This document shows, piece after piece, positions 1 to 64,000 of a stretch of DNA of 64,000 nucleotides. Origin of the DNA: a phage. Numbering within the stretch: the stretch's first letter is position 1; the number at the start of each line of letters is the position of its first letter. Location of the stretch: sequence record PZ445440.1; one strand, given 5' to 3'. Position numbers and translations under genes: made by a program. The notes beneath the pieces were generated by a model, which saw only the letters and a list, made by a program, of their open reading frames with translations, ran no database searches and was not told the DNA's origin.

Positions 1-183
1 AATAAAACCATAAATCATAAAACGAGTTTCTTGTGGCAAAGATTGGAGTTTTTTAGCACTTGCGTCATCACAATGCAGGACCCATGCTTTACGAACACGA
101 TTATGGTTATGTGGGTTAGCGTCAGTACGGATAGAAGTAACTTTCAGATCAGCAGCAGTGAAACCTTTAGCAGTAGTAAACAT
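1..183 (-). CDS. hypothetical protein, partial (start codon in window, C-terminus beyond window edge)
   Basis: Minus-strand ORF starting at ATG 183 (MFTTAKGFTAADLKV...) and running off position 1; not in ORF track because no stop in window. Confidence 0.4.
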   Translation of the reverse strand, partial: MFTTAKGFTAADLKVTSIRTDANPHNHNRVRKAWVLHCDDASAKKLQSLPQETRFMIYGFI

Positions 184-195
184 ATTATTTCTCTC

Positions 196-384
196 TTATT
201 CGTAGAAGTCGGTAACTGTCCATGCGGAATTGCGATTAGACATTATTTTATTATACTCATCTTTAAAAGCAGATTTGAGCATTTGTTCAGTAACAATATG
301 TTCTTCACCTGAAAACGTATTGGTCAAAACATATTTTTTAATTTCAGGGACAACGAGAAGATGTTGGCCGGTTGAATACTCCAT
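196..384 (-). CDS. small hypothetical protein (62 aa)
   Basis: ORF track 196..396; first codon is alternative start; ATG at 384 preceded by GGAGAA. Confidence 0.5.
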   Translation of the reverse strand: MEYSTGQHLLVVPEIKKYVLTNTFSGEEHIVTEQMLKSAFKDEYNKIMSNRNSAWTVTDFYE

Positions 385-395
385 GTTGTTCTCCA

Positions 396-438
396 TTTAA
401 TTTGATGTGGTCATTATAACCACATCATGTTAAAGCGT
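396..438 (-). promoter_or_regulatory. early-promoter-like element with TATAAT inside inverted repeat ATGTGGT/ACCACAT
   Basis: Read directly in sequence upstream of ORF 196..384. Confidence 0.4.
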
Positions 439-2127
439 TTATGAAACAGTCATTACAGTAAATCGTCCAACTTTGCTCATCTGAAGATGTTGTCCATAAG
501 CTTGTGGGTCATGGTCTCTGTGACTAATTATAAACACGTTTGCATTGGTTAGAGAGTTAAGAATTGTTGAAATAGCTTTAATACCTTCAGAATCAGTCGC
601 GGAATCCATGACTTCGTCCATAATTAATGTATTGATTCTAACACCAGAAACCTTTTCAGCAATATCTCGCCATGTAAACAACAACGCGATATCGATACGT
701 GCTTTTTCACCTTGACTAAATGAAGCATAACTGAACTCTTCACGACCACGTGATTTTATAGATTCATTGAATTCTTCGTCAATAGAAAACACGTAATCGG
801 CTTCCATGATTTTAAGATAATGGTTAATCTGCTTATTGAACAAAGGCACGTATTTTTTAATGATAGCACCTTTAATACCAGAATCTTTTAACATATCTGT
901 GATAATACCACGGTGGTATTTTTCAAGAACGATGTCTGATTTTGTTTTAATGATTTTATCAAGTTCTTTTTGAAGCAAAGCTATCTCATCGGCATGGTCG
1001 ATAAATTCCGCCGAGGCTTGTTCTATTGCAGCTTTAACTTTCTTAGCTTTATCAATAGTGGCAATCATTGCTTGTTTCTTGGTACGAATATCAGATGCAA
1101 GGTCCTGTTTAGTCTTAACATTAGCTCTGTATTCGTCCACTAGGACACTCAGATTATCTCTGTGACATGTAAGTTGCTCGAATGAGTGATTACATTCGTG
1201 AAGCTTATCGGTAATCTTAGAGACAATAGGATCACCCTGGTGCAACTGTGATGCGCAAGTAGGACACGTACCGCCATCATGATACATCTTAATAACTTTG
1301 TTATATGAGTCGATTTTAGATTTAATCAAGAATGCTTCTTGTCCTATCTTGTTGAATGCCTCAGTAGGGTCTTCATCAAGAACGATATTAAGTAGTCGCT
1401 CATTAGCTTCTTCGATTTCTGCTTTTAATGAACGAGCTTCTTTGGCTAGGTCGTCATACATATTCTGTAGACGCGCTACATTATCGCCAGATAATTTCTT
1501 TTGACGTTCGATATTCTCGTTATAAATCTTAATTTGTTGGATAACACCATCTTTCTTGGCATCGAGAACTTGCCCTTGGGAATTAAGTTCTCGAACTTGA
1601 GACTTATTGATTTTATCCATTTCAGCGAGTGTGCCAACTTCTAAAAGGTCTTCGACAAGTTTTCTACGAGCAGGGGTGCTAAGAGCCATGAAAGGGGTAT
1701 ACCCTGCCGTCCCAAGCACAACGATTTGTTTAAAAGACGCGTATGACATTCCGATGCTACGTTCAAATTCTTCTTGGAAGTCACGACTGCTGGCAGATTC
1801 ATCGAGACGAACACCGTCAACGGAGATTTCGAAAATATTGGGCTTTTGGCCACGTCTAATGAAGTATTTTTTATCATCGAATTCCATCCAAAGCTCAACT
1901 AAGAGCTCTTTCTTGTTCGTGCTATTAATGATTTGTCCTTTCTTAACATCACGAAATGGTTTACCGAAAAGTCCGAAAGTAATGGCTTCTAACATCGTAG
2001 ATTTACCACCGCCATTTTTACCAGTGATTAATGTCTTTTGGACTTTATCTAATTGGATATCAATAGGATTCCCACCTACCGACATGATGTTTTGATAACG
2101 AACACGATTTAATTTAAATGATTTCAT
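439..2127 (-). CDS. 46: recombination endonuclease subunit gp46 (Rad50/SbcC-like ATPase)
   Basis: 562 aa; closely matches recalled T4 gp46 (MKxFKLNRV..., Walker A GKNGGGKST); ATG start. Confidence 0.95.
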   Translation of the reverse strand: MKSFKLNRVRYQNIMSVGGNPIDIQLDKVQKTLITGKNGGGKSTMLEAITFGLFGKPFRDVKKGQIINSTNKKELLVELWMEFDDKKYFIRRGQKPNIFEISVDGVRLDESASSRDFQEEFERSIGMSYASFKQIVVLGTAGYTPFMALSTPARRKLVEDLLEVGTLAEMDKINKSQVRELNSQGQVLDAKKDGVIQQIKIYNENIERQKKLSGDNVARLQNMYDDLAKEARSLKAEIEEANERLLNIVLDEDPTEAFNKIGQEAFLIKSKIDSYNKVIKMYHDGGTCPTCASQLHQGDPIVSKITDKLHECNHSFEQLTCHRDNLSVLVDEYRANVKTKQDLASDIRTKKQAMIATIDKAKKVKAAIEQASAEFIDHADEIALLQKELDKIIKTKSDIVLEKYHRGIITDMLKDSGIKGAIIKKYVPLFNKQINHYLKIMEADYVFSIDEEFNESIKSRGREEFSYASFSQGEKARIDIALLFTWRDIAEKVSGVRINTLIMDEVMDSATDSEGIKAISTILNSLTNANVFIISHRDHDPQAYGQHLQMSKVGRFTVMTVS

Positions 2128-2363
2128 ATGTATTCTCTTCGAATGAAGTCCTCTACATATTTTAACATGTCATCTCTATCAGCAAAATATTCATCTAGTT
2201 CTGCATACATAACAACACCTGGTGCGTACTCACAGGTAACATACATTGTTCCAAAGAAACGAGGAGTTGATTCCTCGTAATTCTCAGTCCATTCAACGAT
2301 ACCAATATAACCGTCACCAATACTAAATTCATGACGATGGATTTCATAATCAGTCTTCGTCAT
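2124..2363 (-). CDS. hypothetical protein (46.1-like position)
   Basis: ORF track 2124..2378; start moved to ATG at 2363 with GAGGA upstream; sits between 46 and 47 as in T4. Confidence 0.55.
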   Translation of the reverse strand: MTKTDYEIHRHEFSIGDGYIGIVEWTENYEESTPRFFGTMYVTCEYAPGVVMYAELDEYFADRDDMLKYVEDFIRREYI

Positions 2364-2607
2364 TATACGCATCCTCAATACACGCTTCAGCCATTTTAAG
2401 AATAGAGCCGGGAGTATCGTTGTCCATTATATTAAAGCTAAATTCAATAGCCCAGTCGGTGCAGACATGAACTGCTTTAACTTCATTGCCTTCAACGCGT
2501 AATGGCTCAATCCAATACTTGATAGTGTTCTCGAATCCATCATCATCTTTAACGTCTATTTCAACTTCAAGCCTGAGTCCAGCATTGTTAAATTCATCTA
2601 AAGTCAT
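2350..2607 (-). CDS. hypothetical protein (46.2-like position)
   Basis: 85 aa ORF, ATG start with GAGG upstream; stop abuts gene 47. Confidence 0.6.
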   Translation of the reverse strand: MTLDEFNNAGLRLEVEIDVKDDDGFENTIKYWIEPLRVEGNEVKAVHVCTDWAIEFSFNIMDNDTPGSILKMAEACIEDAYNDED

Positions 2608-3623
2608 TGTGTTGCCTCAATATAAAGTTCGTTGGAATATTTGACCAGCGCTTCTCTGTCTTCGTCTGAGATATCTGGAATCGCGTCAATATATTCTTTA
2701 ATGATATCTTGAAGTGATTTAATCTCGATTTCCTGGTCGTCATCAGATTCAACACTGTTATCAACTTTAGAAACCATACGAAGAGAGTGAACTACTTTTT
2801 CAAGTTCAGATTCAAACTTAGTCAACTCTGAATCAATTTCTGATACTATAACACGTACGGCTAGATTGGTATAATCAGAATAATTGATTTTGCCTTTAAA
2901 CGGATAAGTGATTCGTCGATGCCATGTTGTTTCATTAGGAATAAATTCCATACGTTCAACATCAGTGTCAAATACCCAGAATCCACGAGGATCATTCTCA
3001 TCGCCTGCAGTAAGGGTCCATGGTGTCCCAATATATTTGACGTTAGCAGCTTCAGAGATTGTGTGGAAGTGGCCAGACCAGACTTGTTTATAGGTCTTTA
3101 AGAAATCAGGTTCAAGCCCATGAGACTTCATTCCTTTATAGAAATAAAAACCATTCAGTTCCCAGTGCCCAACACAATACGCTGCAGAAGAAGTCTTGAT
3201 GTGCTCTAAGATTTCACCTGTATTTTCTTCACACATCCATGGAACGATATCAATCAGACATCCGTCAAAATCTACAGTAGTTGGATGCTCGTAAATAGTA
3301 AAGTTTTCAAATTGAGTTAACAATTCAGAAACAGTGTTAGGTGTTATGGTATTCTTAAACGCCATGTCATGATTTCCTATCGTGACATGAACGTGAATGC
3401 CTGCTTTAGAAATCATATCAACGATTTCACGATTGAATTCCATTGTACGATGTGTTATTGCTTTACGGACGTCAAACCAATCACCGTACTGAATCCAAGT
3501 TTTAATCCCGTGTTTCTTAGAGTATTCAATTGCTTGACGAATACCATCACGTTGAATATCTTGAACCCATGGGTCGTCTTGTTTGACTCCGATATGGAAG
3601 TCGCCTAAGTGCAAAATTTTCAT
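2604..3623 (-). CDS. 47: recombination endonuclease subunit gp47 (Mre11/SbcD-like phosphoesterase)
   Basis: 339 aa; MKILHLGDFH... and GNHD phosphoesterase motifs matching recalled T4 gp47. Confidence 0.95.
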   Translation of the reverse strand: MKILHLGDFHIGVKQDDPWVQDIQRDGIRQAIEYSKKHGIKTWIQYGDWFDVRKAITHRTMEFNREIVDMISKAGIHVHVTIGNHDMAFKNTITPNTVSELLTQFENFTIYEHPTTVDFDGCLIDIVPWMCEENTGEILEHIKTSSAAYCVGHWELNGFYFYKGMKSHGLEPDFLKTYKQVWSGHFHTISEAANVKYIGTPWTLTAGDENDPRGFWVFDTDVERMEFIPNETTWHRRITYPFKGKINYSDYTNLAVRVIVSEIDSELTKFESELEKVVHSLRMVSKVDNSVESDDDQEIEIKSLQDIIKEYIDAIPDISDEDREALVKYSNELYIEATQ

Positions 3624-3663
3624 ATTATTTCCTCATTAGTTAATTCATTCTATCATCCGTTTA

Positions 3664-3692
3664 TAAAGCAAAAAAGGAACTCCGAAGAGTTC
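3664..3692 (-). terminator. intrinsic terminator hairpin (GGAACTCTTCGGAGTTCC + T-run)
   Basis: Perfect stem with T-run on minus strand just downstream of small ORF 3692..3865. Confidence 0.45.
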
Positions 3693-3865
3693 CTATCCAC
3701 ATAGTACACCGTACAGAGGCTCATTTGAACTTTTAAATCGAATGGGCTTGTATGTAATAGTTCCTTCGGCTTTAGCTTTATCATAAGACTCTTTAAAACG
3801 TCTCATTCTTTCTGCTTTGCCTTTACGGATTTTATCGAAATTTTCAGAAGTCGGGATGTTCGTCA
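3692..3865 (-). CDS. small hypothetical protein (57 aa)
   Basis: ORF below track threshold; ATG with GAGAGGTG upstream; followed by terminator hairpin. Confidence 0.4.
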
Positions 3866-4086
3866 TGCATAAGCACCTCTCAGAAAATGCCTAAATCAAT
3901 TTCTCTCATCGTTTCCACCATTTCTTAACTTGAAATGAATCGACCCACACGAGTTGTTTTGGGTCTGCCTTTACAATAGGCGGACAAATTTCTGTAATAG
4001 AACCGTCGTGATATTCCTTTTCAGAAATTTTAACACAAAGAGGACCTCCCAATTTAAGGGTGAACCCTGCGTTCAGCTTCAGACGT

Positions 4087-4410
4087 TTAAACTTTATTTG
4101 AACTAGCGCCATTAATGATGTCCTCAATAGCCTGACGAGTAGTAACCCACTGGATTTTAATTAACTTGTCATTGTATGGTTGTCGTAGAATATCCCGAGA
4201 TTTCTTAATAGCATATTCGTAAGCTTCGAAGTTGTTTTGAATTGCTGCTTCTTGAGCATGAGCATAAAGACGGTTTAGTTCAAAACGATTCTTTTTAAGA
4301 ATCTTTTCGGATTTTTTACGTGCTTCAGCTTCATTTTTCTTTTGGATTTCTTGTAGCATTTTAGCTACTGCATCTTCTGCTTCTTTATTTTCAATAATCT
4401 CGGTAGTCAT
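4087..4410 (-). CDS. hypothetical protein (107 aa, helical)
   Basis: ORF track; codon usage consistent with neighbours. Confidence 0.6.
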   Translation of the reverse strand: MTTEIIENKEAEDAVAKMLQEIQKKNEAEARKKSEKILKKNRFELNRLYAHAQEAAIQNNFEAYEYAIKKSRDILRQPYNDKLIKIQWVTTRQAIEDIINGASSNKV

Positions 4411-4411
4411 A

Positions 4412-4627
4412 TTATCTCATTAAATTAAAATAAAAACGTCCATCCTCTTCAATACAGAACTCGTACTCAACTGGAGTTCCATTTATCGAAAATGACACGT
4501 CATGTGGGTTCAAAGGGTCGATGTCAAAATTAATTTTAAATTCTCGACCCAACAGTTTTACCAAATAAGGGATTGCTTCGTCAAAAGGTTCTTCTAAGTA
4601 GTTAGAGATGTCAATTGTCATCCTCAT
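4412..4627 (-). CDS. hypothetical protein
   Basis: ORF track 4412..4705 shortened to internal ATG so that it only slightly overlaps the 3-prime end of gene 55. Confidence 0.45.
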
Positions 4628-5168
4628 ATAAAAAATCCAAACTAGGCGAATCGCTAACAACTTCCTTCTTTTCAGCCCCAGGAGCTTTATAAGCGGATTC
4701 TTCATAATGCGTCATTTTATCGTAGATGTCTTGAATAAACGTTTCATCTACCAACGCTACCATATCATCGTCATGACTGTCGTAGACATTATGAACGAAG
4801 TAACTATATTTCTTTGCAACTTCCTTACGTTCTTTTTTGATACGTTGGACAAAAGCATTAAAACAAGCTCGAGTTATGTATGCATGTGGGTTATTGTACT
4901 TAGTTTCGTCGAAATTATGAAGTCCCTTAATAGAGGCTTCAATCCCATCTGCAATCATCTCCTGCTTCCAAGACTGGGTATATCCTGAAAAGTTGAAACG
5001 TTTGGACAGGCCTTCGGCGATAAGCATAATTGCTAAACCGATGGTATCATTCTGACGAATAATTTTGTTTGGGTCTTTATTATTTAAGAGCTCCTTTTTC
5101 CACTCGATTATAGCGGCGAGAAGCTCTTTATTATTCACATAGTTATTTTTAGGTTTTTGTTCAGTCAT
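4611..5168 (-). CDS. 55: late-transcription sigma factor gp55
   Basis: 185 aa; long stretches identical to recalled T4 gp55 ([46 protein letters not shown]). Confidence 0.95.
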
Positions 5169-5243
5169 AAGTACCTCTTAGCTCAATTCATAGGTCTATT
5201 ATATCATAATATTTAGAGACCTATCTTAAAGCACGAGATACTA

Positions 5244-5510
5244 TCAGAGCAAACAATAAGCCTGAAACACTTTTTCCATTAAACGTTTGAACTCATGGAT
5301 ATCGATATAAAGCTCAGTAAGACCGGCATTATAAAGAAAATCTAAAAAGTTCTCATGTGTTTCGTTATAGACGCCTTCGTTTAATTGAGATACATGAGTT
5401 TCCCAAAAACCAACACCTTTAACGAATGGAAAATACGTGACTTTCATGTATTCGTCAACATAAAATTCGCCCAGCTTTTCTTCAGTTATACTGATTCGAG
5501 TTAATTTCAT
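5244..5510 (-). CDS. hypothetical protein (88 aa)
   Basis: ORF track; ATG with AAAGGAA upstream; ATGA overlap with upstream gene. Confidence 0.6.
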   Translation of the reverse strand: MKLTRISITEEKLGEFYVDEYMKVTYFPFVKGVGFWETHVSQLNEGVYNETHENFLDFLYNAGLTELYIDIHEFKRLMEKVFQAYCLL

Positions 5511-5734
5511 TCTAGTTCCTTTGCTGCTTCAAGAGCAGCATCCAGCGAATCAAATTGGTCAACGAAATCAATATTCAACGCATCGTCAACCGTAGCATAT
5601 AACCACCATTGTTTGAATTCGTATTCTAGAATAAATCCAGGACCTTCAATCTGAGGAAGACCTAGGCTATTTGTACCAACTTCGTAACCAGCTAGACGCA
5701 GGTCATTAATCAAAGTTTCTGTTAATACGCTCAT
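5507..5734 (-). CDS. hypothetical acidic protein (75 aa)
   Basis: ORF track; ATG start; translationally coupled. Confidence 0.6.
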   Translation of the reverse strand: MSVLTETLINDLRLAGYEVGTNSLGLPQIEGPGFILEYEFKQWWLYATVDDALNIDFVDQFDSLDAALEAAKELE

Positions 5735-6063
5735 TTTACCGCCTTAACAATTTTCAGATCAACGAATTTTTTCTTACGTTGATTTTTCATACGACGGATA
5801 GTCTTTTCAGAGATTTCATGTTTCTGATAAGCTTTAGATTCAACACCAAATGCAGCAACGTCAAATTCAGAAAGAATATATTGTACTAGAATTTCGCGAA
5901 TAGAATTACGTCCAATTTTCTGGTCGTGTTTTTGCATGATTTCATAAAGACGGAATTCCCACGCGTCAAGAACTTGAGGAGTAACAATATTGCCGGATTC
6001 CAGAAGAGCAACAACTTTATCGAAAGCGAAAGAATTAACTACGTTTTTGATTTTAGTAGACAT
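5731..6063 (-). CDS. hypothetical protein (110 aa)
   Basis: ORF track 5731..6111; start moved to ATG 6063 preceded by GAGGAAAA. Confidence 0.6.
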   Translation of the reverse strand: MSTKIKNVVNSFAFDKVVALLESGNIVTPQVLDAWEFRLYEIMQKHDQKIGRNSIREILVQYILSEFDVAAFGVESKAYQKHEISEKTIRRMKNQRKKKFVDLKIVKAVK

Positions 6064-6084
6064 ATTATTTTCCTCGGTTATTTT

Positions 6085-6140
6085 ATTATCCAACGAGAGA
6101 ATTATATTCATCTCTCAAGAGTTTGTATACTATTTTTTAA
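6085..6140 (-). promoter_or_regulatory. sigma70-type early promoter with stem-loop (TATACA -35, TATAAT -10 flanked by GAGAGA/TCTCTC)
   Basis: Read in sequence; near-identical copy at 35895..35945. Confidence 0.5.
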
Positions 6141-6369
6141 GCATGAAAAGTAAGTAATTTGTATCACGTGGAGTAATATCAACACCCATATCAAAGATGC
6201 CTTTATAGATTGGGTATTTGTTTTCGGTTGTATCGAAGCTGAAACTATTTCCATCACAACTAACAGTAATAGCATCTGTTAAAATGTCATACTCAATCCT
6301 AACAATTGAATCCCCAATTTTAACGTCGAGGTGTTTTTTGAATTTGATAAAATCTAATTCTTGGGCCAT
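6130..6369 (-). CDS. hypothetical protein (79 aa)
   Basis: ORF track; ATG with TGAGGAAAA upstream. Confidence 0.6.
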   Translation of the reverse strand: MAQELDFIKFKKHLDVKIGDSIVRIEYDILTDAITVSCDGNSFSFDTTENKYPIYKGIFDMGVDITPRDTNYLLFMLKK

Positions 6370-6432
6370 GATATTTTCCTCATTTTAAGACGATAGGAAG
6401 ATAATAACATGTCTTCCTATCGTTGTACATTA

Positions 6433-6633
6433 TTAACCGAACTTTTTAGCGCCTTTCCAGCCTTCGTACATAACTGCACAAGTCAATAGCACAGCATGTT
6501 GGCATTCTTTGTATTTGTAAATCCAGAACCAGCGTAAGAAGTCTTCATCCTCAACACCGTTGAGTTTCATATTGGCAAAGAATTCGGCACGTTCTTCACG
6601 AAGCTTTTGCGATAACATAGTTTCAGGATTCAT
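6433..6633 (-). CDS. hypothetical protein (66 aa)
   Basis: ORF track; ATG start. Confidence 0.55.
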   Translation of the reverse strand: MNPETMLSQKLREERAEFFANMKLNGVEDEDFLRWFWIYKYKECQHAVLLTCAVMYEGWKGAKKFG

Positions 6634-6765
6634 TTAAATTTCCCAATTGCCATTTTCATCAATAAATTTAATCCAGTCAGTTACTGACCACTTAGTTGTA
6701 TCGCCTTTTGGAGTAGCATTTAAAGTGTAGAACCCTTGCTTAAAAAGCCAGCGTTTGATATTCAT
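6634..6765 (-). CDS. small hypothetical protein (43 aa)
   Basis: ORF track 6634..6858 has implausible N-terminus; internal ATG 6765 has GAGGAAA upstream and a GTTTACA-17-TATAAT promoter at about 6790..6835. Confidence 0.4.
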   Translation of the reverse strand: MNIKRWLFKQGFYTLNATPKGDTTKWSVTDWIKFIDENGNWEI

Positions 6766-6845
6766 AATTTCCTCAACTGTAACGATAACATTCGTTAGCT
6801 TTACGTTTGGCTTCAGTATGAGAAGTATTATAATCATAATCTTCT

Positions 6846-7067
6846 TTACTGTAAACATCTTTTTTTCAACTTACGAACTTCTTTGCGGAGTTGTCGATTC
6901 ATTTCATTCTTGACTTCAGAATCAACGCCTTTCATACGTTTCCATTTATCTGAGCGGAAAATGTTTTCAACCATGTCTTTGTGGCTAACACCGTCAGGAG
7001 CTTTACGCTTACCAAAATAGTCGTAATCGCGAACTTTCAAATCTTTACGACGATATGTTTTACCCAT
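6846..7067 (-). CDS. small basic hypothetical protein
   Basis: ORF track 6846..7094; start moved to ATG with GAGG upstream. Confidence 0.5.
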   Translation of the reverse strand: MGKTYRRKDLKVRDYDYFGKRKAPDGVSHKDMVENIFRSDKWKRMKGVDSEVKNEMNRQLRKEVRKLKKRCLQ

Positions 7068-7074
7068 AAGTACC

Positions 7075-7323
7075 TCAGAGGTTGATTGATACAATGCGTT
7101 TGATAAAATTCACTTCACTTACTGAAAGGTCTTTAAGACCGATTGATTCTAAACGCTGAGTAAGCGTCAACATCGGGATATAATCCCAATGAGTTTTATT
7201 TGCTTGATAAGTACGAACGCCGTTAGCAATTTCAACATGCAAATCGGAAATGGTAATGAATATCGGACGTTCGTCATTAACTTTAAGGGTTAGAACAACT
7301 TTCTTTGAATCTAAACTAATCAT
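7075..7323 (-). CDS. hypothetical protein (82 aa)
   Basis: ORF track; ATG with GAAGGAAA upstream. Confidence 0.6.
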   Translation of the reverse strand: MISLDSKKVVLTLKVNDERPIFITISDLHVEIANGVRTYQANKTHWDYIPMLTLTQRLESIGLKDLSVSEVNFIKRIVSINL

Positions 7324-7502
7324 GGCTTAATTTCCTTCGCAATTGAACAGAAGATACCACGGTCACAAAGCATTTCACCAATTTCTGGATATTTGATTGA
7401 ACGGTACCAAACATCCAGGCTTGAAACTCTGGTTATCTGTACTGCGTTACCGTTGACAGAATAGTACTGGTCAACCTTAATTTCTTTATCTTCAATTGTC
7501 AT
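7320..7502 (-). CDS. hypothetical protein (60 aa)
   Basis: ORF track; ATG with AGAGGAAAA upstream; promoter-like GTTTAC element upstream (about 7520..7560). Confidence 0.55.
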   Translation of the reverse strand: MTIEDKEIKVDQYYSVNGNAVQITRVSSLDVWYRSIKYPEIGEMLCDRGIFCSIAKEIKP

Positions 7503-7635
7503 TTTATTTTCCTCTATAGTAGATGGTTTAATCTTAACACATCTATTGAGGATGTAAACTGTTTTATGAAAATATTTTCAATTTGAGAGGGGCACAAGGA
7601 GATAGTGAAGTGAAGATTCCAATGGATTATATTAG

Positions 7636-7670
7636 AAACGAGATAAAGAAGACCAGGCGGCACCTGGTCA
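7636..7670 (-). terminator. intrinsic terminator (GACCAGG-tgccg-CCTGGTC + T-rich tract)
   Basis: Hairpin overlapping stop codon of the glutaredoxin-like gene. Confidence 0.5.
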
Positions 7671-7991
7671 ATCTTCTATGATATCAGAGTCATATCCTAA
7701 TGAAATCAAGGACTTTTTAAACTCTGCAATATTCTTTTGTTTCTTATCATTTAAAAATATGACAGGATAACGAATATTAAGTGAAGTGAATCCTGCACGT
7801 TTAGCAAGAGATACGATTAAAGGACGGTCATATTCAATCTTACCATTATTAGTGAGGACTTTATAAAATGTATAAGGAGCATTGAGCTCCTTTAAAAGTT
7901 TTGTAACAGTATAACATCCTGGACAACGTCCAACTTCTTCAGGGATGCCATAAACTTCAATTTTATTCTTTGGGTTCGAGTTTTGTTCCAC
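7668..7991 (-). CDS. nrdH: glutaredoxin-like protein (NrdH-like redoxin, CPGC active site)
   Basis: ORF track 7668..8165; N-terminal 58 codons look non-coding; CxxC motif GRCPGCY after a KIEVYG beta-strand; probable GTG start at 7991 with AAGGAA upstream (alternative ATG at 8039). Confidence 0.55.
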   Translation of the reverse strand: MEQNSNPKNKIEVYGIPEEVGRCPGCYTVTKLLKELNAPYTFYKVLTNNGKIEYDRPLIVSLAKRAGFTSLNIRYPVIFLNDKKQKNIAEFKKSLISLGYDSDIIED

Positions 7992-8274
7992 GAGAAATAA
8001 TTCCTTGATAAGCCCAGTACGGCGGGTTAACAGAATCATCACCAGAATTTTCTTCAGGGAAATAAACCTGAATAACGAATCCGGATTCGTCAAAGGTAAA
8101 ATACACTGTAGGCAGTTCACCAAGCAATTCGGAACGAGCGTTAATTTCTTCGAGGTCTTGCTCACGTCCAGCCCAAAAACTAGGATTTAAACTACATTCG
8201 TAAAAATAATAGTCATTACCGAACATATCAAAACCCTTCCAACTCTCTACCACGTACCGCTCAAAACTAATCAT
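7963..8274 (-). CDS. hypothetical protein (103 aa)
   Basis: ORF track; ATG start. Confidence 0.6.
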   Translation of the reverse strand: MISFERYVVESWKGFDMFGNDYYFYECSLNPSFWAGREQDLEEINARSELLGELPTVYFTFDESGFVIQVYFPEENSGDDSVNPPYWAYQGIISRGTKLEPKE

Positions 8275-8276
8275 AA

Positions 8277-8492
8277 TTAAGCCTTTTTATCAAGAACAGA
8301 ATTCAGTTTATTAGTAATTTTGTCCAAACGTTCATTGAATTCGCTGGAGGATAAACCCTTTTCTGGAGAAATTAAACTAATCACGAAAAATACACCAGTA
8401 AAAGGAATAAGAAAAATAGCTCCAACTGCCATAAACAAAAAGAACGTTACAGTTGTAAGAAAATCAGCTAAACCTTTACGAAATTTGTACAT
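8277..8492 (-). CDS. small membrane protein (71 aa, one hydrophobic helix)
   Basis: ORF track; hydrophobic stretch TVTFFLFMAVGAIFLIPFTGVFFVISLI. Confidence 0.6.
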   Translation of the reverse strand: MYKFRKGLADFLTTVTFFLFMAVGAIFLIPFTGVFFVISLISPEKGLSSSEFNERLDKITNKLNSVLDKKA

Positions 8493-8602
8493 ATTTACCC
8501 TTAATTAACTAAGCATTGATAATCATTAAACTATATTGCGAATAAAATTCTGGACCAAAACGAAAAATCATATCATTTATAGTATCCATAATGTAATTCA
8601 AT

Positions 8603-9073
8603 TTAATCATGTTTCCACACCCCATCGGTATTTGACCAAAGTCGCTGATTATCTGATCCTCGCCACAGCTTTTTAGTCGGAAGATTTTTCTCATACTTCC
8701 CATCAATAATAACATCAACATATTTAAGCATTTCTAGTTGTTTAATATCTTCAAACTTATATCCTGTCCACAACCAAATGCTTTTATTGGGATAAAGATT
8801 TTTTACTGTTTGAGCAATGCGATGAATAACATCTCGGTTATCAGGATAGAGAGGGTCACCTCCGGTTATAGTTAATCCTTCTATATAATCATTATTCAAA
8901 CATTCAATTAATTGTTCTAGTGTTTCACCGGTGAATGGAACACCATTTCTAGCATTCCATGTTGATTTATTATAACACCCTTCACATTTATGCAAACAAC
9001 CTGTAACGAAAAGAACGACCCTGCAACCAGGGCCATTCACAAAATCGCAAGGATAAAATCTATCATAATTCAT
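8603..9073 (-). CDS. nrdG: anaerobic ribonucleotide reductase activating protein NrdG (radical SAM)
   Basis: 156 aa; Cys cluster CLHKCEGCYN; ATGA overlap with nrdD stop; matches recalled T4 NrdG. Confidence 0.92.
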   Translation of the reverse strand: MNYDRFYPCDFVNGPGCRVVLFVTGCLHKCEGCYNKSTWNARNGVPFTGETLEQLIECLNNDYIEGLTITGGDPLYPDNRDVIHRIAQTVKNLYPNKSIWLWTGYKFEDIKQLEMLKYVDVIIDGKYEKNLPTKKLWRGSDNQRLWSNTDGVWKHD

Positions 9074-10887
9074 TGGTGTTTAACCCTATGCATGATTTCT
9101 TTATTTTTGCCTAGATTAAATCCGCGTTCGTTTGGATTTCCCAAATAACCGCATGTTCTTCTTATTGTGTTCATCTTTTTAGGATCAGTTTCTCCGCAAA
9201 CTGAACAAACAAATCCATTTTCAGTAGGAGTCATTTCATGAGTACTTCCGCATGTAAAACATTTATCTACTGGCATATTAACACCAAAATAATCTAAATG
9301 TTGTGCAGCATAATCCCAGACAGCCTCAAGTCCTTTTAAGTTATTTTTCATATCAGGAAGTTCAACATAAGAAATGTGACCACCTGTCGCAATGAAATGA
9401 TATGGCGCTTCACGAGAAATCTTTTCAAACGGAGTAATATTTTCTTCTACTGAAACATGGAAACTATTAGTGTACCAGCCTTTATCGGTAACATCTTTTA
9501 CGCTTCCATATTTTTCTGTATCGAGTTTACAAAAGCGATAACAAAGGTTTTCAGCAGGAGTAGAATATAAACTAAAAGCAAATCCGGTTCTTTCAGTCCA
9601 CTGTTTAAGATGAGCATTCATTTTAGTTAAAATTTCTTGTCCAATATCACGACCGACAAGAATATTCAATTCGTGAATACCGATGTATCCCAAAGACACT
9701 GAACTTCTACCATTTTTAAATAACTCAATTATGTCATCATCAGGTTTAAGACGAACCCCGAATGCACCTTCTTGGTAAAGAATAGGAGCAACAGTAGCTT
9801 TAACTCCTTTTAAGGAACTAATTCTACACATCAAGGCTTCAAAACACAGGTCCATTCGCTCGTCGAACAATTCAGTAAATTTCTGTTCATTGAACTGTGT
9901 TCCAATATAAGAATCTAATGCGATACGAGGAAGATTCAGTGTTACAACACCGAGATTATTACGTCCATCAAGAATTTCATTACCAGTCGAATCTTTCCAT
10001 ACGCTCAAGAAACTACGGCAGCCCATTGGAGAAACTGGAACTGAAGAACCGGTAATAGCTTTATTATTCTTAACCGAAATAATGTCAGGATACATTCTTT
10101 TGCTTGCACATTCTAACGCAAGTTGTTTAATATCATAGTTCGGATCATCTTTATAAAGATTAACACCTTCTTCAACAAACATAACAAGCTTAGGGAAAAT
10201 AGGAGTTATTCCATCACGACCAAGACCTTTAATGCGGTTTTTAAGAATTGCCTTCTGAATCATTCGTTCAGTCCAATCGGTTCCCGTACCAAATGTAATT
10301 GTTACAAAAGGAGTTTGTCCGTTTGAACTAAAGAGAGTATTTACTTCATATTCATAAGCTTGGAATGCGTCATAGACATCTTTTTCTGTTTTAGATTGAG
10401 CATAATTCAGAATGTCTGGTATTTGCCATTTTTCTGCATCTTCAACATGTTTAGCGTATGTGCGTTTAACATAAGGAGAAAGAACTTTATCGACATTCGC
10501 AAATGTAGTTCCGCCATACTGGTGTGAAGCAACTTGCGCGGTAATTTGTGCCATAATTGCAGTAGCAACGCCAATTGATTTAGGAGTTTCAATCTGTGCA
10601 TTACCAAGCTTAAATCCGTTCTCAAGCATTCCTTTTAAATCTACTAAACAGCAATTAGTAAATGGAAGAGCAGGAGAATAATCAATATCATGCATGTGAA
10701 TGATTCCGCTTTCATGCGCATTCATAATAAAAGACGGGACCATATTTTTGGCAATGTGCTTAGACACAATACCAGCCATAAGGTCCCGTTGAGTTGGAAA
10801 AACACGAGAATCTTTATTAGCATTCTCGTTCAAAAGATCTTTATTAGTTTTATGAATTAATCCTTCAATTTCTTTTTCAATTTTCAT
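9070..10887 (-). CDS. nrdD: anaerobic ribonucleoside-triphosphate reductase NrdD (intronless)
   Basis: 605 aa uninterrupted ORF; C-terminal zinc-ribbon cysteines CFTCGS...CSVCG and glycyl radical region TCGYLG. Confidence 0.95.
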   Translation of the reverse strand: MKIEKEIEGLIHKTNKDLLNENANKDSRVFPTQRDLMAGIVSKHIAKNMVPSFIMNAHESGIIHMHDIDYSPALPFTNCCLVDLKGMLENGFKLGNAQIETPKSIGVATAIMAQITAQVASHQYGGTTFANVDKVLSPYVKRTYAKHVEDAEKWQIPDILNYAQSKTEKDVYDAFQAYEYEVNTLFSSNGQTPFVTITFGTGTDWTERMIQKAILKNRIKGLGRDGITPIFPKLVMFVEEGVNLYKDDPNYDIKQLALECASKRMYPDIISVKNNKAITGSSVPVSPMGCRSFLSVWKDSTGNEILDGRNNLGVVTLNLPRIALDSYIGTQFNEQKFTELFDERMDLCFEALMCRISSLKGVKATVAPILYQEGAFGVRLKPDDDIIELFKNGRSSVSLGYIGIHELNILVGRDIGQEILTKMNAHLKQWTERTGFAFSLYSTPAENLCYRFCKLDTEKYGSVKDVTDKGWYTNSFHVSVEENITPFEKISREAPYHFIATGGHISYVELPDMKNNLKGLEAVWDYAAQHLDYFGVNMPVDKCFTCGSTHEMTPTENGFVCSVCGETDPKKMNTIRRTCGYLGNPNERGFNLGKNKEIMHRVKHQ

Positions 10888-11357
10888 TTTAAACTCTTTC
10901 TAAGCTGCTTTTTGAATGAAGCTATTAATTGTGTTTTAGTATCAGATTCATTATATTCAAATCCTCTTTGAAGCATCTCGACCATCATTTCCTCTTTACC
11001 TAGTCTTGAGAACTCTTTAGTTTTGTCTGGAACAAAATTAGGATGGATATTATTAGCAGAATAATCTTGTTTCAAATAAGCAAGAAGAGCTTCAAGCCAT
11101 TCGAGGTAGTCGACATCACGTCCTTTAAGACCAGAACGGTTGAACTTATGCTTCATTTGGCCTTCTGCTGCGTTGCACAGAGAACAGAGTAACCCACGAA
11201 CCTTACCAGCTTTTGGCCCGTTTAATTCATGGTCGTGGTCAAGATGGTTACCTTGAACATCAGGGTCTAATTCACGGTGGCAAATAGGACACTTACCGTT
11301 CTGTGCATCATAAAATTTTTGTTTTTCTTCTTTATATTTTGCGCCTGATAATAACAT
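10884..11357 (-). CDS. 49: endonuclease VII (Holliday junction resolvase) gp49
   Basis: 157 aa; near-identical over long stretches to recalled T4 gp49 (HLDHDHELNGPKAGKVRGLLCxLCNAAEGQMKHKFNRSGLKG). Confidence 0.95.
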   Translation of the reverse strand: MLLSGAKYKEEKQKFYDAQNGKCPICHRELDPDVQGNHLDHDHELNGPKAGKVRGLLCSLCNAAEGQMKHKFNRSGLKGRDVDYLEWLEALLAYLKQDYSANNIHPNFVPDKTKEFSRLGKEEMMVEMLQRGFEYNESDTKTQLIASFKKQLRKSLK

Positions 11358-11392
11358 GATAAACCCTTACCTTAAATAGATAAGGGTATTTA

Positions 11393-11818
11393 TTAACTTA
11401 AACGTCTTTCTAAATATTCAATGTATTCCGCTGCGGCTTGCATCAGATTACCTTCATAACCATCATTATTTTCTTGACCGGCTAATTTAGCTAATGCATA
11501 AGAAATTCGTTCACCTTCGAATTCGCCAAGTTTACTACCTAGCACATCCGCAATATCAGCCGAATCAATTTCTTCGAGTTCATCTATTGAATGAGATTCC
11601 CAGAAGCACCAAAGAGAAGTATCACGGTCATAGATGCAAAGTTTCTCACCTGTGTTCAACATCACTTCGTTAATGCCATGGTCGCCATAACCATCTTCGG
11701 TAGTAGTACCAATTACCTTGATGATTGTTCCTTTCTTTAATTCAGGAAACTTGACTTGTAGTTCTTCATCTTCTTTAACAATCTTGAACCATTTACCGCG
11801 AGTTTCAGAAATATTCAT
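11393..11818 (-). CDS. hypothetical protein (T4 pin position; identity unverified)
   Basis: ORF track 11393..11956; start moved to ATG 11818 (MNISETRGKW...). Confidence 0.55.
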   Translation of the reverse strand: MNISETRGKWFKIVKEDEELQVKFPELKKGTIIKVIGTTTEDGYGDHGINEVMLNTGEKLCIYDRDTSLWCFWESHSIDELEEIDSADIADVLGSKLGEFEGERISYALAKLAGQENNDGYEGNLMQAAAEYIEYLERRLS

Positions 11819-11819
11819 A

Positions 11820-11990
11820 TCAATATTCTCTATAAAAGTTACGATGAGAACGTTTAGCTTTGCGAAGCTGACGTTTAGTAGGACGAACTGTAAATGGTTG
11901 TCCAGAGAAAAAATTCGGATCGGTTTTAATAAGCAAATACCAATCATGTTTGCCATTTTTTAATAAACGGTACAATAATTTAACTTGCAT
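11820..11990 (-). CDS. small basic hypothetical protein (56 aa)
   Basis: ORF track 11820..12017 begins with TTG; first ATG at 11990. Confidence 0.4.
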   Translation of the reverse strand: MQVKLLYRLLKNGKHDWYLLIKTDPNFFSGQPFTVRPTKRQLRKAKRSHRNFYREY

Positions 11991-12118
11991 AATAATCTCT
12001 TCCCATTTCCATATCAATTAATTCATTTATTGAAGGTTCATCATAACATGGTTCTTCGTCGTTGTAAACTGTTTCGACGTCTGGCTCGACTGTCTCCCAT
12101 CGAGCAGAATACCACGGT

Positions 12119-12475
12119 TTAACCCCGGAGTTTATTGAGCTCTTCATAATCAATCCAGGATTCTAGCCCTGATGGCAGGTCACATTCAATGTTCCACAGA
12201 AGCTCTTCAATGGCTTGCAGGCGATTATATTCTTCAACGGTAATGGTAACCATTGGTGCAACCGGTTCTGCCTTTTTAACCATCATATCGTTCATCAGGA
12301 CGTAAAGGTCATCACGAACGACAGTGTCGTTCCATCCCCATGATTTGGCTTCGTAAGCTAATGATGAAGGGAGCACATTTAAAACTTCAATAATAGTTGG
12401 AGCATCAGGACCAAGTTCATTGGCACAAACTTCGTATACATCTTGGAAATCTTTAAGATTTAATGAATATGTCAT
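12119..12475 (-). CDS. hypothetical protein (118 aa)
   Basis: ORF track; ATG start. Confidence 0.6.
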   Translation of the reverse strand: MTYSLNLKDFQDVYEVCANELGPDAPTIIEVLNVLPSSLAYEAKSWGWNDTVVRDDLYVLMNDMMVKKAEPVAPMVTITVEEYNRLQAIEELLWNIECDLPSGLESWIDYEELNKLRG

Positions 12476-12493
12476 TTAAAATTTTCTCGCAGG

Positions 12494-12790
12494 TTATTGT
12501 TCTACCCATGAACAAGAGACTTCAAAATCAGGACCACCGTATTCCCAGTGATATTCACCAACAGGAATCCAGTCACCGTGCTCGTTTTCTTCATAGTCCT
12601 CAGGCTCAAGGCCAACGAATCGCCATTGGACACCGATGATTCGATTACCCATCATTACTCGAAATTCGCCCCATGGATTATCGATAGCATACTGAATATC
12701 GTTCTTGGCACGAGAGCACATTTCTTGATATAATAAAGCTTCTAATTCACCCTGGTCATAAGGGCCAGGGAAAGTTAAATCAATACTCAT
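12494..12790 (-). CDS. hypothetical acidic protein (98 aa)
   Basis: ORF track; ATG start. Confidence 0.6.
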   Translation of the reverse strand: MSIDLTFPGPYDQGELEALLYQEMCSRAKNDIQYAIDNPWGEFRVMMGNRIIGVQWRFVGLEPEDYEENEHGDWIPVGEYHWEYGGPDFEVSCSWVEQ

Positions 12791-13050
12791 TTAAAATATT
12801 CTCGTAGTTGGTCAAATCCACCAATGTGACTTCCATCAGGAGCAAACACTTGAGGCATAGTCAATCCGACTTGTGATTCACGTCCAAGCTTAACCAGAAG
12901 CTCAGCAATTTTCTCATCATCAAAAACACCTTTTTCTGGCATAACATTAATGAATTCGAACGGCTGTTTCTTAACAGTCAGCAATCGTTTCGCATTATCA
13001 CAATAAATGCATTTATGAATAGTAGAGTCATACCCGTACACTTTAAACAT
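12787..13050 (-). CDS. nrdC: thioredoxin/glutaredoxin NrdC
   Basis: MFKVYGYDSTIHKCIYCDNAKRLL... near-identical to recalled T4 NrdC; start at ATG 13050 with AAGGAAAA upstream (track start 13065 over-extended). Confidence 0.9.
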   Translation of the reverse strand: MFKVYGYDSTIHKCIYCDNAKRLLTVKKQPFEFINVMPEKGVFDDEKIAELLVKLGRESQVGLTMPQVFAPDGSHIGGFDQLREYFK

Positions 13051-13456
13051 TATTTTTCCTTTCATCGATTAAATATGCAATGCCAAATACAATACATGTA
13101 ATAAAACCTGTGATACAGATAGAAACCAACAACACCGTACCAAAGAACCAAATCAAGTTATCTTTAGTAGTTTGTTTGATATCCATCTCACGAATTTCTA
13201 TAGCTATCGTATCACCTTTATTCAGAAGCGTATAAAACGACGGTGATACACGCCTGTCAAAAACTCGTCCTTGTTCATCTTTATAAACTGCAATAAATTC
13301 TAATTTAGAATATTTTCCTGTAGATTGGCCTGAGATTAATTCCACTACCTCCACAGGAATTACTTTAGTTTCCATGTAAGTATTCTGGCTGTTCCAAATG
13401 AATGGAATGATGGCAAAAACTAAAGCTGCAATAAAACAACGAAGGCTATATCTCAT
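13043..13456 (-). CDS. membrane protein (two predicted TM helices)
   Basis: ORF track; N- and C-terminal hydrophobic segments. Confidence 0.65.
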   Translation of the reverse strand: MRYSLRCFIAALVFAIIPFIWNSQNTYMETKVIPVEVVELISGQSTGKYSKLEFIAVYKDEQGRVFDRRVSPSFYTLLNKGDTIAIEIREMDIKQTTKDNLIWFFGTVLLVSICITGFITCIVFGIAYLIDERKNNV

Positions 13457-13761
13457 TATAATGTTCTCTCAAATTTGTGGAAGCATTTACGGCATTTCAA
13501 TTTCAAGTTATCAGTGGTCCAGTTAACCAGTTGGACTTGGATAGTTCCACATTCCGGACATGGATGTTTTGCTGCCGATTTGGCAGCATTTTCACGTCGT
13601 TCAACCATTTTCATGATTTCGTTCCATGCCGGAGGAACGAACTCTTCTTCACTATGAATTTTATCTCGTTGAACAAATTCAATCTTTGAACTATCGTCAA
13701 TAAACTTAACCAAGCGGTGATTAGTGTTCATATCAATATCTTCTAAAAGACGTAGTTTCAT
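13456..13761 (-). CDS. zinc-ribbon protein (CPEC...CRKC)
   Basis: ORF track; two CxxC pairs; TAATG overlaps on both sides. Confidence 0.65.
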   Translation of the reverse strand: MKLRLLEDIDMNTNHRLVKFIDDSSKIEFVQRDKIHSEEEFVPPAWNEIMKMVERRENAAKSAAKHPCPECGTIQVQLVNWTTDNLKLKCRKCFHKFERTL

Positions 13762-14711
13762 TATAACACCTCAATGGCATTTCGTAAACCATCCGCTTTA
13801 GCATTCAGAGCTTTTAACGATTTAGTTTGTTCTGCAATCTGGGCTTCGACTTCTTTCAGACGAGATTTGAGATATTCGCGTTCTTCTCTTAAGTTATCAA
13901 CTTTTTCTGCTTTAGGCTCTTTAATAGACTTAGGTTTATATGTATTAGGGTTCTTCAACTTAATTTGAATGCGAGAACTGAATAACATCGAACCGTTATC
14001 TTCGGTTTCACTGTGCATTTCTACCACATCCATGATTCTTAACATCATGCGAAGTTTATAAGACAGCGAACGAACGGTTTTATTGTGCTTCTTAATTTCT
14101 TCAGCTTTCATGGTGCCGAGATTACGTGAGTAGTAATAAGGAACCTGGATATCAATTGATAATGATGCGTTACCATTACCAGTTGGTTTGAATACTGCAG
14201 TAACCCAATCTTTAACATGAACTTTATTTGTACGATCATCGCCGCCTGTGAATAATTTACAAGAATGTTTAAAAAGCATATTCACTTGGTTATTGAATTC
14301 ACAAGCAAATTTATCAGCAAATTTAGTTTCAGGAATGGTAGTTAACCATTCAGCCAAATGAGTCTTTTTAACATCATTAACAATAGTGAATTCAACCAAA
14401 TCGGTTTTAGTTGTCACAGATTTAATAAAGCTCGGCTTCATAAAGTTTTTAATGTTATCGCGAGCTACAGTAGAAGATAATAAACGAGAACGTTTGAACC
14501 ATTGAAGCAACGTCCCTAACGAATGAGAATACGCATTTTGAGTATCTTTACAGATATGATTTTCTTGGCCTATGTATGTACCAAAATCGCGAAGAATACC
14601 ACTTACTACATCTCGGTGTGGAACATCAAATCCTAGTGCACCAGAAGCACGTTGGGCATGAACGTTAGCGATAAGACCTGCAAAGTATTCAATGTAATGT
14701 GAACGTGTCAT
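13761..14711 (-). CDS. hypothetical protein with C-terminal coiled coil (316 aa)
   Basis: ORF track; ATG with GAGAGGAAAA upstream; own promoter element upstream. Confidence 0.7.
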   Translation of the reverse strand: MTRSHYIEYFAGLIANVHAQRASGALGFDVPHRDVVSGILRDFGTYIGQENHICKDTQNAYSHSLGTLLQWFKRSRLLSSTVARDNIKNFMKPSFIKSVTTKTDLVEFTIVNDVKKTHLAEWLTTIPETKFADKFACEFNNQVNMLFKHSCKLFTGGDDRTNKVHVKDWVTAVFKPTGNGNASLSIDIQVPYYYSRNLGTMKAEEIKKHNKTVRSLSYKLRMMLRIMDVVEMHSETEDNGSMLFSSRIQIKLKNPNTYKPKSIKEPKAEKVDNLREEREYLKSRLKEVEAQIAEQTKSLKALNAKADGLRNAIEVL

Positions 14712-14730
14712 AATATTTTCCTCTCGTTAA

Positions 14731-14773
14731 GATAGATTCATTATACTCCAACCATCCTTGGTTGTAAACTATT
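14731..14773 (-). promoter_or_regulatory. early promoter (GTTTACA, 17-18 bp spacer with CCAACCA/TGGTTGG inverted repeat, TATAAT)
   Basis: Read in sequence; repeated at 15751..15790 and in variant form at 36398..36440. Confidence 0.5.
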
Positions 14774-15733
14774 TTATGATTTTAATGCATTCATTGCGTT
14801 AAAAAGTTTAGAATACTGCAACTGGAGATTCGTTACAACACTTTGAGCATCACGAAGCTTAGCTTGTGCTTTGTCAAGTTCAACAGACAGTTGGTCTACA
14901 GTAGCCTTGATTTGGTTGTAATGATAATCTTCGGCTGGAAGAAGGTCATTAGAAACATTTAGTTTTACTGCAGACAGTTTGCACACATTTGGTAAACCTT
15001 TAAACATTGATTTACCTGAAGTAGAATAAGCACTTAGGACTTCAGCCTGTTCAATTGGGGTCCCAGTAAGCGATGCTTCGAACGTTGCATTTTCCTTTTT
15101 AAGATTTTGATAGTATTCAGAGTCTTTGTGCCACCATGGCGCAGGAACCTTTTTACCAATAGATACACGAGCCTGGATAGCGATATGGCCCTTATTCTTG
15201 ATAGGGTCGATAATATTAAGCTCACGAGAATAAATTGCTTTAATCTCATGGATATTATCGCCTAACACTTCTAGCGCTTGGTGGAATACACGAGCAACGT
15301 TATCATTCTTAGGTTTATACGTAAGAGTGAACTCGTTCTCACTGATAACCATGATTTCTAACTTATCGTAAGTGTACTTAAGATGCTTCATGTTAACCGC
15401 TTGAGGACGAATACGAGAAGCAATGGCCATCAGATTGTTAAGGTTATTCCGGAACTGCTTAGCGAAATATTGTCCTTCACCACCAATACAAAAATTACGA
15501 AGTTTCTGTTTGGCTAATAAACGGCTGAACTCACCATTTTTAATGAACTCTTTAACGGGTGTGTTAGTAACGCATTCAAATTGAGTAAACTTACGAGAAT
15601 TAATCCCATAATACGAACAGATTTCCTCAATCTCTTCAGGAGTCTTTACAGGCATACGGATAGGATTAGGTCCTGGAGTATATGCGTTCGAGGTAAATTC
15701 TTTGATAAGTTCTTTACGTGTAATAAAAGCCAT
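14774..15733 (-). CDS. hypothetical protein with C-terminal coiled coil (319 aa)
   Basis: ORF track; ATG with TGAGGAA upstream. Confidence 0.7.
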   Translation of the reverse strand: MAFITRKELIKEFTSNAYTPGPNPIRMPVKTPEEIEEICSYYGINSRKFTQFECVTNTPVKEFIKNGEFSRLLAKQKLRNFCIGGEGQYFAKQFRNNLNNLMAIASRIRPQAVNMKHLKYTYDKLEIMVISENEFTLTYKPKNDNVARVFHQALEVLGDNIHEIKAIYSRELNIIDPIKNKGHIAIQARVSIGKKVPAPWWHKDSEYYQNLKKENATFEASLTGTPIEQAEVLSAYSTSGKSMFKGLPNVCKLSAVKLNVSNDLLPAEDYHYNQIKATVDQLSVELDKAQAKLRDAQSVVTNLQLQYSKLFNAMNALKS

Positions 15734-15750
15734 TTTATATTCCTCATGTT

Positions 15751-15790
15751 GAAAAATTTATTATACTCCAACCATCCTTGGTTGTACATC
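15751..15790 (-). promoter_or_regulatory. early-promoter-like repeat (copy of 14731..14773 element)
   Basis: Shared 26-nt core ttatactccaaccatccttggttgta. Confidence 0.45.
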
Positions 15791-16625
15791 ATTCCTTAAG
15801 AAGTTTTACTACCTGAATAAGATTAGCTCGTTCTGTTTTATTTTTACCGTTTAAGCCTGCTAATCGTGAGATTTCATCGTCAGTCTGTTGAATAGTTACA
15901 TTAAGTTCGTTAATCAAAGCTTCAAAGTATTTGATTTGCTCAGCATGTTTTGATTCAAATTTCTGAACCGGAATAACGTCTTGGTTTAGTTCATCAATAA
16001 GGTCTTTAAGAGCATCTTCTTGGTTGATATCATATTCAACTTCTTTTATTTCTTCAACGAGCTCGTCTTTATATCTAACGTCTTTTAGTCCTGGTGCTGG
16101 TCCTGAAATCTCTTCTTTAAGAGTACAAACATATCCAATACGGTATCCAATGCCGGCTCGCTTGATATCAACTTCGTCGATAAATCCACAATGTTTAAGC
16201 CCGGAGCCGATTAGGTCAAAATATCCTTGACGTCGTCCTTCAAACGTTACATGAACTACTAAGACAGTTTTACCTGCAACCTTTTGAAGCTCACATTTAT
16301 AAAAGTCAGTTGAACCTGAATAACGTGGATGAGTTTTAAAGTTCATCTGACGATCTAGGCCCATTTGTAAACGCGCTGTTACGGCCAGAAAACGTGTTTG
16401 GTTCTCGTTAAGATGAGCAACAATCCATTTCAAAGGCATTTTACATTGGTCACGACAGAACAAATCAACATATCCAAGATTACGAAGGATATTGTTAGAG
16501 TTAATCATCGACAGAACGTTAAGTTTATTCAGCGCGCTGAAGATTCCATCAGCCATTGATTTTCCGTAACCTTTACACGCTTTAATAAGTGCTCGCGGCA
16601 GATTAGTATAGATTTCAGACGGCAT
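15789..16625 (-). CDS. hypothetical protein with C-terminal coiled coil (278 aa; start uncertain, alternative ATG 16556)
   Basis: ORF track; N-terminal 97 nt overlaps ORF 16529..16786 in another frame. Confidence 0.65.
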   Translation of the reverse strand: MPSEIYTNLPRALIKACKGYGKSMADGIFSALNKLNVLSMINSNNILRNLGYVDLFCRDQCKMPLKWIVAHLNENQTRFLAVTARLQMGLDRQMNFKTHPRYSGSTDFYKCELQKVAGKTVLVVHVTFEGRRQGYFDLIGSGLKHCGFIDEVDIKRAGIGYRIGYVCTLKEEISGPAPGLKDVRYKDELVEEIKEVEYDINQEDALKDLIDELNQDVIPVQKFESKHAEQIKYFEALINELNVTIQQTDDEISRLAGLNGKNKTERANLIQVVKLLKE

Positions 16626-16786
16626 ATGAAAATCAAATTTACTCTAACCAGTAATTGATGAACTTGGATAGCAATTTGTTCATAATTAAGTGCTCTGCGA
16701 TCATTATGGTCTTTAAACCACACTTTAATCTGTGAAGCACATAAACCGTTAATTTCATGTTTTACCGCATCAGATGTAATGCTCAT
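16529..16786 (-). CDS. hypothetical protein (85 aa)
   Basis: ORF track; ATG with strong GAGGAAA upstream; overlaps next gene. Confidence 0.45.
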   Translation of the reverse strand: MSITSDAVKHEINGLCASQIKVWFKDHNDRRALNYEQIAIQVHQLLVRVNLIFICRLKSILICREHLLKRVKVTENQWLMESSAR

Positions 16787-16848
16787 AACTATTTCCTCAG
16801 ATTGAATTGGAACTCAAAACCATTATAACCCGTCCTTGGGTAAAGCGT

Positions 16849-17376
16849 TTATGCGTGAACCGTCTTTAAACGTTCTTCAAATTTCCGAAGAGTACTAATA
16901 CGTTCTGCTTTCTGTTTTGTATAGTTTGCAATACGTTCTGAAGTGAGAGCGTATCGTTCGTTTACTGTTTCTTTCATGAAGTCAGTGATTTCACGAGAAG
17001 CTTTAATTTCATCAAACTTATCGAGTACTGCCTGATCTTCAGCAATTAAATTTTCGTACATCTCGATATCTTTCTTGATGAAGTCGATATCTTCCTGGGT
17101 TACTTTGGATAAACGAGATGCTTTATCCTTTTTGTATTGCTCGTTAGTTTCACGAGACCAGAATAATGTACGGTTTTTGTTGGTGTTTTTGTAGACTTCC
17201 ACAATTCCAACTGAATCGATGATAACAATCCAATTCCAGCGAGATTTGAAAATCTGACCTCCGTCCACGGTAATCTCGTTACCATAAGCAACATCATTAA
17301 AGAACTTGCTTTGTGCTTCAGATTTAAATTTACCGTCGTTATAATTTACCAGGTTGAAAATATCTTTAGCGTTCAT
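16849..17376 (-). CDS. hypothetical protein with C-terminal helical tail (175 aa)
   Basis: ORF track; ATG with GGAGGTAAAAC upstream. Confidence 0.7.
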   Translation of the reverse strand: MNAKDIFNLVNYNDGKFKSEAQSKFFNDVAYGNEITVDGGQIFKSRWNWIVIIDSVGIVEVYKNTNKNRTLFWSRETNEQYKKDKASRLSKVTQEDIDFIKKDIEMYENLIAEDQAVLDKFDEIKASREITDFMKETVNERYALTSERIANYTKQKAERISTLRKFEERLKTVHA

Positions 17377-17391
17377 GTTTTACCTCCAGTA

Positions 17392-17435
17392 GTTGATAGG
17401 TCTATAATAACATAACCATAGACCTTGTAAACAAC
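17392..17435 (-). promoter_or_regulatory. early promoter with stem-loop (GTTTACA ... TATTAT inside AGGTCTAT/ATAGACCT inverted repeat)
   Basis: Read in sequence. Confidence 0.5.
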
Positions 17436-17722
17436 TAAAAGAAACTTTTTTCGGTATTTTTTCCACTGAACCAAACCGACTTCGGGATTTTTTGTAATTT
17501 TTCAGATTTAAGTTTCTCTTCCTGTTCTTTCTTATATACACCCTTGTCGTACTGGAGCATCTCTATGGCATTCTTTTGCAAACGATCTAAGGTAATTAAG
17601 GCTTTAGTTTTTCCTTTCAAGGAAGAGTCCTGGCGAACCTCCTCACTATATTGCATCGTAGAACTAACCATACGATGAGCATACAGTTCGACTGCGGCTT
17701 TAATTTTTTGCATAAAATCCAT
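17435..17722 (-). CDS. hypothetical protein (95 aa)
   Basis: ORF track; ATG with AAAGAGGA upstream. Confidence 0.6.
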   Translation of the reverse strand: MDFMQKIKAAVELYAHRMVSSTMQYSEEVRQDSSLKGKTKALITLDRLQKNAIEMLQYDKGVYKKEQEEKLKSEKLQKIPKSVWFSGKNTEKSFF

Positions 17723-17860
17723 AACATATCCTCTTTGATTTGTACATCATTATTTTTAAATATTTCTATGCCCTCAGTAGGTTCCTGGTGTCCTTCTTTG
17801 AGGTAAGCCATATGATTATTCATCTTTATGGCTTTTGTTACCTCAGAACTTCCTATAAGC

Positions 17861-18841
17861 TTATTTCAGTAAAGTTACTTCAGAGATTTCCTCCCAACCA
17901 TCTTTATCAGTTGAAATAAAATCTGCTACATAAAGAGCCGTACGTAATGATACATTGCGAAGACGAGATACGTTAGCCTTCATCCAAGATAATGCTTTAT
18001 ACGTTTCTGCATCAGTCAGACCACGTTTCTGCATCATGTCAGTAGATAATATTACATCTTCAACTCGAACCATAATCTCTTCATTAGAGTGTACTCCAAG
18101 GTCAAGATACACTGAACGAGATACTAAAGCTTGAAGGTGTGGAGCAAGTTTAGAACCGCGTTCTAACTCTTTATCGATATCAACGTTTGTAATGAAAACG
18201 ATAGTACCTTCAAACTCAAATTCTTTATCGATACCCTTATCATCAAGATAAGATGATGCAGTGCTCCAACAAACTTTGCGTTTATCACCGGTATCTAATG
18301 CGGCTTTAAGAAGGTTCAAGATGTCCATATCTGAGAATACGTCAACGTCGTCGATTAAGAGAACGCTGTCTGCATCACGGTTGAGCCAAAGTTGTTCGTA
18401 AAGGCCAATACCAGAGATTTTACCATTAATACTTTTGTATTTGATGAAACCATTATCATTAGCATTATTAAGTGCTTTATCCAGAGAATACGTCTTACCA
18501 ATACCTGCTGCACCTGAAATAATGAGTGAACGAATTTTGCCATCGATAATGCCATTCGTCATCATGTTCATTACTTTAAAGCGTTTGTTGATACGAGTTT
18601 TCATATCTTCAGTGCTTTCAATAACTGCAACTGGTGACGTCTCAACTCCTTCCATTACGATGTCTGATTTGAAGACCCATACTCCACGTTCAGAGCCATC
18701 AATCATAACGAAAATTTTACCATCACCTAAGTGGGAACATTCAGGATTAAGCTTTGCCGGGAACCATGTCTTTGTGGCAACATAAGAACCAGAGATTTCG
18801 TTATTACGATAGATACCTTTTTTGATTTGAACGTTGAACAT
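17861..18841 (-). CDS. AAA+/P-loop ATPase (Walker A GAAGIGKT, Walker B LLIDDVD)
   Basis: ORF track 17861..18853; start moved to ATG 18841 with GGAGAA upstream; motifs read from translation. Confidence 0.8.
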   Translation of the reverse strand: MFNVQIKKGIYRNNEISGSYVATKTWFPAKLNPECSHLGDGKIFVMIDGSERGVWVFKSDIVMEGVETSPVAVIESTEDMKTRINKRFKVMNMMTNGIIDGKIRSLIISGAAGIGKTYSLDKALNNANDNGFIKYKSINGKISGIGLYEQLWLNRDADSVLLIDDVDVFSDMDILNLLKAALDTGDKRKVCWSTASSYLDDKGIDKEFEFEGTIVFITNVDIDKELERGSKLAPHLQALVSRSVYLDLGVHSNEEIMVRVEDVILSTDMMQKRGLTDAETYKALSWMKANVSRLRNVSLRTALYVADFISTDKDGWEEISEVTLLK

Positions 18842-18869
18842 TTTATTCTCCAAATTTACTCATTTCGTT

Positions 18870-18912
18870 TCGATAGGTCTATAATAACATATCCTAAAAG
18901 CATGTACACTAC
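18870..18912 (-). promoter_or_regulatory. early-promoter-like element upstream of the ATPase gene
   Basis: gataggtctataataacat...gtacac motif of the same repeat family. Confidence 0.45.
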
Positions 18913-18937
18913 TTTTTAAAAATATTTTGACCCCCTA

Positions 18938-18955
18938 AAGGGCCCGAAGGCCCTT
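18938..18955. repeat. palindromic hairpin AAGGGCC-cgaa-GGCCCTT (no adjacent T-run)
   Basis: Perfect 7-bp stem; the same GGGCC/GGCCC hairpin recurs after wac at about 60916..60933. Confidence 0.4.
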
Positions 18956-18956
18956 A

Positions 18957-19946
18957 TCATTTATAGTACGAATTGTGGTTTTCTAAGTAGACTTGTTCAA
19001 GGAAGTCATCCCAGAAACTCATATCTACTTTTTGTTGCATACCATTCTTAGCAGCTTGTTCTGCTGCATGTTCAACTTGGTCAACGATATCTTCTAGGAA
19101 TTCCTGTATGGTTTTAAACGTATGTTTACCAAGCTTAACATCGAGAATAAATGGAGCATCCTGAAGCGGGTAAACCAGGTCGCCGGTTTTGTAAATTTCT
19201 AGGAGCTGAAGTCCACCACGGCATGCATGACTCAATGCTTTCCAATCAATACCTTCATTGGCTTCTGCCTTACGAGCACGTTCACCGTAGTTCTCTTCAA
19301 GTTTAACCAGGATGGCATTGAACTCTTTATTGGTTAACGTGTCTTGGAATTTACGGTCCAACAGACTATAGAATGTTTGCTTACCTGTTTTCTCATTTTC
19401 GGTTTCAACCCACGAAGCAAATTCACCTACAGGCAGAACATTCTTCATATGTGATAAACGAATTACTGCACCATTATCAAAGTATCGTCCCCATTCATTA
19501 GAACGTTTAAGGGCTTGACGAAGAACAGCCAGTCGAGAACCCTTGACACCGTATTTAGAAGCTTGCTTACGGACATACCCTAAATAAGATTTCATGTTAG
19601 TGGTATAGAAACGAGACCTGTTATCTTGAATATACTTCCATACATCAGGCAAATCAGATTTAACTACTAGACTTTGTGGAGTGTGAAGCATATCTAATGC
19701 GACGGTTTCACCATCAGCAGCTAGTTTAAAGAAATATTTGAGACTATACAACTCATGGTCCACGTCGTCTTTTGTGTTCTTAGAAGATGTGTTATTCGTG
19801 TTCTTGCTCATGTGTTCTTTAACGTTACCGGTCAAGATATCACGAGCATGAGGGACATAAATTTCTTTAAAATCGACGTCAGATTCAGGAGTAGACGTTC
19901 CATAAAGGTGGCTACCAAAGTAAGCCTTAACAATCGTTTTCATCAT
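18957..19946 (-). CDS. nucleotidyltransferase-fold protein (Pol-beta superfamily motif G-S-x4-G-T-x4-S-D-V-D)
   Basis: 329 aa; N-terminal YFGSHLYGTSTPESDVDF; large helical C-terminal domain; ATG with AAGGC upstream. Confidence 0.75.
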   Translation of the reverse strand: MMKTIVKAYFGSHLYGTSTPESDVDFKEIYVPHARDILTGNVKEHMSKNTNNTSSKNTKDDVDHELYSLKYFFKLAADGETVALDMLHTPQSLVVKSDLPDVWKYIQDNRSRFYTTNMKSYLGYVRKQASKYGVKGSRLAVLRQALKRSNEWGRYFDNGAVIRLSHMKNVLPVGEFASWVETENEKTGKQTFYSLLDRKFQDTLTNKEFNAILVKLEENYGERARKAEANEGIDWKALSHACRGGLQLLEIYKTGDLVYPLQDAPFILDVKLGKHTFKTIQEFLEDIVDQVEHAAEQAAKNGMQQKVDMSFWDDFLEQVYLENHNSYYK

Positions 19947-20416
19947 TTAGCCTTATATTCAAGAGTAGGACAGACTTTTTCTTTACGAGCTTTAAGGTAT
20001 CCACCTATTAATGATTTCTTACGTTCAATAGGCTCAAGTCCATTTTTAATTCGTTCTTGGTTTTGCGCAATGAGCTCAATTTCTTTATAATATTTTCTGT
20101 CGTTATATTTGTCTAACAGCCAAGACGGACCAATTACTAACCCGGTAGCAATAAAAGCCATGACTGCTACAATTAAAATGCCTACACCAATTGAGGCTGG
20201 AACTAATGTCCATAGACTGCTAAAAACAAAGAATTTAGTTAAAATTTCCTGGCCAATGATTGTGACTGCTGCTAAAATCGCAAATCCAATAATTGAAGCA
20301 GCCAATACCGGGATTAACGTTTTCCAAAAATAAGCACACAACGTTTTCGGACGATTCCATGTACTATTGAACGCGGCATAAATTTTAAAGTGCCAAGAGT
20401 TTTCATTGATAATCAT
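19943..20416 (-). CDS. membrane protein (two long hydrophobic helices, basic C-terminus)
   Basis: ORF track; ATGA overlap with the nucleotidyltransferase gene. Confidence 0.7.
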   Translation of the reverse strand: MIINENSWHFKIYAAFNSTWNRPKTLCAYFWKTLIPVLAASIIGFAILAAVTIIGQEILTKFFVFSSLWTLVPASIGVGILIVAVMAFIATGLVIGPSWLLDKYNDRKYYKEIELIAQNQERIKNGLEPIERKKSLIGGYLKARKEKVCPTLEYKAK

Positions 20417-20425
20417 AATAATTCC

Positions 20426-20956
20426 TTATTTCAAAGTTGGGATAATGGAATCGAGATAAGCTTTAAGAGCTACAGCTTCGTCTTTGGTAAATGTAGTAAC
20501 ATGTGAACGTAAATCATCATTTTGGCGAATAGTTACTACATCACCATCTTCATAAGAATTCATGACAGCCAAAGTCGTGGTATAGTTTGGAGCTATTGGA
20601 TTAATAATGTAAGCACCACGACTGATACCCCATTTAAGTTTAGCCTTTTCAGGTGGTTCGGATTCCAAGAATTCTTTCACCTTAGCAACGAATGTTTTCC
20701 AGTTATCGATAGAAAGGCATTTGTCTTCAGTTTCGATATTAGCACCGTTATAAAGCCCATGATAAAAACGAGCCTGAAGGTCTCCACCAATATTAATTGC
20801 CGATGCATGACCAGGCGGATTGAGTTTCAAAATCTCGTCTAGTTCCATAGGACAAATAGTAATACCATCATCTTCCTGAGTCAGAACGTATACATTACCA
20901 CGTTTTTCGATAGTCAAATCACCGAACAGTTCGGTTGTTTCAATTACAGTTTTCAT
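20426..20956 (-). CDS. hypothetical protein (176 aa)
   Basis: ORF track 20426..20968 begins with TTG; ATG at 20956 with GGTGA upstream. Confidence 0.7.
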   Translation of the reverse strand: MKTVIETTELFGDLTIEKRGNVYVLTQEDDGITICPMELDEILKLNPPGHASAINIGGDLQARFYHGLYNGANIETEDKCLSIDNWKTFVAKVKEFLESEPPEKAKLKWGISRGAYIINPIAPNYTTTLAVMNSYEDGDVVTIRQNDDLRSHVTTFTKDEAVALKAYLDSIIPTLK

Positions 20957-20957
20957 A

Positions 20958-21137
20958 TTATTCACCAATTAAAGTTTCAACAAAATTCACCAAATCATTC
21001 TGACGAGCATCAACTTGTTTTTCATAAAAGTCTCCACAGTCATTTACTGCATGATAAGCTACATCATTTAAATCTGAATCAGCTTCACGTAAGTCATGGA
21101 TAAGGTCCATCAATTTATTAGCTTGTTCACGGGTCAT
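20958..21137 (-). CDS. small acidic hypothetical protein (59 aa)
   Basis: Below track threshold; stop overlaps the SD of the next gene, start overlaps stop of 36-aa ORF (ATGA). Confidence 0.4.
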   Translation of the reverse strand: MTREQANKLMDLIHDLREADSDLNDVAYHAVNDCGDFYEKQVDARQNDLVNFVETLIGE

Positions 21138-21244
21138 TTTACCATACTCGTTTCAATAAGATTCACTATGCCGTTTACCATGTTATAAGTAAACATCGGA
21201 TAATTGTATTGTATCACAACGTATACGATAAGCAAAAGTTTCAT
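21134..21244 (-). CDS. small hydrophobic peptide (36 aa)
   Basis: ATG preceded by ATGGAGAACAAA leader directly downstream of promoter element. Confidence 0.3.
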   Translation of the reverse strand: MKLLLIVYVVIQYNYPMFTYNMVNGIVNLIETSMVK

Positions 21245-21261
21245 TTTGTTCTCCATTTGTT

Positions 21262-21303
21262 TTGGTAGGACTACTATAACATAGTCCTACCAAGATGTAA
21301 ACT
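21262..21303 (-). promoter_or_regulatory. early promoter with stem-loop (GTTTAC ... TTATAG inside TAGGACTA/TAGTCCTA inverted repeat)
   Basis: Read in sequence; same family at 31790, 33085, 40767. Confidence 0.5.
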
Positions 21304-21508
21304 ACCGATTGTGTTTTAAATGTTGATAAAGTTCTTCAACTTGTTTAGGGTCCAAAACAATTAGGTCATTTTCTTGGCGAAGATAAATCCATCCCTTATC
21401 CCCAGGACCATTTTTACAAAACATCACCACCATATCATCATCTTCAGCGCTTTCAGGTAAAAGTTCAAGTACGCCGTCTTCAGATTTTTCAGTATAATCG
21501 TAAAGCAT
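21302..21508 (-). CDS. hypothetical acidic protein (68 aa)
   Basis: ORF track 21302..21535; ATG 21508 with GAGGA upstream. Confidence 0.55.
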   Translation of the reverse strand: MLYDYTEKSEDGVLELLPESAEDDDMVVMFCKNGPGDKGWIYLRQENDLIVLDPKQVEELYQHLKHNR

Positions 21509-21515
21509 AATATCC

Positions 21516-21695
21516 TCACATAATCTCGTTAACATACATTTGCAATTCGGTGTGGGCGTCAGCCATCTTTTTCATAGCTCTGTTAATGTCGATGTCTCCA
21601 TCTTCGCAACCATGAGCATTTTCCCAATCAGATACCGCATTAGCGTACTCTTCAATCAAAAACATTAACTTAGAAATTTTTTCTTTACGTGACAT
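21516..21695 (-). CDS. hypothetical protein (59 aa)
   Basis: ORF track 21516..21764; start moved to ATG 21695 (MSRKEKISKL) with GAGGAG upstream. Confidence 0.55.
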   Translation of the reverse strand: MSRKEKISKLMFLIEEYANAVSDWENAHGCEDGDIDINRAMKKMADAHTELQMYVNEIM

Positions 21696-21699
21696 AACG

Positions 21700-21755
21700 T
21701 TCTCCTCTAGTAAGTAAGGTTTACTATAACACAACCTGAGGAGAAGTAAACTGAT
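21700..21755 (-). promoter_or_regulatory. early promoter (GTTTAC-17-TATAGT) embedded in inverted repeat that includes the SD
   Basis: Read in sequence. Confidence 0.5.
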
Positions 21756-21760
21756 AGATG

Positions 21761-21790
21761 CCAAAAAGCCCCGACCTTTCGGAAGGGGCT
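21761..21790 (-). terminator. intrinsic terminator (AGCCCC...GGGGCT + TTTTT) after rI
   Basis: Stem-loop followed by T-run on minus strand. Confidence 0.55.
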
Positions 21791-21796
21791 AGTAAA

Positions 21797-22099
21797 TTAG
21801 ATAGATGTAGGCTCTAATTTTATTTTCATGAACTCGGCAAATTGTCTGGCAGTTTTTATGCCTTGTTCATGACATTCAAATGCATCATCACAGGGGCTAT
21901 TTTTGTAATGCTTTGCCATATACTTATAGAATTTTTCAGAATTCTCGACATTTTGAATTTCAAACAAAGTATATACGTTTTTAATCCCTGATTCCATAAA
22001 GTTATCAAAGTATGGGTCAACATATGCAGTGCCAACAATAGGAGTCGTTGCTGCAAAAAACCCCAGCATCGCCACAATGACTATCGCTCTTAAGGCCAT
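21797..22099 (-). CDS. rI: lysis inhibition regulator rI (periplasmic antiholin)
   Basis: 100 aa; N-terminal signal-anchor; VDPxFDxFMESGI and SPCxxxFEC motifs match recalled T4 rI. Confidence 0.85.
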   Translation of the reverse strand: MALRAIVIVAMLGFFAATTPIVGTAYVDPYFDNFMESGIKNVYTLFEIQNVENSEKFYKYMAKHYKNSPCDDAFECHEQGIKTARQFAEFMKIKLEPTSI

Positions 22100-22111
22100 A
22101 TAGGCCTCCTG

Positions 22112-22324
22112 TTAATTTTGGCCAGTATTTATTTTTCGCCTTTGGACGGCATTAACATCTGCGAGGTATTTTTCCAGCTTGCGCTTGCGTGTATAATCAG
22201 CTTTAGAACCAGTTTGACGGATATCCTCGTTTAAATGAGAAATAGAATGTCCTAATTCTCTTCGGATTTCATCCAATTGGGTTACAGTAAGATTACGAAG
22301 TTGTCTTTCGTTTAATTGCTGCAT
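22112..22324 (-). CDS. hypothetical protein (rI.1 position)
   Basis: ORF track; 70 aa; between rI and tk as in T4. Confidence 0.6.
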
Positions 22325-22351
22325 ATATACCTCTTGGTTAGATATTAGTAT

Positions 22352-22933
22352 TTATAACAACCCTGTCAAATCGTTCCAATGCTTCCGGCATAATGACACA
22401 TATCTATCGGTATCACCAATTTCAATTTGACTGCCATCTGTAATTGGAAGTCCGTCTTCCGTGACTCTAGCTACCATTGTGGCCTTTTTACCACAATGAC
22501 AGACACCTTTAAGTTCAACAAGCTTATCGGCAATAGCCATTAATGCTTGAGAACCTTCAAATAGATTACCTTTAAAATCTGTTCGTAGTCCGTATGCCAT
22601 TACCGGCACATTGTATACGTCAACAATACGACTAAGTTGATACACCTTTTCAGTAGTTAAGAACTGAGCTTCGTCAACAAATACACAGTGAATATCCTTT
22701 TGTGCTGCAGCCCATTTATAGAATTCAAAGATATCCATGTCTTTTGTAATTATATTGGCGTCCTGACGAATACCAATACGAGAGACTATTTCACCTTTTG
22801 AATCACGAGTATCAATAGCCGGTTTAAGAACTAATACACCCATGCCACGTTCTTTATAGTTATGTGCGGCAGTAAGTAATGAAGCAGACTTACCAGCGTT
22901 CATAGCGGCATATGTAAAAATTAAACTAGCCAT
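22352..22933 (-). CDS. tk: thymidine kinase
   Basis: 193 aa; P-loop AMNAGKS and C-terminal zinc cysteines CHCG...CRKH. Confidence 0.95.
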   Translation of the reverse strand: MASLIFTYAAMNAGKSASLLTAAHNYKERGMGVLVLKPAIDTRDSKGEIVSRIGIRQDANIITKDMDIFEFYKWAAAQKDIHCVFVDEAQFLTTEKVYQLSRIVDVYNVPVMAYGLRTDFKGNLFEGSQALMAIADKLVELKGVCHCGKKATMVARVTEDGLPITDGSQIEIGDTDRYVSLCRKHWNDLTGLL

Positions 22934-22942
22934 AAGAGTCCC

Positions 22943-23125
22943 TTATAGTGAATTCACGTAGTCAATGAGTTCTTGTTCTTTCCTGTCAAATGATTCCAAC
23001 AATGCTTGATATTCTTCATCTGTTAAAGGAGCATATTCATCATACGCATTGGTGGCCGCTTGCTCATCCAATAGGTCGTGGATAAGTTCGAACAGTTTAG
23101 TTTTCTCTTCTTTAGTCAATTTCAT
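22943..23125 (-). CDS. small acidic hypothetical protein (60 aa)
   Basis: ORF track; ATG start. Confidence 0.6.
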   Translation of the reverse strand: MKLTKEEKTKLFELIHDLLDEQAATNAYDEYAPLTDEEYQALLESFDRKEQELIDYVNSL

Positions 23126-23586
23126 TTAGGTTCCCAATCAACAATCACAATTTCTAGTTTAGTGGAATACGTATCTAAAATCTCTTCGATGACATCCCAG
23201 TTTCCACCACCAATACCTGCACCAATTCTTGGCATATAAATTACAGGCTTTGTTATCTTATTCTTTCCGAATTCATTTAATTCTATTATACAATTCATTA
23301 AAGCATAGTACTCAAAATTAGGTCCAGGCTCAAACTGTGTATAAAGATTAAAGCAATAAGCTTTATGGGTCTTAAAATATTTTTCATAAACCGAATAAGT
23401 CCCGAGTTTAGACTCGTCTCCGAATTCGGTTTGAAGTTTATCGGCTTCCAGAATTTTTGGATAAGCCTTTGCTAATTGTCCTGCTACACCGGCACCCATT
23501 GTATGAAAACAATTACACCCATGAGCAATATTATTACCTTTAGAAAACAGGGCGACAATATCGCCCTTGATATAGTTTTTAATCAC
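23122..23586 (-). CDS. macro-domain protein (ADP-ribose binding/processing fold)
   Basis: ORF track 23122..23616 begins with TTG; probable GTG start 23586 with AGAGGA upstream; GDIV...AHGCNCFHTMGAGVAGQ and IGAGIGGG glycine-rich motifs. Confidence 0.7.
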   Translation of the reverse strand: MIKNYIKGDIVALFSKGNNIAHGCNCFHTMGAGVAGQLAKAYPKILEADKLQTEFGDESKLGTYSVYEKYFKTHKAYCFNLYTQFEPGPNFEYYALMNCIIELNEFGKNKITKPVIYMPRIGAGIGGGNWDVIEEILDTYSTKLEIVIVDWEPK

Positions 23587-23926
23587 TTGCTGCAAGTCCT
23601 CTAGTATAAGAGTCAACTAGACGGTCCACCATAGAATTGCATGCTGCCTTATCTTTAGGTTCCGCCACCGAGCATTCTAATATTTGCCATTTTTTATGAT
23701 ATCGTTTAATTAAGGTAGACGCCTTGAACCTACTAGACGCCCCATCTTTTTCTCCGTCTTTATATGCGTATAACAATTTTTGTGAAAAATCTACTTTACA
23801 CTCTTGACTTTTACCACAATAATCAGACGCCGTTCTGTTTGTATACTCCGTTACATCAGTATATGTAGTATTAGCAAGAGCGTTAAATGAAACCAAGCCA
23901 ACTATTAAAGCCAACATTTTGGTCAT
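23579..23926 (-). CDS. secreted/periplasmic protein with N-terminal signal peptide (115 aa)
   Basis: MTKMLALIVGLVSFNALA signal-like N-terminus; four cysteines; ATGA overlap with next gene. Confidence 0.65.
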   Translation of the reverse strand: MTKMLALIVGLVSFNALANTTYTDVTEYTNRTASDYCGKSQECKVDFSQKLLYAYKDGEKDGASSRFKASTLIKRYHKKWQILECSVAEPKDKAACNSMVDRLVDSYTRGLAASD

Positions 23927-24465
23927 TCTTTTATTTCCAGTAGTTTATTTGATTTAAGGTAATTAGCCTTTTCTAGGACTTCAGAAGCATATTTACTTCC
24001 AGCACTTGTCTTCCATCCAGCATTATATGAGGATATAGCTTTTCTTATATCCCCGTTATGTATATTTAACCAATAAGAAAATTCGATATAAGCCCATCTG
24101 GCTGAATTAGACCGCTTAGATAGCATTTTCTTAATTTGGGCATCAGTCATATTATAACCAAGCTGGTTAATTCTTGCCCTCATTGTTGGTAGATAATTTT
24201 GGAACATTCCATACGCATGGTGACCTTTCTTATCTTTAAGATTAATACCGGCAGATGATTCCTGCCATAGTATTGCGGCCATTATGTATCCAAGTCCTTT
24301 CTTATGCATATTTTCATGCGTTTTAAATTTTCCGTCCTTAGAAAACTGTTCCCCAAACTGATAAGCATAATTCAAGTTATCGAGTTGGACATTACTAAAA
24401 GTATGCTCGGAGCTATGTGCTGATAATGAAAGAGCAAATAGACCAGCGAGTAGTGCTTTTCTCAT
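23923..24465 (-). CDS. periplasmic lytic transglycosylase-like protein (SLT domain, signal peptide)
   Basis: Signal peptide MRKALLAGLFALSLSA; catalytic-region motif ILWQESSAG...AYGMFQ. Confidence 0.7.
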   Translation of the reverse strand: MRKALLAGLFALSLSAHSSEHTFSNVQLDNLNYAYQFGEQFSKDGKFKTHENMHKKGLGYIMAAILWQESSAGINLKDKKGHHAYGMFQNYLPTMRARINQLGYNMTDAQIKKMLSKRSNSARWAYIEFSYWLNIHNGDIRKAISSYNAGWKTSAGSKYASEVLEKANYLKSNKLLEIKE

Positions 24466-24473
24466 GTTTACCT

Positions 24474-24932
24474 CTAGATTTTAATCACTGCTTTAGAAGC
24501 TTTTCCTGGTAGTCGTTTACTGTTAATAATAGCCATTCTGCATTGAAGAGTCTTCATTTTGAATGCTGGATTTTCGCGACAAACTGTAAGTCCTAACCAA
24601 AGATTTCCATCGGTTATTTCTAAACGGCCTGGACGGTATTCGACGCCTTCGACAAAATCTTCATCAACGTCCGGACGAGCCGGCATTGATAAAAATTCTG
24701 CAACTTCTTTAACATGATTTTTTACTTTATGAAATAATTCAAAAACGTAATTCTCATCTATTTCTCTCTGGATGGCACGATCTAAGAGATGCTGAGAATA
24801 CTTGATATGAAAGCCTGGTAGTCCAAGAGACTTTGCAGCATCTTTTATACCGGCATTTATTTTGCGGAACTCCGTTTCAAAGATTCGACGGAGTTTATTA
24901 CGGCGGATAAAAACTTCCGAATTGATAGTCAT
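24474..24932 (-). CDS. regB: endoribonuclease RegB
   Basis: ORF track 24474..24956; ATG 24932 (MTINSEVFIRRNKLRR...) near-identical to recalled T4 RegB. Confidence 0.9.
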   Translation of the reverse strand: MTINSEVFIRRNKLRRIFETEFRKINAGIKDAAKSLGLPGFHIKYSQHLLDRAIQREIDENYVFELFHKVKNHVKEVAEFLSMPARPDVDEDFVEGVEYRPGRLEITDGNLWLGLTVCRENPAFKMKTLQCRMAIINSKRLPGKASKAVIKI

Positions 24933-24939
24933 TTTGATT

Positions 24940-24992
24940 TCTCCTCTAGTTGACAAGTCTATAGTAACACAACTAGAGGAGAAGTAAACTAC
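24940..24992 (-). promoter_or_regulatory. early promoter for regB (GTTTAC-17-TACTAT) inside 12-bp inverted repeat that includes the regB SD
   Basis: CTCCTCTAGTTG ... CAACTAGAGGAG arms read in sequence. Confidence 0.5.
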
Positions 24993-24993
24993 T

Positions 24994-25209
24994 TTATTGA
25001 TAAAACGGAGTTAAAGCCCAAGATTCTTTAGATACCATATTGGCGAAATGCCTCATCTCTTCGATTTGGCGACGACGCTGGTCAGCATAGTCTTCTTCGC
25101 CTTCTTCCTTACAATCTTCAAGGTCTTCTTCAAGATACTTTAAGTATTCACTACAAATTTTGTTGACCTTTTCTTGGAAGTCCAATAACCCAGTAATAGT
25201 AGAAGCCAT
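24994..25209 (-). CDS. small acidic hypothetical protein (71 aa)
   Basis: ORF track. Confidence 0.6.
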   Translation of the reverse strand: MASTITGLLDFQEKVNKICSEYLKYLEEDLEDCKEEGEEDYADQRRRQIEEMRHFANMVSKESWALTPFYQ

Positions 25210-25475
25210 TAGTATTTTTCCTCAGGACGAAATACTGCACGACATGCCCACATGCTGGCTTCTTTTAGATGTTGCTTAGCATACTTAAGAGCCTGCACTG
25301 CATCCATATCTTCTTTGGTTTGTTGCTCTGTTTCGTTTTCTTTCAAGATATATGCTTCTTCAATCAGAGCATCAAACAACAATCCAAGACGGACTTCGGC
25401 ATCTTTAATAGCGTTCACTTTACTGATTTTATCATCGGTATGCGGCTTGTAGCCTTTGATGTCTTCAATCGACAT
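25209..25475 (-). CDS. hypothetical protein (88 aa)
   Basis: ORF track 25209..25643; start moved to ATG 25475 with GAGGAAA upstream to avoid long overlap. Confidence 0.55.
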   Translation of the reverse strand: MSIEDIKGYKPHTDDKISKVNAIKDAEVRLGLLFDALIEEAYILKENETEQQTKEDMDAVQALKYAKQHLKEASMWACRAVFRPEEKY

Positions 25476-25689
25476 AAGGAATTTCCTCATCGGTGGCAAG
25501 GTCGTATTCGACCAATTGGATAGGCTCATTAATACCATATCCACGTACAGTGATATCAGTTGTCGGATAGTTTCCAGTAATATCACCCATTCTAAATGAT
25601 TCAATGAATGATTGCTCGCCTGAGCAACTAAACCAGGCGGCAAAACATTTTAAAACATCTTCAGACCCTTCTATAATCAATTTAGCCAT
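25465..25689 (-). CDS. hypothetical protein (74 aa)
   Basis: ORF track; ATG start. Confidence 0.6.
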   Translation of the reverse strand: MAKLIIEGSEDVLKCFAAWFSCSGEQSFIESFRMGDITGNYPTTDITVRGYGINEPIQLVEYDLATDEEIPYVD

Positions 25690-26051
25690 TATAGACTCTC
25701 AGTAAAGGTACGAGCGATAACGTCGCGCTGCTGTTCCGGAGTCAGAGAGTTAAAGCGAACTGCATAACCTGATACACGGATGGTCAGCTGCGGATATTTT
25801 TCTGGATGCTTAACTGCATCTTCCAGAGTTTCGCGACGCAGAACGTTAACGTTCAGGTGTTGACCACCTTCAATTTTAACTTTAGGTTGATGTTCAATTT
25901 CAATTTCACGGGCATTCAAACCGTAGAAAATTTCCGGGTCTACAATAGCGTCTTCTTTAAAAGTCTTAGAGACGATAATCCTGGCTTGAGTACCGTCTTC
26001 AAAATAAATAGTGCCTTTATGTGCACCTTCAAGAATTTGATATGCTTTCAT
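25689..26051 (-). CDS. grcA: autonomous glycyl radical cofactor (GrcA/YfiD-like)
   Basis: 120 aa; C-terminal 65 residues [63 protein letters not shown] identical to my recollection of E. coli GrcA, including RVSGY glycyl radical motif. Confidence 0.85.
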
Positions 26052-26057
26052 ATAACC

Positions 26058-26366
26058 TCAATTAGAAAATAAATTTATCCAAGTTTTTTCTTTAATCAAA
26101 AATGGGTCGGAATTAAACGCCATTAAACTTTGAGTGATTAATCCCTTAAATGGCCCATCAATAAATTCCATTTTGAAATGCGGAATACTAGTCATCAACC
26201 GTGCATTAGGAGCAGTACAAAGAACCTGCTGCCCTGCGAACGGACCTTTAGTCAAACGGTATCGTTTAGGTTTAAAATGGTAAATCTCGTAATTTTCTAC
26301 AAGGGCCCTTTTATTGCATACTGGGCTGTTATAACAATATTCAAAAACTTCAATAGTGGTCATCAT
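26058..26366 (-). CDS. hypothetical protein (102 aa)
   Basis: ORF track. Confidence 0.6.
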   Translation of the reverse strand: MMTTIEVFEYCYNSPVCNKRALVENYEIYHFKPKRYRLTKGPFAGQQVLCTAPNARLMTSIPHFKMEFIDGPFKGLITQSLMAFNSDPFLIKEKTWINLFSN

Positions 26367-26905
26367 TGCATTCCAATCACAAAAAATTGAGGACGAACCG
26401 TTTCACCTGTGTCCGCGTTATGGCTTCGACAACAGTGTTGTATTGTTTTGATATGGATGTCGTAAATCTTATCCATATCAGGAGCTTTAATAGGTTCATC
26501 AATTATATACAAGATACGAGAAAGCGATAATCCACGGAATTTATGACCTTCATTACCGATAAAGCTACGTAACGAATCGTGCCACAGACGGAATCGGATA
26601 TCTTCGTCACTAAAACGAATAAAATCATTTTTGATAGAATCGGCTGAAATTCTCGCATACGCCGAGGTATTAGACAGGACAATTACTGTACCACCGTCAT
26701 AAAGCCAATTAGCCGCAAAATTAATTACTGCGGTAGATTTGCCTGATTGACGTCCACCGTCTATACGAAGCGTACAGTACTGCTTGAGCAAGTCTTCAAT
26801 CGGTGGGACATAACCGTTCTTACAAATTTCTTCTACTCTAGCATCAGAATGGTGTGTAAAAGCATTCATCAGGGATAGATAAGGCCCAGTTAAAAATGTT
26901 CTCAT
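26363..26905 (-). CDS. P-loop NTPase-like protein (GGRQSGKST)
   Basis: ORF track 26363..26941; start moved to ATG 26905; Walker A-like motif. Confidence 0.6.
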   Translation of the reverse strand: MRTFLTGPYLSLMNAFTHHSDARVEEICKNGYVPPIEDLLKQYCTLRIDGGRQSGKSTAVINFAANWLYDGGTVIVLSNTSAYARISADSIKNDFIRFSDEDIRFRLWHDSLRSFIGNEGHKFRGLSLSRILYIIDEPIKAPDMDKIYDIHIKTIQHCCRSHNADTGETVRPQFFVIGMQ

Positions 26906-27057
26906 ATTATTTCTCTTAAGGTTTGGGCCATTCCGTGGCACATGAATTGTCCATTTCTGTATTTACCCATTACCGCACTTGGGCTCGACCTTATTACAGG
27001 TTGGCGGGAATCCCTCATAGAATCATGAGGTCCAGGTTGTTCCCATTTTATTTGAAG

Positions 27058-27083
27058 GTAAATAGGCCTAAGTATAGGCCTAT
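27058..27083 (-). terminator. stem-loop ATAGGCCTA-n5-AGGCCTAT after ipIII
   Basis: Inverted repeat immediately 3-prime of the ipIII stop. Confidence 0.4.
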
Positions 27084-27662
27084 TTAATTACCACGGGCTG
27101 CATTAGCAACGGCGTAAGCGTACTGAACATTAGCGTCTTTAAACGTACCTTTAGAGGTATCTATTTCCGCCTTAAAGCCACCTTTAGCCATAACATCGGC
27201 AAATTCTTTACGGAAAGCCATTGCATCAAGACCTTTCCATGATGATTTATGCTTGGCAAATTCAAGACCGGCGTAGTTGACAGCCTTAGCTAATTTATTA
27301 TCAATAACCCATTTACCTGCTTTAGGCACAAACTTCGGGCCTTTTTGTTTAGAGAACAGTTTTAAATTCCAGCGACGAAGGTCACTGTCGGCTTTAACAA
27401 AAGCTGCGTCTAAGTTACTAGCAACAACATCTTCAATATGAGCAAATTTAAGTCCGTCAACTTCAATATTTAGATCGTTACGCCAGCGTAGTCCTTCCCA
27501 AGCGAAGGCTTTAAAATCAGAAGCTTTTGTGGCTAGATATCGTTCAAGTGGAGCAGTTTTAGGGTCAAAGCCGTTTCCGCCACGATAATTCCACTCGTCC
27601 TTATTAATGCCTTGAGCTTTTCCTGCAAAGGCCTCGGCGATAAATTCTTTATATGTTTTCAT
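27084..27662 (-). CDS. ipIII: internal head protein IPIII (capsid-targeting N-terminus MKTYKEFIAEA)
   Basis: 192 aa; near-identical over most of its length to recalled T4 IPIII. Confidence 0.9.
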   Translation of the reverse strand: MKTYKEFIAEAFAGKAQGINKDEWNYRGGNGFDPKTAPLERYLATKASDFKAFAWEGLRWRNDLNIEVDGLKFAHIEDVVASNLDAAFVKADSDLRRWNLKLFSKQKGPKFVPKAGKWVIDNKLAKAVNYAGLEFAKHKSSWKGLDAMAFRKEFADVMAKGGFKAEIDTSKGTFKDANVQYAYAVANAARGN

Positions 27663-27687
27663 TTTGTTCCTATTGATTTAATTTATG

Positions 27688-28002
27688 TTATTCTTTAGGG
27701 AAGTTTTTAGAGTATGCATCATAAAGTTTATTACCAATACGGCGGAAGACTTTAGCTGCAAAACGGTTTTCAGGGTTTTTAATCATGATTTGCATCATGT
27801 AAGTTCCTGCATCCGAAAGAGCTTCTTCGTAGTACCCATTAATTTCTTTAAGAGTCCTACGTTTACCGCCAGGACCATCAACAGTAATTTTCCATTTACC
27901 AGTAGAAGTGCGGCTCGGTGGTTCAACTTGTTCAATCCAAATATAACCACCTTCAACGCGTTGGTTGGCGGATTCTGCAATAAATTCTTTATACGTTTTC
28001 AT
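27688..28002 (-). CDS. ipII: internal head protein IPII-like (CTS MKTYKEFIAE)
   Basis: 104 aa; CTS N-terminus; position as in T4. Confidence 0.8.
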   Translation of the reverse strand: MKTYKEFIAESANQRVEGGYIWIEQVEPPSRTSTGKWKITVDGPGGKRRTLKEINGYYEEALSDAGTYMMQIMIKNPENRFAAKVFRRIGNKLYDAYSKNFPKE

Positions 28003-28065
28003 TTTTGTTTCCTTGTTTGTTTTGATAGAGTAATTATACCATATTAATACTTAAGCGTAAACAAT

Positions 28066-28326
28066 TTAAGCTTGACCGCCAGAAATAATTCCGAAGTTGT
28101 TAAAATCATGTCCAATATCGTCAACATCTACTTTAGGACTTGCTACAACATAAGCAATTTCACTACGTTTTGCATAGGTGTTGATTTCTTTACCATCGCC
28201 ACCTAAAAAAGAATACCCATTACGTTTTAATGAGCCAAAGTCTTCGGCATCACCAACGAAAGCTTTAACTTTAAATTTAGGACCTTTGGCAACTGCTTCA
28301 GCGATAAATTCTTGATACATTTTCAT
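28066..28326 (-). CDS. internal-protein-like small protein (CTS MKMYQEFIAEA)
   Basis: ORF track 28066..28392; start at ATG 28326 restores CTS consensus. Confidence 0.65.
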   Translation of the reverse strand: MKMYQEFIAEAVAKGPKFKVKAFVGDAEDFGSLKRNGYSFLGGDGKEINTYAKRSEIAYVVASPKVDVDDIGHDFNNFGIISGGQA

Positions 28327-28333
28327 TTTTCCC

Positions 28334-28747
28334 TTAGTAAATTGATTTACCATAGTATTTGTACCAAGTCGGACGTTGAGCAATTTTTTCATCTAAGCGT
28401 GCTTGACTTATCGCGATGGATGCTTCGGACGGGACGTAATTATTACGAAATTCTACAGGGATGTCGGAAATATCCTGGACTGTCGTGTCCTTGATTTTGA
28501 AACCACGTTTCAAACATTCAGCGATTAGCTCGATTTGACGTAAACGTAAAAATTCGAGTTTGTCGTAAAAGAATGTTACGTGACCTGTGCCTAAGATAAA
28601 TGTTGGAGAGATTTTAAAATCCTTTACACGTTTACCGTTTTGAACATGTTTACGGACTGCACCAAATATGCGTGGTAATTCACGATACTCAGCCATAAGA
28701 TGTTGGTCGGTCAGTTCAGAAACAAGTGTTAAATTGATACGGGTCAT
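28334..28747 (-). CDS. denV: endonuclease V (pyrimidine dimer DNA glycosylase) DenV
   Basis: ORF track 28334..28759; ATG 28747; [12 protein letters not shown]...AEYRELPR near-identical to recalled T4 DenV. Confidence 0.92.
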
Positions 28748-28805
28748 AATTTCCTCCAAGTAGTTGATGAATGTATAGTATCAAAACCCTTGGAGGAAGT
28801 AAACA

Positions 28806-29087
28806 CTATTTTTCTGAAGCGCCTGAAATATATTTTTCAAGACGTTGTTTCATCAACGAGCCGTTCTTAGCGATTTCTTCCGGTTTATCGCACATACGCA
28901 ACAATGCTTCAAGCTTAGCGATATCGCTGGTACGTTCAAATTTGCGAGTATCTATCTTACTAGCAAGTTCAGAAATACGTGCTAGTAGACTTTCGGCTTC
29001 AACCAAAGCTGCACCTAGCTTAGTTGCAAATGTGTCAGTAGCTTCGTTAAGAATAGATTCTGATAAAAATTCACTATATGTTTTCAT
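28806..29087 (-). CDS. internal-protein-like small protein ([13 protein letters not shown])
   Basis: ORF track 28806..29102; ATG 29087. Confidence 0.65.
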
Positions 29088-29572
29088 ATATACGCTTTCC
29101 AAGTTCCTGTTTTAAATGTTGAGATTACGCGTTTCGCGCGATTAGGTGTCTGACGATACCATTTAGATTGGGCTAGATTTACTGCCGCTTCATCCCAACG
29201 TTTCTGTTGAAGCATACGAAGAGAATTAGTAAAACCAGCGACGCCTGCTACACCCATTTGGAAGACCATATTGACCAATGCACATCGACGAACCGCATCT
29301 AAAGAATCATATACCGGTTTAAGTTTAGCATTACCCAAGATTCCGCGAACGGCTTTATCAACGTCTTCATTAAATAGCTTTTCAGCCTCATCAAGGGTAA
29401 TTGTACCGTTGCATTTACGTCCGATCATTCTGTCAAGTTCAGCTTTAGCTACGGCTAAAGACGGGTTCTTTGTTACTAAATGGCCTATGCCAATCGTCCA
29501 AAAGCCTTCGGTGTCTTTGTATAAAGTCAGTCTAAGACCTTCGTCATTACGAAGCATTTCAAATATATTCAT
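29084..29572 (-). CDS. e: lysozyme (endolysin) e
   Basis: ORF track 29084..29584; ATG 29572; [15 protein letters not shown]...TxGIGHL matches T4 lysozyme. Confidence 0.95.
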
Positions 29573-29606
29573 AATACCTCCCACGTTTATAGGAGGTATT
29601 TATTAC

Positions 29607-30065
29607 TTATAGGAGGGTAGTGAGCACCTTATATAATGATTTACCCATTACATATTCCCATTGAGAAGGTTTAATTAAAGCGAATGCATCAAATTCAGGA
29701 ATCTGTCGTCCGTCCGGGAATGTATGATAGGAATTACAAACACTGTTTCTGAATTGCTCGTGCTCTACAGGAATGGTATATTGGAACAGATGAATATTCT
29801 TATTGTCTGAGTAATGATGTTCGCCTAGGTCTTTCAGGAAGGCAGGGTCATATTGTGTAAACCCAGTTTCTTCTTCGCATTCACGAATAGCGGCTTCAAT
29901 AGGAGATTCGCCGGGTTCGACACGACCTTTAGGAATATCCCACCGATGAGCTAATGCACCTTTAGGACGAGAACCAGTTACACGCCCCATGAATAATTCT
30001 TTATCTTCGGTAAGGAAAATAATACCGGCTGATAGTTCTTTCACTTTATTTTTCTTACTCATCAT
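29607..30065 (-). CDS. nudE: NUDIX hydrolase NudE (e.1)
   Basis: 152 aa; Nudix box GRVEPGESPIEAAIRECEEETG. Confidence 0.85.
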   Translation of the reverse strand: MMSKKNKVKELSAGIIFLTEDKELFMGRVTGSRPKGALAHRWDIPKGRVEPGESPIEAAIRECEEETGFTQYDPAFLKDLGEHHYSDNKNIHLFQYTIPVEHEQFRNSVCNSYHTFPDGRQIPEFDAFALIKPSQWEYVMGKSLYKVLTTLL

Positions 30066-30291
30066 CTCGGTCCCATGATTTGGCCATTAATTCGGACATA
30101 AATTCTTCAATGCGCGTTTCTTTAGATGGACTTTCACTATTAGAGACCGCAAGTTTGTAATCTGCAATAGGACAAAACATATCAAGGTCCATATTAAGAT
30201 CGTCTTTGATTTTTTCTTCTGACACATCTTTATCGTATGTGTACAGATAACTATCACATGATTCTGATTTAATGTAAATTGCTATACTCAT
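30055..30291 (-). CDS. small acidic hypothetical protein
   Basis: ORF track 30055..30306; second ATG has AGGAA upstream. Confidence 0.5.
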   Translation of the reverse strand: MSIAIYIKSESCDSYLYTYDKDVSEEKIKDDLNMDLDMFCPIADYKLAVSNSESPSKETRIEEFMSELMAKSWDRDDE

Positions 30292-30779
30292 CTCAAATTC
30301 CTGCATTCGGTAATAAAACGTTCAACTTCATTATTCTTGGCCTTTATCTTGTCTTTACGTTCCTGTAAACTACTTTTAACAAGATTAATAATGATGCCTA
30401 CAGTACCTCCACCAATGATGCCACCAACAACACTTATGATACTAGATGCTAATAAGATAGCAATAATATCAACAAAACCGAAAGAACTCACCTTAGTACT
30501 AAAAAACCACACTGACGGTACAAATATAATCCATCCTGTTATCCATTGGCACTTATTGAAAAACTTTTCAAGCTCAGCTTGAGTTGTTCGTATTACTTCA
30601 TCGATAGGTTGATATCCATTAATGTATCTGTTCACGATAATACCTGCTGGCTGGTTGATTTTAAATTCTTGGCAAATATGTTTCACTAAGTAGGACGGAC
30701 ATCCTGTCCAATCTACTGAATAATACGAAATACCTTCGTTGCCATCGTCTATATTAGACCAATATGTTTTGTTAATCAT
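30288..30779 (-). CDS. membrane protein (C-terminal TM helices; tail ...FITECR)
   Basis: ORF track; hydrophobic C-terminal half. Confidence 0.65.
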   Translation of the reverse strand: MINKTYWSNIDDGNEGISYYSVDWTGCPSYLVKHICQEFKINQPAGIIVNRYINGYQPIDEVIRTTQAELEKFFNKCQWITGWIIFVPSVWFFSTKVSSFGFVDIIAILLASSIISVVGGIIGGGTVGIIINLVKSSLQERKDKIKAKNNEVERFITECRNLR

Positions 30780-31465
30780 TACCAGCCTTCCATAGGGAAT
30801 TCCAGATAAACTTGGGCATTGACACGAATTTCATTGGTAATCTTTTTAACTCGGTCTGTATTACGAGATACACGTCCGAACCAACGCCATCCGTTACTAA
30901 TTGCACGAGAACCAGTGTGCCATGTTTGCCAATCAAACTGAAGAAGAGTACGGTCTGGAGCTTCCCATTTCTCTAGTTCACCTTTTTCGATTTTTTCGAG
31001 GACTTCTTTGTGCCACTGGCGATAGATAAGTTCGCCATCAGGAATCTGACTGAACTCTGCAGTTCCTGTTGCAAAATGAGTAGGACACACATCAGAGTTA
31101 ACAAGACCAAGAATATGTTCAGAATGGTAACGAGGGTTGTCATAGTCAGGTTGTCCTGCAGTAATAAAGTGTTGACCAACTGGAATATCCGGGCGTGGTA
31201 CATCGTCATGGTGATAACCTGGGATAGCAGGGTACCAACCAGGCATCAGCATGTGGACTCGTGAATCAAATACAACCTGGTCGGTGTTCCAATCATCCGG
31301 CAAGTTCATGATGAAGCTGCGAGTAATAGGACCGCCGTTATTATAAGCAAATTCTAAACTACAGTTAAAGAACATCGGTTCGTTCTTGATTTTATCATTA
31401 GAAATGCTACCGGCAAAACCACCTACTGCACGAGCTTGGCTATTAAACACTTTAGAACTATTCAT
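30779..31465 (-). CDS. hypothetical protein (228 aa, His-rich)
   Basis: ORF track; ATG with GAGGAAAA upstream embedded in the preceding gene's last codons. Confidence 0.7.
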   Translation of the reverse strand: MNSSKVFNSQARAVGGFAGSISNDKIKNEPMFFNCSLEFAYNNGGPITRSFIMNLPDDWNTDQVVFDSRVHMLMPGWYPAIPGYHHDDVPRPDIPVGQHFITAGQPDYDNPRYHSEHILGLVNSDVCPTHFATGTAEFSQIPDGELIYRQWHKEVLEKIEKGELEKWEAPDRTLLQFDWQTWHTGSRAISNGWRWFGRVSRNTDRVKKITNEIRVNAQVYLEFPMEGW

Positions 31466-31466
31466 A

Positions 31467-31772
31467 TTATTTTCCTCGACATTCTTTAATGAAATTTTCT
31501 AGATTGGTAGATTCAATAGCTTTTTTACGAGCTTCTGCGTGTTCTTCTTCGGACAATTTACGTTTATAATTGACCCAGACATTATGGTCTAAACCGGTCG
31601 TGGCATATAATATCAAAGCTCCGACGAATAATAAAAACGGTGATAAAAATATACAACCAGGAACACCATCCATACTGTAAGCCTTTTGTAATACTGCAAC
31701 AGAAAGAGCTGCGTAAAAAAGCGATGCAAATATTGTAAAAAGACCGATTCGGTTGGTTTCGCCTAATTTCAT
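31467..31772 (-). CDS. membrane protein (2 TM; tail ...NFIKECRGK)
   Basis: ORF track; ATG with GAGGAGAA upstream. Confidence 0.65.
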   Translation of the reverse strand: MKLGETNRIGLFTIFASLFYAALSVAVLQKAYSMDGVPGCIFLSPFLLFVGALILYATTGLDHNVWVNYKRKLSEEEHAEARKKAIESTNLENFIKECRGK

Positions 31773-31789
31773 AATATTCTCCTCATGTT

Positions 31790-31832
31790 TTAATAGGACT
31801 ACTATAACATAGCCCTATAATTGTGTAAACAG
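31790..31832 (-). promoter_or_regulatory. early promoter with stem-loop (GTTTACA ... TTATAG in TAGGACTA/TAGCCCTA repeat)
   Basis: Read in sequence. Confidence 0.5.
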
Positions 31833-31842
31833 TTTTGTGAAG

Positions 31843-32799
31843 TTATTTGAAAGGTTTTACCATATGGAAATTTTGTTTGAAACGTTTGACGTAATCGTCG
31901 TGTCCTAAGCTTTGGTACATACTTACTACTTTGCTGTAGTTTTCCCAGGCATACTCACGGAACCAACCAGAGGTGATGCTTGTACAGACCTTTTCCAATG
32001 CCATCATGAAACTGGCTTCAGGGTTAATTTTAAAGTCATTAGGAATTTGAGAACGTTCTAATGCTAGTACACATGATTCTTCGTATACACCGGCCAGTTT
32101 AATCATTTCTGGTAACGATTCGAACTTCTCGCGTGAGGTCATGACTTCAGAACCGTCTTTCATGTAAAACGTATAAGCCGGACGGTCTGTTAGTGCAATG
32201 GCTTCATGAATAGTATCATGGTCATATGTATAGATGTCATCTTTAAAGAACGCACTTTTAGAAGTGTCAAGAACCGGGTGAGCATAGTTCAAAGTTTCTT
32301 TCTGGCGTTTCAGCATAATTTCAGTAAGTTCATCGTTCAGTGTAACACCTTTACCACGAAGATACTGAATATGGTTCATAGTCTTTAAAAAGAATGGATT
32401 ATTTTTCTTGAAACGGTGAGACATCTTAATTGCAAGACATATCTCAGGAGTTGCCCAGTAAAACCCGGTCAAACGGTCTTTAGTCAAATTTTTCTTGGCG
32501 TATTTTAAAAGGTCATAAGAAGACGTGAAATCTTCAGGAGTGAGTTCACCGACTAGTTCACGGACATTAGTGATTGCCGGAACAATATACGCTTCAAAAT
32601 GAGTTTCGCGTCCATTATGGAAGCATTTGAAAACTTGGACATCAGGGTTATCTTGGTGGACATATACACCCATCATTTGATTTTTGAATGCATTCCAAGA
32701 ACATTGGTCCGCAATAAAGTCCCAATCACTATTTTTGATAGCGCTAGAATCAATAAGACCGTGATAGTGAAGTGCACGAGAACCAATAACTAACAACAT
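31843..32799 (-). CDS. hypothetical protein with nucleotidyltransferase-like N-terminal motif (318 aa)
   Basis: IGSRALHYHGLIDSSAIKNSDWDF resembles the GS...D.D signature; ATG with GAGGAAAA upstream. Confidence 0.7.
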   Translation of the reverse strand: MLLVIGSRALHYHGLIDSSAIKNSDWDFIADQCSWNAFKNQMMGVYVHQDNPDVQVFKCFHNGRETHFEAYIVPAITNVRELVGELTPEDFTSSYDLLKYAKKNLTKDRLTGFYWATPEICLAIKMSHRFKKNNPFFLKTMNHIQYLRGKGVTLNDELTEIMLKRQKETLNYAHPVLDTSKSAFFKDDIYTYDHDTIHEAIALTDRPAYTFYMKDGSEVMTSREKFESLPEMIKLAGVYEESCVLALERSQIPNDFKINPEASFMMALEKVCTSITSGWFREYAWENYSKVVSMYQSLGHDDYVKRFKQNFHMVKPFK

Positions 32800-32827
32800 A
32801 ATATTTTCCTCGGATTAATTCATTAAC

Positions 32828-33067
32828 TTAAATTTCACGACATGCGATATCATATTCATCCCAGAGGTCATCATGTGAAGCCTCTACCAATGGAACGATT
32901 GTACCATTTATGTCTTCATTATAAGGGCAAATTGTACAGTGCGCATCTTCGAATCGGATGCCTTTGTGTTCAGATTTTTTATAACGCATATCGAATATCT
33001 TTGCAAACTTTTCACGAGTAATGGTTTTACCAACCACTTTGGTTCCGATACTTTCGTAATAAATCAT
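32828..33067 (-). CDS. hypothetical protein (79 aa, Cys/His-containing)
   Basis: ORF track 32828..33079; second ATG in ATGGAGAACAAAATG leader. Confidence 0.6.
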   Translation of the reverse strand: MIYYESIGTKVVGKTITREKFAKIFDMRYKKSEHKGIRFEDAHCTICPYNEDINGTIVPLVEASHDDLWDEYDIACREI

Positions 33068-33129
33068 TTTGTTCTCCATTTGTTTTGATAGGACTACTAT
33101 AACATAGCCCTATCTTGTTGTAAACTGTT

Positions 33130-33327
33130 TTAGCAAGAATAACTAGATGATACCCAGCCTTGAACAGTGATACTATTGTGGGATAATGAGATCGCGTCCT
33201 GGAGATTCAGACCTGCGTTATCTTCAATCCATAATGTAACTTCTTCGCGTTCTTCTGTTGCAATTTGGAACAGGTTTTCTAGAGCAGCTACTGCGGTACG
33301 TACAGCACAATCTAATTCACGAGACAT
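33130..33327 (-). CDS. small acidic protein, paralog family member (C-terminus GWVSSSYSC)
   Basis: ORF track; AAGGAAA upstream. Confidence 0.6.
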   Translation of the reverse strand: MSRELDCAVRTAVAALENLFQIATEEREEVTLWIEDNAGLNLQDAISLSHNSITVQGWVSSSYSC

Positions 33328-33336
33328 ATGGTTTCC

Positions 33337-33609
33337 TTAGCAAGTGTGAGAAGATGCAACCCAACCGCCATCTTCAAGGCTCAGGTTGTAGTCGTATTGG
33401 TAAACGTCAGCCCATTCAGCATAGCCGTTTTTTGTACAACGTTCAAGATCGGCTTTAAGATGTCCGGGTGAATGATAGGTTCCACCCATACCATAAGCTG
33501 GATACAAGTCGAATGTTGTGTTTTGTTTATCAGCAATTTCTTTGGCAGCCTCAATAGCTGCATAGATTTTTGCTACAGCTTCGGCCAGTTCGGTTTGTTC
33601 TTTAGACAT
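33337..33609 (-). CDS. small acidic protein, paralog family member (C-terminus GGWVASSHTC)
   Basis: ORF track; AAGGAA upstream. Confidence 0.6.
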   Translation of the reverse strand: MSKEQTELAEAVAKIYAAIEAAKEIADKQNTTFDLYPAYGMGGTYHSPGHLKADLERCTKNGYAEWADVYQYDYNLSLEDGGWVASSHTC

Positions 33610-33618
33610 AATGATTCC

Positions 33619-33924
33619 TTAGCACAACGCAGAAGACGAAACCCAAGCACCTTCAGTAATAACGTAACCATTACCTTCACGCTTAACATCACCACCATTA
33701 TTTTCAATTTCATCTTTCATCCACTGGGATACGATTTCACCCTTAGGATAATAAGTACGTCCGCTACCATAATCACCTACAGAAAATGATACGGCATATT
33801 GGTCTGCGATCTTTGTTGCTTCTTCTTCGATACGTTCAGCTTGATTCAGAAGTTTATAAATTGCATCTGAAGCGGATTTGGCATCATTAAACTCTGGTAC
33901 TTTAATTTCAATAATCTTACTCAT
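33619..33924 (-). CDS. small acidic protein, paralog family member (C-terminus GAWVSSSALC)
   Basis: ORF track; ATGA overlap with upstream gene. Confidence 0.6.
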   Translation of the reverse strand: MSKIIEIKVPEFNDAKSASDAIYKLLNQAERIEEEATKIADQYAVSFSVGDYGSGRTYYPKGEIVSQWMKDEIENNGGDVKREGNGYVITEGAWVSSSALC

Positions 33925-34280
33925 TTTCTACATTCCTTAATAAAGTTTTCGATTGTTTCATTTTCACGTTTAGCTAGAAGTTCATTATAACTAATCATTT
34001 GAGAAGCGTAAACCTTTTTATTTTTCTTGTTATGGTTTATAAAATCGTAGTAAAAATAGACTACAGTACAAAATGATGCGATGGATGCAAAGGCTTGGGT
34101 ATACCGTAAGTCCTGCCATTGGTCTGTGAATCCACCGGTATTCCCTATAAATCCTAACACAACTCCGTCAATAAGAAATCCAACTAATCCAAAGGCAAAT
34201 CCCATGCCAATACTCATAATAAAAATTAAAATATTCTCACCAAGAGAAGGCCATACGGTTAAGAGTTGAGGCTTTTGCAT
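33921..34280 (-). CDS. membrane protein (tail ...ENFIKECRK)
   Basis: ORF track; hydrophobic helices. Confidence 0.65.
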   Translation of the reverse strand: MQKPQLLTVWPSLGENILIFIMSIGMGFAFGLVGFLIDGVVLGFIGNTGGFTDQWQDLRYTQAFASIASFCTVVYFYYDFINHNKKNKKVYASQMISYNELLAKRENETIENFIKECRK

Positions 34281-34654
34281 CTTATTTCCTTAACGAATTC
34301 CATAGCTTCTTCATATTCATACTTTTTAACAGCTTCATCATACTGAGCTTGGGCTTTTGCGCACTGAACTTTCCACTCGCGAACTCGAGCTCTGTGATGA
34401 CGGCCTTGGTGCCAATATCCTGCCCAATTAATAGGCATTAATAAAAACGGTACAATAAGTGGTGCGACGAACATTAATGAAAACGCTGCATCAGACGATA
34501 TAACTTTATTGGAATCTAAAATAGCTCCTATAATCATAAAGATTAAAAATGCTAAAGCTAAAATAGGGCCAAATAGTACTTCGTTTGGGATTAATTTACG
34601 TTTGTATTCGTATGCCCAGGGCTTAATTGGCATGTACAGGGTTGGCTTTGACAT
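34259..34654 (-). CDS. membrane protein (start uncertain)
   Basis: ORF track 34259..34684 begins with TTG; internal ATGs at 34654 or 34633. Confidence 0.5.
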   Translation of the reverse strand: MSKPTLYMPIKPWAYEYKRKLIPNEVLFGPILALAFLIFMIIGAILDSNKVISSDAAFSLMFVAPLIVPFLLMPINWAGYWHQGRHHRARVREWKVQCAKAQAQYDEAVKKYEYEEAMEFVKEIRCKSLNS

Positions 34655-35225
34655 ATTCTCTACATTCCATAATAAATTGCTCAAGGATTAAATTGTTAGT
34701 GAAATTAGGACTAACAACCATAGTTTCATAAAGCGCATCAATAGCACTTAAAGCATCAACTCTTTTAAGCAAAGGCTTGCCTTCATACATAGTTTCAGAA
34801 TCGACGATTAACGTAAAGTAATATTTTTTATTATCGACTAGAACTTCTGTGTCGATATAAAACATATTAGACCTCAGAAGCTTATCTCTAAAACCATAAT
34901 AATCTTCTGAACGTTCGCTGATATATTCCCATTCAGTGTTTAAACAACAAACAGACCACGTAGGAGCAACGAAATCAGTGAATCTAATATCATGGTCTGC
35001 AACTAGTTTAGCAATAGCTCCGATATCATGAATCATAATACCTGGGGCTAATAAAGATTTTCTGCTATGGCTAGCCGTTTTCTCAGTGGTCTCATAAGAA
35101 GCCGACCAGTACCATTTACGTCCGGTTGCAACATATCGTAATGAATCAACTAAAGACGTAGGTGGATTTACCTTATCTCGGAACTCTTCGAACATTGAGT
35201 CAATATCATTATTTTGGTTTCGCAT
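34623..35225 (-). CDS. hypothetical protein (200 aa; tail ...QFIMECREYV)
   Basis: ORF track 34623..35246; ATG 35225 with AGGAG upstream. Confidence 0.65.
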   Translation of the reverse strand: MRNQNNDIDSMFEEFRDKVNPPTSLVDSLRYVATGRKWYWSASYETTEKTASHSRKSLLAPGIMIHDIGAIAKLVADHDIRFTDFVAPTWSVCCLNTEWEYISERSEDYYGFRDKLLRSNMFYIDTEVLVDNKKYYFTLIVDSETMYEGKPLLKRVDALSAIDALYETMVVSPNFTNNLILEQFIMECREYVKANPVHAN

Positions 35226-35242
35226 GTTAACTCCTTTATCAT

Positions 35243-35270
35243 CCAAAAGGAGGACCGGAGTCCTCCGTAT
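35243..35270 (-). terminator. intrinsic terminator (GGAGGAC-tccg-GTCCTCC + TTTT)
   Basis: Perfect 7-bp stem plus T-run on minus strand. Confidence 0.55.
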
Positions 35271-35274
35271 TATT

Positions 35275-35868
35275 TTATTTCAAAGAGTTAATATATTCTT
35301 GTACATCAGCAGAAGTGGTTTCGACACCGGCTGGAGTGCCATTGAACGTTTCAACACGAGTCAGAGTGTCTTCGATATCAACCTTAGTCAGTGCAGCGAT
35401 TTCAATTACATCATCGGCCGTAGAGATACCAAGGGCATTGGCTGCTCGAGTTTCACGAATGTATTCGAGTTTGATTGCCAGGTTCTGACGAGCATCATCA
35501 AGTTCAACCACCTTACGAGCAATTTCAATTCGCATAGCGGCATACCCGTCAGCTTTTGTATTAAGTTGTTCTGCAGTTCGACGATACAGAAGACCAAGCT
35601 TAGCATGCATGGTAACATCTTGTCCTTCAGCCAAGAGCTTACGAATTTCACGTTCCTTAGAAGCGGCTTGCTTATTCTTTTCAATAACAAGTTCGCGAAT
35701 ACGTTTTTCTTCATTAATAGATTTAACAGAAGCCGTTTTTAGTTCTTTGATTTGGGTAATCAACTTATCTGCAGCTGCGTTATACTGTTCTTCGACAGTC
35801 AGATTTTTAGCCATAGCAGTACCCAGTTTAGTGCGGATGAATTCAACAAGTTTCTTCAGTGTGTTCAT
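35275..35868 (-). CDS. coiled-coil protein (about 197 aa)
   Basis: ORF track 35275..35883; ATG 35868; heptad-rich throughout. Confidence 0.7.
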
Positions 35869-35894
35869 ATTATTACCTTTCAATTGGTGGTTTA

Positions 35895-35945
35895 TTATCC
35901 AATGAGAGCATTATACTCTGCTCTCAAGAGTTTGTAAATTATTTT
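35895..35945 (-). promoter_or_regulatory. sigma70-type early promoter with stem-loop (TTTACA-17-TATAAT flanked by GAGAGC/GCTCTC)
   Basis: Near copy of element at 6085..6140. Confidence 0.5.
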
Positions 35946-36166
35946 TTAATCAAATTGACATAAAACTTGGCGTCTTCCGGGTGCATGCCTTCACAGTATT
36001 CTTCAACCATGAACTTCTTAACAGCTTCATAAGGACCACTCAGATTAAGCTCAGTTGTCCAGAACTTGGAATCTTGGACTGAATCGATACGAACTTCAGG
36101 GTGACGGTTGCGAATAACTTCTTCGGTATATTCATAATCAACGACATCAATACTAACTTTAGCCAT
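35939..36166 (-). CDS. hypothetical protein (75 aa)
   Basis: ORF track; ATG with AGAGGAAAA upstream. Confidence 0.6.
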   Translation of the reverse strand: MAKVSIDVVDYEYTEEVIRNRHPEVRIDSVQDSKFWTTELNLSGPYEAVKKFMVEEYCEGMHPEDAKFYVNLIKK

Positions 36167-36212
36167 TTTGTTTTCCTCTTGATTTGATGTGATTACTATA
36201 ACATAAACTTAC

Positions 36213-36377
36213 TTAGATGTAAATTATTTCAACGTCACCTTTAGCGGCTTTATAACCTTCAGCCCAAGATACAACAGAGTTTTTATCTGAGGATTCAAAT
36301 TCAGGCATTGGACTTTCACCAATATTCACACAGTATGTTTCTTCATTTTCATCGAACCAAATAATTAAAGTAGTCAT
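36213..36377 (-). CDS. small hypothetical protein (54 aa)
   Basis: Below track threshold; ATG with GAGGAG upstream and promoter element at 36398..36440. Confidence 0.45.
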   Translation of the reverse strand: MTTLIIWFDENEETYCVNIGESPMPEFESSDKNSVVSWAEGYKAAKGDVEIIYI

Positions 36378-36445
36378 TTTGTTTACTCCTCTGTAGTTAA
36401 TAAGTCTATAGTATCACCATCCTTGGTGCTTGTACATCATTATTT

Positions 36446-36751
36446 TTAATTTTTCCAACTTAACAACTTGTAGTGTCCTTCATTCATACGTGGTTTATCC
36501 CAAGAAATACTAATATATGATTCACCACCAATAGAAGTCGCCGGGTTTTTCTCTACCGTAAGACCTTCACTTTCCAGCCATTCAATAGTATTTGCGCATA
36601 AATCAGAAGAACACCTCATCGGGAACCGGCAAGATTTTTCACCTTTATCTGCAGTGTTATACATCTTTTCTAAAATGCGCTTTTGCACATTTTTAAAAAT
36701 AGTTTCAGCAGATTCTTCAGATTTTTTATTCAGTTCAGTATAAAGATTCAT
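36446..36751 (-). CDS. hypothetical protein (101 aa)
   Basis: ORF track. Confidence 0.6.
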   Translation of the reverse strand: MNLYTELNKKSEESAETIFKNVQKRILEKMYNTADKGEKSCRFPMRCSSDLCANTIEWLESEGLTVEKNPATSIGGESYISISWDKPRMNEGHYKLLSWKN

Positions 36752-36808
36752 AATATTCTTCTCATTAATAGGGCTCGTAATATCTCAATCATAAGCCCAT
36801 GTACGCGT

Positions 36809-37072
36809 TTATTTCATATTATCGAAATATTCTTCAGCGATTTCGTCATTATCATGGTAAACTTTAGAAGACAGTTTAACATAACCTTCTGCCGTGAACA
36901 TATTAATCACAACCTTTATAGTATACCACTGTCCGTCTTCATTACCCATTACTGCGTAAGTTTCAAACATCGGATGCTCAGGTCCAATAACTTTAATATC
37001 ATTCACCGTACGACTGAAATCTTCTGGAACGCATTTCATAAAGAAGTTGAACAGTTCACCGTAATTATCCAT
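36809..37072 (-). CDS. hypothetical protein (87 aa)
   Basis: ORF track 36809..37084 begins with TTG; ATG 37072 with GGAGAA upstream. Confidence 0.6.
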   Translation of the reverse strand: MDNYGELFNFFMKCVPEDFSRTVNDIKVIGPEHPMFETYAVMGNEDGQWYTIKVVINMFTAEGYVKLSSKVYHDNDEIAEEYFDNMK

Positions 37073-37211
37073 TTCATTCTCCAAGTTTTTTCTGTATCGG
37101 TAGTTGATAGTTGTATAGTACCACGGAAGAACAGGGATGTAAACAGTTTTGTGAAAAAAAAATTTTAAAAAAGTTTTGTGGAATTCTAGGGCAGGGAGAG
37201 GAAAGGCCTAG

Positions 37212-37250
37212 ATACCAAAAAGCCCTATCTAAATGATAGGGCTTAAAAAA
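37212..37250 (-). terminator. bidirectional-looking intrinsic terminator (AAGCCCTATC-n5-GATAGGGCTT with flanking A/T runs)
   Basis: Read in sequence. Confidence 0.5.
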
Positions 37251-37814
37251 TTATTTACCTAGTTTAGTTATTATAGCTTCGGCAGCAGCTTTTAGCTTAG
37301 ATGCAGTGTTAATACGATTTTTAATTTCAGTATACGCATCGCCAAGAACATCAAGGCTATCAGAATAAACACTTACACTATTGCGTTCGCTATTTGAAAT
37401 AGAACCTTTAGTTTTACGATCAAAATCAGTGTACACGTCTTGAAGATCACGGGCTGCCTTCTTTGCATCATCCAATGCATCAAGAGCTTTATTCAAAGCA
37501 TTGACATATTTTTTAGTGTCAAACATATTCTTAGAAATTTTAACAGGTGCACGTTCAGGAGTAGCTAAGGCGGATTTAGGAACCTGCGCGCCAGATGCCA
37601 GTTTCTTAGAAATTTTGAAAAACGCTTTATTGAAACTATTTTCTTGACTCATCGTAAAAGAACTAGTATCGATGTTATACATTTCAATAGCTTTGGCTTT
37701 CCACTTAAGAAAATCGCTACGGTCTTTTGGGTCTAAGTGGAAGAATACTTTAGTAAGATCTGCTTCAGATGGTAATTTTGCTGCTTCGGTTAAAAATTCG
37801 GCGTAGGTTTTCAT
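37251..37814 (-). CDS. internal-protein-like protein (CTS MKTYAEFLTEA), 187 aa
   Basis: ORF track; CTS-like N-terminus. Confidence 0.7.
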   Translation of the reverse strand: MKTYAEFLTEAAKLPSEADLTKVFFHLDPKDRSDFLKWKAKAIEMYNIDTSSFTMSQENSFNKAFFKISKKLASGAQVPKSALATPERAPVKISKNMFDTKKYVNALNKALDALDDAKKAARDLQDVYTDFDRKTKGSISNSERNSVSVYSDSLDVLGDAYTEIKNRINTASKLKAAAEAIITKLGK

Positions 37815-37936
37815 TTAAAATCCTTGAAATAATTTATCGGTTGGTTATTAATTATTTATCACATTGTTATATGTAACAGCATTCTCTGAGCGATTCAAAC
37901 TAAAAAGCCCCAACAGAAAGGTTTGGGCTAAGAATG

Positions 37937-38401
37937 TTATTTGATTTGTTTAGCAGACCAAATGCGGTCTTTAATAAGTTTTTGGATATCTTCAACATAC
38001 TCAAGGCTATGAGCGTGAGGATTATCTTTGAAACTATGTGCTCGTGCCAGTTTCTGGCCTTCTGTTTTGATTACTAAAAGCTCTTTAAGAATTGCTTCAT
38101 ACTTAGAAATAATTCCTTTGGCGATATTTTTTTCTTGAGCTGTTTTATGGTCCGCTTTTGGCACAGGTGCTTTACCTGTAGCTTTCTGGAACAATTCACC
38201 TGATGCAGCTAGGCTTTTAAAAACTCGGCTAACAGTATTAGCATTAGTAAAACCTTCGGCTTTAAAATCTCTAATAAAACGGAAACGTTCTTCATCGGAG
38301 GCGTCTTTGTAAGAATATTTACCTGCTTGAATTGCTGCAATCGCAGCGGCTTTTACATCTGAACTAGATTGTTCAGTCAAAAATTCAGCGTATGATTTCA
38401 T
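37937..38401 (-). CDS. internal-protein-like protein (CTS MKSYAEFLTE), 154 aa
   Basis: ORF track; CTS-like N-terminus. Confidence 0.7.
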   Translation of the reverse strand: MKSYAEFLTEQSSSDVKAAAIAAIQAGKYSYKDASDEERFRFIRDFKAEGFTNANTVSRVFKSLAASGELFQKATGKAPVPKADHKTAQEKNIAKGIISKYEAILKELLVIKTEGQKLARAHSFKDNPHAHSLEYVEDIQKLIKDRIWSAKQIK

Positions 38402-38447
38402 GTTGCTTTTCCTAAGTTAATTAACTTATCTATTTATTATGCCAAAA

Positions 38448-38471
38448 AGCCCCAACCGTAAGGAAGGGGCT
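38448..38471 (-). terminator. terminator-like hairpin (AGCCCC-n12-GGGGCT + T-run)
   Basis: Read in sequence. Confidence 0.45.
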
Positions 38472-38782
38472 AAGCCTTGCGGCAACCTTGTCGGGGTTCC
38501 ACCTGCTAAGGCAAGTGTTTGTACGAAACGCCGGGATTTGAACCCGGTTATCAAGCAGTTGACGCTACTCAATATTTTTAAAAGGCCATATCTCGACCAT
38601 ATCCGAACGTTCCGTCAAAAACGCTACTCGGCTTACGGCAAAGATATTTCCTCGAATCGATAATTCTGTGCGCCGTTTCTGCTGTGATGTAAGGGGATAT
38701 TAACAAATCATAAAGATTTATTAAGACCAGTCCTTACTCAGGGAACATCAGTCCGACGACTTGCCGGTAGCGACCCGGCTTC

Positions 38783-39127
38783 TTATTTTGACATATCATC
38801 AATTTGTTCTCTACGTCTACGCCATAGATTAATTACTTCATCAACACATTCGGCGTTTGATATATGACGGCAATAATATAATGATTCGCGTTTCTGGAAC
38901 CGATGTTGCAATGGGATTTCGTTTAAAAGGTCTTTACGGTCAAAGTATTCAAAACTAGTTAACCCGGAACGGTTTTTAATGAACTTCCAATGTCCAAATT
39001 CATTTTGAACATAGATGTAATCGGCATGCTGATACAGCGAATTAATCAATCGATGAGAAATAACTGTATCATATTCGTTAAAATAAAACGTTAAATCATG
39101 AACTACTAGATAAATATTGCCTTTCAT
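38783..39127 (-). CDS. hypothetical protein (114 aa)
   Basis: ORF track 38783..39175 would overlap the tRNA; ATG 39127 with GAGGAAA upstream. Confidence 0.55.
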   Translation of the reverse strand: MKGNIYLVVHDLTFYFNEYDTVISHRLINSLYQHADYIYVQNEFGHWKFIKNRSGLTSFEYFDRKDLLNEIPLQHRFQKRESLYYCRHISNAECVDEVINLWRRRREQIDDMSK

Positions 39128-39145
39128 ATTTTCCTCACTTAAAGT

Positions 39146-39222
<77 letters not shown>

Positions 39223-39228
39223 AATATA

Positions 39229-39302
39229 TGACCCAGACCAGATTCGAACTGGTAACCTTTCCCTTATGAGGGGACTGCTGCTAACCATTGAGCTACAGGG
39301 CC
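39229..39302 (-). tRNA. tRNA with anticodon CAU (Met or lysidine-type Ile), no encoded CCA
   Basis: Manual fold: GGCCCTGTAGCTCAATGG 5-prime, anticodon loop CTCATAA, T arm ACCAG-TTCGAAT-CTGGT; one acceptor mismatch; coordinates +/-2. Confidence 0.6.
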
Positions 39303-39381
39303 TAAATAACTTTCTATTATGAAAGGCACTTTAGAGCACCTTTGGTAATAGAGGGTATGAATTAATAATAACACATAATTC

Positions 39382-39897
39382 TTAAAGCAAATCAATCATT
39401 TTAACAGTTGGCAAAACGATTTCTTCTTCAATATAAGCAAATTCAACACATTCAACTACACGCAAGAAATCATAATCATAATATTCAGAAGCATGGCCAA
39501 GAATACCAACGAGACCTTCTGATACTAAATATCCATTCTCACGGAACAGGTCGAATACACGCGATTCGTCTTCTTCAGATTTATTACCAAGGTCGACTTC
39601 AATATCAAAGACCTTTTTAATGAATTCTGGATAAAGCTGGTCTGAGAACAGTCCTTCAACCAAGTATTCATAAATTAAAAGCGAGCAATCACTGAATGGT
39701 GTATTACCACAGTAACGTTCAGCTTTAGTGCTAGAATGACTGCTCTTAAATTTCTTCAAGAGATATTTAAACTGTTGGAGCTCATGCTCTTCCACTTCAA
39801 ACAATGTTTTGGTTTTATAGTTGTCACCATCATTTTCATAGGTAGTGACATCAATTACGTAGCCCTTAGGAATTGTACTGCCTAAACAAATATTCAT
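39382..39897 (-). CDS. hypothetical protein (171 aa)
   Basis: ORF track. Confidence 0.65.
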   Translation of the reverse strand: MNICLGSTIPKGYVIDVTTYENDGDNYKTKTLFEVEEHELQQFKYLLKKFKSSHSSTKAERYCGNTPFSDCSLLIYEYLVEGLFSDQLYPEFIKKVFDIEVDLGNKSEEDESRVFDLFRENGYLVSEGLVGILGHASEYYDYDFLRVVECVEFAYIEEEIVLPTVKMIDLL

Positions 39898-39901
39898 TTA
39901 C

Positions 39902-40192
39902 TCACCGTACCATATTAATGTAATTATATTCAATGCAACGTAATTTCAAAGGATTCTTGAAAATATCATATTCAAGAGGGCCTTTTTCTGTTTCAATAAA
40001 GAAATCAAAGTTAACTGTGTTAAATTTATCGTCTTCACAGAGTAATTTAACTTGCGAAGATGAACGGTCGATGTAAACCTTTTCAACTTCAAAATTAGTT
40101 AGAATACCGTAGTCATTAACTAGTGCTTTAGCTGCACGTTGATCGCTTTCATATCCATTCTCGACAGATTTTACTTTAGCATAAAGAATCAT
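39902..40192 (-). CDS. hypothetical protein (96 aa)
   Basis: ORF track. Confidence 0.6.
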   Translation of the reverse strand: MILYAKVKSVENGYESDQRAAKALVNDYGILTNFEVEKVYIDRSSSQVKLLCEDDKFNTVNFDFFIETEKGPLEYDIFKNPLKLRCIEYNYINMVR

Positions 40193-40551
40193 GAGTGTTC
40201 CACCACTTCAAAGGTATGAGCATCAACAATATGATACCAGTCAAAATTTTCTTCCGCGTTTTTATAAATTTCGCGAAGAGCTTCAACAGTTTTTCCTGTA
40301 GCAACAAGATCATCAATACCACCAAGAGGATAACAGTCATAACCAGCAAACAGAAGGAAATTAATAGTTTCTGTAGGGGCCGGATGCAGTGTACCATTGT
40401 CATCGACTACTTCAAAGAACATATAACCAGGCGATTTAGATTTAATCCAAGCCCATGCTTGAGCTGCTGAATCAAATGGTCTGCGTATCAAACGACAATC
40501 AGGGTCTTTAGAAGGATTTGCTTCAAAATCCGCGTATACGTGATATTTCAT
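40189..40551 (-). CDS. hypothetical protein (120 aa)
   Basis: ORF track 40189..40569; ATG 40551 with AAAGGTGAG upstream. Confidence 0.6.
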   Translation of the reverse strand: MKYHVYADFEANPSKDPDCRLIRRPFDSAAQAWAWIKSKSPGYMFFEVVDDNGTLHPAPTETINFLLFAGYDCYPLGGIDDLVATGKTVEALREIYKNAEENFDWYHIVDAHTFEVVEHS

Positions 40552-40552
40552 T

Positions 40553-40738
40553 TTACTCACCTTTTGCAATTTTATCCATAACGATAGCGATTAAGCCGAT
40601 TAGAAATGCTACTACCAATGAGATAGAGTTTTCAGTTGTTGTCAGTAGTCCGCAAATGAATCCTACAAACATCGAAAAACTAAAAGCCATTGAAGCAATT
40701 ACTACAGCAACATTACGAATCAGTTCAGCGCGTTTCAT
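40553..40738 (-). CDS. small membrane protein (61 aa)
   Basis: ORF track 40553..40759; second ATG in ATGGAGAAATAAAATG leader. Confidence 0.55.
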   Translation of the reverse strand: MKRAELIRNVAVVIASMAFSFSMFVGFICGLLTTTENSISLVVAFLIGLIAIVMDKIAKGE

Positions 40739-40766
40739 TTTATTTCTCCATTTACTCATTTTGTTC

Positions 40767-40810
40767 TGATAGGACTACTATAACATAGTCCTATCAGCAT
40801 GTAAACTACT
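40767..40810 (-). promoter_or_regulatory. early promoter with stem-loop (GTTTAC ... TTATAG in GATAGGACTA/TAGTCCTATC repeat)
   Basis: Read in sequence. Confidence 0.5.
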
Positions 40811-41097
40811 TACAGAAGAGTTTTTGCAATAATTTTAAGCTGAGCTACAGAAATATGCTTAGCTTTAAACAGTGCAGTCTCTTCAGCGGGAGAGATAACA
40901 ATAGTAGCGCCATCTTTCTTAGCGGACCACCCGTCTCCTAAGTAAACAGTACCTTTTACTTCTTCGCCGTCAACCAGACTAATCATTGGTTTACCCTCAC
41001 GTCCTTTATTTGCTTTAATAACTTCGGAAGTAAGGGTTGCTTCGGTCAGAGTAGAAACGTTAGCAACAGGTGATATAAATTCTTTATAGGTTTTCAT
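40810..41097 (-). CDS. ipI: internal head protein IPI-like (CTS MKTYKEFISP)
   Basis: 95 aa; CTS N-terminus; position next to 57B as in T4. Confidence 0.7.
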   Translation of the reverse strand: MKTYKEFISPVANVSTLTEATLTSEVIKANKGREGKPMISLVDGEEVKGTVYLGDGWSAKKDGATIVISPAEETALFKAKHISVAQLKIIAKTLL

Positions 41098-41174
41098 TTT
41101 ATTTCCTTGAGGTTGTTTATTTGATAGGATGATAGTATCACACCATCATCCTTATGTAAACTGTTTTGTGAAAA

Positions 41175-41860
<686 letters not shown>

Positions 41861-41864
41861 TTTA

Positions 41865-42599
41865 TTACCTTAAGATTTTTTCAATTTTAGAATAAAGCTC
41901 TTCTAAAGAGCCGTCGTTTGTAATAACTAAATCGCCTTCTTCAATAGGCAACCCAGCTTCTGTAATATGTTTATCAGTGGATTCCGTACCAGAGCGAACC
42001 ACATGAATAACTGTAGCACCCATCGCTCTAGCGGTTTCCATTTCATGGACTTGGCGTGTATCGGTCACAACGTAGTAATCGAAATCACTTCCAATATAAT
42101 CCATATAGTTTAATGCAAAAAGCTTAACCCAATACATACGGTCAAATAAATTAACGACAACATCCGTACCGAGGGCTTGCATAAGACGGCGGATTGACCA
42201 CGTGTCGTTGTTATTATTTATAGCTTCACGCAGGGCTTCGTACGGTTTAATATCTAGATATGAGTATCCACCTTCTAACGATGATAATACTTTAACATTA
42301 TTAATTGGTAAATATTGACTTTGTAAATAAATTAGCGCTTCTTCCATTAATTCAATAACATCCAACTTATTGAGATTTAATGGTGTTTCACGGTCGTATC
42401 CAATGCCTTCAAAGTATTCGTATTTCAACTCAGTGAATACATCCGGGTTTTCGGCATGTTTACGCTCCCAAGCTATTGCTAGAGCGTCTTTAATTGGATA
42501 TGCTAATTGGTATTTTACGGATTTAAAGTTTGAATTAATGTAATCAGCAGTAGTGTCTTTACCACTACGTTTGATGCCGCTTAAAAAGATTAGCTCCAT
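41865..42599 (-). CDS. 1: deoxynucleoside monophosphate kinase gp1
   Basis: 244 aa; IFLSGxKRSGKDTTAD P-loop and long matches to recalled T4 gp1. Confidence 0.95.
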   Translation of the reverse strand: MELIFLSGIKRSGKDTTADYINSNFKSVKYQLAYPIKDALAIAWERKHAENPDVFTELKYEYFEGIGYDRETPLNLNKLDVIELMEEALIYLQSQYLPINNVKVLSSLEGGYSYLDIKPYEALREAINNNNDTWSIRRLMQALGTDVVVNLFDRMYWVKLFALNYMDYIGSDFDYYVVTDTRQVHEMETARAMGATVIHVVRSGTESTDKHITEAGLPIEEGDLVITNDGSLEELYSKIEKILR

Positions 42600-42653
42600 A
42601 GGTTTTTCCTCATATAATTTATGAACGATTATAACATATGGAGCTAGAAGCGA

Positions 42654-43238
42654 TTAGCGCAAGGAAGGGTGTCTAGAAATGGATTTAGATTCGGCAGCCT
42701 GACGTGGTTGTTGAGATACAATGACTTCGCCATCCTTTTCTATCGTCATATACGCGTAGTGAATAGTTGCTACGCAAGTAACGGCAGGGTCAGAGTCTTC
42801 AGTGTAACTAAATTCAATTTCGCTCAAATCGGAAATCCATGGTTTATAGAAATTTGCTGTCAAAACTACTTCTGTCTTATTGTTGTTTAAAATGTGCAAA
42901 GTAACAAACTCAGGACCATCGGCATGGGCTGTATTATGACCAGTTATATAGTTATTAGTGCTGAGCATCCATTTATACATGTTCATCCAGGACGTCATGT
43001 CTTCATCAACTATAAATCGTACAACAAAAGGGTCATATTCAAATGTGGTGCCTGCACGCATTGCACGCCCTAGCCCCATTGTGCCAGTCACAGTTTCAAC
43101 AACAGGAATTCTCACACCTGGCAATGGAGCCGTTTGGGCATTGAGCACAAAACCTGAAGTTCGTGTACTATCCGGGATATCCACAACAAAGTTTGTTATA
43201 TTTGTTTGGTTAAAAATCTGTCTCGTTGGACGAGTCAT
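42654..43238 (-). CDS. 3: tail completion / sheath terminator protein gp3
   Basis: ORF track 42654..43244 begins with GTG; ATG 43238 with GAGGTG upstream; position between 1 and 2. Confidence 0.8.
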   Translation of the reverse strand: MTRPTRQIFNQTNITNFVVDIPDSTRTSGFVLNAQTAPLPGVRIPVVETVTGTMGLGRAMRAGTTFEYDPFVVRFIVDEDMTSWMNMYKWMLSTNNYITGHNTAHADGPEFVTLHILNNNKTEVVLTANFYKPWISDLSEIEFSYTEDSDPAVTCVATIHYAYMTIEKDGEVIVSQQPRQAAESKSISRHPSLR

Positions 43239-43340
43239 AAGCACCTCAAAAACGCTTTAATAAAAATGCAGTATAATGGTTTTAGGTCTCTTCCATTAAT
43301 CTGGTTCAACAGAATATCAGAAGAACGGAAGAGAATAGAA

Positions 43341-44162
43341 TTAAGATTTCCAAACAGTATTCGCAGAGAAACGTTTTCCTTTTGACATAAACTGCTGAGT
43401 AGGTAACATGATTATGTTAGCCCAGTCTTTAGGAGCTATTTCTGTTATTGTTCCTCTAATGTGGCCTGGCAGGTATGCTTTAATCATTTTGTCAGCACCT
43501 TGAAATCCTTTCACCTTGCTCCAGTCTATCTTCAACTTTGTGTTATTAGTAATAGTAGTTGTGCTAGCATATTGCTTCAGCAATTCTTCAAGAAACTGTT
43601 GACGTGCTTTAGGCGGGATATAGTGCAAGTTTAACCCATACATCAAATTATGTTTACCTAATCCTAAATAAATAATCAAAGGATATCGGTCCCAATATGG
43701 CAGAGTATCTTTATGTTTAGCATCATACATGTAAGTATAAATTTTGCCTGGCGTAGGCTTGACTACTTTATGACCTTTTACACTTTTCTTAATTGTTTCA
43801 ACAAACCACTTAGATGATTTGTTGTTTACTGCTGCGCCTTCATTTCTAATCTTTTCTCGTATTGAACTGCGAAACGAGTTTATCATCAGAAGTTGACGTT
43901 CTTGCTTATTGAGTTTATTTTTAGGTTTAGATTCAAGCGTTTCAATTTTCTGTGCAGTCTTAATAGATGATGCATATCTAGACATTGCAGATGTAAACGA
44001 CGAGTATTTTATTCCTTTTGATTCTGCAAATGCTTTTGCAGTGATTCCTTTCTCTTTAGCTTTCTTGTATTCTAATCCTATCTCAATCCATTTTCTTTCA
44101 TTCATAGACTGAGCAATCTTAGGGGCTTGTACGCCTTCAGATATAATTTGGAATATGCTCAT
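43341..44162 (-). CDS. 2: DNA end protector protein gp2
   Basis: 273 aa; size and position match T4 gp2. Confidence 0.85.
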
Positions 44163-44809
44163 TCAACTTTCCTCATTTTACAATTATCACCATGCCAACG
44201 TTTATAAGGCGCAGGTTTACATTCTATACCGCAGTATTGGCATATCTTATTAGGAGTATTTAAGTATCCTAATCTCATGTTTTCCTTTTCTTCAGGAGTT
44301 CTATTTCGTCCCGTAAGAGTATTTTTTATTTTGTCTCTAATCTCTTTAGGCATTATCCTGCCTCGGCCTGCTTTACCTATTTTAGCTTTATGCTCTTCGG
44401 ATAATTTCTTACCCTTCTTAGCTAAACTCATTTTCTTTTTAGATTCTTCGGAAATAGGACCTAATTTTCTACCTCTGGATGAATCGCCTATTCTTTTTCG
44501 CACATCGATAGAACGGCCTCGTCCTCCCTTTCCTCCTAGGTCTATATTATATGTATCTTCTCTATCCACAAAAGATTGATCAACTAATTCTGCTTCCTTT
44601 TGGAAAGCCATTTCTTCATTTAGTAATTCGTCACCGGTATCATACACATATAATACTTCTTTTACAAAATTATCTAATCCGTATTTAGCATGGGCTTTTA
44701 AGATAATTTTACCTGTTCCTTTATAAGAATCATCCGGGTTATTAGTTTTATGAACACCTATATAAATTTTATTATTTACGATGTTAGTTATTTTATATAC
44801 AGTATACAT
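44159..44809 (-). CDS. freestanding GIY-YIG homing endonuclease (Seg-like, NUMOD3 repeats, C-terminal zinc finger)
   Basis: N-terminal [22 protein letters not shown] motif; repeated GRKLxxEx/[17 protein letters not shown]3-like motifs; CQYCG...HGDNC. Confidence 0.85.
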
Positions 44810-44810
44810 A

Positions 44811-45260
44811 TCATCCCTTATATCCTAAACGACGTAAACCGTCTTCTGTGAGAATTCTGAATTTAATATTTCTTTTAGCCGCTAATGCTGACGCAGCTTT
44901 CCATTTGTCGCAGTTCACAGACCACACGTAGATCTCGTTCATATAACGTTTCTTTGCTGCAGTCGTAAGATTTGCAGGCTTAATAGGTGGTTGAGTTTCT
45001 TTCTTTGGTTTTATTTCTACAAAGAACTCTTGACCTGATGCATCTTTCATCCATATATCCATAAAGTATCTACGTTTTTTACCTTCTGCGTTACAGAAAT
45101 ATGGAATTACTGCTGTTTCGCTGCCCCATGCAATAATTTCTGGATTTTTATCTAACCATTCGAAAAAGAATTTTTCCCAGTTTGAACGATACGTTATTTT
45201 GGTATGGTCTCCACGGTATTTTTTTAAATTTTTTGGGACCCATTTACCAGAGTAGGCCAT
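44811..45260 (-). CDS. 4: head completion protein gp4
   Basis: ORF track 44811..45404; ATG 45260 (MAYSGKWVPKNLKKYRGD). Confidence 0.85.
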   Translation of the reverse strand: MAYSGKWVPKNLKKYRGDHTKITYRSNWEKFFFEWLDKNPEIIAWGSETAVIPYFCNAEGKKRRYFMDIWMKDASGQEFFVEIKPKKETQPPIKPANLTTAAKKRYMNEIYVWSVNCDKWKAASALAAKRNIKFRILTEDGLRRLGYKG

Positions 45261-45271
45261 GTTGTCCTCCT

Positions 45272-45279
45272 TATAAATA
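45272..45279 (+). promoter_or_regulatory. T4-type late promoter TATAAATA (for gene 53)
   Basis: Exact octamer about 43 nt upstream of gene 53 start. Confidence 0.6.
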
Positions 45280-45286
45280 GTATTAT

Positions 45287-45294
45287 TATTTATA
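45287..45294 (-). promoter_or_regulatory. T4-type late promoter TATAAATA on minus strand (for gene 4)
   Basis: Exact octamer (plus-strand TATTTATA) about 27 nt upstream of gene 4 start. Confidence 0.55.
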
Positions 45295-45321
45295 CCAATT
45301 TCATATTGGAAGGAGACTATC

Positions 45322-45897
45322 TTGTTATTTACATTCTTCGACCCAATAGGATATAGTGCTAAAACCATTAATAAGAATGCACCTACTATTCCTATGACAG
45401 ACATATTTCGTAACTATAAAGAGTACTTTAAGCGTGTTGCTGCCAATTATAGATTACGTTCTTATTATATTAAAGGCTCTCCGCGTCCTGAAGAACTAGC
45501 AAACATAATTTATGGCAACCCTCAATTATACTGGGTCCTTTTGATGTGCAACGATAACTACGACCCGTATTATGGTTGGATTACATCTCAGGAAGCAGCG
45601 TATCAAGCTTCTATTCAGAAATATGCAAATGCAGGTGGAGACCAAATTCTTTATCATATTAACGAAAAACGCGAGAAATTTTATAACTTAGTTTCATATC
45701 CAGATGAGCCATTAGTATGGTATGATAAAGGCGATAAAGCTCGTAAGTATCCACAATATAAAGGACCTTTAGCTGCAGTAGATACTTATGAAGCGGCAGT
45801 ATTAGATAATGAAAAACTTCGTAAAATAAAAATTGTTGCAAAAGAAGATATAAACTCGTTTATCACAGATTTGATTCGTGAGATGGAGATTGCATAA
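45322..45897 (+). CDS. 53: baseplate wedge protein gp53 (TTG start)
   Basis: 191 aa near-identical to recalled T4 gp53; first codon TTG with GGAGA upstream, no in-frame ATG nearby. Confidence 0.9.
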   Translation: MLFTFFDPIGYSAKTINKNAPTIPMTDIFRNYKEYFKRVAANYRLRSYYIKGSPRPEELANIIYGNPQLYWVLLMCNDNYDPYYGWITSQEAAYQASIQKYANAGGDQILYHINEKREKFYNLVSYPDEPLVWYDKGDKARKYPQYKGPLAAVDTYEAAVLDNEKLRKIKIVAKEDINSFITDLIREMEIA

Positions 45898-47630
45898 TGG
45901 AAATGATTAGCAGTAGCCTTAATTGGTTCGTGGGTGTTGTCGAGGACAGAATGGACCCATTAAAACAAGGGCGAGTTCGAGTGCGAGTAGTTGGTCTTCA
46001 TCCGGCACAGAGAGCACAAGGTGATGTACAAGGTATTCCTACAGAAAAACTTCCATGGATGACTGTTATTCAACCTATTACGTCTGCATCAATGTCAGGT
46101 ATTGGTGGTTCTGTTACAGGTCCTGTTGAAGGAACTCGAGTATATGGTCATTTCTTAGACAAATGGAAAACAAACGGGATTGTACTTGGTACATACGGCG
46201 GAATCGTACGTGAAAAGCCTAATAGACTTGAAGGTTTTTCAGACCCGACAGGCCAGTACCCGCGACGTTTAGGTAATGATACGAACGTATTAAACCAAGG
46301 TGGTGAAGCTGGTTATTATTCAAACTCTAATGTAATTCAAGATAACAACTTGGATTATGGTATAAACCCAGATGATACAGATTTAGCAAATATTCCAGAA
46401 GATGATGACCCTAATTTTACAATAACAGAAATGTTACGTCGTGACGAAGGTCTTCGTGATAAAGTGTATTGGGACCATCTCGGGTATCCTACAGTAGGTA
46501 TTGGACACCTTATCGTAATGGAAAAGACCCGAGATATGTCTCGAATTAATAAATTGTTATCCGATCAAGTAGGGCGTGAAGTAACAGGAAATCCGGGAAC
46601 TATTACATTAGAAGAAGCAACAGCGTTATTTGAGAAGGACCTTGCTAAGATGCAGAAAGACATTCGTTCTAATTCTAAAGTAGGTCCTGTTTATGCTAAA
46701 ATGAACAGATCTCGCCAAATGGCATTAGAAAACATGTGCTTCCAAATGGGCGTTGGTGGTGTAGCAAAATTCAATACTATGCTTAAAGCAATGGCCACAG
46801 GTGATTGGAAAACCGCATACAAATCTGGACGCGATTCGTTATGGTTCCAGCAGACTAAAGGGCGTGCTTCACGTGTAACAACAATTATTTTAACCGGTAA
46901 CATGGAATCATACGGTGTTCCTGTTAAAACACCACCTTCACCAGGAGTTGGTGCTGATTTAGTTACTAGAAATACCGATCCAGAAGACCCGGCTGGTCCT
47001 CCTGTTCCATTAGATTCACGCATCCTTTTTAAAGAACCGGAATCAAGTTATCGTGGTGAGTACCCATATGTTCATGCTATGGAAACAGAAAGTGGTCATA
47101 TCCAAGAATTTGACGATACTCCAGGTAATGAACGTTATCGCTTAGTTCATCCAACAGGGTCATATGAGGAAGTTTCTCCATCTGGGCGTCGTACTCGTAA
47201 AACTGTAGAAGACCTTTTTGACATCACTAATGGTGATGGGAACTTCTTGATTTCCGGTGATAAGCTTGTTAACGTTGGTGCTAATGAAATATATTATAAC
47301 ATGGCGGACCGCCTCCATCAAATAGACGGCAATGACACAATCTTTATTCGTGGCAACCAAGTTAAAACTGTTGAAGGTGATGGAACTCTTTACGTTAAGG
47401 GCAATATCAAAATAGTCGTTGACGGGAATGCAGATATTCTTGTTAAAGGTGATGCTAAGACTCAAGTTGAAGGGAATCATGACTACACTGTCAATGGTAA
47501 TGTTAAATGGACTGTCAATGGTAATGTTGATATGACTGTTGCTGGCAATTGGTCGGAGACAATGACTACAATGAGCTCAATAGCTTCAGGACAATACACT
47601 GTTGACGGATCTCGTATTGATATTGGGTAA
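45897..47630 (+). CDS. 5: baseplate hub / tail-associated lysozyme gp5
   Basis: 577 aa; lysozyme domain and C-terminal beta-helix VxGxxxx repeats. Confidence 0.95.
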   Translation: MEMISSSLNWFVGVVEDRMDPLKQGRVRVRVVGLHPAQRAQGDVQGIPTEKLPWMTVIQPITSASMSGIGGSVTGPVEGTRVYGHFLDKWKTNGIVLGTYGGIVREKPNRLEGFSDPTGQYPRRLGNDTNVLNQGGEAGYYSNSNVIQDNNLDYGINPDDTDLANIPEDDDPNFTITEMLRRDEGLRDKVYWDHLGYPTVGIGHLIVMEKTRDMSRINKLLSDQVGREVTGNPGTITLEEATALFEKDLAKMQKDIRSNSKVGPVYAKMNRSRQMALENMCFQMGVGGVAKFNTMLKAMATGDWKTAYKSGRDSLWFQQTKGRASRVTTIILTGNMESYGVPVKTPPSPGVGADLVTRNTDPEDPAGPPVPLDSRILFKEPESSYRGEYPYVHAMETESGHIQEFDDTPGNERYRLVHPTGSYEEVSPSGRRTRKTVEDLFDITNGDGNFLISGDKLVNVGANEIYYNMADRLHQIDGNDTIFIRGNQVKTVEGDGTLYVKGNIKIVVDGNADILVKGDAKTQVEGNHDYTVNGNVKWTVNGNVDMTVAGNWSETMTTMSSIASGQYTVDGSRIDIG

Positions 47631-47633
47631 TAT

Positions 47634-48149
47634 ATGGCACAAATACTTCCTTTAAATACCGACTTAGGAGAAGACATGGAAGGGGCGTCTATTGACGTCC
47701 TTTTTACTCCACAGTTAGAAACAACCGAAACTTTAGTGTCAATAAATATAACAGATTATGAGCCGACACAAGGCATTACGGTAGATGGTAATCGTTTATA
47801 TGGAACATATGAAAGTGTGTTTAGCTTTTCTTCGGATGCATTGAAATACCGATTAAATGATGATTTTGAAACCGCATCTTCATGGGATGATTTACCAAAA
47901 GATGAGTCCACACAGTTATATTTGTGGAGAGCTCCTCAGAATCTTCGTAAAGTGTTTAGTTATACGGTTGAAATGATTTATAACTACCAAGAAGAAAGTT
48001 CATCAGGCGGTTCTAGAAGTGACTCTGGTACAGAACCTCCGCCAGCTCCGATACAAAAAACTCTTACTAAGGTTTATACAAAAACTATAGTAGGAAATTG
48101 GAGCAAATGGGCTCAACAATTACGAAACTATGTTTATGCGAGGCCGTGA
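47634..48149 (+). CDS. 5.1: baseplate-associated protein gp5.1
   Basis: 171 aa ORF immediately after gene 5. Confidence 0.7.
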
Positions 48150-48151
48150 AA

Positions 48152-48445
48152 ATGTCTGGCTTAAGTTACGACAAGTGCGTTACAGCAGGTCATGAAGCAT
48201 GGCCTCCTACTGTAATAAATGCTTCCCAATCTAAAGTGTTCACCGGCGGTATTCCTGTTCTTGTGGCAGGAGACCAAATAACACCTCATACAGAAATTAA
48301 AAAACCATACGAGACTCATGGAGGTGTTACTGAACCTCGTACATCTAAAGTATACGTCACCGGTAAAAAGGCCGTTCAAATGGCTGACCCAATTTCATGC
48401 GGGGATACTGTTTCTCAGGCCTCGTCAAAAGTCTTTATAAAATAG
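48152..48445 (+). CDS. 5.4: PAAR-repeat spike tip protein gp5.4
   Basis: ORF track 48098..48445; ATG 48152 (MSGLSYDKC...); PAAR-like size and cysteines. Confidence 0.8.
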
Positions 48446-48453
48446 GAATTAAA

Positions 48454-50424
48454 ATGGCAAACACTCCTGTAAATTATCAGTTAGTCAGAACAGCGAATGC
48501 TATTCCCGAGATTTTTATCGGGGGCACATTTGCCGAAATCAAACAAAACATTATCGAATGGCTCAATGGGCAGAATGAATTTCTTGATTATGATTTTGAA
48601 GGTTCACGCTTAAATGTATTGTGCGACCTTTTAGCATATAACACTCTTTACATCCAACAGTTCAGTAATAGTGCGGTGTATGAAAGCTTTATGCGTACTG
48701 CTAACTTGCGCAGTTCCGTTGTACAAGCGGCTCAGGATAATGGATATCTGCCTGCATCTAAATCGGCAGCACAAACAGAAATTATGCTCACATGTACGGA
48801 TGCATTAAATAGAAACTATATCACTATTCCACGTGGTACTCGTTTCCTGGCGTATGCTAAAGGTACTTCTGTAAATCCATATAACTTTGTTTCCACCGAA
48901 GACGTCATTGTAGTTAAAGACAAAAATAATCAATATTTCCCACGTCTTAGGTTAGCTCAGGGACGTATTGTTCGCACTGAATTAACATTTGATAAATTAA
49001 AACCTATCATTATTCGTGATAAGAACATCGACCGTAATTTGGTTAAATTGTATGTTGACGGAGCAGAATGGATTAACTGGACTCGCAAATCGATGGTTCA
49101 TGCTGGTTCTACTTCAACCATTTATTATATGCGAGAAACTGTTGACGGGAACACTGAATTTTATTTTGGTGAAGGTGAAATCTCTATTAGCACATCAGAA
49201 GGTGCTTTAACATCCAACTACATTGGTGGCCTTAAACCTGTCCAGGGTTCTAAAATCGTAATTGAATACATTTCTACTAATGGTGCTGAAGCAAATGGTG
49301 CAGTAGGATTCTCTTATGCTGATACATTAGCTAATATCACAGTTATTGGAATTAATGAAAACCCAAGTAATAACCCTGACTTCGTTGGTGCGGATGGTGG
49401 TGGCGACCCTGAAGATATTGAACGTATCCGTGAATTAGGTACAATTAAACGCGAAACTCAACAACGATGTGTGACTGCGACTGATTACGACACATTCGTC
49501 TCTGAACGATTTGGTTCTATTATTCAAGCGGTTCAGACATTTACAGATTCATCTAAGCCTGGATACGCATTTATTGCTGCTAAACCTAAGTCTGGGTTAT
49601 ATTTGACTTCCGTCCAACGAGATGATATTAAAAATTATCTTAATGAGTATAACTTAGGGACGATAACTCCTGTTGTTATTTCTCCTGATTATTTGTTTAT
49701 TAAAATGAATATTCGCGTTACGTATGCATTGAACAAATTACAGGAATCTGAACAATGGTTAGAAGGCCAAATTATTAATAAAATCGACCGGTATTATATT
49801 GAAGACGTGGAAATTTTTAACTCGTCATTCGCAAAATCTAAAATGCTAACGTATGTCGATGACGCAGATATTTCTATCATTGGTTCGTCTGCGACTATTC
49901 AAATGGTTCGCGAGGTACAGAACTTCTACAAAACACCTGAAACAGGTATTAAATACAATAACCAGATTAAAGATAGAACATTAGAATCTAACGTGTTTTC
50001 ATTTGATAGTTTACGCGTTGACCCTGAAACGGAAGCTACTATTAAATACGACGTTCGCATTGTAGGTTCAGATAGAAATGACCGCGGCATTGGACAAGTT
50101 ATTATTGGTCCGTTTGCAGATGGCGACGTTATAGAAAACGCTTATATTCAACCATATACTGGTGACGATTTTAATAAACTTCATGTTACGGACGGAAGAA
50201 ACAAATATTACTCTATAGGTGAAGTAAATTATCCGGCTGATTCAATTTATTGGAATATAGCTAAAATTGATTTAACTTCTGATAGGTTTGAAGTTCAAAC
50301 TATTGAACTCTATTCAGACCCAGCTGATGATGTTATCTTTACTAAAGACGGGTCATTAATTGTATTTGAAAATGACTTACGTCCACAATATTTAACCATA
50401 GATTTGGAGCCTATTTCACAATGA
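48454..50424 (+). CDS. 6: baseplate wedge protein gp6
   Basis: ORF track 48397..50424; ATG 48454 (MANTPVNYQL). Confidence 0.92.
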   Translation: MANTPVNYQLVRTANAIPEIFIGGTFAEIKQNIIEWLNGQNEFLDYDFEGSRLNVLCDLLAYNTLYIQQFSNSAVYESFMRTANLRSSVVQAAQDNGYLPASKSAAQTEIMLTCTDALNRNYITIPRGTRFLAYAKGTSVNPYNFVSTEDVIVVKDKNNQYFPRLRLAQGRIVRTELTFDKLKPIIIRDKNIDRNLVKLYVDGAEWINWTRKSMVHAGSTSTIYYMRETVDGNTEFYFGEGEISISTSEGALTSNYIGGLKPVQGSKIVIEYISTNGAEANGAVGFSYADTLANITVIGINENPSNNPDFVGADGGGDPEDIERIRELGTIKRETQQRCVTATDYDTFVSERFGSIIQAVQTFTDSSKPGYAFIAAKPKSGLYLTSVQRDDIKNYLNEYNLGTITPVVISPDYLFIKMNIRVTYALNKLQESEQWLEGQIINKIDRYYIEDVEIFNSSFAKSKMLTYVDDADISIIGSSATIQMVREVQNFYKTPETGIKYNNQIKDRTLESNVFSFDSLRVDPETEATIKYDVRIVGSDRNDRGIGQVIIGPFADGDVIENAYIQPYTGDDFNKLHVTDGRNKYYSIGEVNYPADSIYWNIAKIDLTSDRFEVQTIELYSDPADDVIFTKDGSLIVFENDLRPQYLTIDLEPISQ

Positions 50425-53400
50425 CAGTAAAAGCGCCAGCAGTCACGAGTCTCAGATTATCTAAATTGTCCGCAAACCAAGTTCAAATTCGCTGGGATGA
50501 GGTTGGCGCTAATTTCTACTATTTTGTGGAAATAGCTGAGACCAAAACAGCTAATGGGGAAGCAATTCCCCGTAATAGCTATAGATGGACTAATTTAGGA
50601 TATACCGCTGATAACAATTTCTTTGAGTCTGGTTTAAATTCATTAACAACATATATGATGCGTGTGGCTACAGCAGCGGAGGGATTTGAGCAGTCTGATT
50701 GGAGATATACCGAAGAGTTTGAAACATTTGAAATAAACGCTTATACATTCCAACATATGATTGAAATGCAATTAGCTAACGAGTTTATTTCTGAAAAATT
50801 TACAAAAAATAATACCAACTACGTTGATTTTAATAATGACACGATCATGGCAGCACTGATGAGCGAGTCGTTCCAATTTAGTCCTGCATACACCGATGTG
50901 TCATCGATTAGAAATTTTATAATTGGCGAAAATCAGTATCATGAAATCCAGGGGCATATCCAGGACGTATGTAAAGATATAAATCGAGTATATCTAATGG
51001 AATCTGAAGGAATTCTTTACCTTTTTGAAAGATTCCAACCTATTGTAAAAGTGTCTAATGATAAAGGCCAAACATGGAAAGCGGTTAAATTGCTTAATGA
51101 CCGTGTAGGATATCCACTTTCACGAACCGTATATTACCAATCAGAATATACGACGTATTTGCTCGGCTATGATAAGATTTTTTACGGGCGTAAATCATCC
51201 GATATTCGTTGGTCTGCTAATGATGTTCGTTTCAGTTCACAAGATGTAACATTTGCTAAAATCGGGGACCATTTAAATTTAGGTTTTGATGTAGAGATTT
51301 TCGGTACATACGCGTCATTACCAGGAAACGTATCACGTATTGCAGAAGCTATTACTTGTAATGATGACTATGTTTATATTGCGGCCAGAGATAAAGTTCG
51401 CTTCGTTAAAACCAGTAACGCTCCTATTGATTCAAATCCATTATCTCCGACCTATTCCGAACGGTTGTTTGAACCTGAGACGTTTACAATAACAGGCAAC
51501 CCTAAAGCAGTTTGTTATAAAATGGATTCTGTTGGTGGAAGAATATTCGCTCTTATTATTGGTGAAGTCGAAAACGTTAATGACGACCCAAGAACAAAGC
51601 CTATTTTGGATTCCGTTGATAAAGGTGTATACGTTTTAGACCATGACGCTGGAACATTTAAAAGGATATTTGGTAACACAGAAGAAGAACGCCATCGTAT
51701 AGAACCGGCTTTCACCAATATGTCTACTGATGGTGTTGAGCTTTATATCTCTTCTAGTAATTTTAAATTTTTAGAATCTGATATTGTTGACGACCCAGAA
51801 ACGCAATCTAAGTATGGACTTTTAGGAGCAGTTAAGTATGAATATCCTAGAGAATGGCTCGCAGATAAACATTACCATATGATGATTTTCGCATCAAACG
51901 AAGAAAGTAATTGGGAAACTTTTTCACCAACTCCTATGCAGTATTATGCAGAACCTTTCTTTAGTTATTCTAGAAAATCAGGCACACGTTCTTGGATTAA
52001 TAACTCTGATAGAGCGGTAGTGATTTATTCTGATTTGCTTTACACAAAGGTAGTGGAAGGCCACCCTAGCACTTCACCTGATCGTAAAGTTCATGAATAC
52101 TGGAATGATGGTGATTGTAAGATTGTTATGCCGAATATAGAATTCACCGGATTTAAAAAATACGCATCTGGTATGTTGTTTTATAAATCATCAGGTGAAA
52201 TAATTTCATATTACGATTTTAGTTATCGTGTTAGAGATAACGTTTCTATAATTTGGAAGCCCACTAACGTATTCTTGACCGCCTCATTACAAAACCAAGA
52301 AAAAGAAACTTCTTGGGTTCCTGTTGAAGAGACAGGTCTAGCTGACCCGGATTTACGCCCATTACTCACTACAATGATGCCAGAGTCTTATCTGTTGGAT
52401 AATACAAACTTTGAAGCATTTTGTGAAGCGTATATTCAATATCTTTCTGATGGATACGGGACTCATTATAATAACTTATTGAATTTGATTAAAAATAAAT
52501 ACCCACGAGAAGAACACGCATGGGAATATCTTTGGTCCGAAATTTATAAACGGAACATTTATTTGAATGCTGAGAAACGTGATTTAGTTTCTAGGTTCTT
52601 TGAGTCCAGAAGTTATGATTTTTATTCTACTAAAGGAACTGAAGCGTCGTATAAGTTTTTGTTTAAAGTTCTTTATAACGAAGACGTTGAAGTGGAAATT
52701 GAGTCATCTGCTGGAACAGAGTACGATATCATAATTCAATCTGATTCTATAAGTGAAGATTTGGTTGGGCAAACTATATACACCGCTACAGGTAGATGTA
52801 ATGTTACATATTTAGAAAGAAGCTATTCTAAAGGTAAATTACAATGGACTGTGACTATTCATAACCTTTTAGGTAGGCTTTTAGTCGGTCAAGAAGTAAA
52901 AGCCGAAAGACTAGCAGATTTTGAAGGTGAAATAGTTCGCGGTATTAAAGGTAAAGAACTTGCCCAAAACACTATCGATTATTTTAATCGTGGTAGAGCT
53001 TATTACGTCATGAAAATAAAGTCAAATCTTCCGTCCTCTCGTTGGAAATCTGACGTACTACGTTTTGTACATCCGGTAGGATTTGGATTTATTGCAATAA
53101 CCTTATTAACAATGTTTATTAATACAGGATTAACGCTTAAACATGTTGAAACTATTATTAATAAATATAAAAATTATAAGTGGGATTCCGGACTGCCTAC
53201 GGAATATGCAGACCGCGTCGCTCGTTTAGACCCTCAAGGTAATGTAGAATTCAATCCTGTTACAGGTGAAGTAATTTATGATGCTGGTCCTTATGCTGGT
53301 ATCGAATACCCTTTACCTGCAAATTATAACGAAGAAAATGATAACTCTATTTTCCAAGGACAATTACCGTCTGAACGACGCAAGCCAATGAGCCCATTAT

Positions 53401-53519
53401 TTGATGCATCAGGTACAACGTTCTCTAGATTTAGAGAGCTTGTTAATGAAAGATTGTTAGATAACGTGGGAAATCCTAGAGACCCGATTAATCCACCACA
53501 GGTTAAATTAGATGAATGA
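50421..53519 (+). CDS. 7: baseplate wedge protein gp7
   Basis: 1032 aa, same length as T4 gp7; ATGA overlap with gene 6. Confidence 0.95.
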   Translation: MTVKAPAVTSLRLSKLSANQVQIRWDEVGANFYYFVEIAETKTANGEAIPRNSYRWTNLGYTADNNFFESGLNSLTTYMMRVATAAEGFEQSDWRYTEEFETFEINAYTFQHMIEMQLANEFISEKFTKNNTNYVDFNNDTIMAALMSESFQFSPAYTDVSSIRNFIIGENQYHEIQGHIQDVCKDINRVYLMESEGILYLFERFQPIVKVSNDKGQTWKAVKLLNDRVGYPLSRTVYYQSEYTTYLLGYDKIFYGRKSSDIRWSANDVRFSSQDVTFAKIGDHLNLGFDVEIFGTYASLPGNVSRIAEAITCNDDYVYIAARDKVRFVKTSNAPIDSNPLSPTYSERLFEPETFTITGNPKAVCYKMDSVGGRIFALIIGEVENVNDDPRTKPILDSVDKGVYVLDHDAGTFKRIFGNTEEERHRIEPAFTNMSTDGVELYISSSNFKFLESDIVDDPETQSKYGLLGAVKYEYPREWLADKHYHMMIFASNEESNWETFSPTPMQYYAEPFFSYSRKSGTRSWINNSDRAVVIYSDLLYTKVVEGHPSTSPDRKVHEYWNDGDCKIVMPNIEFTGFKKYASGMLFYKSSGEIISYYDFSYRVRDNVSIIWKPTNVFLTASLQNQEKETSWVPVEETGLADPDLRPLLTTMMPESYLLDNTNFEAFCEAYIQYLSDGYGTHYNNLLNLIKNKYPREEHAWEYLWSEIYKRNIYLNAEKRDLVSRFFESRSYDFYSTKGTEASYKFLFKVLYNEDVEVEIESSAGTEYDIIIQSDSISEDLVGQTIYTATGRCNVTYLERSYSKGKLQWTVTIHNLLGRLLVGQEVKAERLADFEGEIVRGIKGKELAQNTIDYFNRGRAYYVMKIKSNLPSSRWKSDVLRFVHPVGFGFIAITLLTMFINTGLTLKHVETIINKYKNYKWDSGLPTEYADRVARLDPQGNVEFNPVTGEVIYDAGPYAGIEYPLPANYNEENDNSIFQGQLPSERRKPMSPLFDASGTTFSRFRELVNERLLDNVGNPRDPINPPQVKLDE

Positions 53520-54516
53520 TTCAAGTGTTGTCTATCGTTCGATAGTTACTTCAAAATTTAGAACTGAAAAAATGTTGAATTTCTACAATTCAATAGGTGA
53601 TGGTGATAATAAAAACACCATCTTTATAACGTTTGGTCGGTCTGAACCATGGGCTGCTAATGAAAATGAGGTGGGCTTCGCCCCGCCGTATCCAACAGAC
53701 TCGGTTTTAGGCGTAACAGATATGTGGACTAACATGATGGGTTTAGTTAAAGTTATCCCATCTATGTTAGACTCGGTTATTCCTAGACGTGACTGGGGAG
53801 ATATTCGTTATCCGGACCCTTATACATTCAAAATAAATGATATAGTCGTATGTAATACAGCCCCTTATAATGCTACTGAAGTCGGGGCTGGATGGTTAGT
53901 ATATCGTTGCGTAGATGTTCCTGATGTTGGGATGTGTTCTATTGAGTCTCTCGACAACAAAGAAGAATGTCTTAAATTAGGTGGTAAATGGACTCCATCT
54001 GTTAGGTCTTTAACCCCTCCTGAAGGCCGTGGAGATGCTGAAGGGATTATCGAAGTTGGTGATGGATATATATGGGAGTATCTTTATGAGATTCCACCTG
54101 ATGTGTCTATAAACCGATGTACTAATGAATATATAGTCGTTCCATGGCCGGAAGAAGTTAAAGAAGACCCTGCTCGTTGGGGATATGAAAACAATCTAAC
54201 CTGGCAACAAGATGATTTTGGCCTTGTGTATAGAGTTAAAGCAAACATAATTCGTTTTAAAGCCTATTTAGACTCAGTTTATTTCCCTAATGCAGCACTG
54301 CCTGGTAATAAAGGATTTAGACAAATTTCTATTATCACAAACCCGTTGGAAGCTAAACTCCGTCCTAATGACCCTAATATAAAAGCTGAAAAGGATTATT
54401 ATGACCCTAGAGATTTACAGCGTCATTCTGGTGAAATGATTTATATGGAAAACCGTCCACCTATTATTATGGCAATGGACCAAACCGAAGAGATCAATAT
54501 TTTGTTTATGTTCTAA
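53512..54516 (+). CDS. 8: baseplate wedge protein gp8
   Basis: 334 aa, same length as T4 gp8. Confidence 0.95.
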   Translation: MNDSSVVYRSIVTSKFRTEKMLNFYNSIGDGDNKNTIFITFGRSEPWAANENEVGFAPPYPTDSVLGVTDMWTNMMGLVKVIPSMLDSVIPRRDWGDIRYPDPYTFKINDIVVCNTAPYNATEVGAGWLVYRCVDVPDVGMCSIESLDNKEECLKLGGKWTPSVRSLTPPEGRGDAEGIIEVGDGYIWEYLYEIPPDVSINRCTNEYIVVPWPEEVKEDPARWGYENNLTWQQDDFGLVYRVKANIIRFKAYLDSVYFPNAALPGNKGFRQISIITNPLEAKLRPNDPNIKAEKDYYDPRDLQRHSGEMIYMENRPPIIMAMDQTEEINILFMF

Positions 54517-54520
54517 TTTA

Positions 54521-54545
54521 GGGAGACTTCGGTCTCCCTTTCGTG
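54521..54545 (+). terminator. terminator-like hairpin GGGAGAC-ttcg-GTCTCCC after gene 8
   Basis: Perfect 7-bp stem followed by TTTCG. Confidence 0.5.
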
Positions 54546-54553
54546 TATAAATA
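54546..54553 (+). promoter_or_regulatory. T4-type late promoter TATAAATA (for gene 9)
   Basis: Exact octamer about 26 nt upstream of gene 9 ATG. Confidence 0.6.
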
Positions 54554-54578
54554 GTATAAACTATTAAGGATTAGCCAC

Positions 54579-55442
54579 ATGTATATTCAAACTCCAAAAC
54601 AATTGATTGACGTTGGCGAAATTGGTAACGCTTCTACAGGCGATATCCTTTTTGACGGCGGTGTTAAAATAAACAATGATATAAATGCTATTTACAATGC
54701 GTTTGGTGACCAACGAAAAATGGCAACTGCTAATGGGACAGGACCAAATGGACAAATAATCCATGCCACTGGATACTACCAAAAAGGAGGCCCTACTGAT
54801 TATTTCACCCCTGTTCCAGTAGGAAGTAGACACGACATAGATGCTTCTACCGGTGGTGTTATTGTTACTGTTGCTAGAGGTGAACTCGGCGATTCCGTGG
54901 AATTTATAAATTCAAACGGGTCAATTTCTGTAAACAACCCATTAAGTATCCAAGCATTAGATTCTATTAAAGGTGTTGCAGGTAATTTAGTTATAACTAC
55001 ACCTTATACTAAAGTTACTCTTCGTTGTATTTCTTCTGGTGCAGGCGGTTCAATATGGGATTATTCTACAGAAAGTATGTTTAGTCATACCGAAATTCCT
55101 GTAGACGGGACATGGAATATTATTTCAGACTATGTCAATATTCCTCTATTTTATAAAACTGAATATAATGCTGCTAAACTTTTGGTTACATGCCAATCTG
55201 CCAACGGCAGAAAAATTAAATCATGCGAAATAAATATTCTAATAGATACAATTAATTCAAGAGTTATTTCAACCGAATACGCAGTGATGCGCGTTGGTAA
55301 TGATAACGAAGAAGATGAAATTGCGAATATTAGTTTTTCGATAATTAACAATTTTGCCACTATGACAGTTTCTTCACATATAAATGGTCTTCGAGTGGCA
55401 GCTAAAGTTATTTCAACTCAGAAAATTAGGGTCGCTCAATAA
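54579..55442 (+). CDS. 9: baseplate wedge / long tail fiber socket protein gp9
   Basis: 287 aa; IDxGEIGNASTGDILFDGG matches T4 gp9. Confidence 0.95.
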   Translation: MYIQTPKQLIDVGEIGNASTGDILFDGGVKINNDINAIYNAFGDQRKMATANGTGPNGQIIHATGYYQKGGPTDYFTPVPVGSRHDIDASTGGVIVTVARGELGDSVEFINSNGSISVNNPLSIQALDSIKGVAGNLVITTPYTKVTLRCISSGAGGSIWDYSTESMFSHTEIPVDGTWNIISDYVNIPLFYKTEYNAAKLLVTCQSANGRKIKSCEINILIDTINSRVISTEYAVMRVGNDNEEDEIANISFSIINNFATMTVSSHINGLRVAAKVISTQKIRVAQ

Positions 55443-57256
55443 TGAAACAAAATATTAAAATTGGGAACGTCGTTGATGACGGACAAGGCGATTACCTTCG
55501 TCGTGGTGGTGCAAAAATTAATGAAAACTTTGATGAGTTGTATTATGAATTAGGCGATGGTGAAGTTCCATATTCCGCCGGTGCCTGGAAAACATACCAT
55601 TCTTCAGATGGACTTAATTTAGCTGCTGAATGGGGTAAATCATACGCAATTGATACTTCAACAGGGCGTGTTTCTATAAATTTACCTAAAGGAACAGTGG
55701 AAGATTATAATAAAGTAATTAGAGCCCGTGATGTATTCGCCACATGGAATATTAACCCTGTAACATTAATTGCTGCCAGCGGTGATACTATTAAAGGTTC
55801 TTCTAGCCCAGTAGAAATCAATGTGCAGTTTTCAGACTTAGAATTAGTTTACTGTTCTCCTGGGCGCTGGGAATACGTTAAAAATAAACAAATAGACAAA
55901 ATTACTAGTTCTGATATTAGTAGTGTAGCTCGTAAAGAATTTTTAGTCGAAGTTCAAGGTCAAACTGATTTTCTTGATGTATTTGGGCCTGTTTCTTATA
56001 ATGTGAATAATATCCGTGTAAAACATCGTGGTAACGAATTATACTACGGTGACGTGTTCAGTGACAATAGTGACTTTGGTTCTCCAGGAGCTAATCCTGG
56101 TGAAATCGTTGCATTAGATGGTAAAAACATCCGTTTAAGACAACCATGTAATATCGGCGACACCGTACAAATTGAAACCTTTTTAGATGGGATTACACAA
56201 TTACGTAGTTCTTATTCTCGCCGCCAAATACGTATTTTAGATTCGAAATTAACAACCCGTCCTTCCTTAGAAGGAAGTGTATATGTCGCGGATTTGTCAA
56301 CTTTGAAATCTATTCCTTTTTCGGCATTTGGAGTTAATCCTTCAGAACCGGTCAATACCAATTCTTTAGAAGTTCGTTTTAACGGTATTCTTCAAGAATT
56401 AGCTGGTACTGTTGGTTTACCTATGTTCAGATGTGAAGGTGCTGATGCAGAAACTTCTACCGAGTGTTCAGCTTTAGGTGGGACTTGGGTTACATCTAAC
56501 ACCGATTATTCTATTGAATATGATGATAACGATGCAACTATTGCACGTGCTTTAGTCTTTGACCGTAAGTTTGAAGACCAAGACATTATTGATATTACAT
56601 GGTTTAATAACGATTTAGGCACTTTATTAAGTATCGATGACATTTTAGATACAACTGATGAAAGGTACGTCGCACAAGGTGCAGCCGTAAATGTGACCGG
56701 CGATGTGGCTTTGACCGATTTCAATAATATCGGATGGCCTAATGTAGAATCTGTTCCTGCATATAGCAGGGAATTCTCGTCTATTGCAAATATTTTTAAC
56801 ACCATTTACCCTGTCGGTACTATTTACGAAAATGCAGTGAACCCTAATAACCCAGCCACGTATTTAGGATTTGGCTCTTGGAAATTATGGGGACAAGGAA
56901 AAGTATTAGTTGGATGGAACGACGATATTAGCGATCCTAATTTTGCATTAAATAATAACGACCTTGATTCTAGCGGGAATCCTACACATACCGCCGGTGG
57001 AACAGTCGGAACAACGTCTAACACACTAACTAATTCTGATTTACCTCCTACTCAAACTGACGAGAAAGTTCTTATTTCCGATGAGAACGGTACAATTATT
57101 ATTGGTGGTTGTCAATACGACCCTGATGCAGAAGGTCCTATATACACCAAATACCGTGAAGGCCACGCCACAACGAATAGTACACACATACCGCCTCAAG
57201 CCGTAAATAATATTCAACCGTCAATTACCGTATATCGTTGGGTAAGGATTGCATAA
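55442..57256 (+). CDS. 10: baseplate wedge protein gp10
   Basis: 604 aa; TAATG overlap with gene 9. Confidence 0.95.
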
Positions 57257-57915
57257 TGACCATACTTAATACTAAAGCGGGAGTAATATCCCGCGAAGCA
57301 GATTTTTTAGGATTTAGAAAAAATCCTACTCAAATTGATATTTTAAACAACCAAGGCGTAGGTTCTGTAACCATTTCTCAATTGGCAAAAGGATTCTACG
57401 ATGATAACGTAGAATCTGCAATAAACGATGTTCATAATATTGCTAGAGCAGATGTAGGAACAGTTACAATTAACACCTCAGGTGTATCTCCTGAAGGAAC
57501 TTCACAGGTAGATTATTGGTCCTTTAGTGGAAGTGTAACTGACCCTAGTTTGCCCGATGGAAGCCCTGTTATTGTAAAAGTTTACGGGCTTCCTGTTAAT
57601 GCTACTGTAGGTATGACAGCCGACGAATTTGTTGTACAATTACGTACTACTCTCCGGAATGCGATTTCCGACCAATTGGCTATTGCAGAGTATAAAGATG
57701 ACCCTAATGTTGGGACTAAATTACAAATAACATATTTAGATAACCAAAGACACGTACTCCCAACGTATTCCTCTTATGGTATCACGGTTTCTCAAGAAAT
57801 AGTGTCTCAGGCTAAGTCCGGGTATGGCACTTGGAATTTACTAGGTGCGCAAACCATTACTCTTGACAACCATACTTCACCTACAACCTTTTATTATTTT
57901 GTGAGAACCGCATGA
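57256..57915 (+). CDS. 11: baseplate wedge protein gp11 (short tail fiber attachment)
   Basis: ORF track 57238..57915; ATG 57256 overlapping gene 10 stop; strong match to recalled T4 gp11. Confidence 0.9.
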
Positions 57916-59462
57916 GTAACAATACATATCAACACGTTTCGAACGAATCGGTATATGTTGAATTTGACCCTACCGGGTCAAATTTTGATAGTTCAATAAC
58001 CAATGTCCAGGCAGCCTTAGCCTCAATTAGCGCATATGGTGTTAAAGGTGTTCCGGATGCAAGCGAAGCAGAAAAAGGTGTAATTCAATTAGCGACAGAG
58101 CAAGAAGTTCTTGATGGATTTAATAGTACTAAAGCCGTTACACCCGCCACATTAAATGCAAGACTTCAGTATCCTAACGCGTCAGAAACACAGTACGGCG
58201 TAACTAAATATGCAACACAAGAGGAGGCCATTGCTGGCACTTTAGACACTGTTTCTATTACTCCGCTTAAATTAAACCAAACTATTGATAACACGTTCTC
58301 TACTCGTTATTCAACAGAAACAACTAACGGTGTTATTAAAATTGCAACTCAAACCGCTGCACTTGCCGGGTCTGATGACACCACAGCAATGACTCCGCTT
58401 AAAACGCAGCAATTAGCAATAAAATTAATTTCTCAAATAGCTCCTAATAACGACCCGGCTTCAGAATCTATTACCGGTGTTGTGCGTTTAGCTACGGTGG
58501 CTCAAACACGTCAAGGAACTCTTCGTGAAGGATATGCAATTTCCCCATATACCTTTATGAATTCTGTTGCAACACAAGAATATAAAGGTATTATACGTCT
58601 AGGAACACAAGCGGAAATTAATAGTAATTTGGGAGATGTTGCTGTAACAGGTGAAACGCTAAATGGTAGAGGAGCTACCGGTTCTATGCGTGGAGTCGTA
58701 AAATTAACGACGCAGGCCGGTGTTGCACCCGAAGGCGATAGCTCTGGAGCATTAGCATGGAACGCAGATGTAATTAATACACGCGGTGGGCAAACTATTA
58801 ATGGTTCTTTAAATTTAGATCACCTCACAGCAAATGGAATTTGGTCGCGGGGCGGAATGTGGAAAAACGGTGACCAGCCAGTTGCAACAGAGAGATATGC
58901 ATCTGAACGTGTTCCTGTTGGAACAATTCAAATGTTCGCAGGTGATAGTGCTCCTCCAGGTTGGGTTTTATGTCATGGTGGGACCATTTCTGGAGACCAA
59001 TTTCCGGACTATCGAAATGTGGTTGGAACGAGATTTGGCGGTGATTGGAATAATCCTGGAATTCCAGACATGCGCGGTCTTTTTGTTAGAGGAGCTGGCA
59101 CAGGCAGCCATATTTTAAATAATCGCGGTCAAGATGGCTATGGAAAGGATAGATTAGGTGTAGGATGTGACGGCATGCATGTTGGCGGTGTCCAAGCACA
59201 GCAAATGTCATATCATAAACACGCTGGTGGATGGGGCGAATATCAACGTCATGAGGCACCATTCGGAGCATCCGTATATCAAGGTTATTTAGGTACTAGA
59301 AAATACTCTGATTGGGATAATGCGTCATATTTCACAAATGACGGCTTCGAATTAGGTGGTCACCGTGACGCAACAGGCACTCTTAACCGTGAAGGACTTA
59401 TCGGATATGAGACTCGTCCATGGAATATATCTTTAAATTATATTATTAAAGTCCATTACTAA
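57912..59462 (+). CDS. 12: short tail fiber protein gp12
   Basis: 516 aa; repeated receptor-fiber motifs; ATGA overlap with gene 11. Confidence 0.92.
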
Positions 59463-59471
59463 GGGTAAAAA

Positions 59472-60914
59472 ATGATCGAATTAAAAAGTCTACCATACGT
59501 CGATGGCCCTCCTGATGAGGGTCAAAAACGTTTAAACTGGATTAAAAATTCAGAAGAAATAACTGGCGCTGATACGTTATACGGTTCTGAAGGAGTAATG
59601 AACCGTCCAATAACAGAAGTTCAACGAAATGTGGAAACAATTAACGATAACGTTAAGACTATCGCAGAATCTTTAGATACCGCTAATGCCGATATTGTCA
59701 CAATTAAAAGTATCTTGGATGTTTCTGGTGACGTAGATGCTTTAGCACAAATTGGACATAACACTGATGATATTGAAGTATTAAAACACACCGTAAATTC
59801 ACACGGTGCTGATATTTTAAACACTGAAGAAAAACTAGATGATACTATTGCTAATATCGGAGTAGTTAATCCAGAAACAGATTCGGTGTATCGTACGGTG
59901 CGTAACGACCTTCTTTGGATTAAAACCGAATTAGGGCAATATACTGGACAAGATATTAATGGCGTCCCGACCGAAGGTAATGAAAGCACCGGGATGAAAC
60001 GACGTATTATTACTAACAGCTCAGTGTTGGTTGACCAAGGCGTTCGTTTAACCGAGTTGGAAAATAAATTTGCCGATTCTGATGTTGGGGCTCTGACAAC
60101 TGAAGTTGAAAACCTCCGCCAAGAAATGGGTCCTAGACCATCGTTAACAGTACCGGTTTACACTCGTTTATCTGGTATTGATTCATCCATTTCTATCCAA
60201 ACCAGAGATATTGCGGCATTAAAAGATTTTGTTGGATATCCTAATTCAACCGCTATTAAAACTCAAGTCGAGACCAATCGTCTTTCTATATCAACAATAA
60301 ATTCAGACATTAACTCGCCTGGTGGTATTAAACCACGTTTGACAACGTTAGAAACTACTATAGGCTCTCCAGATTTACCGACTACTCTTCAGGGTAAGAT
60401 CAAATTAAATACCGATTCCATTTCGGGTATTAACACAGTTTTAGGTGTTGATTCTTCTAGTGGTTTACGTTTTAACGTAGCATGGCTTAATCAGGTGGTT
60501 GGCGTTGATTCAAATGGTGGACAACCTGAACCGGCTGGTTCGCTTTTATATAGGACTCGTATTCTTGAAACTGGTGTTACTGACCTAGGCAATAACATTC
60601 AAAACGTTCAAACCGAATTAGGAACTAATTCGTCCGGTATTAAAGGACAAGTGACTAGTTTAAATAAACTTATAAGCGGCACTAACCCAAACGGTCAAAC
60701 CATAGAAGAACGTGGTATATTGCCAACAGTTAAAAACCATGACACAACAATTATGGCTTTAACTACGCGTGTTACCACTTTAGAAACAGACCTTGCTGCA
60801 GCAGAAGCAGAAATTCAGGCCCTTAAAGAGGCTGGATATATCGAAGATGCTCCTTCAGACGGTAAATTCTATGTTCGCAAAGATGGTGCATGGGTTGAAC
60901 TTCCTACAGCTTAA
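59472..60914 (+). CDS. wac: fibritin (whisker antigen control) wac
   Basis: 480 aa coiled coil with C-terminal foldon GYIEDAPSDGKFYVRKDGAWVELPTA. Confidence 0.92.
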   Translation: MIELKSLPYVDGPPDEGQKRLNWIKNSEEITGADTLYGSEGVMNRPITEVQRNVETINDNVKTIAESLDTANADIVTIKSILDVSGDVDALAQIGHNTDDIEVLKHTVNSHGADILNTEEKLDDTIANIGVVNPETDSVYRTVRNDLLWIKTELGQYTGQDINGVPTEGNESTGMKRRIITNSSVLVDQGVRLTELENKFADSDVGALTTEVENLRQEMGPRPSLTVPVYTRLSGIDSSISIQTRDIAALKDFVGYPNSTAIKTQVETNRLSISTINSDINSPGGIKPRLTTLETTIGSPDLPTTLQGKIKLNTDSISGINTVLGVDSSSGLRFNVAWLNQVVGVDSNGGQPEPAGSLLYRTRILETGVTDLGNNIQNVQTELGTNSSGIKGQVTSLNKLISGTNPNGQTIEERGILPTVKNHDTTIMALTTRVTTLETDLAAAEAEIQALKEAGYIEDAPSDGKFYVRKDGAWVELPTA

Positions 60915-60946
60915 TGAAAAGGGCCTTCGGGCCCTAAAGGATTTAT

Positions 60947-61873
60947 ATGTCAGGTTATAATGCACAAAACCCTAAAGAATTAAAGGACGTAATATTACGT
61001 CGTTTAGGCGCTCCTATTGTAAATGTTGAATTAACTACAGACCAAATTTATGATTGTATTTCACGAGCGTTAGAACTTTATGGCGAATACCATTTTGATG
61101 GGTTGAATAAAGGTTTCCATGTATTTTTTGTTGATGATGAAGAAAAATACCGTCACGGCGTATTTGATATGCGTGGTTCTAACGTATTTGCTGTAACAAG
61201 AATTATAAGAACAAATGTTGGCTCTATTACTTCAATGGATGGTAATGCAACTTATCCATGGTTCACTGATTTCCTTTTAGGAATGGCAGGTGTTTCTGGT
61301 GGCATGGGTAGTAATTGTGGTAAATTCTATGGACCGAACGCTTTTGGCGCTGATCTAGGGTATTATTCTCAATTAGTATCTTATATGGGTATGCTTCAAG
61401 ATATGATTGCTCCTCTTCCAGATTTTTGGTTTAACTCTGCAAACGAGCAATTAAAAGTAATGGGTAACTTTAGACAGAAAGATGTCATTATCGTTGAATC
61501 GTATGTTCGCTCTTATATCGAGACTCATAAGATGGTAGGAAATACAGTAGGGTACGGACAGGTCGGTCCTCGTGATTCATGGTCTATTTCTGAACGTTAT
61601 GATAATCCAGACCATAATTTGGTCGGACGTCGAGTTGGTGAAGATCCTGCAACTAAACAAGGCGCATATAACAACCGCTGGGTTAAAGATTATGCAACTG
61701 CATTAGCTAAAGAGCTTAATGGACAAATTCTTGCTAAACATCAAGGTATGATGTTACCGGGTGGCGTCACTGTTGATGGTGTTCGATTAATTGAAGAAGC
61801 TCGTTTAGAGAAAGAAGCTTTACGAGAAGAGTTATATTTACTAGACCCTCCTGCAGGTATTTTGGTAGGTTAA
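60947..61873 (+). CDS. 13: neck protein gp13
   Basis: 308 aa; position and size as T4 gp13. Confidence 0.9.
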
Positions 61874-61874
61874 T

Positions 61875-62639
61875 ATGGCAACTTATGATAAAAATCTTTT
61901 CGCCAAACTAGAAAATCGTGGTGGGTATTCTCAGACAAATGAGACCGAAATCCTCAATCCATTTGTCAATTTTAATAACTATGAGAATAGTCAGACATTA
62001 GCCGATGTTCTAGTGGCAGAAAGCATACAGATGCGCGGTATTGAATGTTTTTATGTTCCACGTGAATATGTTGCCGTGGACCTTATCTTTGGTGAGGACC
62101 TTAAAAATAAATTTACTAAAGCATGGAAATTTGCTGCATATCTGAACTCTTTTGAAGGTTATGAAGGAGCGAAATCGTTCTTCAGCAACTTCGGAATGCA
62201 AGTTCAAGACGAAGTTACATTATCTATTAACCCAGGTCTTTTCAAACACCAGGTCAACAATCAGGAGCCTAAGGAAGGTGATTTAATATACTTCCCAATG
62301 GACAACAGTTTGTTTGAGATTAACTGGGTTGAACCATATGACCCATTCTATCAAGTAGGTAAAAATGCGATTCGTAAAATTACTGCAGGCAAGTTTATTT
62401 ACTCTGGCGAAGAAATCAATCCGGTGCTTCAGAAAAATGAAGGTATCAATATACCTGAATTTAGTGACTTGGAACTTAACCCTGTTAGAAATCTTGACGG
62501 TATCCATGACATTAATATCGATGAATATTCTGAAGTTGAGCAAATCAATTCAGAGGCAAGTGAATACGTTGAACCGTACGTAGTAGTTAACAACCGTGGT
62601 AGACAAAATTCACCATTTGACGATGGGTTTATGAATTAA
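61875..62639 (+). CDS. 14: neck protein gp14
   Basis: 254 aa; position and size as T4 gp14. Confidence 0.9.
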
Positions 62640-62691
62640 TAAATAGATAAGATAAAGCAAACACCGGTCGAAAGGCCGGTTAGGAGAAATG

Positions 62692-63513
62692 ATGTTTGGC
62701 TATTTTTACAACTCGTCGTTCAGGCGATATATCACAATGATGGGCGATTTGTTTTCAAATATCCAAGTTAACCGTCAATTGTCTACAGGCAATAAATTAA
62801 TTAGAGTTCCTATTACGTATGCATCTAAAGAGCACTTTATGATGAAACTTAATAAATGGACCTCTATAAACTCACAAGAAGATGTGGCTAAAGTCGAAAC
62901 TATTCTACCACGTATAAATCTCCAAATGGTAGATTTCGTTTATAACCCAACGTTTAAAACGAATATATTGAATAACTCTCTTTTGAGTAAATCGACTAAG
63001 GATATTGTAGACCAATACAACCCATCACCAATTAAAATGATTTTTGAACTGAGCATCTTTACTCGTTATGAAGATGATATGTTCCAAATCGTTGAGCAAA
63101 TTATTCCATATTTTCAGCCGCATTTTAATACGACTATGATTGAGCAATATGGGCAGGATATTCCATTTGAAAGGGATATTAAAGTCGTATGGATGGCAGC
63201 AGCAATGGATGAACAAATAGACGGTGATAATTTATCTCGTCGACGTTTAGAGTGGTCATTAACATTTGAAGTAAATGGATGGATGTATCCTCCGGTAGGC
63301 GCAGCAGAAGGCCTTATTAAAACGACTTATCTTGATTTTCATGCTAATGAACGAGACCTTCAAACAGCCGCCAGTGTTTTTGAATCAGTTGATACAGAAA
63401 TTAAACCGAGAGACGTTGAAGCACAAGATTGGAATGGTGAAGTTGAACAAACTTATACTCATGATATTCCAATCCCGACTCCACCAACCCCTCCTGGTCC
63501 TAGAAAACAATAA
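62692..63513 (+). CDS. 15: tail sheath stabilizer and completion protein gp15
   Basis: ORF track 62689..63513; second ATG gives MFGYFYNSSFRRY as in T4 gp15. Confidence 0.9.
   Translation: MFGYFYNSSFRRYITMMGDLFSNIQVNRQLSTGNKLIRVPITYASKEHFMMKLNKWTSINSQEDVAKVETILPRINLQMVDFVYNPTFKTNILNNSLLSKSTKDIVDQYNPSPIKMIFELSIFTRYEDDMFQIVEQIIPYFQPHFNTTMIEQYGQDIPFERDIKVVWMAAAMDEQIDGDNLSRRRLEWSLTFEVNGWMYPPVGAAEGLIKTTYLDFHANERDLQTAASVFESVDTEIKPRDVEAQDWNGEVEQTYTHDIPIPTPPTPPGPRKQ

Positions 63514-64000
<487 letters not shown>

What the first reader, a model, noticed from the sequence alone, without database searches (positions are those of the whole stretch)
31843..32799. Second nucleotidyltransferase-like gene inside the hyperplastic island
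The 318-aa protein begins MLLVIGSRALHYHGLIDSSAIKNSDWDF, a looser version of the GS...D.D NTase signature seen in 18957..19946, and is of similar size. Two NTase-like paralogs in one phage, one of them in the most variable region, suggests a diversifying enzyme family. The motif spacing is atypical, so the call is tentative.
Basis: inference. Interest (0 to 1): 0.6.

Follow-up and report, generated by a model that had tools for sequence, protein, structure and literature searches.

The report
Phage nucleotidyltransferase linked to tail-tagged proteins
The gene encodes a well-conserved, phage-only enzyme with a nucleotidyltransferase fold and an unknown second domain. In most phage lineages examined it sits just downstream of small acidic proteins that share the tail Trp-x-Ser-Ser-Ser-x-x-Cys, which points to an undescribed protein-tagging system.

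Summary

It is not a detectable paralog of the 18957..19946 protein, an NrdC.11/RlaP-type NTase (BLASTP E=5.6; hhalign probability 0.1%). It is not diversifying either: dN/dS against RB69 is 0.046.

The C-terminal two thirds (DUF7275) is very highly conserved and has no match among solved structures. The family is essentially phage-only: 734 phage records, and only five uncultured-genome (MAG) contigs among the representative genomes of 185,579 bacterial and archaeal species. T4 lacks it.

The new result is a neighbourhood link. In 23 of 28 lineages the gene lies directly downstream of 1-4 small acidic ORFs ending W-x-S-S-S-x-x-C-stop. Of 175 same-strand motif ORFs, 173 lie within -3 to +0.5 kb of the gene, against 0 in T4 and 2 in reversed controls.

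Best reading: an active NTase that acts on these tails. The activity and the substrate are inferred, not shown.

The parts
31843..32799 (-). CDS of the 318-aa two-domain protein (bas46_0227, matching RB69ORF134c); coordinates include the stop codon
   Evidence: ORF list; 100% match to an annotated CDS; RBS-like GAGGAA upstream of the ATG; phrog_2141 at E=1.5e-149
32485..32799 (-). N-terminal Pol-beta-type nucleotidyltransferase domain (aa 1-105; Pfam DUF7277 covers aa 3-101) with G6-S7, D25-x-D27 and E69
31885..32448 (-). C-terminal all-helical domain (aa 118-305; Pfam DUF7275 covers aa 120-305). Invariant or near-invariant residues: K125, H128, R129, K139, T140, R165, D193-H194-D195, H198, E240-E241, E248-R249, K270 and the TSITSG-x-F-R stretch
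33130..33327 (-). Small acidic ORF (65 aa) ending GWVSSSYSC-stop: tail-motif protein 1
   Evidence: annotated CDS bas46_0229; phrog_4882; pI 4.2
33337..33609 (-). Small acidic ORF (90 aa) ending GGWVASSHTC-stop: tail-motif protein 2
   Evidence: annotated CDS bas46_0230; homologs in 281 phage records, and all 40 listed are T4-like phages of enterobacterial hosts (Escherichia, Klebsiella, Enterobacter, Citrobacter, Yersinia), including several records that also hold the enzyme
33619..33924 (-). Small acidic ORF (101 aa) ending GAWVSSSALC-stop: tail-motif protein 3
   Evidence: annotated CDS bas46_0231; 30-34% identical to the other two, with a shared N-terminal helix and tail
32828..33079 (-). 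83-aa ORF between the tail-motif ORFs and the enzyme gene. It ends LWDEYDIACREI; W and C align with the motif but there is no Ser-Ser. It may be a degenerate relative; membership is uncertain
   Evidence: phrog_3723, unknown function
18957..19946 (-). The other NTase of the window (NrdC.11-like, RlaP family). It is not part of this system and is listed because the finding compares the two
   Evidence: Pfam PF10127 at 4.6e-13 and phrog_388; T4 nrdC.11 is annotated as nucleotidyltransferase at the syntenic place next to nrdC.10

Best explanation
The gene encodes a catalytically competent, phage-specific member of the Pol-beta nucleotidyltransferase superfamily. A minimal NTase head (DUF7277: G-S, D-x-D, E) would bind NTP and Mg2+. 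It is fused to a family-specific helical domain (DUF7275) that most likely supplies substrate recognition and further active-site residues. It works together with the small acidic proteins encoded just upstream, which have varied bodies but share the C-terminal tail W-x-S-S-S-x-x-C-COOH. The most likely mechanism is transfer of a nucleotidyl group, or another phosphodiester-linked group from a nucleotide donor, onto a hydroxyl of the Ser-Ser(-Ser) run of that tail. This would be post-translational tagging of several phage proteins by one enzyme.

Shown: the fold, selection on the catalytic motif, phage restriction, purifying selection, and the tight gene linkage with protein-level selection on the tail.

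Inferred: enzymatic activity, that the tails are the substrate rather than regulators, the residue modified and the group transferred.

For: Catalytic signature: G6, S7, D25, D27 and E69 are kept in 97-100% of 263 sequences while the surrounding domain drifts. The divergent short homologs of KVP40, Gordonia and Streptomyces phages also keep G6, S7, D25 and D27.

Selection: dN/dS is 0.046.

Linkage: with the strict motif W-x(0-2)-[SAPNGT]-S-S-x-x-C-stop there are 175 same-strand ORFs in 97 loci. Of these, 173 lie within -3 kb to +0.5 kb of the gene. Controls give 4 on the opposite strand, 2 of 31,991 ORFs in reversed-sequence controls, 0 of 2,387 ORFs in T4 (which lacks the enzyme), and 3 of 949 ORFs in the window, all adjacent to the gene. 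19 of 28 lineages (clusters at 60% identity) carry the strict motif. 23 of 28 do if close variants directly upstream are included.

Protein-level selection on the tail: the Ser positions use both TCN and AGY codons, Cys uses TGC and TGT, and all three stop codons occur.

Precedent for NTase-fold enzymes acting on protein or peptide Ser: PsmN acts on the C-terminal phospho-Ser of a lasso peptide (PMC9266682). MenT-family toxins are regulated by auto-phosphorylation (abstract of PMC11375011), and MenT3 is phosphorylated at its catalytic-site Ser78 (PMC10435456). CitX/MdcG and MntA-HepT are precedents from my own knowledge.

Charge: the enzyme is mildly acidic (pI 6.5; family median 6.2). This is not what is usual for a tRNA binder. 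The partner proteins are very acidic (pI about 4.4).
Against: No activity, complex or modified product has been observed, so the link is genomic only.

The closest structural relatives (MenT1, MenT3, MenT4) act on tRNA 3' ends, and ANT(2'') and Lnu act on small molecules, not on proteins.

Five of 28 lineages lack an adjacent tail ORF. Three of these are the most divergent homologs.

In the window an 83-aa ORF and a promoter-like site lie between the tail ORFs and the enzyme gene. The region's promoter-like sites are not more numerous than in shuffled sequence (13 found, 10.8 expected), so co-transcription is neither shown nor excluded.

I defined the motif pattern after seeing the data. Many loci are related phages, so the counts overstate independence. 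The lineage count (19-23 of 28) is the fairer figure.

Small genes upstream of an NTase are also how MenA-type antitoxins are arranged.
Confidence: 0.45

Rival explanations
1. A MenT/AbiEii-like RNA 3'-end nucleotidyltransferase. The enzyme adds nucleotides to tRNA acceptor ends or other RNA 3' ends, for host shut-off or to repair or modify tRNAs. The upstream small proteins act as antitoxin-like inhibitors, as MenA1 does for MenT1, or are unrelated.
Against: No Pfam AbiEii/DUF1814 match appears for the target at E<=1 or among the families listed for 57 members at E<=10. The motif IV aspartate is H in this phage and in 66 of 263 relatives. Most lineages outside the Tevenvirinae-like group have no tRNA within 10 kb, so that proximity is shared synteny. 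The enzyme is acidic to neutral. One to four tandem partners with varied bodies and one invariant tail fits several substrates better than one antitoxin. The MenT Ser/Thr position (T39, S78) is Asp here.
Confidence: 0.25
2. A small-molecule nucleotidyltransferase of the ANT(2'')/Lnu type. It would nucleotidylate a hydroxyl of an antibiotic-like anti-phage metabolite, a signalling molecule or a cofactor precursor. The neighbouring small proteins would be unrelated.
Against: It does not explain the tail-motif ORF linkage. The 200-residue DUF7275 domain is far larger and more conserved than the helical lobes of ANT/Lnu enzymes and has no structural match. There is no sequence-family membership. 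The NAD-gene proximity was not tested against a proper null model.
Confidence: 0.1
3. One reading: a recent paralog of the 18957..19946 NTase, part of a family that diversifies within the phage's most variable region.
For: Both are Pol-beta-superfamily proteins of similar length, 318 and 329 aa. The gene lies in a block that T4 lacks.
Against: BLASTP E=5.6. hhalign probability 0.1%. Different Pfam and PHROG families. dN/dS is 0.046. The gene is syntenic and 65-98% identical across Tevenvirinae genera.
Confidence: 0.03
4. A pseudo-enzyme or purely binding protein that has kept the NTase scaffold without catalysis.
For: No activity data exist. The C-terminal domain, not the NTase head, carries most of the conservation.
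Against: Almost the only residues conserved in the N-domain are the metal- and NTP-binding ones (G, S, D, D, E). This pattern is expected only if catalysis is selected.
Confidence: 0.07

Closest known systems
MenT1/MenT3/MenT4 and AbiEii (DUF1814 NTase toxins of type IV/VII toxin-antitoxin and abortive-infection systems)
   Different: No sequence-family match. The first motif residue is D-x-D here rather than S/T-x-D. Motif IV is degenerate: T140 replaces D, and D143 is often H. There is an extra, very conserved helical region of about 170 residues with no structural relative. The family is phage-encoded and essentially absent from cellular genomes. The partners are tail-motif proteins, not AbiEi/MenA homologs.
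ANT(2'')-Ia (AadB) and LnuA/LinB antibiotic nucleotidyltransferases
   Different: No sequence similarity. The C-terminal domain here is much larger. There is no resistance context, and the family is confined to lytic phages.
NrdC.11 / RlaP family (PF10127), the window's other NTase at 18957..19946
   Same: Pol-beta superfamily, similar length, both encoded by the same phage.
   Different: Different family. No detectable similarity beyond the generic motif. NrdC.11 is present in T4, whereas the target is not.
Protein- or peptide-directed NTase-fold enzymes: MntA (AMPylates the HepT toxin), CitX/MdcG (attach a nucleotide-derived prosthetic group to a Ser of small acidic acyl-carrier proteins), PsmN (acts on the C-terminal phospho-Ser of a lasso peptide)
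   Same: They share the proposed logic: an NTase-fold enzyme encoded next to a small protein or peptide whose Ser or Tyr it modifies. PsmN comes from PMC9266682; the others are from my own knowledge.
   Different: No homology was tested or shown to any of them. Multiple substrates sharing a C-terminal W-x-S-S-S-x-x-C tail are not known for any of these. This is a resemblance in mechanism only.
Lanthipeptide / AviCys-type RiPP precursors (Ser...Cys motifs near the C-terminus)
   Same: A Ser run placed 2-3 residues before a C-terminal Cys is the arrangement from which lanthionine or aminovinyl-cysteine rings are made (my own knowledge).
   Different: No LanB/LanM/LanC/LanD-like domain was found in the enzyme or in the neighbours scanned. 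The 'precursors' are 41-159-aa proteins rather than leader-core peptides. This is purely a lead.

Membership tests
Pol-beta nucleotidyltransferase superfamily | h-G-[GS] turn between the first strand and helix | tested here: met
   V4-I5-G6-S7 lies at the junction of strand 2-5 and helix 6-12. G is kept in 260 of 263 and S in 255 of 263.
Pol-beta nucleotidyltransferase superfamily | [DE]-h-[DE] metal-binding pair at the start of the next strand | tested here: met
   D25-W-D27 lies at the start of strand 26-31. D25 is kept in 259 of 263 (plus 2 E) and D27 in 262 of 263. The spacer is 17 residues, longer than the classical 9-13.
Pol-beta nucleotidyltransferase superfamily | Third carboxylate on a later strand | tested here: met
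   E69 lies in strand 64-73. It is E in 246 and D in 13 of 263. Its position next to D25/D27 in 3D was not inspected, so the assignment is inferred.
Pol-beta nucleotidyltransferase superfamily | Alpha/beta NTase core fold | tested here: met
Pol-beta nucleotidyltransferase superfamily | Mg-dependent NMP transfer from NTP | not testable with these tools
   This needs biochemistry.
DUF1814 / AbiEii / MenT toxins | Match to the family's sequence model | tested here: not met
   The target hits only DUF7275 and DUF7277 at E<=1. AbiEii is not among the families listed for 57 members at E<=10. There is no PADLOC hit.
DUF1814 / AbiEii / MenT toxins | Motif III (KLxAaxxR) and motif IV (+DxxD) after the NTase core (PMC3985639) | tested here: inconclusive
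   K125 is invariant, with H128-R129 four residues on. K139-T140-M-x-[D 186 / H 66 of 263]143 has the spacing of +DxxD but lacks the first D, and in this phage also the second. No structure-based residue alignment was available.
DUF1814 / AbiEii / MenT toxins | Cognate AbiEi/MenA antitoxin and toxicity through tRNA modification | not testable with these tools
   Small upstream ORFs exist but show no Pfam or PHROG link to antitoxins. Toxicity is untested.
RlaP (PF10127; family of the 18957..19946 protein) | Match to PF10127, or similarity to the window's own member | tested here: not met
HD-domain phosphohydrolases (considered for DUF7275 because of H128 ... H194-D195 ... E240/E241) | HD fold and H...HD...D metal site recognisable by profile or structure | tested here: not met
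Lanthipeptide-type RiPP systems | Dehydratase/cyclase (LanB/LanM/LanKC/LanC) or LanD decarboxylase encoded with Ser/Cys precursors | tested here: not met
   Ser...Cys tails are present, but no such enzyme domain was detected in the enzyme or in the six neighbouring ORFs scanned.

The most novel reading that the evidence does not exclude
Large lytic phages carry a previously unrecognised post-translational tagging system. One NTase-DUF7275 enzyme recognises the shared C-terminal tail W-x-S-S-S-x-x-C of several otherwise different small acidic phage proteins and modifies it chemically. The modification could be Ser nucleotidylylation. That might be followed by elimination and attack by the terminal Cys to give a lanthionine- or AviCys-like ring, or by attachment of a nucleotide-derived prosthetic group. 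The modified form would be the active one, for example in host take-over or counter-defence.
Probability: 0.3. Interest if true: 0.85.

Novelty: new variant of a known kind. Interest (0 to 1): 0.68.

Why it matters
The family is large. It comprises 1,608 clusters at 50% identity, 1,271 of them at E<=1e-10, and occurs in 734 sequenced phages. These include the model phage RB69, BASEL collection phages and Acinetobacter, Klebsiella, Aeromonas, Pseudomonas and Stenotrophomonas phages. It is annotated almost everywhere as 'hypothetical'.

Showing that it is a conserved NTase gives a concrete biochemical handle. The tight linkage to small proteins with an invariant Trp/Ser-Ser/Cys tail turns two sets of genes of unknown function into one testable hypothesis: an enzyme plus its substrates or partners.

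If the tails are modified, this would be a new kind of phage-encoded protein modification. It would also offer a portable eight-residue tag recognised by a single enzyme. If the enzyme instead turns out to be MenT-like, it would be a phage-borne tRNA-end-modifying enzyme with a new kind of regulator. Either result would add to what is known of phage-host conflict.

Tried and rejected
1. Direct paralogy with the 18957..19946 protein: BLASTP and profile-sequence hhalign were negative.

2. Sequence-level assignment: Pfam, PHROGs, NCBIfam, PADLOC, and PDB sequences by phmmer and by family profile. These gave only DUF7275/DUF7277 and phrog_2141. A weak NCBIfam hisJ hit (E=0.002, far below the cut-off) and a PsaB hit (E=0.056) were treated as chance.

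4. Recurrent weak Pfam hits across 57 members at E<=10: nothing recurred.

5. tRNA linkage: aragorn on 97 loci showed proximity only in the Tevenvirinae-like group plus four other loci (L011, L023, L091, L094). This is shared synteny, not a general link.

6. Homolog in T4: the whole genome was fetched. A six-frame hmmsearch with the family profile and tblastn found nothing. One tblastn hit at E=0.017 inside nrdA was treated as chance.

7. Cellular homologs: five loci, all contigs of uncultured-genome (MAG) assemblies, among the representative genomes of 185,579 species.

8. Rosetta-stone fusion of a tail protein to the enzyme (P0225, 377 aa): this is a read-through of a stop codon by the source's gene caller.

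9. Homology search with the 90-aa tail protein: only 15 hits and no Pfam domain. Such short, divergent proteins are beyond this method.

10. Literature: no paper mentions DUF7275, DUF7277 or RB69ORF134c. No paper found links phage NTases to such tails.

11. Operon structure: promoter- and terminator-like sites are not more frequent than in shuffles, so this is inconclusive.

Full report
**Source and observation.** The window is 100% identical to Escherichia phage ChristianSchoenbein (Bas46, MZ501056.1; Mosigvirus, RB69-like). An ATG-to-stop ORF of 318 aa lies at 31843..32799 on the minus strand and begins MLLVIGSRALHYHGLIDSSAIKNSDWDF. A GAGGAA ribosome-binding sequence lies upstream. It is annotated as a hypothetical protein (bas46_0227; RB69ORF134c in RB69). 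The comparison protein at 18957..19946 (329 aa) is the NrdC.11-type nucleotidyltransferase: Pfam RlaP PF10127 at E=4.6e-13, phrog_388. T4 nrdC.11 is annotated as a nucleotidyltransferase at the syntenic place.

**Is the motif more than chance?** Pfam splits the protein into DUF7277 (aa 3-101, E=6.7e-27) and DUF7275 (aa 120-305, E=3.8e-79). PHROGs gives phrog_2141, function unknown. I aligned 263 family sequences that are 35-98% identical to the query. The N-domain is poorly conserved (mean top-residue frequency 0.26). Its conserved residues (at least 95%) are G6 (260/263), S7 (255), A9 (253), D25 (259 plus 2 E) and D27 (262); E69 is E in 246 and D in 13. The divergent 250-aa homologs in Vibrio phage KVP40, Gordonia phage Toniann and Streptomyces phage Muntaha also keep G6, S7, D25 and D27. 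Selection that holds only the metal- and NTP-binding residues of a drifting domain marks an active Pol-beta-type NTase. The G-S to D-x-D spacer is 17 residues, longer than the classical 9-13. The DUF1814 toxins also have a long spacer (15) (PMC3985639).

**Structure.** AlphaFold2 with a 45-sequence alignment gave pLDDT 92.5 and pTM 0.86.
- Foldseek agrees: 5uvd and MenT1 first, then Cid1, Pol X, Pol mu, CCA-type tRNA-processing enzymes (3wfp and related entries) and OAS1.

The NTase call stands.

**Relation to the other NTase.** BLASTP between the two proteins gives E=5.6. The family profile against the NrdC.11-like protein gives hhalign probability 0.1%. A six-frame search of the window with the family profile finds only the gene itself. 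The two share a superfamily fold at most. 'Paralogs' in any recent sense is not supported.

**Distribution and selection.**
- tblastn finds the protein in 734 of 50,697 phage records. These include Mosigvirus at about 95-100% identity and many other Straboviridae genera at 40-75%. They also include Phapecoctavirus, Otagovirus, Menderavirus, and Streptomyces and Gordonia phages.
- A profile search of 1.84 billion representative proteins finds 1,608 clusters, nearly all about 300 aa with the same two domains.
- Among the representative genomes of 185,579 bacterial and archaeal species only five loci appeared, all on contigs of uncultured-genome (MAG) assemblies. The family is essentially viral.
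- T4 has no homolog. I fetched the whole genome and searched it with the profile and with tblastn.
- In RB69 the gene lies in a block (ORF132c-139c) inserted between the T4-like genes e.2 and e.3. The position near nudE/e is kept in Mosugukvirus and Kanagawavirus.
- dN/dS against RB69 is 0.046, from 4 non-synonymous and 20 synonymous differences.

The region is variable between T4 and RB69, but the gene itself is a stable resident under purifying selection, not a diversifying one.

**The unexpected result: linked tail-motif proteins.** While listing ORFs I noticed that the three small ORFs upstream end alike...GWVSSSYSC (33130..33327)...GGWVASSHTC (33337..33609) and ...GAWVSSSALC (33619..33924). 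I collected 97 loci carrying a homolog of the enzyme: 80 IMG/VR loci with 10-kb flanks, plus GenBank phage loci and four MAG contigs.
- An unsupervised clustering of neighbouring ORFs gave, as the most recurrent neighbour by far, a family of small ORFs just upstream. It occurs in 14 lineages and 77 loci, with a median offset of -825 bp.
- Scanning for ORFs whose product ends W-x(0-2)-[SAPNGT]-S-S-x-x-C-stop gave 175 hits on the strand of the enzyme gene. Of these, 173 lie within -3 kb to +0.5 kb of it.
- Controls: 4 hits on the opposite strand, 2 hits in 31,991 ORFs of the reversed sequences, none in 2,387 ORFs of T4, and exactly three in the 949 ORFs of the 64-kb window, all adjacent to the gene.
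- By lineage (enzyme clusters at 60% identity), 19 of 28 carry the strict motif next to the gene. 23 of 28 do if close variants directly upstream are allowed (W-H-S-S-N-C, W-D-S-S-T-C, W-D-G-S-S-C, W-E-S-S-E-S-S-E-C).
- The five exceptions include the three short, most divergent homologs.
- Copy number per locus is 0-4 with the strict motif.

**Conservation of the tail is at protein level.** The Ser positions use TCT/TCC/TCA/TCG and also AGT/AGC. Cys uses TGC (90) and TGT (47). All three stop codons occur. A Gly-rich pair before the Trp, which the search pattern did not require, is also enriched. The proteins are 41-159 aa (median 86) and strongly acidic (median pI 4.4). They vary upstream of the tail; among the three window copies, which are 30-34% identical, an N-terminal helix and the tail are shared. 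Homologs of the 90-aa copy occur in 281 phage records. All 40 listed are T4-like phages of enterobacterial hosts, including several records that also hold the enzyme. An apparent fusion of such a protein to the enzyme (P0225) is a stop-codon read-through by the source's gene caller.

**Mechanism.**
- Shown: an NTase fold with a selected catalytic signature; a large conserved second domain of unknown fold class; phage restriction; and tight linkage to several small proteins sharing one C-terminal tail.
- Inferred: the enzyme recognises that tail, probably through DUF7275. It then transfers a nucleotidyl or nucleotide-derived group from an NTP-type donor to a hydroxyl of the Ser-Ser(-Ser) run.
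- Precedents exist for NTase-fold enzymes acting on protein or peptide residues. PsmN acts on the C-terminal phospho-Ser of a lasso peptide (PMC9266682). MenT-family toxins are regulated by auto-phosphorylation (abstract of PMC11375011), and MenT3 is phosphorylated at its catalytic-site Ser78 (PMC10435456). From my own knowledge, MntA AMPylates HepT, and CitX/MdcG attach a nucleotide-derived prosthetic group to a Ser of small acidic carrier proteins.
- A Ser run followed by a C-terminal Cys is also the arrangement from which lanthionine or AviCys rings are built. No Lan-type enzyme domain is present, so this remains speculative.

**Rivals.** The main rival is a MenT-like RNA 3'-end transferase, with the small proteins as antitoxin-like regulators.
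- For it: the structural ranking favours it, and upstream small genes are typical of MenA/MenT pairs.
- Against it: tRNA proximity is only shared synteny. The enzyme is mildly acidic (pI 6.5; family median 6.2). The MenT Ser/Thr position is Asp here. Several partners with one invariant tail look more like substrates.

A small-molecule NTase (ANT/Lnu-like) does not explain the linkage.

**Caveats.**
- The motif pattern was written after seeing the data.
- The 80 IMG/VR loci are the best-scoring of 174, and many are related, so the lineage count is the fair statistic.
- I could not inspect model coordinates, so E69 as third carboxylate and the motif III/IV correspondence rest on sequence order and secondary structure.

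**Novelty.** Pfam lists the two domains as DUFs, and a few GenBank records say 'putative nucleotidyltransferase'. No paper in the searchable library mentions the family or the tail proteins. The enzyme is a new, structurally distinct branch of a known superfamily. The enzyme-plus-tail-protein module appears undescribed.

Noticed in passing
window 30288..30779, 31467..31772, 33921..34280, 34259..34684, 34623..35246 (all minus strand): Five neighbouring ORFs end with a second shared C-terminal motif, F-I/V-K/T-E-C/I-R (…NFIKECRGK, …RFITECRNLR, …NFIKECRK, …FVKEIRCKSLNS, …QFIMECREY…). Four of them correspond to RB69 e.2, e.3, e.4 and e.5 (e.2-e.4 predicted membrane proteins); the fifth (31467..31772) corresponds to RB69ORF133c. 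This is a different tail family from W-x-S-S-S-x-x-C. I did not test whether it reflects protein function or a recombination or translational-coupling cassette.
   Followed up: no
L017 (RB69 AY303349.1) 1375..1681; window 33619..33924: In RB69 the counterpart of the 101-aa tail protein is annotated as two short ORFs (ORF139c and ORF138c), and its tail reads WVSSPALC (Ser to Pro). One of the three copies may be decaying in RB69.
   Followed up: partly
window 18957..19946 and its homologs: Many GenBank and UniRef records name the NrdC.11-type nucleotidyltransferase 'thioredoxin'. This is probably an annotation error spread from the gene name nrdC.11. Pfam places it in RlaP (PF10127).
   Followed up: partly
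L022 (Acinetobacter phage Acj9) 5783..8437; L021 (Stenotrophomonas phage Ps15) 1..675; L010 (KVP40) 5555..6295; L003 (ZCKP1) 8203..9003: NAD-related genes recur within a few kb of the enzyme gene: Nampt-like in 6 lineages, Prs-like in 3, Sir2 in 3, and a DprA/SLOG-like gene in 5. In the window nudE lies 1.8 kb downstream. This could simply reflect clustering of accessory genes; I made no null model.
   Followed up: partly
L075 2416..3288 and 15 other loci: A calcineurin-like metallophosphoesterase (GDVHG…GDLVDRG…GNHE) lies immediately downstream of the enzyme gene in 4 lineages, with a median offset of +334 bp. It is a candidate for trimming or removing a phosphodiester-linked modification.
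   Followed up: no
L023 (Shewanella phage Thanatos-1) 4004..5106; L011 (Gordonia phage Toniann) 2809..4937: In Thanatos-1 the homolog ends 10-14 bp before tRNA-Arg(TCT) and tRNA-Met. In Toniann it lies 1.25 kb upstream of a tRNA cluster. Across 97 loci, tRNA proximity is otherwise confined to the Tevenvirinae-like group.
   Followed up: yes
window 30779..31465 (minus strand): A 228-aa ORF (RB69ORF132c, phrog_1843, no Pfam hit) rich in His, Asp and Trp keeps its place two genes downstream of the enzyme gene in Mosigvirus. ORFs of 687 and 714 bp occupy the same position in Mosugukvirus and Kanagawavirus; their homology was not tested. Function unknown.
   Followed up: partly
L009 107..1240 (protein P0225): A 377-aa 'fusion' of a tail-type protein and the enzyme in the protein database is a gene-calling artefact. 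Under table 11 the small ORF ends …WNSSGGPACW-stop just before the enzyme's LLIGSG start region.
   Followed up: yes

Follow-up and report, generated by a model that had tools for sequence, protein, structure and literature searches.

In the MntA-HepT pair (MNT-HEPN, a type VII toxin-antitoxin system), a minimal Pol-beta nucleotidyltransferase poly-adenylylates a small partner protein. The GlnD-PII and GlnE-glutamine synthetase pairs, which likewise rely on the Pol-beta fold, direct a nucleotidyltransferase-fold enzyme to a specific segment of a dedicated protein; GlnD and GlnE are large bacterial regulators with several domains, and the residue that they modify is Tyr. In the microcin C system (MccA-MccB), the substrate is a heptapeptide ending in Asn, its extreme C terminus is the site of nucleotide attachment, and the adjacent enzyme gene encodes MccB, an E1/ThiF-like adenylating enzyme. 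RiPP clusters such as those of the prochlorosins place tandem small ORFs for long-leader precursors (the ProcA genes), each with a Ser/Cys-rich C-terminal segment, under the action of one enzyme (ProcM). In the MenA-MenT and AbiEi-AbiEii (DUF1814) systems, a small antitoxin gene is followed by the gene of a nucleotidyltransferase toxin, which has an N-terminal GS...DxD signature and conserved C-terminal Lys, Arg, and Asp residues, and the targets are tRNAs.

Hundreds of small early genes in T4-like and many other large lytic phages have no known function, and a testable hypothesis is at hand for few of them. Three anonymous ORFs (o1, o2, and o3) from a 64-kb stretch of phage DNA, referred to here as the window, can now be placed in a sharply defined family that has an invariant eight-residue C-terminal motif, members in hundreds of phage genomes, and a fixed partner that is probably an enzyme. 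We consider it likely, with a probability of roughly 0.85, that one to four of these tail proteins followed by a DUF7277-DUF7275 protein constitute a conserved two-part functional phage module of fixed polarity. The preliminary description of the locus had regarded the ORFs as a tandem duplication within a diversifying binder or inhibitor family. The comparisons reported here point to a widespread, unannotated, phage-restricted family with a dedicated, putatively enzymatic partner, rather than to a local duplication of diversifying binders.

The locus resembles MntA-HepT in that the gene of a GS...DxD protein adjoins the genes of small partners, and the nucleotidylylation of a side-chain hydroxyl that we propose below would be the same in kind. 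Unlike HepT, however, the small proteins lack the HEPN Rx4-6H motif (o3 has no His at all), and they are acidic proteins of predicted alpha/beta type with a W-x-S-S-S-x-x-C tail, which occur one to four per enzyme and are restricted to phages. The putative enzyme is also larger than the minimal MntA, at about 300 aa with a large conserved DUF7275 domain, and no sequence similarity between the two systems was detected. With GlnD and GlnE, the module would share the action of a nucleotidyltransferase-fold enzyme on one segment of a dedicated small protein, but the small proteins have no homology to PII. The extreme C terminus would serve as a nucleotide attachment site as in MccA, and the enzyme gene is again close by, whereas MccB is not of the Pol-beta type. 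MenA-MenT and AbiEi-AbiEii share the gene order and the arrangement of conserved residues; in contrast, no AbiEii/DUF1814 match was obtained here in Pfam at E<=5, and the antitoxins of those systems are unrelated to the proteins described here. As in RiPP clusters, tandem small ORFs with a Ser/Cys-rich C-terminal segment are found by one enzyme gene, and a thioether ring would in principle be compatible with the S-x-x-C spacing. The prochlorosin pattern is nevertheless reversed, since the C-terminal segment is invariant and the body variable, and the body is predicted to be a folded domain. No gene for LanB/C, LanM, LanKC/L, YcaO, a radical-SAM enzyme or other maturase, a protease, or an exporter is linked to the locus, and an identity as lanthipeptide or other RiPP precursors was rejected on this ground.

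The three head-to-tail ORFs that had been reported, with the tails GWVSSSYSC (o1), GGWVASSHTC (o2), and GAWVSSSALC (o3), were recovered at the positions given in Table 1, all on the minus strand. They had also been taken for translationally coupled genes of small acidic proteins, and this agrees with our results: the o3/o2 and o2/o1 spacers are 9 nt each, with TAAGGAA supplying an AAGGA Shine-Dalgarno (SD) sequence at the upstream stop codon, the isoelectric points are 4.2-4.7, and the AF2 models contain an N-terminal helix. The start codon of o3 and the stop codon of the preceding e.3-like gene overlap in the sequence ATGA, and the promoter-like site inside that gene is a T4-type middle promoter according to the annotation of one related phage record. 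Escherichia phage ChristianSchoenbein (MZ501056) matches the region 32800-34300 with 100% identity, and many Mosigvirus (RB69-like) phages match it at about 98%. In annotated relatives, the tail ORFs correspond to RB69ORF139c to ORF136c, which are labelled hypothetical and are situated between e.3-like and e.2-like genes, in the hyperplastic region between e.2 and e.3; o3 is the orthologue of the split RB69ORF138c/139c. According to the best explanation, o1-o3 belong to a Mosigvirus phage, which expresses them as early or middle genes. Among six-frame ORFs of at least 30 aa, the window holds no further ORF with this end motif.

Table 1. Positions of the tail ORFs, their signals, and the neighbouring genes in the window.
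Feature	Position	Strand	Description
o3	33619-33924	minus	101-aa acidic protein, family type A (DYGSGRTYYP ... GAWVSSSALC)
o2	33337-33609	minus	90-aa acidic protein, family type B (YGMGGTYHSP ... GGWVASSHTC)
o1	33130-33327	minus	65-aa acidic protein, type C (MSRELDCAVRTA ... GWVSSSYSC)
o3 tail codons	33622-33648	minus	A-W-V-S-S-S-A-L-C
o2 tail codons	33340-33366	minus	G-W-V-A-S-S-H-T-C
o1 tail codons	33133-33159	minus	G-W-V-S-S-S-Y-S-C
o3 stop and SD of o2	33610-33621	minus	TAAGGAATCATT, then ATG; SD starts at the stop, 3' of the Cys codon
o2 stop and SD of o1	33328-33339	minus	TAAGGAAACCAT, then ATG
Promoter-like site	33984-34012	minus	TTTACG-17-TATAAT; inside e.3-like gene, upstream of o3
Promoter-like site	33096-33124	minus	TTTACA-17-TATAGT; in repeated stem-loop cassette right after o1 stop
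83-aa ORF	32828-33079	minus	phrog_3723; between tail genes and enzyme gene
DUF7277 + DUF7275 protein	31843-32799	minus	318 aa, putative Pol-beta-type nucleotidyltransferase; Pfam E 6.7e-27 (DUF7277), 3.8e-79 (DUF7275)

The likeness of the tails could in theory be a by-product of nucleotide constraints imposed by the ribosome binding site and start region of the next gene, and the preliminary description had named confinement to that binding site as the outcome that would refute it. The similarity of the tail DNA that had been noted is weak (72.5% over 51 nt, E 0.08), and the stretch takes in the stop, the SD, and the start of the following gene, as such an artefact would require. The neighbouring membrane-protein genes do display the effect, with F-I-K-E-C-R(-K) tails written over the AAGGA of the next gene. 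However, the SD of the tail genes begins at the stop codon, so that the tail codons lie upstream of it, and the tail of o1 is kept even though what follows o1 is a promoter-like stem-loop cassette and no coupled gene. Moreover, 74 different DNA sequences for the tail, taken from other phages, employ the full set of six Ser codons (TCN and AGY) at Ser(-4) and Ser(-3), with TGC (51) or TGT (23) for Cys, and hundreds of unrelated phages have kept the motif. The artefact is thereby refuted and retains practically no probability. Because synonymous codons for Ser and Cys vary over the 74 tails, the codon comparison demonstrates that the conserved terminal peptide is under selection at the protein level, in keeping with the earlier suggestion that it is maintained as a functional unit.

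The tandem paralogy that had been proposed for all three ORFs applies to two of them. The o2 and o3 proteins are 30% identical over 73 aa, and both match the C-terminal 75-90 positions of the 221-position phrog_899 profile (E 4.8e-19 for o2 and 1.3e-22 for o3). They have in common A..IAD, F.F, Y-G-x-G-x-T-Y-Y, a second Trp, and the tail, so that the elements of the whole domain (helix, F-x-F strand, and Y-G-x-G-x-T-Y-Y loop) are present in both; judged from these matches, o2 and o3 are true tandem paralogues. The o1 protein matches a different family, phrog_4882, over its full length (E 7.7e-37), and the N-terminal helix, Cys7, and the tail are invariant in the alignment of its relatives. When the o1 family was compared with the o2/o3 family by profile-profile alignment (hhalign), only the last 13-16 residues aligned, with a probability of 47-85%. 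The predicted overall plan of o1 resembles that of o2 and o3 (an N-terminal helix, then strands, then the tail), but paralogy of o1 beyond the tail is undemonstrable, as the match is confined to the tail.

A search for homologues of the motif, which the preliminary description had recommended, recovered each type in other T4-like genera and far beyond. The o3-like, o2-like, and o1-like types, together with a fourth type ending in FWFSSSMSC, are conserved across the T4-like genera Mosigvirus, Dhakavirus, and Kanagawavirus, and their order is the same wherever all are present; the fourth type is present in Dhakavirus and absent from this window. Orthologue dN/dS values range from 0 to 0.35. These were calculated from orthologues, as the synonymous sites of the paralogues are saturated at 30% identity. 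Since the types are kept across T4-like genera and orthologue dN/dS is low, the duplication is old and the copies are conserved. The values indicate that the copies are under purifying, not diversifying, selection, and the idea of a diversifying family is thus not supported.

Beyond the T4-like phages, an exhaustive profile search returned 567 clusters (50% identity, E<=1e-3), nearly all of them of proteins 70-150 aa in length, and the match reaches the last residue. Motif statistics were derived from 146 proteins (P0059-P0204) among the best 150 of the 567 clusters, taken as representatives at 50% identity; 144 of these 146 end in the motif, and their median length and isoelectric point are 86.5 aa and 4.5. 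Every one of the 136 members with a C-terminal Cys has W(-7), S(-4), S(-3), and C(0), while position -5 is S, A, or P. The profile hits are biased toward the tail because the query profile contained it, yet full invariance among proteins no more than 50% identical is striking despite this bias. The signature of the family is G-W-x-[S/A/P]-S-S-x-x-C-COOH at the extreme C terminus, and o1, o2, and o3 all carry W-x-[S/A/P]-S-S-x-x-C there. An additional W-x-[S/E]-S copy is found upstream of the tail, in an acidic linker, in 42 of the 136 members (shuffled mean 2.4, maximum 9), a repetition that would fit a linear recognition or acceptor motif.

Relatives of o3 were identified by tblastn in 485 phage records, with hosts that include Escherichia, Aeromonas, Klebsiella, Enterobacter, Pseudomonas, Yersinia, and others, and the homologues of o2 include proteins on 370-kb phage contigs. 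When bacterial genomes were searched with a pattern of the small protein, nothing could be confirmed, and the family appears to be essentially phage-restricted. Searches of Pfam and NCBIfam with the small proteins gave no meaningful match, a PDB sequence search with them gave no relative, and the PHROG families of o1-o3 (phrog_899 and phrog_4882) are classified as of unknown function. A full-text search of the literature for the ORF names, DUF7275/DUF7277, phrog_899, and the motif strings produced nothing relevant apart from one irrelevant chance string match.

The association with the DUF7277-DUF7275 protein was recovered from both sides. Starting from the small proteins, we clustered the same-strand ORFs of 48 loci (43 loci on viral contigs that the small protein had retrieved, plus 5 regions of annotated phages); the family-wide alignment was too diverse to be used in the locus search. 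The sole other family common across phage groups was a DUF7277-DUF7275 protein of 279-411 aa, present in 43 of the 48 loci, and the other five loci are incomplete. Starting from the enzyme alone, 80 viral loci were collected, in which the enzymes form 27 clusters at 70% identity. In 68 of these loci there are one to four strict-tail ORFs, and about six more have variant tails (WDSSTC, WDSSSC, or WYNSSESC), so that the total is 68-74 of 80. The polarity of the arrangement is strict: tail ORFs make up 134 of the 1153 upstream same-strand ORFs in the 80 loci, whereas none is found among the 945 downstream ORFs or the 1424 of the opposite strand. The distance between the tail and enzyme genes ranges from an overlap to 1.6 kb, and the genes abut in many non-T4 phages. 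Linked pairs occur in Tevenvirinae, Twarogvirinae (Acinetobacter), Otagovirus (Pseudomonas), rV5-like phages, jumbo phages of 350-370 kb, and unclassified phages of 60-120 kb.

In this window, the enzyme gene begins 330 nt downstream of the o1 stop on the same strand. The promoter-like site at 33096-33124 heads a transcription unit with the 83-aa ORF and the enzyme gene, and a terminator is annotated at the position of its cassette in phage SA79RD. The tail and enzyme genes therefore need not be co-transcribed here, because the promoter/terminator cassette and the 83-aa ORF intervene, and the co-regulation of the two halves is therefore looser than in other phages. The 83-aa ORF does not belong to the universal module, as 13 of the 14 loci that have its family are T4-like.

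The 318-aa partner conforms to the Pol-beta-type pattern hG[GS] x9-20 DxD with a third acidic residue on the following strand. This signature is carried by the N-terminal domain: 41-42 of 43 homologues have G6-S7, D25-x-D27, and E69, and in a diverse set of 16, all 16 keep G6, S7, D25, and D27, though not E69. The C-terminal domain contains about 25 invariant polar residues, including K125, H128, R129, K139, T140, R165, H194, D195, H198, E240, E241, E248, R249, K270, and R281. This pattern of invariant polar residues, together with the signature, indicates an enzyme. GenBank labels the partner as 'putative nucleotidyltransferase' in some records and as 'putative antibiotic resistance protein' in one. 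PDB searches with the 318-aa sequence and with its profile returned no match, and Pfam at E<=5 returned no NTP_transf match. An hhalign comparison with kanamycin nucleotidyltransferase (KNTase) and ANT(2'') gave a probability of 0.2%, which is not significant, with the DxD in register with that of ANT(2''). We therefore refer to the partner as a putative Pol-beta-type nucleotidyltransferase, an assignment that depends on a short motif and third-party annotation.

According to the AF2 models, the family bodies would be small acidic alpha/beta proteins. The o3 model (pLDDT 88.7) has a long helix, residues 15-43, packed on a small beta sheet, and its tail is modelled as a strand (93-96) and a short helix of one turn with a pLDDT of about 83. 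The o1 model has a pLDDT of 79.7, with a low-confidence tail. A Foldseek search of the o3 model against the PDB gave no match at E<=1e-3, and the matches in BFVD are uncharacterised family members only. Since the o3 model places the tail in the sheet and not as a free peptide, the tail of o3 may be structural.

The tight linkage to the enzyme gene in diverse phages shifts the likeliest function of the small proteins from a stand-alone inhibitor to an enzyme partner or substrate. We propose for the small proteins a role as substrates or partners of the DUF7277-DUF7275 enzyme, to which they would dock via the tail. The substrate role in particular is our tentative preference, held at somewhat less than even odds. 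The tail would be both a docking and an acceptor element, and the enzyme would move a nucleotide onto a tail Ser hydroxyl or act otherwise on the Ser/Cys end; we have lower confidence in any exact chemistry of the modification than in the substrate role itself. It is possible that the differing bodies of the one to four paralogues would yield several distinct modified proteins or adaptors that act on host targets during infection. An acceptor role is favoured because the tail offers three hydroxyls, a thiol, and a free carboxylate behind a Trp anchor, and because the motif is sometimes repeated and is the sole feature common to otherwise unrelated bodies such as that of o1. However, known Pol-beta-fold protein nucleotidyltransferases mostly modify Tyr and not Ser, which counts against modification of Ser. 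Should the tail prove to be modified by the enzyme, the module would be a new phage protein-modification system, which would probably give phages a new means of taking over the host or escaping its immunity. Otherwise, the family would still be among the larger phage protein families that lack a Pfam model or a structural relative.

An extension of the acceptor model, to which we give little credence, is that O-nucleotidylylation of a tail Ser is followed by reaction of the terminal Cys or another nucleophile, which would generate cyclised or nucleotide-tagged C-terminal 'warheads' against host targets. One route would be elimination to dehydroalanine and subsequent closure of an S-x-x-C thioether ring. 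If true, this would amount to a phage-borne, RiPP-like maturation of proteins on several small scaffolds, and it would be without described precedent.

The main rival to the substrate model is that the small proteins regulate the enzyme, as antitoxin-like inhibitors or as activators that restrain or target a potentially toxic nucleotidyltransferase, on the model of nucleotidyltransferase-based toxin-antitoxin pairs such as MenA-MenT, AbiEi-AbiEii, and MntA-HepT. A larger enzyme gene that is preceded on its own strand by strictly linked genes for small acidic proteins would be expected of such regulators; acidic partners are typical of antitoxins in general, and the predicted folding of the tail into the domain would also fit regulation. 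Regulation nevertheless leaves unexplained why an exposed chemical motif of three Ser and a terminal Cys is invariant while the rest varies, and why it is repeated internally. Up to four different paralogues per enzyme would be unusual for antitoxins, known antitoxin or toxin families were not detected, and these are early genes of lytic phages and do not form a stability module. For these reasons regulation of the enzyme seems unlikely. We regard it as quite unlikely that the enzyme is unrelated and that the small proteins are free-standing binders or inhibitors of host proteins, for example in anti-defence or as DNA mimics, with the tail as a cap or warhead. Their small size, acidity (median isoelectric point 4.5), early expression, restriction to phages, and position in the hyperplastic e.2-e.3 region are all compatible with this role, as are the different bodies of the paralogues, but the enzyme linkage persists across phage groups that have no other neighbourhood gene in common, and synteny by itself would leave this persistence unexplained. 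The strict polarity, in which every tail ORF precedes the enzyme gene on its strand, and the purifying selection on orthologues also speak against free-standing binders. No sequence or fold similarity to the DNA-mimic anti-restriction proteins Ocr, ArdA, and Arn was found, and acidity by itself does not define such mimics.

Alternatively, the terminal Cys could be the functional atom, in which case the small proteins would be carriers of a thiol, a persulfide, or a metal, or would assemble through their helices so that several Cys residues bind a metal or cluster. The last residue is an invariant Cys, another invariant Cys stands at position 7 of type C (o1), there are one to four copies per phage, and the long amphipathic N-terminal helix seen in the models could drive oligomerisation. 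However, the linked genes include none for sulfur transfer or cluster assembly, this role would not account for the Trp and two Ser, which are just as invariant, and there is no sequence or fold similarity to DsrC, TusE, or SoxY, so that this role deserves very little credence. A neighbouring gene carries the label 'sulfurtransferase' in the GenBank record of phage JK45; the label is without Pfam support and was set aside.

In 185,579 bacterial and archaeal species genomes the putative enzyme was found on six MAG contigs only, and tail ORFs lie upstream in five of the six. Relatives of the enzyme without tail ORFs are found in Stenotrophomonas phage Ps15, locus L070, the L090 group, KVP40, and actinophages, and in the L090 group the conserved Trp279 of the enzyme is replaced by Arg.

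Shorter relatives of the enzyme (approximately 250 amino acids) occur in Streptomyces phages, Gordonia phages, and Vibrio phage KVP40. No W-x-S-S-S-x-x-C neighbours were found at these relatives (loci L130, L131, and L132), which adjoin small ORFs that have another motif in common, G-x-R-Y-F-[RK]-K/T ... Y-x-S ... G-G ... D-G. These small ORFs may represent an alternative partner family. A tail ORF upstream of the enzyme gene was also lacking in one group of enzyme homologues from viral contigs (L090, L091, L093, and L117), in which Trp279, conserved elsewhere in the enzyme, is replaced by arginine (SGRFR vs SGWFR). It is possible that this substitution and the loss of the partner are correlated changes.

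The RB69 orthologue of o3 is divided between two ORFs, ORF138c and ORF139c (NC_004928 69737-70040, hit H45), and the 71-aa product (P0002) does not carry the tail; the two pieces were joined by tblastn. The split reflects either a sequencing error or a frameshift, in which case one paralogue has been lost naturally.

An 83-aa ORF of unknown function (phrog_3723) is located between the tail genes and the gene for the enzyme; it contains H-C-T-I-C-P and was found in 14 of the 48 loci, 13 of them in T4-like phages. We also identified an intergenic cassette of approximately 65 nt, present in at least five copies in the window with 76%–90% identity between repeats, that comprises a stem-loop and a promoter-like TTTACA-17-TATAGT sequence. 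These elements presumably resemble the 'promoter-early stem-loop' cassettes of T4-type hyperplastic regions.

Positions of neighbouring features (window coordinates unless a locus is named)
Feature	Position	Strand
83-aa ORF	32828-33079	minus
Cassette copies	33064-33131; ~21241-21303; 31769-31836; 36164-36229; 40760-40807	
Promoter-like sequence in cassette	33124..33096; 31829..31801	minus
Membrane-protein ORF ending NFIKECRK	33921-34280	minus
Membrane-protein ORF ending NFIKECRGK	31467-31772	minus
Membrane-protein ORF ending VKEIRCK (e.4-like)	34259-34684	minus
Sites for ~250-aa relatives and small ORFs	L130 3846-4010; L131 3875-4360; L132 2360-2656	

The e.4-like membrane-protein gene has a counterpart in Shigella phage JK45 (L002 4460-4855), for which one GenBank record gives a 'sulfurtransferase' label that Pfam does not support. 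Nearby membrane-protein ORFs share a common C-terminal motif. The K-E codons of the NFIKECRK and VKEIRCK ends constitute the Shine-Dalgarno sequence (AAGGA) of the next gene, while the Shine-Dalgarno sequence at the NFIKECRGK end is GAGGA and consists of the R-G codons instead. Because the end codons form the next gene's Shine-Dalgarno sequence, the similarity of these ends is at least partly a nucleotide-level constraint.

What the first reader, a model, noticed from the sequence alone, without database searches (positions are those of the whole stretch)
38402..38782. 380-bp ORF-free region with a tRNA-like T-arm and several hairpins: candidate small RNA locus
No credible ORF exists between the ip-like gene at 37937..38401 and the gene at 38783..39127. 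On the minus strand there is a perfect T-arm-like element (CCGGG-TTCAAAT-CCCGG at about 38532..38548) followed by a 7-nt acceptor-like strand, but I could not fold a complete canonical tRNA around it. The region also has a terminator-like hairpin (38448..38471) and a GCCGG-n7-CCGGC hairpin (about 38730..38750). T4 carries two stable small RNAs (species 1 and 2) in its tRNA cluster, so an analogous ncRNA or a degenerate tRNA is plausible.
Basis: seen in the sequence. Interest (0 to 1): 0.5.

Follow-up and report, generated by a model that had tools for sequence, protein, structure and literature searches.

The report
Phage T4 small RNAs rnaC/rnaD
The gene-free stretch holds this phage's copies of two small stable RNAs (species 1 and 2, rnaC and rnaD) known from phage T4 since the 1970s, one of them a tRNA look-alike; their function is still unknown, so the finding is real but not new.

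Summary
The window is a T4-like Mosigvirus, 100% identical to Escherichia phage ChristianSchoenbein/Bas46, where this stretch is unannotated. The features described are real. One hairpin was misplaced by about 30 nt.

On the minus strand, 38786..38667 is the orthologue of T4 rnaD (species 2 RNA, 82% identity). 38660..38522 is the orthologue of T4 rnaC (species 1 RNA, 97% identity). A conserved trailer hairpin and an intrinsic terminator (38442-38471) follow.

rnaC folds as a tRNA-like four-way junction: a 7-bp acceptor stem, a canonical T-arm, and two other arms. Twenty-nine of its 49 pairs show compensatory changes across 24 sequences from several T4-like genera.

The loops of the two non-tRNA arms (UUGACG and CGUCAA) are complementary. 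They co-vary to UUGGCG and CGCCAA in Marfavirus-type Klebsiella phages, which argues for a kissing-loop contact.

ARAGORN and Rfam find nothing here because no model exists, not because no RNA exists. The small ORFs in the stretch are broken in relatives.

Function remains unknown. A published convergent adaptive SNP in phage BW-1 restores a stem base pair in rnaD, which hints at a host-dependent role.

Verdict: already known, low to moderate interest.

The parts
38667..38786 (-). rnaD orthologue (T4 species 2 RNA), about 120 nt. Ends are mapped from the T4 annotation, not measured.
   Evidence: Alignment to T4 NC_000866 71053-71171 gives 99 identical of 121 columns. The 5' ~48 nt and 3' ~25 nt are invariant in 11 homologues. 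blastn finds 735 phage records, and some of them annotate 'rnaD'.
38763..38779 (-). rnaD 5' hairpin GCCGG-GUCGCUA-CCGGC.
   Evidence: The closing pair covaries A-U to G-C.
38668..38760 (-). rnaD long irregular hairpin. It is closed by GUCGUCG/CGGCG-CAC and has a variable apical stem.
   Evidence: The window MFE is -39.3 kcal/mol with z -3.9. The same architecture appears in four divergent homologues. 94% of cells are paired and 8 pairs show compensatory change.
38522..38660 (-). rnaC orthologue (T4 species 1 RNA), about 139 nt, a tRNA-like four-way junction.
   Evidence: 135 of 139 positions are identical to T4 70908-71046. The covariance model scores 164.5 bits, and this is the only copy in the window. 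MFE is -49.3 kcal/mol with z -3.75.
38653..38659 (-). rnaC acceptor-like stem, 5' strand CGAUUCG.
   Evidence: It pairs with 38524-38530. The third pair covaries A-U to G-C, and the two U.U mismatches are invariant.
38524..38530 (-). rnaC acceptor-like stem, 3' strand CGUUUCG. U-ACA follows here, and U-CCA follows in Marfavirus-type phages.
38531..38547 (-). rnaC T-arm CCGGG-UUCAAAU-CCCGG.
   Evidence: The middle pair covaries G-C to U-A.
38583..38652 (-). rnaC long arm in the D-arm position. Its apical loop carries UUGACG at 38613-38618.
   Evidence: Seventeen of its 20 pairs (helices 3 and 4) show compensatory change.
38549..38574 (-). rnaC 10-bp hairpin in the anticodon-arm position, with the 6-nt loop CGUCAA at 38559-38564.
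   Evidence: Nine of 10 pairs covary. The loop is complementary to UUGACG of the long arm, and the two loops co-vary to UUGGCG/CGCCAA in Klebsiella phages.
38500..38517 (-). Conserved 3'-trailer hairpin CACUUGC-CUUA-GCAGGUG just after rnaC.
   Evidence: It is conserved in T4. It is also present in Dhakavirus EcWhh-1, which lacks rnaC. Fold.
38442..38471 (-). Intrinsic terminator of the tRNA/small-RNA operon: AGCCCC...GGGGCU followed by UUUUU.
   Evidence: MK373779 annotates a putative terminator shortly downstream of its rnaC copy. A paper on T4 states that transcription ends after the species I gene (PMC2330249).
39146..39302 (-). Upstream tRNA-Arg(UCU) and tRNA(CAU), probably in the same transcription unit.
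   Evidence: ARAGORN and Rfam.
39365..39390 (-). MotA-box-like TTGCTTTA, a 12-nt spacer, then TATTAT. This is a candidate T4-type middle promoter for the unit. It is an inference from sequence.
   Evidence: Read. No TATAAATA late promoter lies nearby.

Best explanation
**Identity.** The region encodes the Mosigvirus orthologues of the two small stable RNAs of phage T4, both on the minus strand. rnaD (species 2) lies at about 38786-38667 and rnaC (species 1) at about 38660-38522.

**Biogenesis (inferred from synteny and T4 literature).** They are probably co-transcribed with tRNA(CAU), tRNA-Arg and a 114-aa ORF, from a promoter upstream of the tRNAs to the terminator at 38442-38471. rnaC has a tRNA-type acceptor stem stacked on a canonical T-arm. 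It is therefore most likely cut out and finished by the host tRNA-processing machinery: RNase P at the 5' end, then 3' trimming and possibly CCA addition. rnaD is left as a hairpin-protected fragment between processing sites.

**Structure (shown by covariation).** rnaC is a four-way junction. Its two non-tRNA arms end in complementary 6-nt loops, which probably kiss. This would give a rigid two-helix body attached to the tRNA-like minihelix.

**Function (inference, about 0.3).** Both RNAs probably act in trans as protein-binding decoys or scaffolds, with rnaC as a tRNA mimic lacking an anticodon. They would give a host-dependent fitness benefit rather than serve as essential or purely cis-acting elements.
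For: **Identity and synteny**
- The window is 100% identical to Mosigvirus phage ChristianSchoenbein.
- It aligns base for base with the T4 misc_RNA features rnaD and rnaC, trailer and terminator: rnaC 97.1%, rnaD 81.8%.

**rnaC structure**
- 96.1% of cells are paired, and 29 of 49 pairs show compensatory changes in 24 sequences.
- 0 of 500 shuffles reach this, and slid controls give about 39% paired.

**tRNA-like processing context**
- In Kagamiyamavirus, Karamvirus and Gelderlandvirus, rnaC fills a gap of about 150 nt between tRNA genes. It starts 4-6 nt after the upstream tRNA's CCA.
- Marfavirus-type copies encode ...CGUUCCG-U-CCA.
- One GenBank record calls the 3' part 'tRNA-OTHER'.

**Kissing loops**
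- UUGACG and CGUCAA are fully complementary in all 24 sequences, and A-U changes to G-C in one clade.

**Not coding**
- The ORFs carry stops or frameshifts in homologues.

**Selection and trans function**
- This phage keeps only 2 tRNAs in the window, against 8 in T4, yet keeps both small RNAs.
- rnaC occurs without rnaD in other genera, and rnaD occurs without rnaC in Dhakavirus.
- T4 RNAC and RNAD are detected by northern blot (PMC9697503).
- T4 has a single transcript of about 1.75 kb that is the precursor of the tRNAs and of species I and II (PMC2330249).
- The convergent BW-1 SNP selected on host ECOR34 (PMC12685909) maps to RNA position A76G of rnaD. It restores a C-G pair present in a T2-like relative and brings back the canonical fold.
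Against: - There are no expression data for this phage, and the mature ends are only transferred from the T4 annotation.
- ARAGORN and Rfam give no hit.
- The 3' end here reads U-ACA, not U-CCA, so CCA addition is only inferred.
- The kissing-loop covariation rests on one evolutionary event. It cannot tell an intramolecular contact from an intermolecular one.
- rnaD covariation is modest: two of five measures are not clearly above the shuffles, and T4 rnaD folds no better than shuffles (z -0.8).
- The function of both RNAs is stated as unknown in every paper found. From memory, T4 deletions of the tRNA region are viable on laboratory hosts.
- The decoy role is untested.
Confidence: 0.85

Rival explanations
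1. Purely cis-acting region. The hairpins serve only as processing signals, 3'-end protection and a terminator for the tRNA/ORF transcript. The excised fragments would be stable by-products with no function of their own.
For: The region lies at the 3' end of the operon and ends in a conserved trailer hairpin and terminator. No function has been found in 50 years.
Against: In other genera rnaC sits in the middle of tRNA clusters, not at the operon end. Loop and internal-loop sequences are invariant far beyond what stems need. The two RNAs occur independently of each other. A single base-pair-restoring SNP in the apical stem of rnaD is strongly selected on one host.
Confidence: 0.12
2. Base-pairing riboregulators. 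The invariant loops (CGUCAA and UUGACG in rnaC, GUCGCUA in rnaD) pair with host or phage mRNAs.
For: The loops are invariant across genera. One paper calls them 'small regulatory RNAs' without evidence.
Against: The two rnaC loops are complementary to each other and co-vary, which is explained by mutual pairing. Six-nt seeds are short. blastn finds no E. coli counterpart. No target has been identified.
Confidence: 0.08
3. Decayed tRNA gene(s), that is, pseudogenes left over from a larger tRNA cluster, with no selected function.
For: Only the acceptor stem and T-arm look like tRNA, and tRNA finders fail. Mosigviruses have lost most T4 tRNAs.
Against: rnaC is 97% identical to T4. Twenty-nine pairs covary, including pairs in the non-tRNA arms, across several genera. 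A pseudogene would not keep compensatory changes.
Confidence: 0.03
4. Small protein-coding genes, as annotated ('hypothetical protein') in some GenBank records over this stretch.
For: ORFs of 74, 48 and 42 aa exist. Several records carry CDS calls here.
Against: Each ORF is broken by stop codons or frameshifts in T4 and in other close relatives, while the nucleotide sequence stays 92-99% identical.
Confidence: 0.02

Closest known systems
Phage T4 rnaC (species 1 RNA, about 140 nt)
   Same: 97% identical. It holds the same position after rnaD and before the same trailer and terminator, and has the same fold.
   Different: Four substitutions, for example T-loop UUCAAAU against UUCGAAU in T4. In this phage a 114-aa ORF separates tRNA-Arg from the small RNAs, and the cluster has 2 tRNAs rather than 8.
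Phage T4 rnaD (species 2 RNA, about 120 nt)
   Same: The 5' 48 nt and 3' 25 nt are nearly identical, and the architecture is the same: a 5' hairpin plus a long hairpin.
   Different: The apical stem sequence differs (82% identity overall). T4 reads ...GCGCACCA at the 3' end, and this phage reads ...GCGCACAG.
tRNA mimics with an acceptor/T-arm minihelix: the tmRNA tRNA-like domain, bacterial YrlA Y-RNAs, plant-virus tRNA-like structures
   Same: An acceptor-type stem stacked on a T-arm with a canonical T-loop, with the anticodon arm replaced by other structure.
   Different: There is no tag ORF or pseudoknot series, and ARAGORN calls no tmRNA. Rfam gives no YrlA or TLS hit on rnaC. There is no G3:U70. 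The ends form the acceptor stem, unlike YrlA. This is a resemblance, not membership.
   Same: Two fully complementary 6-nt hairpin loops that co-vary.
   Different: It is not known whether the contact is within one molecule or between molecules. There is no link to DNA packaging.
Phage tRNAs that replace or decoy host tRNAs attacked by defence nucleases (PARIS, retron/PtuAB, PrrC; from memory)
   Same: Encoded in the phage tRNA cluster, dispensable on laboratory hosts, and with a host-dependent benefit suggested for rnaD.
   Different: rnaC has no anticodon loop, so it cannot decode or replace a tRNA. No defence system has been tied to either RNA.

Membership tests
T4 rnaC / species 1 RNA family | Full-length sequence homology to T4 rnaC | tested here: met
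   135 of 139 positions identical. The covariance model scores 164.5 bits.
T4 rnaC / species 1 RNA family | Location inside the phage tRNA transcription unit | tested here: met
   It lies downstream of tRNA-Arg and rnaD and upstream of the conserved terminator. In other genera it lies between tRNA genes.
T4 rnaC / species 1 RNA family | Conserved four-way fold with acceptor stem and T-arm | tested here: met
T4 rnaC / species 1 RNA family | Accumulates as a discrete stable RNA of about 140 nt in infected cells | not testable with these tools
   Shown for T4 only, by northern blot (PMC9697503).
T4 rnaD / species 2 RNA family | Sequence homology and synteny with T4 rnaD | tested here: met
   81.8% identity overall with invariant 5' and 3' blocks. 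It lies immediately upstream of rnaC.
T4 rnaD / species 2 RNA family | Conserved secondary structure | tested here: met
   94% of cells are paired and 8 pairs show compensatory change, but support is weaker than for rnaC.
Canonical tRNA (Rfam RF00005) | Complete cloverleaf with D-arm and a 7-nt anticodon loop | tested here: not met
   ARAGORN calls none. Rfam gives no tRNA match in 38402-38782 even at E<=10. The arm in the anticodon position has a 10-bp stem and a 6-nt loop.
Canonical tRNA (Rfam RF00005) | 7-bp acceptor stem contiguous with a 5-bp T-arm carrying a UUCRANY loop | tested here: met
   The stem contains two invariant U.U mismatches.
Canonical tRNA (Rfam RF00005) | 3' N-CCA end, encoded or added | tested here: inconclusive
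   The window and T4 encode U-ACA. Marfavirus-type homologues encode U-CCA. Post-transcriptional addition cannot be tested here.
tmRNA | tRNA-like domain plus a tag reading frame and pseudoknots | tested here: not met
   ARAGORN reports no tmRNA and Rfam gives no hit.
Hammerhead ribozyme (considered because rnaD has CUGAUG...GAAAC) | Three helices around a CUGANGA / GAAA / UH core in the correct order | tested here: not met
   There is no stem I between the closing stem and CUGAUG. Position 9 is U. Rfam gives no hit.
Intrinsic (Rho-independent) terminator | G+C-rich hairpin followed by a U-run at the end of the unit | tested here: met
   AGCCCC...GGGGCU plus UUUUU lies at 38442-38471 and is conserved in T4. 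The simple scanner missed it because the stem has an internal U.U/U.U mismatch.

The most novel reading that the evidence does not exclude
rnaC is a tRNA mimic without an anticodon, locked by a kissing-loop contact, and rnaD is a structured partner RNA. Both act as decoys against host factors that differ between natural E. coli strains, for example tRNA-directed immunity or toxin nucleases. If so, the 50-year-old 'species 1 and 2' RNAs would be anti-defence or host-range determinants. The BW-1 A76G reversion on ECOR34 would be the first phenotype for either RNA.
Probability: 0.2. Interest if true: 0.7.

Novelty: already known. Interest (0 to 1): 0.3.

Why it matters
For genome annotation, these two RNA genes are missing from this phage's record and from most of the roughly 800 related records. 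They are often overwritten by spurious 'hypothetical protein' calls, and Rfam has no family for them, so automated pipelines will keep missing them.

For biology, their role has been an open question since the 1970s. Three results here make it easier to test:
- a covariation-backed structure for rnaC;
- a co-varying loop-loop contact in rnaC;
- the reading of a published adaptive SNP as a stem-restoring change in rnaD.

None of this changes the classification of the finding as a known element.

Tried and rejected
- **Standard RNA finders.** ARAGORN and Rfam at E<=10 found no relevant hit. This is uninformative because no model for these RNAs exists.
- **Loose motif scan of IMG/VR.** The pattern TTTGACG...CGTCAA...GGTTCRA gave 120 loci. 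None matched the rnaC covariance model, so they were chance hits.
- **Unbiased end-anchored scan of metagenomes.** It returned only T4-type and Marfavirus-type copies. No further independent loop covariation was found.
- **rnaD as a permuted or degenerate tRNA, or as a hammerhead.** The hammerhead idea came from CUGAUG...GAAAC. Both were rejected on topology and the absence of an Rfam hit.
- **Small ORFs as genes.** Rejected.
- **Host counterpart of the RNAs.** None was found in 5,426 complete E. coli genomes by blastn.
- **Late promoter.** No TATAAATA lies near the unit.
- **Classical literature.** Miller 2003 is not held, and two literature searches were unproductive. Statements about RNase P processing of T4 species 1, and about who determined its sequence in the 1970s, therefore rest on memory.

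Full report
**What the window is**

The 381-bp stretch is 100% identical to Escherichia phage ChristianSchoenbein (Bas46, MZ501056), a Mosigvirus of the Tevenvirinae. The stretch carries no annotation in that record. blastn finds it in 810 phage records, 680 of them over at least 80% of its length.

**Check of the observation**

|---|---|---|---|
| T-arm CCGGG-TTCAAAT-CCCGG (minus strand) | about 38532-38548 | 38531-38547 | 1, 77 |
| 7-nt strand CGTTTCG | after the T-arm | 38524-38530 | 1, 77 |
| Terminator hairpin plus T-run | 38448-38471 | 38442-38471 | 62, 77 |
| GCCGG-n7-CCGGC hairpin | about 38730-38750 | 38763-38779 | 39, 77 |

ARAGORN finds only tRNA-Arg(UCU) at 39146-39222 and tRNA(CAU) at 39229-39302. 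Rfam at E<=10 gives only two chance-level hits in the stretch, STnc50 and isrK, both far below gathering score.

**Identity**

The T4 reference record annotates two misc_RNA genes directly downstream of tRNA-Arg on the minus strand. rnaD ('species 2 RNA') is at 71053-71171 and rnaC ('species 1 RNA') is at 70908-71046.

The minus strand of the window aligns with them without rearrangement.
- rnaD maps to 38786..38667, with 99 identical of 121 columns.
- rnaC maps to 38660..38522, with 135 of 139 identical.
- The next roughly 80 nt (trailer hairpin and terminator) are 89% identical.

The GCCGG hairpin is the 5' hairpin of rnaD.

Compared with T4, this phage has a 114-aa ORF (phrog_3355, unknown function) inserted between tRNA-Arg and rnaD. 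ARAGORN finds only two tRNA genes in the whole 64-kb window, against eight in T4.

**Not coding**

The three short ORFs in the stretch acquire stop codons or frameshifts in T4 and in eight other close relatives. Nucleotide identity in those relatives stays at 92-99%.

**Structure of rnaC**

I collected homologues in three ways:
- blastn against the phage collection;
- an IMG/VR pattern scan;
- a metagenome scan.

They come from Tequatrovirus, Mosigvirus, Kagamiyamavirus, Karamvirus, Gelderlandvirus, Moonvirus, Kanagawavirus and Marfavirus, and from the Edwardsiella phage PEi20 group.

RNAalifold and single-sequence folding agree on a four-way junction. Its parts are:
- a 7-bp acceptor-like stem (C-G, G-C, A-U/G-C, U.U, U.U, C-G, G-C);
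- a roughly 70-nt long arm where a tRNA has its D-arm;
- an A-rich linker;
- a 10-bp hairpin with a 6-nt loop where a tRNA has its anticodon arm;
- a canonical T-arm adjacent to the acceptor 3' strand.

On 24 distinct sequences aligned with a covariance model, the counts are as follows.

| Measure | Observed | Control |
|---|---|---|
| Cells paired | 96.1% | 84.5% in shuffles; 37.5-45.7% when partners are slid |
| Pairs with compensatory change | 29 of 49 | 0 of 500 shuffles reach the observed values |

This alignment was fitted to the model, which favours the structure. The independent MAFFT/RNAalifold analysis gave the same helices, with 20 covarying pairs.

**A loop-loop contact in rnaC**

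The apical loop of the long arm reads UUGACG, and the loop of the second hairpin reads CGUCAA. They are perfectly complementary and invariant in all other sequences.

The five Marfavirus-type copies (three Klebsiella-phage records and two metagenome contigs) read UUGGCG and CGCCAA. This is an A-U to G-C compensatory change. It is one evolutionary event, so the evidence is suggestive rather than strong.

The helix lengths fit an intramolecular contact. The apical stem, the kiss and the hairpin add up to 5 + 6 + 10 bp, about the same as the lower long arm at about 20 bp. That would give two side-by-side rods. This is inference, and dimerisation is not excluded.

**tRNA-like processing context**

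In EcS1, EnA02 and Melville, rnaC fills a gap of about 150 nt between two tRNA genes. It begins 4-6 nt after the upstream tRNA's CCA. The Marfavirus-type copies end ...CGUUCCG-U-CCA, an encoded discriminator plus CCA, whereas T4 and the window read U-ACA. One GenBank record labels the 3' part 'tRNA-OTHER'.

Together with the acceptor/T-arm minihelix, this makes release by the tRNA-processing enzymes the most economical model.

A paper on SegB states that in T4 transcription runs through the whole cluster and ends after the species I gene. It gives a primary transcript of about 1.75 kb as the precursor of the eight tRNAs and of species I and II (PMC2330249). That RNase P processes T4 species 1 is my recollection of the 1970s-80s literature and was not verified here.

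Upstream of tRNA(CAU) there is a MotA-box-like TTGCTTTA, 12 nt, then TATTAT (39390-39365). This is a candidate middle promoter. No TATAAATA lies nearby.

**Structure of rnaD**

Eleven homologues share an invariant 5' block (AAGAARCCGGGUCGCUACCGGYAAGUCGUCGGACUGAWGUUCCCUG) and an invariant 3' block (UCACAGCWGAAACGGCGCAC). Between them lies a variable apical stem.

All fold as a small 5' hairpin plus a long irregular hairpin. 94% of cells are paired and 8 pairs show compensatory changes. Statistical support is weaker than for rnaC. I found nothing tRNA-like in rnaD. A superficial hammerhead-like CUGAUG...GAAAC has the wrong topology.

**Distribution**

At blastn sensitivity, rnaD is confined to phages of Escherichia, Shigella, Yersinia and Salmonella of the Tequatrovirus, Mosigvirus and Dhakavirus type. 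rnaC extends to phages of Klebsiella, Enterobacter, Citrobacter, Kosakonia, Edwardsiella and Proteus. Dhakavirus EcWhh-1 has rnaD and the trailer but no rnaC.

The two RNAs are therefore separable modules. blastn finds no counterpart in 5,426 complete E. coli genomes.

**Function**

Every paper found says the role is unknown (PMC3014915 from 2010, PMC9697503 from 2022, PMC12685909 from 2025). The 2022 study detected RNAC and RNAD by northern blot and classed them as late-accumulating.

The 2025 study found a single convergent SNP at position 164264 of phage BW-1, in all three lines adapted to host ECOR34. Relative virulence rose from 0.17 to 0.98. The authors placed the SNP in rnaD.

I mapped the SNP. 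It is A76 to G in the RNA, in the apical hairpin. It converts CACAG...CUAUG into CACAG...CUGUG, the sequence found in a T2-like relative. This restores a C-G pair, and the canonical fold returns, with MFE moving from -25.9 to -31.0 kcal/mol.

I read this as evidence that an intact rnaD structure gives a host-specific benefit. This is my inference, not the authors' claim.

My preferred model combines four points:
- the retention of both RNAs in a phage with only two tRNA genes in the window;
- the invariant loops;
- the independence of the two genes;
- the BW-1 result.

The model is trans-acting, protein-binding RNAs with a host-dependent role, with rnaC as a tRNA mimic without an anticodon. 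I put this at about 0.3. The alternatives are a purely cis-acting processing/terminator module, base-pairing regulators, pseudogenes and small ORFs, and each has specific evidence against it (see rivals).

**Comparison with known systems and verdict**

The locus is a member of the T4 rnaC and rnaD families by homology, synteny and fold. It is not a tRNA, tmRNA, Y-RNA-like RNA or hammerhead by the tests run. It works like other acceptor/T-arm mimics only in the sense of sharing that module.

The covariation-backed fold, the co-varying loops, the encoded CCA in Marfavirus-type copies and the reinterpretation of the BW-1 SNP are modest additions. They make the old question of function easier to test.

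Noticed in passing
window 38783-39127 (-): A 114-aa ORF (phrog_3355, unknown function) sits between tRNA-Arg and rnaD, where T4 has only 1 nt. Its TAA stop codon (38783-38785) lies inside the 5' leader of rnaD as mapped from T4. Releasing rnaD would therefore cut this mRNA at its stop codon.
   Followed up: partly
window 39365-39390 (-): MotA-box-like TTGCTTTA, a 12-nt spacer, then TATTAT. It overlaps the stop codon of the upstream gene (39382-39897) and lies just before tRNA(CAU). It is a candidate T4-type middle promoter for the tRNA/small-RNA unit.
   Followed up: no
window 38431-38438 (-): AATAAATA, a 7-of-8 match to the T4 late-promoter consensus TATAAATA. It lies between the terminator and the Shine-Dalgarno sequence and ATG of the ip-like gene, and may drive late expression of that gene.
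   Followed up: no
window 37251-37814 (-) and 37937-38401 (-): Two paralogous genes (both phrog_2280) begin MKTYAEFLTE and MKSYAEFLTE. From memory, this resembles the capsid-targeting sequence of T4 internal proteins. They occupy the place where T4 has e.8 and its neighbours.
   Followed up: partly
L132:1201-1343, L133:1199-1341, L138:599-741, L140, L148: Marfavirus-type Klebsiella phages carry an rnaC variant with the co-varied loops UUGGCG/CGCCAA and an encoded U-CCA 3' end. Several records annotate a 'hypothetical protein' with an RBS over it.
   Followed up: yes
L150 (phage BW-1 OR125554, record position 164264): The published convergent adaptive SNP is A76G in the apical hairpin of the rnaD RNA. 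It restores a C-G pair present in a T2-like relative (L010).
   Followed up: yes
L006:1599-1745 (Dhakavirus EcWhh-1): This phage has rnaD followed directly by the trailer hairpin and terminator, with rnaC cleanly absent. The sequence just upstream of rnaD (…CACCGGCGCAAC) resembles the 3' end of rnaD itself.
   Followed up: no
L134:1173-1268 (MK373779): A GenBank record annotates the 3' two-thirds of rnaC as 'tRNA-OTHER, tRNA-???(aa)'. Many other records place hypothetical-protein CDSs over rnaC and rnaD. Few records name the RNAs; RB7 and Aplg8 annotate rnaD.
   Followed up: partly
L136:423-517 (Citrobacter phage Ursula): The rnaC covariance model gives a weak hit (22 bits, E 0.006) to a class II tRNA-Ser with a long variable arm. 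This probably reflects the shared acceptor stem and T-arm.
   Followed up: no

Follow-up and report, generated by a model that had tools for sequence, protein, structure and literature searches.

Between late genes 4 and 2, the phage DNA analyzed here (sequence record PZ445440.1; the whole 64,000-nucleotide stretch is called the window) contains an additional open reading frame (ORF) whose product looks like a homing endonuclease. The question raised by this locus is whether the ORF is a working homing endonuclease gene (HEG) or the relic of one and, if it works, where its target lies and how the adjacent late genes are still expressed.

The ORF was confirmed to begin with ATG, to encode 216 amino acids and to span positions 44159 to 44809 of the window on the minus strand. 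The region from 43341 to 45404 is 100% identical to Escherichia phage ChristianSchoenbein (MZ501056.1), an RB69-like member of the genus Mosigvirus within the Tevenvirinae, and MZ501056.1 already labels the ORF 'putative homing endonuclease'. Upstream is gene 4, the probable target gene, which encodes the head completion protein (44811 to 45260, minus strand) and is 98% identical to its RB69 counterpart outside its 3' tail. Downstream is gene 2, which encodes the DNA end protector (43341 to 44162, minus strand), is 98% identical to the annotated RB69 gene and is translationally coupled to the HEG. A preliminary description had placed the ORF between genes 2 and 4 with its stop codon overlapping the start of gene 2; the identity of both flanks to RB69 supports the placement, and the overlap (ATGA) is exact at 44159 to 44162, where the gene 2 ATG (44162 to 44160) shares two bases with the HEG TGA (44161 to 44159). 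On the other side, the gene 4 stop codon (TGA, 44813 to 44811) is followed by a single spacer base and then by the HEG start codon at 44809. The gene order 1-3-2-[HEG]-4, with divergent 53-5, matches that of T4.

Two other ORFs in this region were set aside. A 197-amino-acid version of gene 4 results from an in-frame upstream ATG, and its extension (45261 to 45404, minus strand) runs across the late promoters described below. It was dismissed because annotated relatives begin with MAYSGKW (at 45260), and the extension is missing in Mosigvirus ECO111 5-P. A 100-amino-acid antisense ORF (44277 to 44579, plus strand) was taken to be a chance occurrence. Separately, the gene 4 product (44811 to 45260, minus strand) matches the Tn7 TnsA-like endonuclease N-terminal domain of Pfam (PF08722, E 4.9e-20), which places a nuclease-type fold within a head completion protein.

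The first 95 amino acids of the HEG product (44525 to 44809, minus strand) form a GIY-YIG catalytic domain. The protein matches the PHROG 314 family, annotated as 'homing endonuclease', with an E value of 1.7e-50. It also matches the group I intron endonuclease model TIGR01453 of NCBIfam (E 1.3e-11, which is under the curated cutoff of that model) and, weakly, the Pfam family SegE_GIY-YIG. [quoted passage not shown] An AlphaFold2 model based on the same alignment (pLDDT 91.6) presents a beta-beta-alpha-beta-alpha nuclease domain with the alpha/beta catalytic fold of I-TevI, and the best PDB matches to the model found by using Foldseek are the I-TevI structures 1MK0 and 1LN0 (probability 0.97 to 1.00; target-normalized TM score 0.53). 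The GIY-YIG N-terminus noted in the preliminary description is thus borne out by the PHROG 314 match, the I-TevI profile match and the structural search.

Ten residues are invariant among the 44 homologues, and all are kept: Y5, Y16, G18, Y29, G31, E72, Y87, N88, G92 and G93. The GIY-YIG motifs themselves take the form V-Y5-K...I-Y16-I-G18, in which Y5 and Y16 align to Y6 and Y17 of I-TevI, and E72 and N88 align with the metal-binding Glu and the Asn of I-TevI (E75 and N90). No basic residue aligns with R27 of I-TevI, either in the profile or in an alignment with SegA-G and I-TevI. In place of the R27-bearing helix, there is a shorter loop, D27-S-Y29-K-G31-T-G33. This loop corresponds to a Seg signature, D-x-Y-x-G-[ST]-G, that follows the YIG motif and reads DDSYKGTG here, DDGYMGSG in SegA-E and NDKYPGSG in SegF.

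When all seven T4 Seg proteins are aligned, SegA-F share this signature and likewise lack the Arg. SegA, B, C, E, F and G are tabulated as active endonucleases (PMC2988022, Table 1), and SegB has been biochemically characterized (PMC2330249). Because SegA-F also lack the Arg and several of them are proven nucleases, its absence is a property of the Seg class rather than a sign of decay. We found no statement on the missing Arg of Seg proteins in PMC1564403 or PMC2330249, and the point rests on the alignment. The preliminary description had treated absence of the catalytic Arg and Glu as the mark of a degenerate remnant. The Glu (E72) is present and the Arg is absent, but this yardstick is only half valid, since SegA-F are also without the Arg. 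Annotators should be aware that Seg-class enzymes normally lack the I-TevI-type Arg and should not take this lack to indicate degeneration.

The catalytic domain is followed by about five NUMOD3-like helical repeats (amino acids 99 to 184; 44258 to 44515, minus strand), the presumed DNA-binding region. Two stretches match Pfam NUMOD3 (PF07460) with 20.7 bits, above the cutoff of 20.4, and the AlphaFold2 model contains five short helices (101-111, 121-131, 138-148, 155-165 and 172-184) with a period of 17 to 18 amino acids. The helices bear the repeat (S/P)-E-E-x-K-x-K-I/M-S/G...G-K/R, which is typical of NUMOD3, and the profile weakly matches the DNA-binding domain of I-TevI (1I3J). The above-cutoff match and the five helices uphold the earlier mention of NUMOD3-like repeats.

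The protein ends in a zinc-finger-like CCHC module comprising C190, C193, H206 and C210 (44180 to 44242, minus strand), which is modeled with a pLDDT of about 96. The spacing C190-x2-C193...H206-x3-C210 is kept in those aligned homologues that possess the tail, with the motif C-P-x-C ... K-R-W-H-G-D-N-C-K, and the module presumably binds metal. The preliminary description had regarded a C-terminal cysteine cluster as part of the architecture of T4 Seg endonucleases. The cluster exists, but in the alignment this tail has no counterpart in any of the seven T4 Seg proteins; the cluster is a trait of the present HEG sub-lineage, outside the T4 Seg architecture.

The HEG is rare among close relatives. 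It is present in six records, which represent four phages, of roughly 153 Mosigvirus-level records, and about 147 records lack it. The four phages are ChristianSchoenbein (Switzerland), HX01 (China), GADS24 (Saudi Arabia) and p000v (source unstated); their HEG proteins are 100% identical and are labeled as homing endonucleases. In RB69, the empty site reads TAA-TT-ATG, with 2 nucleotides separating genes 4 and 2, and the other HEG-less records are alike. The comparison of the junction with HEG-less relatives, which had been proposed as a check, thus reveals an empty site in RB69 and about 147 other records. The HEG is located between genes, in no intron or intein, and is missing from collinear relatives, which is the pattern by which Seg-type genes are recognized.

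At least six other genera of Straboviridae have related genes at this junction (41-73% identity in the cases that follow), all of them oriented alike and either overlapping the gene 2 start or directly adjoining it. Examples are in P479 (Gaprivervirus, 66% identity), vB_EluP_RZH (Karamvirus, 60%), KARL-1 (Lazarusvirus, of the subfamily Twarogvirinae, 51%), STP4-a (Gelderlandvirus, 45%) and RB16 (Pseudotevenvirus, 41%). The closest relatives (73% and 64% identity) are encoded by two metagenome contigs, and these genes are also at the gene 4/gene 2 junction. On this distribution, the HEG lineage appears to be dedicated to the junction.

ECO111 5-P has another GIY-YIG HEG at the gene 4/gene 2 junction (record positions 2316-3060), which shares 39% identity with the ChristianSchoenbein HEG and 63% with that of Salmonella phage STP4-a. 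The last 33 nucleotides of the ECO111 5-P and ChristianSchoenbein genes, which include the Shine-Dalgarno sequence and ATGA, are nevertheless identical, and the first 100 or so are about 85% identical. Ends this similar in two genes with such dissimilar products (39% identity) suggest recombination between competing HEGs.

Similar ORFs also occur one gene away. In P479, a 'putative mobile endonuclease' ORF (2969-3628) overlaps the gene 2 stop codon at the gene 2/gene 3 junction, and a metagenome contig has a similar ORF (4493-5155) at the same junction. These cases suggest that the gene 2/gene 3 junction is a second HEG hotspot.

The expression signals around the HEG are compatible with its position. 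A T4-type late promoter, TATAAATA, is located upstream of gene 4 (45287 to 45294, minus strand) and is the presumed source of a gene 4-HEG-gene 2 transcript. A second TATAAATA (45272 to 45279, plus strand) serves gene 53 and is arranged back to back with the gene 4 promoter, 7 nucleotides apart, in the intergenic region that separates genes 4 and 53. Between the gene 4 promoter and gene 2 we found no further TATAAATA, and neither gene 4 nor the HEG was found to contain a terminator-like site. Because no promoter follows and no terminator intervenes, the HEG is probably part of a late gene 4-HEG-gene 2 message; both the function of the gene 4 late promoter and the timing of HEG expression are deduced from these signals. 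A scan of positions 43000 to 45700 for sigma-70 promoters and terminators returned counts at the level of chance, and we claim no dedicated HEG promoter.

A Shine-Dalgarno sequence, AAGGGA, at the end of gene 4 (44814 to 44819, minus strand) is now positioned for the HEG, and the equivalent AAGGGG precedes gene 2 in HEG-less RB69. Gene 2 has a Shine-Dalgarno sequence of its own, GAGGAAA, within the last HEG codons (M-R-K; 44168 to 44174, minus strand). An internal Shine-Dalgarno sequence together with a stop/start overlap is also found in ECO111 5-P, P479, STP4-a, RZH, KARL-1 and RB16. The idea that an RNA structure hides the HEG ribosome-binding site, as is the case for I-TevI, was dropped, because the predicted fold of 44770 to 44870 (minus strand) has a z score of only -1.09.

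Outside the HEG, most of the fixed differences from HEG-less genomes lie in the 3' end of gene 4. An 8-kb region surrounding the site was aligned for four HEG-containing and five HEG-less Mosigviruses. Of 28 fixed differences between the two groups, 26 fall between 44812 and 44892 (minus strand), within the last 82 nucleotides of gene 4. The remaining two are at 44809, an alignment-edge column in the HEG start codon, and at 42510, which is far off. In this recoded tail, the HEG-containing and HEG-less alleles diverge by 33%, in comparison with 3.9% among HEG-less alleles, and 4 of 27 amino acids are altered (V>L, E>A, V>I and K>R). At the other border, the match to HEG-less phages picks up again precisely at the gene 2 ATG, with zero fixed differences on that side.

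The HEG and the tail are nearly uniform among the four phages that carry them. Of the 648 nucleotides of the HEG, 1 to 4 differ, always synonymously, and the 82 nucleotides of the tail are the same in all four phages. The backbone beside this cassette differs by 1.3-4.6% among the same phages, which is about as much as between HEG-containing and HEG-less phages, so divergence within the cassette (0-0.6%) is 5 to 20 times below that of its flanks. On the gene 4 side, backbone divergence starts 3 nucleotides past the tail border (44895). Because the HEG and the 82-nucleotide tail are uniform within diverged backbones, they would constitute the moving unit, and this uniformity fits recent homing. 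As a separate observation, p000v has a private patch of 15 single-nucleotide differences in 165 nucleotides of gene 2 (window-equivalent 43938-44103) that is in no other phage examined; from its pattern, it is probably a separate recombination patch.

The tail is also confined to HEG-containing phages. In a blastn search of positions 44811 to 44960 (150 nucleotides) against 50,697 phage records, six records matched with at least 95% identity, all of which contain the HEG, and 147 matched with 80-90%. None of the 50,697 phage records has the tail of the HEG-containing phages in the absence of the HEG. A donor for the tail was not found in the same search or among the neighbors of metagenomic HEGs. 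The tail is about equally far (approximately 68-74% identity) from every sampled gene 4, matching RB69 at 55 of 81 positions, T4 at 54 of 81 and the closest metagenomic neighbor at 60 of 81; the gene 4 tails beside the metagenomic HEGs with 73% and 64% identity are just 74% and 64% identical to that of ChristianSchoenbein. The T4 and RB69 tails differ by 26 nucleotide changes that alter 8 of 27 residues, whereas the same number of changes in the ChristianSchoenbein tail alters 4 of 27. The recoded tail may be a flank of the donor, a patch that confers immunity to cleavage of the target, or both. Correspondingly, positions 44812 to 44892 are predicted to mark the position of the target in HEG-less alleles, to be co-transferred donor flank, or to be both.

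Taken together, these data make it likely that the ORF represents an undamaged and probably active freestanding HEG of the T4 Seg type. We propose that it spreads by the following mechanism, for which we infer nuclease activity, target position, homing and expression timing, as well as local marker exclusion. The HEG would be translated late, by means of the ribosome-binding site that HEG-less phages use for gene 2, and would provide gene 2 with the new GAGGAAA site and the ATGA overlap. This takeover and replacement of ribosome-binding sites is proposed to be how late-gene expression is kept, in line with the preliminary proposal that the insertion is accommodated without disrupting it. When a HEG-less Mosigvirus co-infects the same cell, the NUMOD3 helices and the CCHC module would bind a long degenerate site, and the GIY-YIG domain would make a double-strand break in the HEG-less allele. 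The most likely place for the break would be within or beside the final 80 or so base pairs of gene 4, or else where genes 4 and 2 meet; we have moderate confidence in a target at or near either of these places. T4-type recombinational repair would then copy the HEG and the linked 82-nucleotide gene 4 tail from the HEG-containing genome. The outcome would be intronless homing, with exclusion of local markers of the recipient. The HEG is not sweeping through the genus, because only about 3% of Mosigvirus records carry it. In T4, SegD cleaves DNA but is not known to home.

A single insertion that was vertically inherited by the four phages, with flanks diverged by ordinary recombination, might also yield a uniform cassette. 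T4-like phages recombine frequently, the sample comprises four phages, and the patchy blocks of flanking differences show general mosaicism. However, divergence begins within 3 nucleotides of the cassette border at 44895, and it is 5- to 20-fold lower inside; both are what a cassette that moves as one piece should show. We consider vertical inheritance unlikely, and it is in any case compatible with an active endonuclease. Less probable again is a defunct or domesticated gene, kept because it supplies the ribosome-binding site and coupling for gene 2, or co-opted for competition or regulation. With the gene 2 Shine-Dalgarno sequence and the ATGA coupling inside the HEG, clean loss of the HEG would be difficult; the HEG is moreover rare in the genus and lacks the Arg at the I-TevI R27 position. 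Against this, that absence is common to active T4 Seg enzymes (PMC2988022), the ORF is full length with all ten family-invariant residues intact, and each of the four polymorphisms that distinguish the HEG copies is synonymous. The near-identity of the cassette up to its borders, in backbones that are 2-4% apart, also suggests recent spread. The reading as a degenerate remnant was rejected because no family-invariant residue has been lost and because the polymorphisms are without exception synonymous.

The alternative that carries the most weight concerns the target, and we regard it as a real possibility, although not the favored one. An active nuclease might cut at a distance, for instance elsewhere in gene 4, in gene 53 or in gene 2, in which case the 82-nucleotide tract would be donor DNA that was dragged in at the time the HEG first reached the Mosigvirus lineage. 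Freestanding T4 endonucleases cut hundreds to thousands of base pairs from their own genes (PMC2988022), and SegF and SegG are precedents for cutting at a distance. Because cleavage by these enzymes is usually far away, the adjacent recoded tract need not contain the cleavage site (PMC2988022). The tail also has the look of a foreign flank: it matches RB69 at 55 of 81 positions, exactly as the T4 tail does, and its L and I residues also occur in the gene 4 tail that adjoins the most similar metagenomic HEG. However, so distant a flank would be expected to alter more residues, as T4 does (8 of 27, versus 4 of 27 here). The lineage occupies exactly the gene 4/gene 2 junction in at least seven genera, which argues for a nearby target. 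In addition, a HEG-containing genome needs immunity to its own nuclease, and the fixed differences specific to HEG-containing phages within 8 kb are concentrated in the tail. We therefore prefer the reading in which the target is the 3' end of gene 4 or the junction, or lies close to one of them.

The closest characterized relatives are the Seg endonucleases of T4, especially SegB, SegD and SegA, which are similarly freestanding, intergenic and sporadic among close relatives. The HEG shares with them the D-x-Y-x-G-[ST]-G loop in place of the I-TevI R27 helix, the conserved Glu and Asn and the subsequent NUMOD3-type repeats, and SegA-D are 31-38% identical to it. In contrast to the T4 genes, the ChristianSchoenbein HEG resides at the gene 4/gene 2 junction, a site that is empty in T4 itself, and has the CCHC module that all seven T4 Seg proteins are missing.

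The resemblance to I-TevI extends to the catalytic fold, to equivalents of Y6, Y17, E75 and N90, and to a modular plan in which the GIY-YIG domain is followed by extended elements that bind the minor groove, among them a NUMOD3 helix and a zinc finger. Unlike I-TevI, the HEG is not encoded in an intron, and a shorter loop replaces the R27/H31 helix. The zinc finger of I-TevI is of the CCCC type and is situated in the linker, whereas the zinc-type module of the HEG is C-terminal and of the CCHC type. No C-terminal helix-turn-helix such as that of I-TevI was detected in the HEG protein.

More similar still are the annotated 'Seg-like homing endonucleases' of RB16, GAP161, Acj61, KARL-1, STP4-a, P479, vB_YenM_P8 and vB_EluP_RZH (41-66% identity). 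They share with the HEG its site, orientation, overlap with or abutment to gene 2, and domain plan, including the CCHC tail, but belong to phages of other genera and host ranges. The Mosigvirus HEG is a separate allele and is accompanied by a recoded gene 4 tail of its own. No experimental characterization of these annotated junction enzymes was apparent in the literature searched, and a biochemical or genetic test of the ChristianSchoenbein HEG protein was likewise not found in the literature. The HEG is thus an ordinary, already annotated but uncharacterized Seg-like GIY-YIG homing endonuclease.

A wider interpretation, which we offer tentatively and consider less likely to hold than not in its entirety, is that a Seg-like lineage with a CCHC tail has come to specialize in the gene 4/gene 2 junction and has tracked it through no fewer than seven genera and two subfamilies of Straboviridae, each time taking over the ribosome-binding site of gene 2 and providing another in its place. 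The Mosigvirus tail would then be a target-immunity patch that arose in an arms race of the endonuclease with its site, and two competing HEG sublineages would be recombining at the locus.

Although such HEGs are a routine feature of T4-like genomes, this one is valuable as a clean natural test case. What is new here is a base-exact empty site, a junction-specific lineage that spans genera, and an 82-nucleotide tract that is a candidate for the target or for immunity. HEG-containing ChristianSchoenbein and HEG-less AlbertHofmann are both Mosigviruses of the BASEL collection and share the same K-12 host. Mapping of the cleavage site, intronless homing, and marker exclusion near the essential late genes 4 and 2 are thus directly testable.
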